A DNA stretch of 63,999 nucleotides, counting the filler, from Octopus bimaculoides (Eukaryota), in NCBI RefSeq assembly GCF_001194135.2. It is 4 parts of 4 records of this genome, joined end to end, with 100 filler letters (N's around TTAATTAATTAA, not from the genome) between each part and the next. Parts side by side here need not be neighbours in the genome. Positions count along the whole stretch, not along the records: positions 56,304 to 62,398 come from NW_026363959.1; 3 more parts are not named here. One strand, 5' to 3'. This document shows positions 1 through 63,999 of the stretch, one piece after another (the stretch's first letter is position 1; every line of letters begins with the position of its first letter). A program made the position numbers and the translations under genes. The notes under the pieces were generated by a model that was not told the DNA's origin, ran no database searches, and saw nothing but the letters and a program-made list of their open reading frames with translations.

Positions 1-13640: not shown

Positions 13641-14001
13641 ATAAAGAATCGATACGGAGTTGTAGTGGATGTTGACTTAGGTCGTACACACTCACTAAGC
13701 GGAAGCAAAATAGTTCAAACCAGTAGTGCAACAGTACTGAGTGAAAGTAAAGTAGTACTATGTGAATGCACAATGACTCTAATCGAAGCTACTACCGTAC
13801 TAAATGAATCAACAATTATACGATGTGAAATACGAACGTGCAACCGTAATGAGTAAATGCACACTTACACTAAGTAAATTTACAGCAGTACTAAATGAAC
13901 GTAATGGATTAGCATCAGTTTCAATGAAGAGTTTCAATCATTCAGTCATACTGAACTATCTCTTCGTTCAATTAATGTGTATGCAGCTGAACATACTATA
14001 G
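13641..14001 (+). pseudogene. Exon-like segment containing a decayed 21-bp coding repeat (heptad T-x-V-L-S/N-E-C/S)
   Basis: Strong acceptor (tttttttctgtatcttcatttcAG|13641) and donor (ATAG|GTATGT, 14002). About 10 units at 13686-13902 translate THSLSGS/KIVQTSS/ATVLSES/KVVLCEC/TMTLIEA/TTVLNES/TIIRCEI/[7-nt remnant]/ATVMSKC/TLTLSKF/TAVLNER. Stops occur in all three frames over the whole exon. Confidence 0.45.
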
Positions 14002-14094
14002 GTATGTGTACTCTTAATGTAATCATCAATTGGAATCAGTTTGATGCACGTGACAAAAACTGATTCATAAATTACACGTACAACCCATCTATGT

Positions 14095-14475
14095 GAAGGA
14101 TTGTGGCTTTGTGGGTGGGGTATTACCTTCATGATCTTACGACCAGGGTTTCGAATTCTGGGCTCGGTGGTGCATTACGTTCTTGAGTAAAAGTCCACTC
14201 ATTTGTAAATAAATTCCAGCAATCCAGTGGTTGGGGCAGTGTAGTAACCTCAGTCATTTATACATTATGGAAACCAGGTAAAGCTCCGGTCTTATGGGTC
14301 CTAAGGTTCCTGACAGGGATGGAGGATAAGTCGATTACATCGATCCCGTGATTGACTGGACGGATAAAAAGTAAATTTGATCCCGGAGAAATTTAAACTT
14401 CATAACATAAAGACGGACGAAAGGCCGCTAAGCATTTTGGGAAGCGTGCTAACGATTTTATCAGCTCGCCACCTT
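14095..14475. mobile_element. SINE family C (+, 14095-14310) followed by SINE family B (-, 14330-14475), both diverged
   Basis: gaaggattgtggctttgtgg...ggtttcgaattctgg...ttcttgagtaaaa; then aagtcgattacatcga...gctaagcattttg...cagctcgccacc. Confidence 0.65.
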
Positions 14476-17400
14476 AAGTACAGACGTTATAGTACTAATT
14501 AATTGATGCTGTATTATAGGTGGTAACATAAGACAACAGCGCTGCGGTGTATGAACCTCAGCCGAACACGTTCATATTATTGAGTCCCATTATTATACAG
14601 AATTATAGAAATTTTTGTCATGATATGTGGAAATTTTAGTCGGTTTACACAGTTTGCTCTTCTTAGTTGCAATGCTTTTTGCTTGTTCTGCAATTAAACT
14701 ATTTTCTCTTTCAAATCTACCAGGCCTAATTCTCGTTATAAGAAGTCTTGGGAGGTACGCTAACTATCGACATATGTACAATTAGCTCTAGAAATATTTG
14801 TTTTGGTATGGTTCGGTTTGGTTCGGTAAAGTTAGAATAAGCAGCTATGTTCGTAGATCAATAGAAAATACGTATATGCATGTCAGGTTGTCTGTGTTAA
14901 CAATTGCAGAACGCTATTAGTAAACAAGCTACAATTTACTAATCAGGATGTGAAATTGGCAAACATGAAAAGATGAAAAGACGAGGAAAAAAAAATAAAA
15001 GGAAAGAAAAGAGAGAAAAAGGTAAAGAGAAATAGTGAGAGATTGAGGGAGAGAAAGAGAGAGGGAGGGAGGGAGGGAGGGAGGGAAGGAAGGAGGGAGT
15101 AATCTGTCTGTCACTTTCTATGAATTTCACTTGTTACATTAAATTTGTGTATTGTTTCGCTTTGTTAATTCAATGTCTATTTATTTGGAGTACAATCACT
15201 ATAATTTGGTTTCATTGCAGCAGATGGTAATTGGGGTAAATATCTCAGAAAGCAGTCCAGATTTATTCGTATGTATACTATTCCTGTATATATGTGTATG
15301 AATGTATGGACACAGCAATACATTAAATACATACATACATACATACATACATACATACAGAAATACATACATGCATTACATATATTTATTTACATATACG
15401 TTTATACGCGCGCGCGTGCGTGCCTGTGTGCATAGGAATTATAGTTGCCTGCGAATTCCCAGCATTCTGAAAATTCTCTCACTGAAAGCCTCAATTTGCT
15501 CCCATGAACCATCTCGATACTGAAATAGTGAAGAACGCGCAAGAAGTCATTCTTATGGAATGACCATTCTTATTGGGTCATTCAGGAAGGAGACACACTG
15601 CTCAAAACTTCCACTCAAAGCTTCCATGTGGAGTTACCACTGTGCTGAAGTGGGTGATCGATTGTGATTGTTCCTCGCTGAACACTGCCAGAACAGAAAC
15701 TTCAACACAGATTTGTACAGAGCTGGATGACAGAATGACAGTTTAATACACTATTAATGGCCATAGAAGAGACATAATAGAAATATTCAAAGATTGCAGC
15801 TTCAACTTATCTCCACGTATTCGACAACTAATGTCTTAGATATTGGACTATATCTTAAGATTCGTAGGCACTACTCCTATATAAAGTAATGAATGAGACA
15901 GAATATATTTATAAAATCTCCAATACCCACCGGTTTTAATTAGGAAGCTAGTAGTAGGCAGAAGAAGAAGAACTTCTTATTTATTCTCCATAACCGGATA
16001 TAGCATTTGTGAGCGGTTAGTCAATATGCAGATCCAGCCCTTATACATCGATTTCTGGGAGAATCAGGAAGCGGGAATGCGTATATTTCTAAAAACCCTC
16101 TGTCTGCCTTAAAATCCTACATCAATTCAACGTGTAAATAACACAACTTTTTCTTGTACATAATATTAAAGCCACATATTTCTGCCTAGATGACATCACA
16201 TCTATCATAGCATGTTTCAATCGCAAACGTACATTTGTACCGCCTAAACTCTCCTGGCAAGTTCCGAGATGTGCCCCTATCCATCAAACAGTATGCAGAG
16301 AAAGTATACAAGGCTCATAGCAAGCGAGTTCAAAGAACAATATCTGCAACATCGGCACATCTTAAATCCAGGGTCAGGAGAGTTCCACTTTTTTGTCATC
16401 GAAAAATTTGAAGACGGGAAATGCTCTGACAATTCTCGCTACCTTAGACCAATCCCCATAGTAATATAATGATTTTATATCTTTGTCTTTCTGCAGAACC
16501 TATACATCTTGTTCTACAGTCATTTTGAGGATCCATTAGCATTGATTTCAAATATAGACACAAGGTCTCATAATGGTTAGTGAATTATAGCAAATTAAAT
16601 TTATACCTAGTATTTCACTGACACATACAGAACTGTATGACACATACTCCGTCAGTTACCTTCTCCCAGGAGAGCTTTATAGGATTCGGATTCAAGAGTA
16701 ACAAGGAAAATATTGAATACCTCACACTGTATTGATATATGCTTCTATTTTGTATGGACAAAAATCATAAATGTTAATGAAGAGGAAAGGAGTAAGTTGG
16801 ATTGACGCAAGTGCATAACTGGAACGTATTTAATCGACCAAAGCGGAATGAAAGGCAATGTCGATGCAGATAGTGAAAGGTAAATAAACTAAATGATAAA
16901 AATTATTTAGTGTTCATAAAGAATGGTGGATTACCTGAATCAAAATGCCTCACAGGATTGTTTCAGATTGCCGATGTTATGGAATCAAAACTCATCGAAA
17001 TCAGCTTTACTTTACATCCAACTGCGGTCGATAGAATAAAGTACCAATCAAGTACTAGAGTCGATTTAATCGACTATCCTCTCATCCAAATTTTCTAGCC
17101 TTGTGCCAATGTTATAATATATATCTAGTGGTTAGATTATATCTAACCTCTAGATATATATTATAACATTATAGATATATTATATTTAACCACTACTTTA
17201 GCATTCAGTCAGCAAAAAGTATGGGTATTTTGTTTGTGCAGCAAGAGAAAACTGAAGGAGCAGAAATGATGCGTTGAAGAGTCTGATCACCAAGATTCTT
17301 GTTTGGTAACTCTTGTGCATTGTTTAAGGTGTCCATCTATATATTTCTACGTCCTTTCATCTAAAATAGAAACATACTATATGTGCTTACGGATTTTGTT

Positions 17401-19919
17401 AAAATCTAATACTGTTGAATCTCTTGCATAGATATCGAACTAAGCTTTGTATTACTTGGTTTTTGTTTATCTGGTCACATAGAAAGGAATCATATTTACA
17501 GTCACTACAAAATATCGGTTTTCTTTTGCTAAGCCTATTCCGTATATTTCCATGAGACACGTGAAATAGATTTAGGGATATTTATTTCTTAAATTGAATT
17601 GGTGATTTAGTAAGAAAAGGTGATTGTTTTCAACAATAAATTGCAAGCGGCTAGCAGATTCTCCTCTTTATCAGGTTAACGTCTGTTCTTCAATTCTCGC
17701 CACAATCTAAAACAAAGGGGGGGAAAAAGACAGAATTTCAAATATAACAATCCTGCTATTATCAATGGCGATTCAAACTTCAAAGTTTTCAATATGTATA
17801 GAAACTAATTTCTTTTATACAGAAAGTATTTGCGCTGAACAATGCAATAAAAAAAAACAATATAACATAATCTATGAGTCAAGTTATTGCCGTCTTTTCT
17901 CTCACTATTTTTAGACCCCTCTCTTCTTGAAACATCTTTTACACATACACACCAGTACATATAAACACATATTAGGAAGAATACATTTAGTCATGTGAAC
18001 AGCAAGCATTTTACTACAAACATTACCTCCGTAGTAAATAGTGATTGAATTTTATATCCCCATAAATTATTTTGTGCGGCGAAGACATATTCCGTCACCT
18101 GATCGATCAGCAACAAAATCATACATGCTACGTATTGATTATTCTTACTTGCTACTAACTTCCATTCATTTTAGGGAAATGAAAGTTGGATAATGTGAAT
18201 CTTATTCACTTTTAAGGGATTTAGAGGCGTAACTATAATAGTTTCCAGTAGATTTCTCTGTAACGTACTCCAAAATTCTAGGCAGATTGAAATAAAGTTC
18301 ATCCTCAAAATTGTTTGCCGTCTGTTTATGTTAAATATTATTAACTATTGAACGGGCATGGAAAGTGGGAAACTTATAAAAGAGACGAAGAAAAATCCTA
18401 TCCATATTTACACCCCTTTAGGTTCAGAGTTCAAAACCCACCGAGGTTAGCTTGTGTCTGTGTGTGCACAGGGAATACAATAAAGTACTGAGGTCGATAT
18501 AATCGATTATATCTATTCTCCGTTTTAGTCCCTGTACCTATTTATTGATATTTAGATATACCCATTATAGATTTATATTCTGATTTCAAACATCGCCATC
18601 ATCGATTTTTTCGTTTTTCTTTAATTTCCAGCCAACGTTGATAAAACAAGTATCAATCATGAACTGGAATCTATACAATGAAATGTTCTCCAACCCTTAA
18701 AATAAGTAATCTTATGCGTATGGTAGAAATCATTCTGAAAAAATAAGTCCTTTGAAAATCGTAGTGTTGCTATCAAATGTATATAAATTCTTTTTCCTTT
18801 CTCTTACTTATGTATTTATGCAATGCAATCTATTAGTGTGTTAATGTTTACTTCAGACCAAAGCACATACACAAAGATCCTTGAAATCATCTAGAATAGG
18901 ACCACTCCACTCACTGGCATTCACTCACTAACGGAAATGCCCAAGCTTCTAGGCTAGAGGCGCACTGTATATTCTCTTTCTGTCTGTTCCTTCATTATTA
19001 TAATGATTTCTGCTACTTGATTAGTCTCAAAACACGGTCCTTCAAACAACCACAACCCTGTTCTCTTTCCACCTCTCGTCACACTCGTTACGTCTTTCCC
19101 TCGCCTGGTCCCATACTAAACAATATGCCCTGCTTTCTCCACAGAACTTCGGCCCAGAACACTTTAGTGCGAGTGTTTATCTGCGCATATTCAAATGAAA
19201 TATGACTCGCATCACGCTCATTGGTCAACGAGGGCTTGCAAGGATCATAAGCATTGCTATTTCCTTCAGGTTTAGCAACTAAAATTACATACACACACGC
19301 GCGCACATGTATACACACATACATATATACGCATGCATACATACATACATACGTACATACATACATACATAGATACATATATTACATATTGTTAGAAATA
19401 GTGTAGGATAAAACTATTTATTTAATGCTTTCGTCCCTTTCAGAGATTCATCATGTCTTTCACATATATCTGAGTTAGTTGAAGAAAAGTCTGGAGTTAA
19501 ATTTGTTTTCATGGGTTTTCGAAAGAGCGTATCTGTTTTTTTTTTAATATATATATTTTCAACTAATCATACGCGCGCGCGCACACACACATACACATAT
19601 ACATATATATAAATTATCGATTAAATGCAAAAACAAAAAAAACAAAACGAATAAATAATGAAAAGAGAAAAATCGAAGTTGGGGTCGTGCACAAGAATTA
19701 TATTAGTTTGACACTCGGTGAAAAAGGAGAGTTTTTAATGTCTTCAGTATAGATCTTCGTCGGAAAGGAAGAAGGGAATAAATCCAAAGAAGCAGAAGAA
19801 AAATAGATTGTCATCGGCCCATGATGAATACTTGAAGGTGATGAAAACAGTAAATAAGTAGTTATTATCGAAATCTTGACTGCCTTCTTTTTCACAATAT
19901 ATATATATATAACGTTTTC

Positions 19920-19950
<31 letters not shown>

Positions 19951-20049
19951 CTGACCACTGTGCGATATATACGTACAGCGCATTGCAGGGTCAGCAGTAG
20001 AATAATGAATTTAGGTGCATAATTTTTTGTCATTTATTTAATTTCTGTG

Positions 20050-20382
20050 AAGGCGCATGGCTCAGTGGTTAGAGCGTCGAGCTTACGATCGCGAGGTTGT
20101 GAATTTGAATCCCGGAATGGGCTGTGTGTTGTGTTCTTGAGCAAGACACTTTATTTCACGTTGCTCCCGTTCACTCAGCTGTAGAAATGAGTTGCAACAT
20201 CACTGGTGCCAAGATGTATCGGCCTTTGCTTTTCCCTTGGATAACATCAGTGGTGTGGAGAGGCGATGCTGGTATGCATGGGCGACTGCTGGTCTTCCAT
20301 AAACAACCTTGCCCGGACTTGTGCCTGGGAGGGTAACTTTCTAGGTGCAATCCCATGGTCAGTCATGACCGAAGGGGGTCTC
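20050..20382 (+). mobile_element. SINE family C, full length, well preserved
   Basis: tRNA-like head gaaggcgcatggctcagtggttagagcgtcg...gaatcccgg, then ttgagcaagacactttatttcacgttgctcc; ends gaagggggtctc + A8. Confidence 0.9.
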
Positions 20383-21138
20383 AAAAAAAAATTAATTTCA
20401 TATTACACGCTGTACCGTAAATAACGCTTTATTCTGAAGCATACGTATATGGAATTCTAACAACTGCTCTTTAGTGTTACTGAACCTGAACGAAACATGT
20501 GTGTGTAAAAAGTTTAGAGAAAGCATTTATTCGCAAACATTTACTTATCTGCTTAATATTTCCTTAATATATTAATATTGCTCACAACCGTTTATTTGTG
20601 TCTAAGTATGTTAGCTAAATTGGAAATTATACGTTGTGAGGTTTATTTTATCAGTATTTTTGTTGTATTTTTACCAATACTGTTTGATCACACTATAATC
20701 TTTGTGTAATATATGTACACACATATACACATGCATGCATGTGTTTATGTATCTATGTATATATCTAAGTGTGTATATATATGCATGCATATACATATAT
20801 GTGTGAGACAGTACGTATATATAAACACATAAATACTGTATAATGTATATAGCAAAACATTGCTATAAACCTCGCAAATATTCGAGAATCAATGGGCGTG
20901 GACAGCTAGCTATAGATCTAAAGAAATTATCTGAAGAAATGCTTTAATGACCAATTAGATTTTGGAGAGACAACAAACAGTTGCGAAGGTACTAAGTAAT
21001 TTATGAATTTAGTGTATATTATATTCTTAATTGAATATCGATTACATATGATTAAAAATACTTTATCTGTTAGAAGTTTCAGAGTCTTTACGCAATTTAA
21101 TGACAATGTTTTCATGATGAATATACATACACATATAC

Positions 21139-21170
<32 letters not shown>

Positions 21171-22149
21171 NNNNNNNNNNNNNNNNNNNNNNNNNNNNNN
21201 NNNNNNNNNNNNNNNNNNNNNNNNNNNNNNNNNNNNNNNNNNNNNNNNNNNNNNNNNNNNNNNNNNNNNNNNNNNNNNNNNNNNNNNNNNNNNNNNNNNN
21301 NNNNNNNNNNNNNNNNNNNNNNNNNNNNNNNNNNNNNNNNNNNNNNNNNNNNNNNNNNNNNNNNNNNNNNNNNNNNNNNNNNNNNNNNNNNNNNNNNNNN
21401 NNNNNNNNNNNNNNNNNNNNNNNNNNNNNNNNNNNNNNNNNNNNNNNNNNNNNNNNNNNNNNNNNNNNNNNNNNNNNNNNNNNNNNNNNNNNNNNNNNNN
21501 NNNNNNNNNNNNNNNNNNNNNNNNNNNNNNNNNNNNNNNNNNNNNNNNNNNNNNNNNNNNNNNNNNNNNNNNNNNNNNNNNNNNNNNNNNNNNNNNNNNA
21601 AATATATATATATATATATTTAAGAGAGAGAGAGACAGAGAGAAACAGAGAAGATGTATTATCTTTTTAATAAGCTACTAAAAGATTTAACCAATAAAAA
21701 AAAATGATGAAATATTTCATGAGTTTATGCTGGTATAATGGAAGGTTATATTTTATGTATTTAGATATTATTAATTCCGTTAATTAATAACTGAATTTAT
21801 GCACTCGACATGAAGCACTCAAATTACTTTATTAAAATGATAAAAGTACAATGTAAACATCACCTGAGAATACTAACCAACCCATCTAGATAAAAACAGA
21901 ATTCATCACACCAAGAGATATTTCTGGCCAAGGTTTGAGTATTCATAATCTATTGAGCACGCTGCAAGGTCTTTCATTATCGTCATGTGTAACTGATTTC
22001 AGCAAAGAAATTATGTATGGCCGTAATCCACGTGAAGGGACTATCACTAGCTTTGCACATATAAATAAAGGTTGCATAGTCAAATACATTCAAATGCTGA
22101 ACGTTTCATTGATCTTTTCCATGAGTGAGGCCGACCAGATTTGAATTTC

Positions 22150-22395
22150 TGTTGTGTTGACGCCCCCAGGCGAAGAAGTAGGATCTCCCAAGACATATAA
22201 ATAGAGGTAGTCTAGCCGTGGTAGGAGTGTTGAGTAGCAGTTGAGTAGCAGTTGTGTAGCGGTTGAGTAGAGATCATTCGAAGGTTCTAGATAGCAGTAG
22301 CGTTGAGACATAACAATTTCATACAAATACTTTGTTTCGCCCAAACTTATTTGGGAAATTTCGCTTTTGTTGTAGATTGGTCTTAGCATATAACA
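22150..22395 (+). mobile_element. Probable solo LTR (Gypsy-like), 246 bp
   Basis: TGTTG...TAACA termini, TATAAATAG at 22196-22204, and 11-bp repeats (gttgagtagca)x4 downstream. The TSD is only approximate (tttc/tttt). Confidence 0.4.
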
Positions 22396-23053
22396 TTTTG
22401 AGCGCTGTGGCCACCTAATATTACCACAGTGTTTTACAACTTTTATAAAATACATTCAGTACGTTACGTGTGATACATGAAATATTTCTGAAACGATGAA
22501 ATGGGTAATTTAAATGGATAAAATTAATGTCTGTTATACAGTCATAGAATGTTGATGTATTTCATCAACTTTATTTTGATTCCCTTAGAAAACAGTGACT
22601 TCTGGCACAACCTATACATAGGTTTATATCAAATATATACACGGGAATGTTCTTATTATTGAAAAGAAAAATAACTACTTAATATACCGAAAATAGTTTA
22701 AGTAGATATGGTTCAATTTTTAAAGTATAAATATAAGCAAAATGTATGGGAAAATAGACTGAGTCTAAATGATATGTTAAATAATGATATATTAAAATAT
22801 AAAGAAGCGACAAGACTAAATATAAAGAAGAATGCTCTGTACCATAGTCTTAATTTTTGTCGACTTATTCTGTTATTTGTCTGAGTGCCAGTTGGGGTTG
22901 CACAAAATCCTCGTAAATTTTATAATCGAGACCCTGCTCAGAGCACCACGAAACTGATTCAACTAAAATATAAATATCATATCGTACTATATATATATAT
23001 ATACATACATACGCACACATACATACACACACGCACACAGAAACGCGCGCGCG

Positions 23054-23132
<79 letters not shown>

Positions 23133-23600
23133 TANNNNNNNNNNNNNNNNNNNNNNNNNNNNNNNNNNNNNNNNNNNNNNNNNNNNNNNNNNNNNNNNNN
23201 NNNNNNNNNNNNNNNNNNNNNNNNNNNNNNNNNNNNNNNNNNNNNNNNNNNNNNNNNNNNNNNNNNNNNNNNNNNNNNNNNNNNNNNNNNNNNNNNNNNN
23301 NNNNNNNNNNNNNNNNNNNNNNNNNNNNNNNNNNNNNNNNNNNNNNNNNNNNNNNNNNNNNNNNNNNNNNNNNNNNNNNNNNNNNNNNNNNNNNNNNNNN
23401 NNNNNNNNNNNNNNNNNNNNNNNNNNNNNNNNNNNNNNNNNNNNNNNNNNNNNNNNNNNNNNNNNNNNNNNNNNNNNNNNNNNNNNNNNNNNNNNNNNNN
23501 NNNNNNNNNNNNNNNNNNNNNNNNNNNNNNNATATATAAATATATATATATATACTAGTATATTATATTATATCATATAATATTATATTATACTATATCA

Positions 23601-24060
23601 TATGAAGCGTTTAGTAACAGAATGTCGGAACCGCCATTCCGGCCATTTTCGAGGTTAGTATATAATTTTATTTGTCTCAACGTCTAGAATCCGAAGAAGT
23701 TGGGAGACTTGCAATAAGGTCGAAAAACAATTGTACTTAGACGCTATTGACACGACACTCGCTCACCCAAACTCGGACCAGAGAGTTTAGTAAAACACCA
23801 TCGTAAGCACATATGCTCAATCAATAACTCTGTTGTGGTCCCTGTATCGTTTTGGGATGTATTATGGTTCATTTTCTAATATTCCCATTACCATCATAAC
23901 GAGAATAGGCTCTATTATCTCACAGTCATTTTTAGACCAAAACCAGCTTCCTAACTTCATCCCTTGCCGAGACATCGCATTCTGAAAGTCGCGTAACTTC
24001 GTGTTTTTCTCGGTTTTTAAATTGTGACTCTTACGATGTTCTGTTAGTAAACGCCTCATA
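23601..24060. mobile_element. Tc1/mariner-type MITE, 460 bp
   Basis: TIRs including terminal TA: tatgaagcgtttagtaacagaatgtcg (23601-23627) vs reverse complement of 24034-24060, tatgaggcgtttactaacagaacatcg; 23/27 identical. Confidence 0.8.
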
Positions 24061-24929
24061 TAATATATCTTATATCATTATGTTATATCTTTTATTTTAT
24101 ATTATAAATTATATTATATTATTATATTATGAAATGTTGTATATTATACACATATGTCTGAGCGTATAACTGAAAAGCAATTACACAGTATATGTTATAG
24201 AATGTCTTTCTGACCTCGGGTGTTCACTTTCTCGTCATTCCGATTTTCTTGTTTGTATGCGTTCATCGAAGCGACAAAAAGCATACTGTATATGCGACTT
24301 TGTGTGTTGGCTATGCACATGATGTATGCATGCATGGAGCTGTGATTATCGATGCATGTATGAAGGTATTATGCACATGAGCCTCTATATACAATTACGA
24401 ACAATTAATATAACTGCTGTACCTATTCATACTTACAAACTTTAAATCTTTATAGAACATTAATGCATTAATATATTAGTGCAACAAAATATCTATGACT
24501 ATATTATGAACAGATTTTTACAATACGCTGACAAATAAGCCATTTAAGAAAGTATGGAATGACGAATGGAGAGAATGAAGGAGAGAAAGACACAAAGACA
24601 GTTATGTTAACAAGTCAAATAATCGCTAGCTAAAATCATACTATTGTTCTTTATAATAACAATAACTAGAAATTATATTTATAAAGCTTGTTTCAAGATA
24701 CTCTTAATTCAATTCTGTTAACAATATATCAGCAAGCTGGATGTACTCAGTGTACTAAGGTGGCTTTCATTTTAGAAATAGTGAAAGAGACAAGAAAAGT
24801 CAACTTCAGGAGAGATGTCTGACATAAAATGAGGTTAAGAGCTATAATTGTTGATTTAATTCGTAACACAAGTCTATTCACTTTACAGTCAAGACATGAA
24901 TGCTTAAGCGCAAGGAAAACAGACGGACC

Positions 24930-25145
24930 GTTTTAGATTTTTTTTACTTTCTACTTGTTCAGCCATTAAATTCCGCCTATGCTGGGTCACCGTCTGGAAA
25001 TAAATTAGGCGAACGAAGAGAGATCTGGTATTTTTATGAAACTTTGTGCTTATTCTAATTGTTATCCTTTGCCGAACCGCTATGTTACGGGAATGTAAAC
25101 ATACCAATGCTGGTTGTCAAAGTGTTCGAGGACAAACACAGGTAC
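24930..25145 (-). mobile_element. SINE family A, 3' half
   Basis: ttctacttgttcagccatt...tttgccgaaccgctatgttacggg...ggttgtcaaagtg...gacaaacacag. Confidence 0.8.
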
Positions 25146-25189
25146 ACACACACACAAACACTCACACACACACAGATACGCACACACAT

Positions 25190-25224
<35 letters not shown>

Positions 25225-25324
25225 NNNNNNNNNNNNNNNNNNNNNNNNNNNNNNNNNNNNNNNNNNNNTTAATTAATTAANNNNNNNNNNNNNNNNNNNN
25301 NNNNNNNNNNNNNNNNNNNNNNNN
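25225..25324. other. Artificial scaffold-joining linker (44 N + TTAATTAATTAA + 44 N)
   Basis: Exactly 100 bp; identical at 56204-56303 and 62399-62498. TTAATTAATTAA stops all six frames. Confidence 0.95.
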
Positions 25325-25674
25325 TGGTGAATGCTTCAAAAAAAGATGGGTGAATGTAGCAAGGATGGCACGTGTGAACGACGGAGCCATCTTGAGCATA
25401 ACCCTATGAACAAGAAAAAAAAATAAAACAAAAAGGCAAAAGAGAGTCACTTACTGTTATAGTTTCTTCAATGAGAATATTGACCAAGGTTACCGTGGTC
25501 TTTTCCGTAGGCTTTTCCTTCCACGGCTAAACCTAAACTGTCCTCCCCTCTTTTACACGAGAACATTACTGTGTGATACACGATCCCTATTGATCGGCCT
25601 TTCCTTTTTTTTTTTTTTTTTTCGATCCCTTTTGATCGAACTCCATGACCATCATGCCGTTGATCGAACGCCAT

Positions 25675-25805
25675 GATGTTTAGAGGCCTTCTCAGAGTTG
25701 CAGAAAGGAGTGTATGACCCGCATACAAGTGTACAAGTGGTTCGGACGATTCTAAGATCGCCGAAACAATGTCGATATTGACGAACATTCTGGGAGACCG
25801 TCTCG
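25675..25805 (+). mobile_element. mariner transposase N-terminal HTH fragment
   Basis: From 25714 translates MTRIQVYKWFGRF*DRRNNVDIDEHSGRPS, matching the mariner HTH / 'DxxRSGRP' linker pattern. Confidence 0.7.
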
Positions 25806-25819
25806 GTACATCTCTCGTA

Positions 25820-26150
25820 CAAGTCGACCGATTTCTCTATCTTAGAAGTATTCTTTCCAACAAATGCAGCCTAGAAATAGGATATGGAACACGGAATTAG
25901 ATCAGCCCATTCAGCTTTTAGAAAACTGGCAAAACAAATTTTTAAGAACAAACATATAAGTCAGAATATAAAACTGGTGGTTTATCGAGCTGTCGTCAGT
26001 TCAACATTATTATGCAGCAGTGAAACATGGACGCTTTGTTGGGCTATCAAAGCGTTGTAGTATTTCAATCAACAGAATTTCCGTGCCATATTAGGACCAA
26101 AGATGATGACTAAATAACCAACACTGCTGTCCTAGAAAAAGTCAAGAGTA
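25820..26150 (+). mobile_element. RTE-clade LINE fragment, region C-terminal to RT, frameshifted
   Basis: QVDRFLYLRSILSNKCSL / DMEHGIRSAHSAFRKLAKQIFKNKHISQNIKLVVYRAVVSSTLLCSSETWTL...FNQQNFRAILG; matches the RTE F.YLGS and LLYGSETW motifs. Confidence 0.85.
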
Positions 26151-26699
26151 AAAGATCTTGATTGTGTCGAGAACGATGAAAACTTTTCGCTCGTCATATA
26201 CTTTTCCTATCTGATGTATCCGTCTATGCACCAAATTTAAAATTAATAACTAAAGCAATAAAGAAAAAAACAAGACATGTACTGGATTCGATCTGTTTGT
26301 CTAAACCAAGGATACCCAACATTAACTTGTGTAGGTCGAACTGTGTAAAAGAGAGAAAGAAACCGAGCTGTTTCTTGCAGTACATACCAATACATGCATT
26401 TAAGACAACATTTTTTCGGGGGTCCTTAAAATACAATGGTGGATCCCCAATTTTCTATTTTGTGGCATGGACCCCTAAAAAATCTTATATGGACCGTCGG
26501 AACCATATGGGCACCGGCTGAGAATAATTTGTCTCGATCAACCTGACACAGCAGCCAAGTCTCCCTCAAATGAAAACCTATCGTGAAAGAAAAAAGGTTA
26601 TGATACGGTGTAATCCGTAATATAACCAACCATTCTTAATGCCTTCACCACTACTTCTACCACATTCTTCACCATATTTCCCATCAATACCAATTTGCA

Positions 26700-26847
26700 G
26701 CACCGACAACAACCTTTGCAATGGTCACAACTGATACAACCATCGCAACCGTCACTACCACCAACAACACCCTCATTACCAATTTCTGTTTCGATCTCGT
26801 TCCTCCAACACCAAAACCACCACCACCACCACCACCACCACCACCAT

Positions 26848-26894
<47 letters not shown>

Positions 26895-27560
26895 TCTCCA
26901 TCACTACCGCTACCAGTACTAGAACCACCATCACCACCACNNNNNNNNNNNNNNNNNNNNNNNNNNNNNNNNNNNNNNNNNNNNNNNNNNNNNNNNNNNN
27001 NNNNNNNNNNNNNNNNNNNNNNNNNNNNNNNNNNNNNNNNNNNNNNNNNNNNNNNNNNNNNNNNNNNNNNNNNNNNNNNNNNNNNNNNNNNNNNNNNNNN
27101 NNNNNNNNNNNNNNNNNNNNNNNNNNNNNNNNNNNNNNNNNNNNNNNNNNNNNNNNNNNNNNNNNNNNNNNNNNNNNNNNNNNNNNNNNNNNNNNNNNNN
27201 NNNNNNNNNNNNNNNNNNNNNNNNNNNNNNNNNNNNNNNNNNNNNNNNNNNNNNNNNNNNNNNNNNNNNNNNNNNNNNNNNNNNNNNNNNNNNNNNNNNN
27301 NNNNNNNNNNNNNNNNNNNNNNNNNNNNNNNNNNNNNNNNNTCCTCCCCCCTCTTCCACCATCACAACCATTATCAACGCTACCACTATCATCATCATCA
27401 CCACTACTACCACAACCATCCCTCCCACCACCACGACGACGACGACCACCACTACCACTACCACTACAACTACTGCAAATAGCATCGCCACCACCACCGC
27501 CACCACCACCACCAGCAACAACACCAGCAACAACACCAGCATCCCTTCCACCCTAACCAA
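26700..27560. repeat. Compound (CAC)n/(TAC)n/(CAA)n trinucleotide low-complexity tract around a gap
   Basis: Directly visible. Confidence 0.9.
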
Positions 27561-27802
27561 CATCAAAAGTTATGAAATCAAGAAATAGTTTCTGCTTAAT
27601 AACTACTAGCCAACTCTAACCAATTGATGTTTACACTCTACACGACACCATTATACACGCTAAAAATTATACACACTGTAATACACACTGTATAGTAAAC
27701 ATGCTGCGCAATTTCAGCTTTTGGAAAATGTTCAGCATGTTTACATATTAAACCCATTATACTATACACAATTTATCCATTCAGCATACAGTATATTAAA
27801 CA

Positions 27803-27844
<42 letters not shown>

Positions 27845-28565
27845 NNNNNNNNNNNNNNNNNNNNNNNNNNNNNNNNNNNNNNNNNNNNNNNNNNNNNNNN
27901 NNNNNNNNNNNNNNNNNNNNNNNNNNNNNNNNNNNNNNNNNNNNNNNNNNNNNNNNNNNNNNNNNNNNNNNNNNNNNNNNNNNNNNNNNNNNNNNNNNNN
28001 NNNNNNNNNNNNNNNNNNNNNNNNNNNNNNNNNNNNNNNNNNNNNNNNNNNNNNNNNNNNNNNNNNNNNNNNNNNNNNNNNNNNNNNNNNNNNNNNNNNN
28101 NNNNNNNNNNNNNNNNNNNNNNNNNNNNNNNNNNNNNNNNNNNNNNNNNNNNNNNNNNNNNNNNNNNNNNNNNNNNNNNNNNNNNNNNNNNNNNNNNNNN
28201 NNNNNNNNNNNNNNNNNNNNNNNNNNNNNNNNNNNNNNNNNNNNNNNNNNNNNNNNNNNNNNNNNNNNNNNNNNNNNNNNNNNNNNNNNNNNNNNNNNNN
28301 NNNNNNNNNNNNNNNNNNNNNNNNNNNNNNNNNNNNNNNNNNNNNNNNNNNNNNNNNNNNNNNNNNNNNNNNNNNNNNNNNNNNNNNNNNNNNNNNNNNN
28401 NNNNNNNNNNNNNNNNNNNNNNNNNNNNNNNNNNNNNNNNNNNNNNNNNNNNNNNNNNNNNNNNNNNNNNNNNNNNNNNNNNNNNNNNNNNNNNNNNNNN
28501 NNNNNNNNNNNNNNNNNNNNNNNNNNNNNNNNNNNNNNNNNNNNNNNNNNNNNNNNNNNNNNNNN

Positions 28566-28609
<44 letters not shown>

Positions 28610-29036
28610 CGTAACAATCAATTTATTTATACATGCACATGGATAATACTTGCACAGACAAACATTTATATAATATATACATATAGATGCATAAACAGAC
28701 ATATATCTATACATATGCACATGTGTGAGTATATAAATGCATGATATTCACGTGCATGTATGTCTGCATAGTTGTTTGTGTCTGTATGTACATAGTTAAC
28801 TACTATAGAGAAACCATCTATAATAACAGTAGCATCCAGCACCAATTATACTGTATAAACAATTGCAAGATGTTTAGAAGAGAACTTAGTTGATTAATAT
28901 TATGTAAATAGAAGATAGTTCTGAGGCAGGATAAGCAGACCACCGACGAAATTGCTTGTAGCGTTCAGTCTAGCTCTCTTGCAATCTGGCATGTGATCTC
29001 CCTGATGTCAGCTCTACCTTTCAATCCTTTTGGCGG

Positions 29037-29078
<42 letters not shown>

Positions 29079-29149
29079 AAAAGATACCAGTCGTGCACAT
29101 AGGATTTGTTCGAGTCTTCTGCAAAATTTGCGGTCTTGTTCATGTCTTA

Positions 29150-29329
29150 GGAATCGTATCAGGACAATTACCTCCTAGGACAATTACCCCGTTTGATTAA
29201 TTACTCCCTCTCCAATATATTAAGAAGTTTTAAGTCATCATTTGTTGTCTTCAGGGGTAATTACCCTTGTGGGGTTATTGTCCATGGGTGGTTATTATCC
29301 ATGGTGGGGTGGTAAATGTCGTAGATTCC
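29150..29329. mobile_element. MITE with TTA target duplication (PIF/Harbinger-like), 180 bp
   Basis: tta|GGAATC...GATTCC|tta. Subterminal ggacaattacc repeats on the left are mirrored by ggtaattacc, ggttattgtcc and ggtaaatgtc on the right. Confidence 0.6.
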
Positions 29330-30115
29330 TTAGGAACAGAGCGTTGGATCTGCAAAAATCGTTGAAGTACTCCTGATATTTGCTCCGGTGCTTTTGTTCT
29401 GTGTTCAAATCCTACCAGAGTAAATCTTATCATACTTTCGTTTTAGTTTTTACGTCGACAAAACAAAATACCAGTTGAATACTGGGGTAAATTTAATAGG
29501 CCAGCCCTCCTCTCAAATTCCAGGCGCTGTGTCTAAATTAGAAGCAATTATTGTTATTGTTCTTACTATATTTGAAGGCAGAGAAAAGCAGCGAACAGGC
29601 AGAAACGTTAGCGCGCCGGACAAAATGCTTAACAGCATTTCTTCCGGCTCTTTACTTTCTAAGTTCAAATGCCTCCCTGGCCGATTTTGCTTTTGGAAAC
29701 TCTCAAGGATATTGTGAATCTTACATGATCCCAAATAAGGGAGCAGTATTTCCAGATAAGGGAACAATACTCATAGGTTTTTAATCTCTGTATCTTAGAC
29801 GAAATGAAGCCATTTCAATAACATCTCTCTCCTGAGGTTAATACTGGTTAGATAAGAGTGGCGTGTGAAGGTTTGACGACAAGAACAGTTTGGTGTGGTT
29901 TAAACTATGTATCTCGGGAACTTTTGTCTCGTTTGGCCATAGACGTGAAATGAAGGCGAAATTGGAATGGAGGATAAGTGCTGAAGACTGATTTCGAATC
30001 AAAACATGGGAAACTCAAGTCATTGAAAATGGACCACAATTCTAAAACATTCATACACACACATTCATATATGTACGATATGTATTGTACTCGTATATAT
30101 AAATACGTATGTTTT

Positions 30116-30173
<58 letters not shown>

Positions 30174-30258
30174 CGTTTACATCTAAACGCACAATGCTCT
30201 GTTTCCTCTCATTCTATGTGTGTATGAATGTGTGTATACATACATACATACACTTGTT

Positions 30259-30297
<39 letters not shown>

Positions 30298-30299
<2 letters not shown>

Positions 30300-30596
30300 A
30301 ATCGACCCCAGGACTTATTCTTTGGAAGCCTAGTACTTATTCTATCGGTCTCTTTTGCCGAACCGCTAAGTTACGGGGACATAAACACACCAGCATCGGT
30401 TGTCAAGCGATGTTGGGGGGACAAACACAGACATACAAACACATACATACATATATATATACATATATAGATATACATATATACGACAAGCTTCTTTCAG
30501 TTTCCCTCTACCAAATCCACTCACAAGGTTTTGGTCTGCCCGAGGCTATAGTAGAAGACACTTGCCCAAGATGCCACGCAGTGGGACTCAACCCGG
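30298..30596 (-). mobile_element. SINE family A, truncated at both ends
   Basis: Close match to 12165-12460 (aaatcgaccccaggacttattcttt...gccacgcagtgggact). Confidence 0.9.
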
Positions 30597-30757
30597 GGTG
30601 CGACTGAAAACGGTATTAAAGTTTTCTACTTATACACATATGCACATCCATATATAGACATATATATATATATATATACGCATACATACATATAAACGCA
30701 TGCGCACATACATAAATGTATGTATGTATATACATGTATATATATATGTGTATGTGC

Positions 30758-30790
<33 letters not shown>

Positions 30791-30795
30791 GACAT

Positions 30796-30828
<33 letters not shown>

Positions 30829-32661
30829 CATAAATATCTATATATACTGACACATACATACGTATATACATATATACACGCATAAACGGCTTAATTGAAA
30901 CTGACCTCTAGCTCAGAACAATAGAAGTCCTTCTATAAAATGTCCCGTAATGCAAAAGTCACGCCACCTATCGTCAGATCTACAGATCACATGACTCCAG
31001 AAAGGAAGCAGAAGCAAAAGTGTTCATTTGAAACTTTAAGAGATCTATTAGATATTATCCAGATATGAGACAAGCGTTGTTGAATAGTAAATTATTGATG
31101 GGTAGGGGTTGGTTCAGCGGGCAGTGGTGGTGTGGCTTTCATCCCTCATTTAAAAGTCATTAAATATATATTAAAAAAATTGGGATTCAAATGAAACATA
31201 TTATTGACATTTGCAAATTTGGGCGGGGTGAGATAGAAAAGGCCCTGAACAATCATAATGACTTGGGGGCACTGCCCTGAATATTGCACGTGTGAAATTC
31301 TAAGCAATTGCGCTCCCTCATGCACACATATACCCACACCCGTTGATACTAGCAAATGAATAGATGCATACATATACACGAGTACACATATACACATACG
31401 TATCGNNNNNNNNNNNNNNNNNNNNNNNNNNNNNNNNNNNNNNNNNNNNNNNNNNNNNNNNNNNNNNNNNNNNNNNNNNNNNNNNNNNNNNNNNNNNNNN
31501 NNNNNNNNNNNNNNNNNNNNNNNNNNNNNNNNNNNNNNNNNNNNNNNNNNNNNNNNNNNNNNNNNNNNNNNNNNNNNNNNNNNNNNNNNNNNNNNNNNNN
31601 NNNNNNNNNNNNNNNNNNNNNNNNNNNNNNNNNNNNNNNNNNNNNNNNNNNNNNNNNNNNNNNNNNNNNNNNNNNNNNNNNNNNNNNNNNNNNNNNNNNN
31701 NNNNNNNNNNNNNNNNNNNNNNNNNNNNNNNNNNNNNNNNNNNNNNNNNNNNNNNNNNNNNNNNNNNNNNNNNNNNNNNNNNNNNNNNNNNNNNNNNNNN
31801 NNNNNNNNNNNNNNNNNNNNNNNNNNNNNNNNNNNNNNNNNNNNNNNNNNNNNNNNNNNNNNNNNNNNNNNNNNNNNNNNNNNNNNNNNNNNNNNNNNNN
31901 NNNNNNNNNNNNNNNNNNNNNNNNNNNNNNNNNNNNNNNNNNNNNNNNNNNNNNNNNCAGACCACCCCACAAGAACTGATGCAGATAATAAACACATGTT
32001 GTAACATCTCGCCACCCGCACTCACATTAACAATCTTCATACATCATTCTCACGTCAGTTTCAGAACGAGATGCAACACACTGCCGAAACAGACTCCGGG
32101 TTTCGATCTTCTTTATAGCTTGGTTCACTCAGCAGCTTCCACGGCGGGAGGGCGGCAGTAACAGCAGTAGCAGCGTTGCGAGATCGATCGCTGCGGCAGC
32201 AGCAGCTAAATTTGAAGCTGTTGTTCTTTAGTTCCAATTAACCTTTACCAAACAATGGTCGAAATAATTTCATCTCTGACCACCAAGCGTTATTCCTTAT
32301 GTCTCTCTATGCAGGAACCTAAGACAACGATGTACAATGTAACTATTTCTTTAAATTAATCAGTTGTGTCATTTTAGAGAGATTTGGCTGCTATTTCTGG
32401 CAGATTAGGTGGCACGTAGAGGGACCACTGCTATTAGCTCAGGCACTAATCGTAGGTAGTAGTGTGTTGGACAAAATGCATAGTGGTATTTCTACCGGAT
32501 CTTCATAATCCGAGTTCAAATCTATCTTTTTGGTCTTTTACCTTTCGAGGTCGATGAAATAGATATCATTTGAGTGCTGCGGTCCCTGGAATCCTATTCA
32601 CCTCCCACCAAATTTCAGACCTTCTGCCTATAATACAAAGAAATCATCGATCTCATCATTA

Positions 32662-32693
<32 letters not shown>

Positions 32694-33429
32694 CTCCTCC
32701 TCCTCCTCCTCCTCCTCCTCCTCCTCCTNNNNNNNNNNNNNNNNNNNNNNNNNNNNNNNNNNNNNNNNNNNNNNNNNNNNNNNNNNNNNNNNNNNNNNNN
32801 NNNNNNNNNNNNNNNNNNNNNNNNNNNNNNNNNNNNNNNNNNNNNNNNNNNNNNNNNNNNNNNNNNNNNNNNNNNNNNNNNNNNNNNNNNNNNNNNNNNN
32901 NNNNNNNNNNNNNNNNNNNNNNNNNNNNNNNNNNNNNNNNNNNNNNNNNNNNNNNNNNNNNNNNNNNNNNNNNNNNNNNNNNNNNNNNNNNNNNNNNNNN
33001 NNNNNNNNNNNNNNNNNNNNNNNNNNNNNNNNNNNNNNNNNNNNNNNNNNNNNNNNNNNNNNNNNNNNNNNNNNNNNNNNNNNNNNNNNNNNNNNNNNNN
33101 NNNNNNNNNNNNNNNNNNNNNNNNNNNTCTTCTTCTTCTTCTTCTTCTTCTTCTTCTTCTTCTTCTTCTTCTTCTTCTTCTTCTTCTTCAGGTAGGTGGC
33201 TGAATCGTTTGTGTCGGAAAAAAAATGGTACTAATTGCAAAGTTCATGCATACCGCTTTTCATCTTTGAAAGGCGGTATGTATGAATTTTGCCTTTCATT
33301 TGACAGAGGTCGTTAAATGAAGCTCCAGTTAATTACTGATCTCGATGTAATTGACAATTCCTTCCCCCAAAATTTAGGCCATGTGCCTATGTAGTAAATC
33401 AAAGAATTTCTTAATAAGTACAATAAGTA

Positions 33430-33792
33430 AACAAGAGCACTCAGAGAGCGCAAACTTCTGCCAAGGCAACACCAACGTCATCTCAACGATCAGCCGGAGA
33501 TGATTTTTAAATTGAGAACATCTGAAATAAACTCGACTGTTCTCACAAACGAGAATACTAAAAATGGACCCGAGCGCTCTCAAAAATTAAGTAAAAAAGC
33601 AGGGAAAATAATCCAGAATCCTTGTCCGGTACCAGATCGATCCCCAAATCCAGTCAGTTTGTGCCAGTCACAAGACCAAACCTGAAAGTTTCAGCCGAAT
33701 CCATCCAGCGGTTCTTGAGATACCTTGTCCACGAACAAACAAACAAACACGACTGAAAACAATACATGCGCCTTTGCTAAATCAGAGTTAAT
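33430..33792 (+). mobile_element. Helentron-associated non-autonomous element (HINE/DINE-1-like)
   Basis: 5' aacaagagcactcagagagcgcaaacttctgccaaggc, a core (gaaagtttcagccgaatccatccagcggttcttgagata), an (AAAC)n tract, and a decayed 3' subterminal repeat/hairpin. Confidence 0.6.
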
Positions 33793-34212
33793 AAATGAAT
33801 ATGTGAAATTTACTAATCTTAGTTTTAATATTTTATTTTTAATCCCGCTAAATATTATGAAGAAATGATTATCTCCCTTGTAATAACATCGACCACTAAG
33901 GTTTAGCACTTGTATGAACACATATATTAGTAGCATGAGATGTCTTTTAGTAGTTTTAATATTCTTTAGCAGTAATATTATTAATAGAACTTGTACTAAA
34001 CGTAGTGACTCTAGTACTTGTGCTAGTGATTGTACCAGTGTTAGTAAGTTATCCTTACAGATATCTGTTGAGATAACCTTAACGAGTGATGTAAAGCGCA
34101 CTGCTAACACAGTAGAACGTGTTGCAGACTTATAAAAAAAAACGTTTAATATACTTTACAGTATACTATAGTTGCATAACGAAACACTGCGTACCTACAA
34201 GTCATTAATAAG

Positions 34213-34520
34213 TGTAAGTAGGCGGTAGAGATGATGTTTATATCTCAAACTATTCCTTGTTAATGGCTGTTAGTTTAACGATTTAATAGTACTAGTAGGC
34301 GGTAGAGATGATGTTTATATCTCAAACTATTCCTTGTTAATGGCTGTTAGTTTAANNNNNNNNNNTGTAAGTAGGCGGTAGAGATGATGTTTATATCTCA
34401 AACTATTCCTTGTTAATGGCTGTTAGTTTAACGATTTAATAGTACTAGTAGGCGGTAGAGATGATGTTTATATCTCAAACTATTCCTTGTTAATGGATGT
34501 TAGTTTAACGATTTAATAGT
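34213..34520. repeat. 77-bp tandem repeat; four copies as assembled, split by a 10-N gap
   Basis: Unit agtaggcggtagagatgatgtttatatctc...aacgatttaatagtact starts at 34217, 34294, 34370 and 34447. The unique tgta flank precedes both copy 1 and copy 3. Confidence 0.9.
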
Positions 34521-34915
34521 ACCAAGCTCGTTTTCGCTATTGATATCAACGTTGGCGATGGCTGGTGGAATGGTGGAAAAAAAAAAAAAAAACTTAAAAA
34601 TTAATAAAGAGAAGGATGTTGGTGGTAGCTGTAATAATCGTTGGAATTGTTAACTGCAACAGTATTTATGGTGGAGGCGGAGCTGGAAGTGTTGATGATT
34701 TTTCAAGGGTCAGAGTGTTGATGAGGATCTTGCAGCTGATTGCAAAGTCGTTAATTTTCTTCCGATGGTTTAGGGTTTCCTGTTTGTTGTTGCTGATATT
34801 GGTGAAGATGATGTTAGTGCTGGCGATGGTATTGGTGGTAGCGTTCTTTGTACAGCGCGTGTACTGATACGTCAGCAGTCCTGACTAGTAGATTTATTGG
34901 TGGCTGATAAAAGCC

Positions 34916-34950
<35 letters not shown>

Positions 34951-35148
34951 TATGTGTGCTAAGAGAGGTGTTGAGGCTGCTGTTGGTATGTTTTTATGTT
35001 GTGGTTGTGGTGGTTGTGGTTGTGGTTGTGGTGGTTGTGGCTGTGGTTGTGGTTGTGGCGGCAGTAGTTATTATAGTGTGGATGGTGATGAAAGCAATGA
35101 TAGATAATATTTACGATGTTATTGACGACATCAGTATTGTACCTCCAT

Positions 35149-35239
<91 letters not shown>

Positions 35240-35469
35240 ACACACACACACACTCACACACACACACACACACATATGTATATACATACATACATACATA
35301 CTTACAAACACACAAACACACAAATTTATGTAAATAGATATACAAATGTATATATGTACACCCTATATAAATACACACAAACATATACATATATATATAT
35401 ACATATATATGTGTGAGTACACACACACACACACATAAATATATATACATACAGTATATAAATGTATAA

Positions 35470-35509
<40 letters not shown>

Positions 35510-36450
35510 ACGCATATATGCACATACACACACGCACACGTACATTTATATACATACATACGTGTAGACTTATATTATGTGTATGTGTGTGTGTATGTGT
35601 GTACATAAATTTGGGCACACCACGATGATATAGACCATGTTTTTAACAACCCTGATGAGATATCAAGATATCAGCTCAGTGCTATCATTAAGGAAAACAA
35701 AGAGCAGAGATCAATGTTAACGAAGTGTTGTGGTCATTATGTTCGACCGTTGGTCAGATAGTGGCTCCACAGATATCTCATTAGTAGGAATCAGTCTCGT
35801 CCAAAGTTCAGCTATACTCACCAGATTGTAAATCCATCAGACTTGTCAATCCATCGCATCCATTTACCAAATACATTTCTACCATATGTAGCTATACAGC
35901 TATACGTCTATACCCTACTCTCCTAAAATCTTCATTTATATATATATATATATATATNNNNNNNNNNNNNNNNNNNNNNNNNNNNNNNNNNNNNNNNNNN
36001 NNNNNNNNNNNNNNNNNNNNNNNNNNNNNNNNNNNNNNNNNNNNNNNNNNNNNNNNNNNNNNNNNNNNNNNNNNNNNNNNNNNNNNNNNNNNNNNNNNNN
36101 NNNNNNNNNNNNNNNNNNNNNNNNNNNNNNNNNNNNNNNNNNNNNNNNNNNNNNNNNNNNNNNNNNNNNNNNNNNNNNNNNNNNNNNNNNNNNNNNNNNN
36201 NNNNNNNNNNNNNNNNNNNNNNNNNNNNNNNNNTATATATATATATACACATGGACACACAGACACACAGACATACAGACACCCACCCACATACGCATCT
36301 ATATATATTTAAACGTATATAATTTATATTTATGTATTTTCGTACATGTAATATATATGTGTATGTATAATACATACATACATACATACATACATACAAA
36401 CGCATATACATATCAGTATCTATATATTCATATTTATGCATATGCATACA

Positions 36451-37354
36451 TAGCGGGTGATTTGGCTAAATTTAACTGCTGGCATAAAAGGAAAAGCAAA
36501 CACAATGTCCTATCAAAAGATAAAAGTATTTAAAAGGAAAATAAAAACAGAAATATCAACTAAATTATGGCTGAGAGATAATGGTTTACGCAAAGTAGTC
36601 TCCCTTAGCTTTCACCACGGCCTCAAGACGGCTCTGGAACCTGGAGCATGCGTTGTTCACTGCATCGCTGGGAAGATCTTCAAACGCCTCCTTGATCTTG
36701 GCCACCAGCTCGGCGTTGGTGTTGTAGGCAGAGCAGTTGGTGTTTTTCTCAACCGCATCCAACACAGTAATCCGTGGGATTACAATTGAGGGAATTATAG
36801 GAAGGCAGAACATGTGGCTGGTGAAGTCGTAGAAATTCTCCGACAACCACTTCTAACTCCCTCCGGAGATATGGCAAGGAGTCGAAATCTGCTGCTATAC
36901 ATAAGACCTTCCAGCAGCAAATCCCTCCCGCCAGAGATTAACCAGTGTCCGGCAGTTTCACATAGCCGTCTGAACTGATGCTAAGGGTCTGTTCATCAGT
37001 TGTGTGGCGGAATGACGTCACCCTTACTGGAGGTCATTCCAAATACCATCATAGTTTGGAGGAATTTGGCTTTCATGACGTCCATCTCACGTCTTACAGT
37101 CTTTACAGTGCTTACAGAGCGTTGAACAGGAGTCATGATGTCGGCATTTTGATACTCTGCTCAAATCATTATGATACATGTAACTTTTTTCCTATATTCA
37201 GATGACTTCCAGTCCTCTATGTCAGCTAACTTTTTCTCAACTATAACTTTGGTCGTTATACTCTCCAACGCCGTTGACTGTTCACCAATACATCGAGTTG
37301 TTCCTGAAAAAAGGAGACATAAAATGTTGTCAAATTTAGCCCGAACACTCTGTA
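36451..37354 (-). mobile_element. Internally deleted DD37D (maT) Tc1/mariner element
   Basis: Degenerate TIRs ta(c)xgxgtg....ggctaaattt at 36451-36473 and 37332-37354. Minus-strand transposase: QQ[D>I]STPCHISGGS*KWLSENFYDFTS...NSLNCNPTDY...VEKNTN...NAELVAKIKEAFEDLP...ACSRFQSRLEAVVKAKGDYF. After repairing a frameshift, 37 residues separate the second and third catalytic D positions. Confidence 0.85.
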
Positions 37355-37475
37355 TGTAAAATGTCTATATATATTTGTGCGTATATACTACAAGATATAC
37401 ATTTATACACTGGGGATATGTATAAGCAAGCATGCGTCTATATAAGAATGTCTATCTGACAATATATACATATAT

Positions 37476-37506
<31 letters not shown>

Positions 37507-40073
37507 GAAATGTATGTATGCGCACATGTGTGAATATTCACGTGTTCGCGTGTCTATGTGTATATAATCGTATATATGTTATCTATGTTCTTGTGTGGAT
37601 TTAGACATATAATTCGAGAACGGTTGTTAATCTTTTCATATTTGATCTTAAACTGACAACTGTAAACATCTCCCAATACCGTTGACAACAGAAGCTTCCA
37701 CATATAAAATAGATCTGGTAAACTGATAATGTTTTCCTTCGTAGAAATATCATAGGTACTGCAGAATAAGATCGAGTGATATACATACTATCACTGAAAT
37801 GATACGAAAAAGGTAAAATGATTGTAGCCAAAATTTGAAACCACCCCAGATGGTTTGCCAGGAAGTTAGTTCTCCTTAATAAGCTCATCATAAATATGAG
37901 GAAATCATGATTGCTCAACGAGGCTATAAATTGAAGCTGAAGGAAATAGTATATTGTACATAAGTGGTAATATAATTGACAGTGGAGAATGAAACGTAAA
38001 TTTGGATCCCAAGGGCAATAAACTAACAATTTCTTTTGTTTATTCTGCAATATTTTCCCGTTCATGACATTCCAACGCATTTAAGTAGTCGATTAAGAAA
38101 ATTTGCTGGCACATATTTAAAAATAAACCAAAATCATCATGTTTTCTTTTCATTTATATATATATAAATATATATATAAACGCAAACATCTTTATTTATA
38201 ATATATATATATATATATATATANNNNNNNNNNNNNNNNNNNNNNNNNNNNNNNNNNNNNNNNNNNNNNNNNNNNNNNNNNNNNNNNNNNNNNNNNNNNN
38301 NNNNNNNNNNNNNNNNNNNNNNNNNNNNNNNNNNNNNNNNNNNNNNNNNNNNNNNNNNNNNNNNNNNNNNNNNNNNNNNNNNNNNNNNNNNNNNNNNNNN
38401 NNNNNNNNNNNNNNNNNNNNNNNNNNNNNNNNNNNNNNNNNNNNNNNNNNNNNNNNNNNNNNNNNNNNNNNNNNNNNNNNNNNNNNNNNNNNNNNNNNNN
38501 NNNNNNNNNNNNNNNNNNNNNNNNNNNNNNNNNNNNNNNNNNNNTATATAATGTAACAAAAGCGCAATAGAGGACAATAAAACATTCGGACAGATAGACG
38601 ATACAAAGCCGAACAGGTGAAACAATAATTTGAGACAGTTCGGTCTGGTTGCCCCCCAAAATGTCTAAGCTAAGAGCATTATATTTTTTGTAAGAAAACT
38701 AGCCAATGTGTATAGCAACAAAGACAAAAACGGAGAACATGGTACACAATTACAAATATAAACAACAAGAAAATAACAACAGGTGTCTTTCGACTGAGAA
38801 CAAATCAAATTGAGCTGGCGTATATGAAGTGAAAGCCAAAAGGCAGGAACATAGGAGATGGACATAAGAGGTGTTGATGGTCGGCAGTCAGGCTAAGAAA
38901 GAAAGAAAGATCATGGCTGGCCGGATACCGGTCACATCGAAGGAGAAGTAAGGGGCAGGGGGGAGCGGGATTGAAGGATTAGAAAAAAATCAGAAGCAAA
39001 GGGAAAGGTACAGGGGAGATAAACGAAGAGGAAAAGTGGGAGTTAAAGAGAGGATCAAGAAATGTGTATGTGTGCGTGAGAGAGAGAGAAAGTGGGGAGC
39101 GAGAAAAAGAGAAGAGGAAGAAAATATGAGGGAACTAAAAGATAGAGTAAAAGAGTCGTGCAAAATTTAGATACATACCTAGTATAAGGTGATACATACC
39201 TAATATAAGGTGAGCACATAGCATAAAGTGAGTACAAAGATACCTACCTAGTATAAGGTAAGCACAAGTGTGTACGTACGCCGCTATATGTATATAAGAA
39301 TATAAAAAATGGAATAAAAACGCAATAGAGGACAATAAAACATCCGGACAGGTTGACGACANNNNNNNNNNTATGTACCTACATTTGATGATACGGAAAT
39401 AGTTGAGGTAGTCCGCTGAGTGTGATCCTTGTGAGGATAAACCAAGCTCTGAGAAGCGAAGGAACGTTTCTTCGAACCAACCCATGCGCACCCACAGACA
39501 TAATCATTCCCATTCCACATAAATGTTAATTCAATATTCTATACACACTAAAAGTAATTTTTGTTACAAACTAACAAAAAGGATAATTAAAACCGTATTG
39601 AATCCCACATCGATTTCTTACATTGGCATCGACCAGAATTACGTTGAGAATTGGCTGTATAATCGATTATGTCAATTCCAAAAATACGAGTGGTACTTCT
39701 TTTGATTAATTCTGGACGAATGAAATGAAAAGTCGAAAGAGTTCGATTTTTGAGTTTAGAACATTGAAGAACATAGTTAAATATCGCCAAGTATTTATTC
39801 AAGCCATTCAGCCTGGAGTTCCAACACATCAGTCACATCAATGTTTATATCTAATTATATATTAAAACATAAGTAAATATAACTGGTGTGGGGAGAGCAT
39901 GGCTATGTAGATTCGTGTTCAGTCACATTGCACAGCACTACTTGTGTCTTCTGCTATAGCTCCAGCCCGAACGATGTCTCGCATGTGAATTTGGTAGACG
40001 AAAACTGTGAAAACACATGCTGTACACAACCCCACCACACACATTATATATATTCACTGAAATCTTGATGTAT

Positions 40074-40117
<44 letters not shown>

Positions 40118-40697
40118 NNNNNNNNNNNNNNNNNNNNNNNNNNNNNNNNNNNNNNNNNNNNNNNNNNNNNNNNNNNNNNNNNNNNNNNNNNNNNNNNNNN
40201 NNNNNNNNNNNNNNNNNNNNNNNNNNNNNNNNNNNNNNNNNNNNNNNNNNNNNNNNNNNNNNNNNNNNNNNNNNNNNNNNNNNNNNNNNNNNNNNNNNNN
40301 NNNNNNNNNNNNNNNNNNNNNNNNNNNNNNNNNNNNNNNNNNNNNNNNNNNNNNNNNNNNNNNNNNNNNNNNNNNNNNNNNNNNNNNNNNNNNNNNNNNN
40401 NNNNNNNNNNNNNNNNNNNNNNNNNNNNNNNNNNNNNNNNNNNNNNNNNNNNNNNNNNNNNNNNNNNNNNNNNNNNNNNNNNNNNNNNNNNNNNNNNNNN
40501 NNNNNNNNNNNNNNNNNNNNNNNNNNNNNNNNNNNNNNNNNNNNNNNNNNNNNNNNNNNNNNNNNNNNNNNNNNNNNNNNNNNNNNNNNNNNNNNNNNNN
40601 NNNNNNNNNNNNNNNNNNNNNNNNNNNNNNNNNNNNNNNNNNNNNNNNNNNNNNNNNNNNNNNNNNNNNNNNNNNNNNNNNNNNNNNNNNNNNNNNN

Positions 40698-40730
<33 letters not shown>

Positions 40731-40876
40731 GTATATTAAGATAAAACTTACTTGGAAACGGATGCGTGGCGTTGGATCATATAATAATATAAATAATATA
40801 TAGATATATGCATATATCCATATATATATATGTACATACCTACATCTATATGTATTATATATATATATATATATAG

Positions 40877-53740: not shown

Positions 53741-54500
53741 ACACACTTAAAGCATACGTACCTTTATATAACAAATGGTTGAGCTTTCCTATTAATTCCA
53801 TTTTTGATTTTACGAGTCCATCTTAATAGATCTAATCTCATACGGACAATCTTTATTACGGAGGAAGTTAATATGTTAAAGTCACTCATGATATTACTGG
53901 TATTGCAGAAGTCTACTGACCAAATTCATAAATACCAACTGGTATATTTCAAATTCGGGAAACTATCAGGTTTCTAAGAATACTGGCGCAATAAATACTG
54001 CGGTTGTTTACCAGCAACTGTATGTTGAGATATTTCCATCACGCCATATTGACAGCTAAACAGTAAAACATTAACGTCTTAGAATTCATTTTATAAATCA
54101 CTGACATATAATTCATTCCATGTATATGTATATGAATACGTGTGTGTGTGAGTGTAGATACATTAACACAGAACAATTTGTCAGATTATACATACAAGAA
54201 AGAAAAATGCTCACAAACGACATATAAATATAGACGATATCCAAACATACACGTACGCACATAGGCATGTACTCATATAGGCAGATACAGAAACACATAG
54301 CATATAGCCACATCTGCACATGTATCCATATTATACTATATATGTTCATTCATATAAATATGTATGTAGCTATCTATCCATACACAGACACCCGCATACA
54401 TACATGTATGCACACATACATACATACATACATACGTTTATGTATATGTATATGTATTACTATACATATATGTATATATACATATATATATGTATATATG

Positions 54501-54545
<45 letters not shown>

Positions 54546-54784
54546 NNNNNNNNNNNNNNNNNNNNNNNNNNNNNNNNNNNNNNNNNNNNNNNNNNNNNNN
54601 NNNNNNNNNNNNNNNNNNNNNNNNNNNNNNNNNNNNNNNNNNNNNNNNNNNNNNNNNNNNNNNNNNNNNNNNNNNNNNNNNNNNNNNNNNNNNNNNNNNN
54701 NNNNNNNNNNNNNNNNNNNNNNNNNNNNNNNNNNNNNNNNNNNNNNNNNNNNNNNNNNNNNNNNNNNNNNNNNNNNNNNNNNNN

Positions 54785-55180
54785 ATTCTTTTATTCTTTT
54801 ACTTGTTTTAGTCATTTGACTACGGCCATGCCGGAGCACGGTCTTTAGTCCAACAAATCGACCACAGGACTTATTAATTGTAAGCCTAGTACTTATTCTC
54901 ATCGGTCTCTATTGCTGAACCGCTAGGTTAGGAGGACGTAAACACACCAACATCGGTTGTCAACCAATGCTGAGGGGGGGGGGGACAAACGCAGACACAC
55001 AAATATACACATATGTATATATACGACGGGCTCCTTTCAGTTTCCATCTATCGAATCCACTCACAGGGCTTTGGTCGGCCCGAGGCTACAGTACAAGACA
55101 CTTGTCCAATGTGCCACGCAGTGGGACTGAACCCAGAATCATGCGGTTGGTAAGGAAGATTCTTACCACACAGCCACGCC
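54785..55180 (-). mobile_element. SINE family A, near full length
   Basis: Aligns with 12096-12500 throughout. Confidence 0.9.
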
Positions 55181-55315
55181 ATATATATATTTACAGAACG
55201 TATATATTTTATAGATGTGCTTTTGTACTTGTATATATTCATCTACAGGCTCATGTATACACACAAACACACACACACACACACTGTACATACATACACA
55301 CACACGCACACACAT

Positions 55316-55348
<33 letters not shown>

Positions 55349-56203
55349 CATACATACATATTTATATATGTATATATTTATATAGCAATACACATGCACA
55401 AAACGCTCGCACACATTTATACAAACATTCACGCACCTACACACATGCAAACCCCGTCCTCGTATATACTTCCACCAAATTATAGACATCCGCATGTTGT
55501 ACATAAATATTCTAAAATCCAGTTTGTCCTATCAGCCGAGAAGCGGTTCCTGAAAGTTCTATCCTCTTCTAATTGACCATTATTGGCAAATCTCCAATCA
55601 AACATCAGCCTTTACTTAGATATGCAGCTACATCTTTGGTCAATATTTCTACTCTTCCTCGTCTCATGCTTTCCTATCTCCAGTCCGTATCAGATTTCCC
55701 CAAATCCTGTTTCTGGATTATAGCTTATAATTTCCCAATAAATTTTGATAACCGTCCGAATTTCTTTGATTAATCCGGAAGAACGGATAAAATAGATCCC
55801 AGCATGTCGTATCATGATTTCCGCAACCGTGGTAGTCATGTGATAATGAAGTCGTCTTATTAAATGAAATTAGTCCAAAGTATTGGCGAACTCACTGTTA
55901 CTGCTGGTTCTTTATCATCCGAGTTCAACTATCATCGATGTCATTTTATGCATATTATCATTTACGACAAAATGAAGTTCCAGTAAAGCAATGGAGTCCA
56001 TGGTATCGACTAACTCACTCGCCTTAAAATGTATGTATGTATGTATATGTGCGTATGTATGTATGTATGTATGTATGTATGTATGTATGTATGTATGTAT
56101 GTACGTATGTATGTATGTATGTATGTATGTATGTATGTATGTATGTATGCATGTATGTATGTATGTATGCATGCATGTATATATATATATATATATATAT
56201 ATA

Positions 56204-56303
56204 NNNNNNNNNNNNNNNNNNNNNNNNNNNNNNNNNNNNNNNNNNNNTTAATTAATTAANNNNNNNNNNNNNNNNNNNNNNNNNNNNNNNNNNNNNNNNN
56301 NNN
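56204..56303. other. Artificial scaffold-joining linker (44 N + TTAATTAATTAA + 44 N)
   Basis: Same 100-bp token as 25225-25324. Confidence 0.95.
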
Positions 56304-57339
56304 ATGATGATGATGATGATGGTTGTGGTGGTGGTGATAATGATGAAGATAACGACGACGTATGCATCTCTGTATATATTCACACACACACACATGTAGT
56401 TCACGCTCTATCTATGCGTGAATCTGCTCTTTTTACTGCACAACATTTGATTGAACGTATGGATCTGCATATTATCGATCACAGGTACAAGAATGTTATT
56501 ATTTAATACATACAGGAAAATAAACATGGGAATATTTTCACCAAAAATAAAGAAAATTTCTATAAATGAATTTTACGTACCCACAATAATCAACTTCGAA
56601 AATTCCTGTCAAGTTTGATAATTCAAGCTCCATCTGCAATAGTTTCATACATGCATATCATATATATATATATAGGAAATTTTAAAAAAGGAAAATACAC
56701 ACACTTTACATAGTTTTAATATAATNNNNNNNNNNNNNNNNNNNNNNNNNNNNNNNNNNNNNNNNNNNNNNNNNNNNNNNNNNNNNNNNNNNNNNNNNNN
56801 NNNNTAAAAAAGGAAAATACACACACTTTACATAGTTTTAATATAATTTTTAATCTATCGACCGGTTTCGCTTTCGCTATTCATGATATTATTGTTTATT
56901 TATTTGAATATGTATTTTCTGAAGAAGAAATTTTTCTCCATGTGATACAAATGAAATTTAAATGCTGAAGCGAAACTAATGATTTCGGTGTGTTGTTCAA
57001 TGGATTACAAATATCTTCGACGCTGTAATTGTTTTTGTTTCAAGACACGATCTGAGATCAAGCCACTGCTATGCAAGTACATCTCCGTAAAAGAATGTAG
57101 TAAAGCGAAAAAGAAAAAAANNNNNNNNNNAAAAAAAGACAATCTACCTGTCTATCTGTCTCTCTGTCAATATATAATATAATGATTGAAGACATGCAGG
57201 ACTGTGTACAGTTTTTTCCTCACCTCATTAAAAAGTCATATTACTTTGAAGAAATTTTAAATGAATAATAATTATGGATTATTTTACTAATTACAGAATA
57301 AACTATACAAGAGTCTTTGTTCAATGCCCATCCCAAAAT

Positions 57340-57377
<38 letters not shown>

Positions 57378-58915
57378 NNNNNNNNNNNNNNNNNNNNNNN
57401 NNNNNNNNNNNNNNNNNNNNNNNNNNNNNNNNNNNNNNNNNNNNNNNNNNNNNNNNNNNNNNNNNNNNNNNNNNNNNNNNNNNNNNNNNNNNNNNNNNNN
57501 NNNNNNNNNNNNNNNNNNNNNNNNNNNNNNNNNNNNNNNNNNNNNNNNNNNNATACGATGAAGATATAAATATAGTTATCAATATAATAACAGAGAAGAT
57601 GTCTGTGTTGAAAGGAAGGAGGGTGAGACTAAATTTACAACTTTCAAACGCATGATTACCATACAATTGCATTTGTTTCTATGTCTTCAGCGAGACTATA
57701 GATTTCAAACAAACCTGGGAAATAAGTAAANNNNNNNNNNNNNNNNNNNNNNNNNNNNNNNNNNNNNNNNNNNNNNNNNNNNNNNNNNNNNNNNNNNNNN
57801 NNNNNNNNNNNNNNNNNNNNNNNNNNNNNNNNNNNNNNNNNNNNNNNNNNNNNNNNNNNNNNNNNNNNNNNNNNNNNNNNNNNNNNNNNNNNNNNNNNNN
57901 NNNNNNNNNNNNNNNNNNNNNNNNNNNNNNNNNNNNNNNNNNNNNNNNNNNNNNNNNNNNNNNNNNNNNNATATATGCATATATATTCAAGCAGTATATT
58001 ATACATAAATGGACATTCACATAAATACATTTGCATGCACATACACAGATATACCGCTCCACAGAATGCAAATTACTAACTCCAGTTCTCTAAACATTCT
58101 TGATTTCNNNNNNNNNNAATTACTAACTCCAGTTCTCTAAACATTCTTGATTTCTTCTGAATATACACAGATTCGCTATTGTTTTCACTGTTGTTGGTCA
58201 TGTGATGAATGCATCAGGAATGAGAACCCTATAAGATCTGAAAATCGATTAAAGCTGTTCATTCCTTTTTCAATCTACGGAAATTAAGTTGAATTTGCCA
58301 TGTTTTTTTTTTATATCTATCACGAATGTTTATATATATATATGCCTATCACTTTACCTATACACCTATATACATNNNNNNNNNNNNNNNNNNNNNNNNN
58401 NNNNNNNNNNNNNNNNNNNNNNNNNNNNNNNNNNNNNNNNNNNNNNNNNNNNNNNNNNNNNNNNNNNNNNNNNNNNNNNNNNNNNNNNNNNNNNNNNNNN
58501 NNNNNNNNNNNNNNNNNNNNNNNNNNNNNNNNNNNNNNNNNNNNNNNNNNNNNNNNNNNNNNNNNNNNNNNNNNNNNNNNNNNNNNNNNNNNNNNNNNNN
58601 NNNNNNNNNNNNNNNNNNNNNNNNNNNNNNNNNNNNNNNNNNNNNNNNNNNNNNNNNNNNNNNNNNNNNNNNNNNNNNNNNNNNNNNNNNNNNNNNNNNN
58701 NNNNNNNNNNNNNNNNNNNNNNNNNNNNNNNNNNNNNNNNNNNNNNNNNNNNNNNNNNNNNNNNNNNNNNNNNNNNNNNNNNNNNNNNNNNNNNNNNNNN
58801 NNNNNNNNNNNNNNNNNNNNNNNNNNNNNNNNNNNNNNNNNNNNNNNNNNNNNNNNNNNNNNNNNNNNTTGTAATAAATCGGGTTTAATTATATCAGAAA
58901 ATAAACAACACTGAC

Positions 58916-59099
58916 CTATGAAATCGTTCTTGTTACATAAGTTTCCGGTGCAACAAGCAACGCAAGAGGTACCACTGGTCCATTTATTGCATGTAAAGGT
59001 ATTGTTTTTCAGAGCTTCAAAACATTTTCGGTATGTGCTGCAGGATTTTTCCAAATTTAGTGTAACGCCTTTCATTGATAATTTGAGGCGACATACAGG
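58916..59099 (-). CDS. Internal coding exon: C-terminal part of a Ly6/uPAR (three-finger) domain of an extracellular protein
   Basis: Acceptor ttttattgttgcAG|, donor ATAG|GTCAGT; 184 nt, phase 0 to phase 1. Peptide PVCRLKLSMKGVTLNLEKSCSTYRKCFEALKNNTFTCNKWTSGTSCVACCTGNLCNKNDFI has 8 Cys, the CxxCCxxxxCN signature and an NNT sequon. Confidence 0.85.
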
Positions 59100-59807
59100 C
59101 TGCAACAATAAAATTATTAATGAAACTTCAAAAGATGACTGCATAAATAATCCCATGTAAAAAATTTATTCTTATTTATTATTTTCAAGTGACATATTAT
59201 AAACCTCTGCAACACTCTATTGTGTAGAAAGGAAACATTTTTTTTATATCCATTTATGAATTTTCTGCCTATATTTTCAAATCTAACGATCTCCGCTATA
59301 ATACTGCTTTGCAATCGTTCAAATAGAAAATCCTACGAGATAAGAATATCTCAAGACCATTAAAACTGTGCGTGAGAGTATGCAGAGATCCTGATCTGGT
59401 AGTTACCACTTCTAATCTTGTAATGTGAGGTCATTAAACAACGGACCTTTCTTCCAATTTGACANNNNNNNNNNNNNNNNNNNNNNNNNNNNNNNNNNNN
59501 NNNNNNNNNNNNNNNNNNNNNNNNNNNNNNNNNNNNNNNNNNNNNNNNNNNNNNNNNNNNNNNNNNNNNNNNNNNNNNNNNNNNNNNNNNNNNNNNNNNN
59601 NNNNNNNNNNCTTCATTTCACGCTGCTCCAGTCTACTCATCTGAAAATAGGATCAGCTTAATGTTGGTCATCCCTCTTTCCTTTCAAATGTACAATCCTT
59701 GTTGTTCTACTGAGTGAAAGATGAGAAGTCCGAGAGGGTGTCTATATATGCTTGCGACTATTTAGTTATCCAGAACAAACAACGAAAGCAAGCATGGTAC
59801 GAATTAC

Positions 59808-59838
59808 CTGGCCATCGTAGCTTTCAGTGACGGCGGTG
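59808..59838 (-). CDS. Possible 3' end of the preceding exon (start hidden in gap)
   Basis: ...ACC GCC GTC ACT GAA AGC TAC GAT GGC CAG|GTAATT (TAVTESYDGQ); the phase-0 donor is compatible with exon 58916-59099. Confidence 0.3.
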
Positions 59839-60231
59839 NNNNNNNNNNNNNNNNNNNNNNNNNNNNNNNNNNNNNNNNNNNNNNNNNNNNNNNNNNNNNN
59901 NNNNNNNNNNNNNNNNNNNNNNNNNNNNNNNNNNNNNNNNNNNNNNNNNNNNNNNNNNNNNNNNNNNNNNNNNNNNNNNNNNNNNNNNNNNNNNNNNNNN
60001 NNNNNNNNNNNNNNNNNNNNNNNNNNNNNNNNNNNNNNNNNNNNNNNNNNNNNNNNNNNNNNNNNNNNNNNNNNNNNNNNNNNNNNNNNNNNNNNNNNNN
60101 NNNNNNNNNNNNNNNNNNNNNNNNNNNNNNNNNNNNNNNNNNNNNNNNNNNNNNNNNNNNNNNNNNNNNNNNNNNNNNNNNNNNNNNNNNNNNNNNNNNN
60201 NNNNNNNNNNNNNNNNNNNNNNNNNNNNNNN

Positions 60232-60268
<37 letters not shown>

Positions 60269-61744
60269 GGAAATAATTACTTCGTAGTGCAAAGCAAAAG
60301 TGTGAGTGTTAGTTTGGGAACCAATACATGTGAAACATATAAACCAAATTATTAATGAAGTCTATAAGTATGTTACGATTTTGGTTTGCAATTGTTTCGG
60401 TTATGTTTCAAATTCCACTAAGAATACTAAGAACGCTATTTGTTGTCCTTGTCTCNNNNNNNNNNNNNNNNNNNNNNNNNNNNNNNNNNNNNNNNNNNNN
60501 NNAATTACTCATATAAAAGGAAATAATTGCAAAGTGGCGATTAAGCTGCTGTATATCGAACTCATAAATCTGTGAACGGCATTTAAATTTCGTAACAGCG
60601 TATTAAGCTATAATCGTTGATTTAAAGAGGCAGTCTCAATATGGTGGCTCAACCTCACTCAAATAGTAGGCACAGAGACTCTTTATTTTCAAGACAGAAA
60701 GGCCACACAATAGCATGTAACCGTCGAAAATCTCAGTCGAATACCGAATAGACACAGCTGGAAGGTCTATGATACCTGAACTGCACAAAGCTCATTTGAA
60801 TGAACAACAGAAAACAATGTTACTTATATGGTCTTATTTCANNNNNNNNNNNNNNNNNNNNNNNNNNNNNNNNNNNNNNNNNNNNNNNNNNNNNNNNNNN
60901 NNNNNNNNNNNNNNNNNNNNNNNNNNNNNNNNNNNNNNNNNNNNNNNNNNNNNNNNNNNNNNNNNNNNNNNNNNNNNNNNNNNNNNNNNNNNNNNNNNNN
61001 NNNNNNNNNNNNNNNNNNNNNNNNNNNNNNNNNNNNNNNNNNNNNNNNNNNNNNNNNNNNNNNNNNNNNNNNNNNNNNNNNNNNNNNNNNNNNNNNNNNN
61101 NNNNNNNNNNNNNNNNNNNNNNNNNNNNNNNNNNNNNNNNNNNNNNNNNNNNNNNNNNNNNNNNNNNNNNNNNNNNNNNNNNNNNNNNNNNNNNNNNNNN
61201 NNNNNNNNNNNNNNNNNNNNNNNNNNNNNNNNNNNNNNNNNNNNNNNNNNNNNNNNNNNNNNNNNNNNNNNNNNNNNNNNNNNNNNNNNNNNNNNNNNNN
61301 NNNNNNNNNNNNNNNNNNNNNNNNNNNNNNNNNNNNNNNNNNNNNNNNNNNNNNNNNNNNNNNNNNNNNNNNNNNNNNNNNNNNNNNNNNNNNNNNNNNN
61401 NNNNNNNNNNNNNNNNNNNNNNNNNNNNNNNNNNNNNNNNNNNNNNNNNNNNNNNNNNNNNNNNNNNNNNNNNNNNNNNNNNNNNNNNNNNNNNNNNNNN
61501 NNNNNNNNNNNNNNNNNNNNNNNNNNNNNNNNNNNNNNNNNNNNNNNNNNNNNNNNNNNNNNNNNNNNNNNNNNNNNNNNNNNNNNNNNNNNNNNNNNNN
61601 NNNNNNNNNNNNNNNNNNNNNNNNNNNNNNNNNNNNNNNNNNNNNNNNNNNNNNNNNNNNNNNNNNNNNNNNNNNNTCCGTCATCAGGGATGGAAAGATA
61701 TTACATCTAAGAACTTAATACAGAGACACACTCACACACACAAG

Positions 61745-62100
61745 CATGTCCTCAGCATCTCGTCCCGAACTTGGATCCAGTATCTGCTCCAGCTTTCACT
61801 GACACATCAGCCCTTTCCTTTTCACCGCCACCAATCTCCCAGCACCTTCTGCGTTTGGGTCTTATACCAACTCCCTATGAACACAGTAACGAGTCCATCC
61901 ACATCGATTATACTGCCCGCCGACTGCCCCATAGCTTCGCAGTGCACCTTAGAGCCATCCGACTCTCCCAAATACTCTAACACCTTTCTGTCCTCGACTT
62001 GGCCTTCAACACCGGTTTTGCCACCTCGTATTTCTAAAGCGAACGGAAGTTCGTTTTCCTTCTCAAAACCTACACACCTATTGATTTAAATTCTCACCCT
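61745..62100 (+). mobile_element. Penelope-like element, decayed GIY-YIG endonuclease region
   Basis: GSSICSS...PFL (CxxC remnant), ESIHIDYTARRLPHSFAVHLRAIRL (cf. YIGxTxRRL..RF.EH), and C-terminal ERKFVFLLKTYTPIDLNS (cf. RE..I..L.T..P.GLN). Confidence 0.7.
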
Positions 62101-62398
62101 CTCATTTTCTAATCTGCATTCCAAATCCCTATCACTAGCTCCACAATTNNNNNNNNNNNNNNNNNNNNNNNNNNNNNNNNNNNATTTCACCAATTTTAAT
62201 TCGTTAATTGATTAGCATGTTAGTCAATTAACTAATTGATATCTTCATTCTTCGTTCAGTTCATGAATCAATCAGTCATGGTCCTTTCGTCAACGACGCA
62301 ACCTCTTCAATCACATCGCATCTCTACTTCAAATGAGATTTAAGTCTGTCTGTCTCTCAATTTTTTTAATTATATATTTATAAAGTTATGTGAGCGGG

Positions 62399-62498
62399 NN
62401 NNNNNNNNNNNNNNNNNNNNNNNNNNNNNNNNNNNNNNNNNNTTAATTAATTAANNNNNNNNNNNNNNNNNNNNNNNNNNNNNNNNNNNNNNNNNNNN
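62399..62498. other. Artificial scaffold-joining linker (44 N + TTAATTAATTAA + 44 N)
   Basis: Same 100-bp token. Confidence 0.95.
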
Positions 62499-62583
62499 GT
62501 CAAACGGTAACGCAGGTGTCCCAAGGCGAGCTCAGCGTGGACGGAAACTACACGTCCAGCAAAAGGGCAAAAGCTCGCTTTGA
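62499..62583 (+). rRNA. 28S: 28S rRNA fragment (domain V region, ~85 bp)
   Basis: gtcaaacggtaacgcaggtgtcccaaggcgagctcagcgtggacggaaactacacgtccagcaaaagggcaaaagctcgctt matches the conserved eukaryotic LSU block GGTAACGCAGGTGTCCTAAGGCGAGCTCAG...GAAAC...AAGGGCAAAAGCTCGCTTGA. Confidence 0.85.
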
Positions 62584-62629
62584 AGAGACGCGCAGCAATC
62601 CGACAGACCGACAACCGATGAGAATCAAT

Positions 62630-63999
62630 AAATATGAACAAATAAATATAAGTAAATATAAAAATAATTAAATATATAATAAATAAATAAATATATAAAT
62701 ATATAAATAAATATATTTATATACAATTAATTATATATATAATTAAATAAATAAATATATAAATAAATAAATTAAAAAATACATGAATATATCAATAAAT
62801 AAATATATATATAAATACATAAATAAATACATAATTAAATAAATATATATATATAAATAAATAAATAAATATATAAATAAATAAAAAAAAAAATATATAT
62901 ATAAATAAGTAAATAAATATATATATCAATAAAAATAAATAAATATATAATTAAATAAATTAATAAATATATATAAATAAACACATAAATATATATAATT
63001 AAATAAATAAATAAATATAAAAATAAATAAATATAAAAATAAATAAATATAAAAATAAATAAATAAATATATATACTTATAAATAAAAAATATATATAAA
63101 GAAACAAAAAATAATTAAATATATATATAAATAAATATATAAATAAATAAATATATATATAAATAAATATATATATATATATTAATAAATATATAAAAAA
63201 ATAAATATATATATATATATTAATAAATATATATATTAATAAATATATATATTAATAAATATATAAATAAATAGATATATATATAAATAAATAAATATAT
63301 ATATGTTAATAAATATATATATAAATAAATATAAATATATATAAAATAAATTCTAAAATAAATATATATATGTAAAAAAATAAATAAATATATAAATAAA
63401 AAATAAATAAATATATATAAATAAAATGATATATAAATATATATATAAATAAAAAAATGAATAAAACAAAAAATATATATAAATATATATATATATAAAT
63501 AAAAAAATAAATATATATAAACAAAAAAATAAATAAATTTATAATTAATAAATAAACAAATATATATATATAAATAAATAAAGAAATATATATATATAAA
63601 TAAATAAATATACATATAAATAAATAAATAATATAAATAAATATATATAAAGAAATATATATATAAATAAAACAATAAATATATATATAAAAAATTAAAT
63701 AAATACATATCAATAGATATACAAATAAATAAATAAATATATATAAATAAATAAATATATACATAAATAAATATATAAATAAAAAATAAACAAATAAATA
63801 TATAAATAAATATATATGTAAATAAATAAATATATATATAATTAAAATATATATATATATATATAAATAAAAAAATAAATATATATATAGATAAAAACAT
63901 AAATTAAATAAATAATTAAATATATATAAATAAATACATAAATATATATATAAGCAATTAATTATATATATAAATAAATAAATAAATATATTAAAAAAA
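62630..63999. repeat. Extreme AT low-complexity tract, degenerate (TA)n/(AAAT)n
   Basis: Almost only A and T, A-rich on the plus strand; gives spurious I/Y/F ORFs. Confidence 0.95.

What the first reader, a model, noticed from the sequence alone, without database searches (positions are those of the whole stretch)
58916..59099. Ly6/three-finger domain exon that appears to be one module of a larger extracellular protein
Seen: clean splice sites, an open frame, 8 Cys spaced C-x16-C-x5-C-x10-C-x8-C-x2-CC-x4-CN, and a phase-1 intron five residues after CN. Established: CC-x4-CN ends Ly6/uPAR three-finger domains, whose invertebrate members (e.g. Drosophila quiver/sleepless) modulate ion channels and receptors. 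Classical Ly6 proteins follow CN with a hydrophobic GPI signal, and phase-1 introns typically border shuffled extracellular modules. Inference: no GPI tail follows in this exon, so the domain may sit inside a mosaic protein. My unverified hypothesis is a cephalopod adhesion-GPCR-like receptor with a Ly6 module in its ectodomain; a multi-exon GPI-anchored or secreted Ly6 is the alternative. The rest of the gene probably lies in gaps or on another scaffold.
Basis: partly seen in the sequence, partly recalled or inferred. Interest (0 to 1): 0.75.

Follow-up and report, generated by a model that had tools for sequence, protein, structure and literature searches.

The report
Three-finger exon of octopus adhesion receptor

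Summary
Window 59099..58916 on the minus strand is a 184-nt exon (acceptor ttgcag|, donor G|gtcagt; phase 0 in, phase 1 out) with exactly the reported cysteine spacing.

- **It is half a domain.** It carries Cys5-12 of a 12-Cys LU (Ly6/uPAR three-finger) module. In relatives a 92-nt upstream exon (…YSLFQRNLQCQTCS…) carries Cys1-4. Together the two exons form a module flanked by phase-1 introns.
- **Homologues.** A whole-library HMMER search found 23 homologues, and every one that carries a name is from Octopus. The full-length ones read signal peptide, LRR, LRRCT, LU, a ferredoxin-like module, HormR, GAIN/GPS, 7TM. Their best matches among solved structures are ADGRG2 and ADGRG6.
- **Domain type.** By sequence profile and by predicted fold, the closest solved LU domain is human Lynx2/LYPD1, which has the same Cys spacing.
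- **Locus.** The piece is colinear, introns included, with an O. sinensis contig carrying XP_036354932.1 (82% identical over the exon; dN/dS about 0.3). A second exon of the same gene lies at 56633..56581. The two neighbouring exons fall in N gaps.
- **Limit.** GAIN and 7TM lie outside the piece and are not shown for this gene.
- **Novelty.** New member of a known kind. LU-bearing ADGRG2/G6-like receptors were noted in starfish in 2024. The 2019 paper on the octopus expansion did not list the LU domain.

The parts
58916..59099 (-). LU (Ly6/uPAR three-finger) exon 2 of 2: 184 nt, phase 0 in and phase 1 out. It encodes Cys5-12 (fingers II-III and the CC-x4-CN end) of a 12-Cys Lynx2/LYPD1-type domain.
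   Evidence: Sequence and frame. 23 homologues at 36-82% identity (all but two at 55% or more). Splice sites conserved in O. sinensis. dN/dS 0.28. hhalign gives a gap-free 59-column match to LYPD1 over exactly this region.
59100..59113 (-). 3' splice site: pyrimidine/T-rich tract and AG (tttattgttgcag).
   Evidence: O. sinensis has tttatcgttacag at the same place.
58910..58915 (-). 5' splice site gtcagt (phase 1).
   Evidence: gtaagt in O. sinensis. Several gene models in the databases read through this intron, giving GKCYLLS… or GKCCLFSDII…, which is homologous to the window's GQCCLFSDII.
56581..56633 (-). Middle exon (53 nt, phase 0 in and phase 2 out) of the three-exon ferredoxin-like (SEA-position) module that follows LU. 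It encodes MELELSNLTGIFEVDYCG.
   Evidence: tblastn hits to about 15 homologues, all at the colinear position. ttgcag|ATG…GG|gtacgt. Aligned with O. sinensis exon L001 29896-29948. dN/dS 0.38.
59839..60231 (-). N gap in which LU exon 1 is expected (92 nt, (N)YSLFQRNLQCQTCS…AE, Cys1-4). Inferred, not seen.
   Evidence: Colinear anchors: window 60233-60454 matches L001 19872-19651 and window 59611-59776 matches L001 22572-22407. These bracket L001 exon 21605-21703. No trace of this exon in the sequenced blocks.
57378..57552 (-). N gap in which the first exon of the post-LU module is expected (G-x-x-N-S-F-V-F-H-L-I-F…ISRA). Inferred, not seen.
   Evidence: Anchor window 57553-57589 matches L001 29070-29034. 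The L001 exon starts at about 29131, i.e. about 60 nt further on.
56304..62398 (-). Whole piece: an internal segment of one gene, running from the intron after the LRRCT exon to the intron after the middle exon of the post-LU module. It is colinear in reverse with O. sinensis contig VCDQ01005240.1 from 17.3 to 30.2 kb.
   Evidence: Seven colinear blastn blocks at 75-92% identity, intronic DNA included.

Best explanation
The exon is the 3' half of a two-exon LU (Ly6/uPAR, three-finger) module of the 12-cysteine Lynx2/LYPD1 type. The module lies in the extracellular region of a member of the octopus-expanded, ADGRG2/G6-like adhesion-GPCR family.

The family architecture is: signal peptide, LRRNT, n LRRs (one 72-nt exon each), LRRCT, LU, a ferredoxin-like beta-alpha-beta-beta-alpha-beta module at the place where ADGRG6 has its SEA domain, HormR, GAIN with a canonical HL|T GPS, 7TM.

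Shown:
- The exon is real and under purifying selection.
- It is three-finger in type.
- It is joined in one gene to LRR/LRRCT upstream (in the O. sinensis counterpart) and to the next module downstream (in this window).
- LU, the post-LU module and HormR are each flanked by phase-1 introns. This explains the in-frame tandem LU duplications and the module-skipping variants among paralogues.

Inferred:
- This particular gene continues into GAIN/7TM.
- The LU domain acts as a disulfide-rigid protein-binding module that, together with the LRR arc, captures an extracellular or cell-surface partner.
- Binding or mechanical pull is relayed through GAIN to expose the tethered agonist (TSFALLMDV…) and activate the 7TM, as in other adhesion GPCRs.
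For: - Exon anatomy.
- Homologues: one search gives 23 hits. Every hit that carries a name is from Octopus. Pfam finds LRR_8 + GPS + 7tm_2, plus weak HRM, in full-length ones.
- Best solved-structure sequence matches of P0018 over HormR-GAIN-7TM: ADGRG2 at 2e-68 and ADGRG6 at 2e-65.
- Three-finger type, by sequence: the profile of the two-exon module against PDB sequences puts LYPD1 6zss first (E 0.0014, whole domain) with identical Cys spacing in the second half. hhalign gives 84% probability, E 7e-6.
- Three-finger type, by fold: the AF2 model (pLDDT 70) searched with Foldseek returns only three-finger folds in the top 50, with Lynx2 first, then LYPD6 and LYPD6B.
- Second colinear exon in the window.
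- Intron-inclusive colinearity with the O. sinensis gene of XP_036354932.1, which has LRR and LRRCT exons upstream.
- Exon phases.
- dN/dS 0.28-0.30.
- More than 50 Octopus proteins carry the LU signature, at least 17 of them with GPS as well, and none is signal-LU-GPI.
- In-frame tandem LU-LU in P0046, P0001, P0024 and P0059.
Against: - GAIN/GPS/7TM are not in the piece. The O. sinensis contig also ends after the first HormR exon. A truncated or 7TM-less product of this gene therefore cannot be excluded. Several family gene models lack a 7TM.
- Pfam's own LU models do not reach their thresholds: UPAR_LY6_2 scores 15.3 bits against a cutoff of 31.5, and Activin_recp scores similarly.
- The AF2 model is of moderate confidence and the Foldseek E-values are modest (1.5e-2).
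- The SEA identity of the next module is not established. Foldseek returns only generic ferredoxin-like folds, and there is no PDB sequence hit.
- No expression data or binding partner is available, so the ligand-binding role is inference from the LU and adhesion-GPCR literature.
Confidence: 0.85

Rival explanations
1. The exon belongs to a 7TM-less product: a secreted or otherwise truncated LRR-LU-(ferredoxin-like)-HormR protein, or a partial tandem duplicate of a receptor gene that no longer reaches GAIN/7TM.
For: - The closest relative P0002 and the related P0050 both end by read-through right after the first HormR exon (…ATRYWFVSIVLFH).
- Many family models lack a 7TM or join the ectodomain straight to the last tail exon (…SSSTGNGTEDRTAETNF).
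- P0023 ends right after LU.
- No GAIN exon is found in the remaining 4 kb of the O. sinensis contig.
Against: - Octopus introns are 2-5 kb, so 4 kb without an exon says little.
- P0002 is flagged partial and its contig simply ends.
- At least 17 paralogues with the same ectodomain do have GPS + 7TM.
- Purifying selection (dN/dS 0.3) fits either reading.
Confidence: 0.12
2. It is an exon of a small free-standing Ly6 protein, multi-exon and either GPI-anchored or secreted.
For: - NCBI named one 151-aa model (P0007) 'ly6/PLAUR domain-containing protein 1-like'.
- The canonical Ly6 gene also has a two-exon LU domain flanked by phase-1 introns (PMC6600238).
Against: - P0007 and the other short models start inside the LRRCT exon (MMCGCHLPA…) and end by intron read-through, so they are fragments.
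- The window has the next mosaic module's exon downstream on the same strand.
- The piece is colinear with an LRR-containing gene.
- No homologue has a signal peptide directly before LU or a hydrophobic GPI tail after it.
Confidence: 0.02
3. It is the cysteine-box exon of a TGF-beta/activin-type serine/threonine-kinase receptor ectodomain. That domain is also a three-finger fold ending in CC-x4-CN.
For: - Pfam Activin_recp is nominally the best hit to the exon alone (E 0.015).
- ACVR1 is the best single-sequence PDB hit (E 0.005).
- TGF-beta receptor ectodomains appear among the Foldseek hits.
Against: - With the full two-exon profile, LYPD1 beats ACVR1 by E 0.0014 to 0.38 and aligns all 12 Cys.
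- No homologue has a kinase domain. They have LRR, GPS and 7tm_2 instead.
Confidence: 0.01

Closest known systems
Human Lynx2/LYPD1 (PDB 6zss), then the LYPD6/LYPD6B LU domains
   Same: - 12 cysteines. The second half has the identical spacing C-x16-C-x5-C-x10-C-x8-C-x2-CC-x4-CN.
- Best sequence-profile match and best fold match.
- The LU domain is encoded by two exons flanked by phase-1 introns (PMC6600238).
   Different: - About 20-24% sequence identity.
- LYPD1 is a free-standing GPI-anchored protein that modulates nicotinic receptors.
- Here the domain is an internal module between LRRCT and further ectodomain modules, with no signal peptide or GPI signal of its own.
Starfish (Asterias rubens) LU-bearing adhesion GPCRs: LyAr2 = XP_033635706.1 (ADGRG2-like, 1113 aa, LU at 224-305) and XP_033635539.1 (ADGRG6-like, 1022 aa, LU at 186-244); PMC11595613
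   Same: - One LU domain in the N-terminal ectodomain of an ADGRG2/G6-like 7TM receptor, at a similar distance from the N-terminus.
- The LU domain is reported there as closest to human Lynx2.
   Different: - A different phylum.
- I could not obtain the starfish sequences, so common origin, the presence of LRRs and intron positions are untested.
- The 61-aa HMMER search did not reach them.
Vertebrate ADGRG6 (GPR126) and ADGRG2
   Same: - Best matches over HormR-GAIN-7TM.
- Canonical GPS (…CSCNHL|TSFA…) and 7tm_2.
- ADGRG6 also has a domain (SEA) directly before HormR.
   Different: - ADGRG6 has CUB-PTX at its N-terminus where the octopus family has LRR-LRRCT-LU.
- The pre-HormR module here could not be shown to be SEA.
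ADGRA2/3 (GPR124/125) and the octopus-specific 'group 3' adhesion-GPCR expansion of Ritschard et al. 2019 (PMC6408891)
   Same: - LRR + LRRCT + HormR + GAIN + 7TM layout.
- Group 3 is very probably this family. That paper reports LRRs in some members and one O. bimaculoides member with a Death domain, which fits P0021.
   Different: - ADGRA receptors have an Ig domain after LRRCT where these have LU.
- The 2019 paper lists GPS, 7TM, LRR and Death, but not the LU domain.

Membership tests
Ly6/uPAR (LU, three-finger) domain superfamily | Consensus cysteine framework ending in CC-x4-5-CN, with an N-terminal C-x2-C | tested here: met
   The exon has 8 Cys ending in CC-x4-CN. The C-x2-C…C…C half sits on the preceding exon in all relatives, giving 12 Cys with 7 columns invariant and the rest in at least 90% of sequences. 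That half lies in a gap in this window.
Ly6/uPAR (LU, three-finger) domain superfamily | Three-finger beta fold | tested here: met
   AF2 model of the closest relative's module: pLDDT 69.7, mainly beta strands with one short helix. The Foldseek top 50 are all three-finger folds, with Lynx2 first at TM 0.57-0.59 and probability 1.0. Confidence is moderate. The model is of the O. sinensis sequence, not the window's own.
Ly6/uPAR (LU, three-finger) domain superfamily | Significant match to a curated LU family model | tested here: inconclusive
   Pfam UPAR_LY6_2 scores 15.3 bits (cutoff 31.5) and Toxin_TOLIP and Activin_recp are also below threshold. However, the family profile against LYPD1 gives E 0.0014 and hhalign gives 84% probability, E 7e-6.
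Ly6/uPAR (LU, three-finger) domain superfamily | Domain encoded by two exons flanked by phase-1 introns (PMC6600238) | tested here: met
   Window exon: phase 0 in, phase 1 out. O. sinensis exon 1: phase 1 in, phase 0 out, 92 + 184 = 276 nt.
Classical Ly6 proteins (free-standing, GPI-anchored or secreted) | A signal peptide directly before LU, and a GPI signal or stop directly after it | tested here: not met
   LRR/LRRCT lie upstream and further modules downstream in all informative homologues and in the colinear O. sinensis gene. A downstream mosaic exon is present in the window.
Adhesion GPCR (class B2), ADGRG2/G6-like | GAIN domain with GPS motif immediately before a secretin-type 7TM | not testable with these tools
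   For this gene, those exons lie outside the 6-kb piece and beyond the end of the O. sinensis contig. For the family the feature is met: GPS at 1e-13 and 7tm_2 at up to 1e-41 in P0018, P0020, P0021 and P0022, with best PDB matches ADGRG2 and ADGRG6.
Adhesion GPCR (class B2), ADGRG2/G6-like | The same gene as an LRR-LU ectodomain of the family type | tested here: met
   Intron-inclusive colinearity with the O. sinensis gene, whose exons encode LRRs, LRRCT, LU, the post-LU module and HormR in that order.
TGF-beta/activin receptor family | A three-finger ectodomain followed by a single TM and a Ser/Thr kinase | tested here: not met
   No homologue has a kinase domain. The full-module profile prefers LYPD1 to ACVR1.
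SEA domain (for the module that includes exon 56633..56581) | Ferredoxin-like alpha/beta sandwich, specific similarity to SEA domains, and a G|S[VI]VV autoproteolysis motif | tested here: inconclusive
   The AF2 model (pLDDT 90) has beta-alpha-beta-beta-alpha-beta topology. Foldseek returns only generic ferredoxin-like folds and no SEA in the top 50. There is no PDB sequence hit and no GSVVV motif. Only the position before HormR parallels ADGRG6.

The most novel reading that the evidence does not exclude
An LU (Lynx2-type) domain in the ectodomain is an ancient feature of ADGRG2/G6-type adhesion GPCRs, shared by molluscs and echinoderms and lost in vertebrates. Under this reading it acts as a covalently tethered three-finger cis-ligand or modulator, doing in one polypeptide what free Ly6 proteins such as Lynx or Drosophila Bero do to receptors in cis. 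That would make LU a true mobile exon-shuffling module, rather than the 'proto-module' it is currently held to be.
Probability: 0.2. Interest if true: 0.6.

Novelty: new member of a known kind. Interest (0 to 1): 0.4.

Why it matters
- **Correct identity of an unannotated domain.** The LU domain is missed by Pfam thresholds. The affected proteins are therefore labelled 'ADGRG6-like', 'slit-like', 'toll-like receptor 5' or 'LYPD1-like', and the LU domain is absent from the published description of the octopus adhesion-GPCR expansion. [quoted passage not shown]
- **LU as a mobile module.** The locus is a clean case of an LU domain behaving as a phase 1-1 exon-shuffling module inside a mosaic receptor, with in-frame tandem duplication. 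A recent review held this to be rare.
- **Possible deep origin.** Together with the starfish LU-bearing ADGRG-like receptors, it raises a testable question: is LU + ADGRG an old bilaterian architecture?
- **Experimental handle.** The LRR-LU head is a defined fragment for finding what these expanded receptors bind.

Tried and rejected
- The word-indexed homologue search with the 61-aa peptide found nothing. With the LU-module alignment it found only 4 short models. With full-length receptors it returned about 30 Octopus proteins, and the other hits were LRR proteins or LU-less adhesion GPCRs. No starfish or other invertebrate LU-bearing receptor appeared, so common origin with the starfish receptors could not be tested.
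- Pfam on the exon, and on each of the 18 module sequences, gave only sub-threshold hits split between Activin_recp, UPAR_LY6_2 and Toxin_TOLIP. A weak prothrombin Gla-region hit is composition noise.
- tblastn of all homologues against the piece found no LU exon 1, no first exon of the post-LU module and no LRR, HormR, GAIN or 7TM exon in the sequenced blocks.
- The SEA hypothesis for the next module could not be confirmed.
- I looked for GAIN exons in the last 4 kb of the O. sinensis contig and found none.
- No protein identical to the window's exon is in the libraries. The source species therefore stays undetermined, beyond being an octopod with dS of about 0.34 to O. sinensis.
- There are no tRNA genes in the piece. 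The long ORFs of the GC-richer block 61677-62148 have no significant Pfam match.
- The library search turned up no paper linking octopus to Ly6/LYPD.

Full report
**1. The observation**

The claimed exon is on the minus strand. The reverse complement of 58916..59099 has a single open frame, PVCRLKLSMKGVTLNLEKSCSTYRKCFEALKNNTFTCNKWTSGTSCVACCTGNLCNKNDFI, followed by one extra base. The other five frames are closed. The acceptor is tattgttgcag|CCT and the donor is ATAG|gtcagt. The Cys spacing is exactly C-x16-C-x5-C-x10-C-x8-C-x2-CC-x4-CN, and the intron after KNDFI is phase 1. The stop-to-stop frame around the exon (99 codons) is the longest in the AT-rich part of the piece. The piece (56304-62398) is about 40% N, in 11 gaps.

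**2. Is it real?**

- The exon alone gives only weak family hits: Pfam Activin_recp at E 0.015 and UPAR_LY6_2 at E 0.024, and ACVR1 in the PDB at E 0.005. All of these are three-finger folds.
- The word-indexed homologue search found nothing.
- An exhaustive HMMER scan of 1.84 billion representative proteins found 23 hits, 20 of them at E<=1e-10. All but the two weakest are 55-82% identical, and they range from 151 to 1283 aa.
- Every hit that carries a name is from Octopus bimaculoides, O. vulgaris or O. sinensis. Names include 'adhesion G-protein coupled receptor G6', 'GPR126-like', 'ADGRA3', 'slit homolog 1-like, partial' and 'ly6/PLAUR domain-containing protein 1-like'.

**3. The domain is split over two exons**

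- In every homologue with sequence upstream, PVC is preceded by (N/D)YSLFQRNLQCQTCSGMMCNDSEVTSCPGAE, which adds four cysteines.
- The complete module has 12 Cys. Seven columns are invariant and the others are kept in at least 90% of sequences.
- On the O. sinensis contig L001 (VCDQ01005240.1, the gene of XP_036354932.1 = P0002) this upstream part is a separate 92-nt exon that enters in phase 1 and leaves in phase 0. The window-type exon enters in phase 0 and leaves in phase 1.
- The LU module is therefore a two-exon unit with symmetric phase-1 boundaries. This is the canonical LU gene structure described in PMC6600238.

**4. Three-finger type**

- A profile of the two-exon module against all PDB sequences puts human LYPD1/Lynx2 (6zss) first, at E 0.0014 over the whole domain. 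ACVR1 follows at 0.38 and LYPD6 at about 1.
- The second half of LYPD1 has exactly the window's Cys spacing.
- hhalign of the profile against LYPD1 gives 84% probability, E 7e-6, with a gap-free 59-column alignment covering the window's exon.
- An AF2 model of the closest relative's module (pLDDT 69.7, mainly beta strands with one short helix) retrieves only three-finger folds in the Foldseek top 50. The order is Lynx2 (TM 0.57/0.59, probability 1.0), LYPD6, LYPD6B, candoxin, then TGF-beta receptor ectodomains.
- Pfam's curated LU thresholds are not reached. That explains why the domain is unannotated in these proteins.

**5. What protein it sits in**

- Pfam on the long homologues gives LRR_8/LRR_4, weak HRM, GPS (E about 1e-13) and 7tm_2 (up to E 1e-41). 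P0021 also has a C-terminal Death domain.
- Against solved structures, P0018 matches ADGRG2 (2e-68) and ADGRG6 (2e-65) best over HormR-GAIN-7TM.
- The GPS reads …CSCNHLTSFALLMDV…, which is a canonical HL|T site with a tethered-agonist-like sequence.
- A wider retrieval gave more than 50 Octopus proteins with the LU Cys signature. At least 17 of them also have a GPS. None has a signal-LU-GPI layout.
- The short 'Ly6-like' models begin inside the LRRCT exon and end by intron read-through.
- This family is very probably the octopus-specific 'group 3' adhesion-GPCR expansion of Ritschard et al. 2019 (PMC6408891). That paper lists GPS, 7TM, LRR and one Death domain, but no LU domain.

**6. This locus**

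- tblastn of the homologues against the piece finds a second exon on the same strand, at 56633..56581. It reads ttgcag|ATGGAG…TGTGG|gtacgt and encodes MELELSNLTGIFEVDYCG. It is the middle of the three exons of the module that follows LU.
- The piece is colinear in reverse with L001 from 17.3 to 30.2 kb, in seven blocks at 75-92% identity that include intronic DNA. It is therefore the ortholog or a very close paralog of the O. sinensis gene, whose upstream exons encode LRRs and LRRCT.
- The anchors place LU exon 1 in gap 59839-60231 and the first post-LU exon in gap 57378-57552.
- Splice sites of both window exons are conserved.
- dN/dS is 0.28 for the LU exon and 0.30 for both exons, at dS 0.34. 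Substitutions cluster in the first half of the exon. The last 30 or so residues are almost unchanged.
- GAIN and 7TM are not visible for this gene. The piece ends, and the O. sinensis contig ends after the first HormR exon.

**7. The neighbouring module**

- An AF2 model of the post-LU module is confident (pLDDT 90) and has beta-alpha-beta-beta-alpha-beta topology.
- Foldseek returns only generic ferredoxin-like folds, and there is no PDB sequence hit.
- It occupies the place of the SEA domain of ADGRG6, but SEA membership is not shown.
- It too is flanked by phase-1 introns, and the HormR exon that follows it starts in phase 1.
- This fits paralogues or isoforms that skip modules in frame (P0006, P0008-P0010) and those that duplicate LU in tandem (P0046, P0001, P0024, P0059).

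**8. How it most likely works**

- Shown: this is an extracellular, disulfide-rich three-finger module between an LRR arc and the HormR-GAIN stalk of an adhesion GPCR family.
- Inferred, from established knowledge of LU domains as protein binders and of adhesion-GPCR activation by tethered agonists: LRR + LU form the ligand-capturing head, and engagement or force is transmitted to GAIN/7TM.
- Free LU proteins are known to act in cis on receptors, including GPCRs. An example is Drosophila Bero acting on AstC-R2 (bioRxiv 10.64898/2026.06.29.735401). A built-in cis-modulator role is therefore conceivable, but untested.

**9. Comparison and novelty**

- LU domains are said to occur mostly alone or in LU-only repeats, and to be only 'proto-modules' (PMC6600238).
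- A 2024 survey of starfish three-finger proteins lists two ADGRG2/G6-like 7TM receptors with one N-terminal LU domain. It reports that LU domain to be closest to human Lynx2 (PMC11595613 and its Table S1).
- The octopus case is thus a new member of a known, little-noticed kind, and the proteins are already in the databases under other names.
- The library search turned up no paper describing an LU domain in a cephalopod receptor.

**10. Verdict**

Interest is moderate.

Noticed in passing
window 61677-62148: This block has markedly higher G+C (37-40%, against 14-28% elsewhere) and a strong C-over-G skew on the + strand. It holds long ORFs on both strands (136 aa on +, 87 aa on -) with no significant Pfam match. 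It has no counterpart in the colinear O. sinensis intron. It is probably a lineage-specific repeat insertion.
   Followed up: partly
window 60232-60268; also 56304-56350 and 57343-57377: The piece contains microsatellites: (AAT)n, (ATG)n and (AT)n. The (AAT)n tract corresponds to a region of about 3 kb of AAT-rich repeats in the O. sinensis intron (L001 about 18.5-21.5 kb). The window spans about 6 kb where O. sinensis has about 13 kb, so the scaffold gaps are probably undersized.
   Followed up: partly
P0021 (O. bimaculoides XP_014788728.1), residues 1203-1277: This LU-bearing adhesion GPCR has a Death domain at its cytoplasmic C-terminus (Pfam E 3e-6). It fits the single Death-domain member mentioned by Ritschard et al. 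2019.
   Followed up: partly
P0046, P0059 (O. sinensis); P0001, P0024 (O. vulgaris): These gene models have two LU modules in tandem (…CNKNDFI-D-YSLFQRNLQCQTC…), as expected for duplication of a phase 1-1 two-exon unit.
   Followed up: partly
P0014, P0048, P0051, P0055, P0057-P0060 (O. vulgaris / O. sinensis): Several models run LRR, LU, post-LU module, HormR and a second post-LU-type module, then jump straight to the short tail …SSSTGNGTEDRTAETNF. That tail resembles the last residues of the full-length receptors' cytoplasmic tails. These are either 7TM-less isoforms or annotation artefacts.
   Followed up: no
P0002 (O. sinensis) and P0050 (source unnamed); L001 33265-33303: Two independent gene models end with the same intron read-through, …ATRYWFVSIVLFH, after the first HormR exon. 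The intron start is therefore conserved, or a truncated isoform is real.
   Followed up: no
L001 616-12249: In the O. sinensis gene each 24-residue leucine-rich repeat is encoded by its own 72-nt exon, and these exons are separated by introns of about 1-4 kb. That layout makes it easy to change the repeat number, and paralogues do differ widely in LRR count.
   Followed up: partly
P0067 (O. vulgaris, 477 aa): This model fuses the post-LU and HormR modules to ankyrin repeats. It is probably a chimeric gene prediction.
   Followed up: no
P0020, P0028, P0029 (Logan transcript assemblies) and P0019 (ENA): These are the most divergent full-length LU-bearing receptors found (55% identity over the exon), and they come from unnamed samples. 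They may come from a non-Octopus cephalopod, which would widen the family's range.
   Followed up: no
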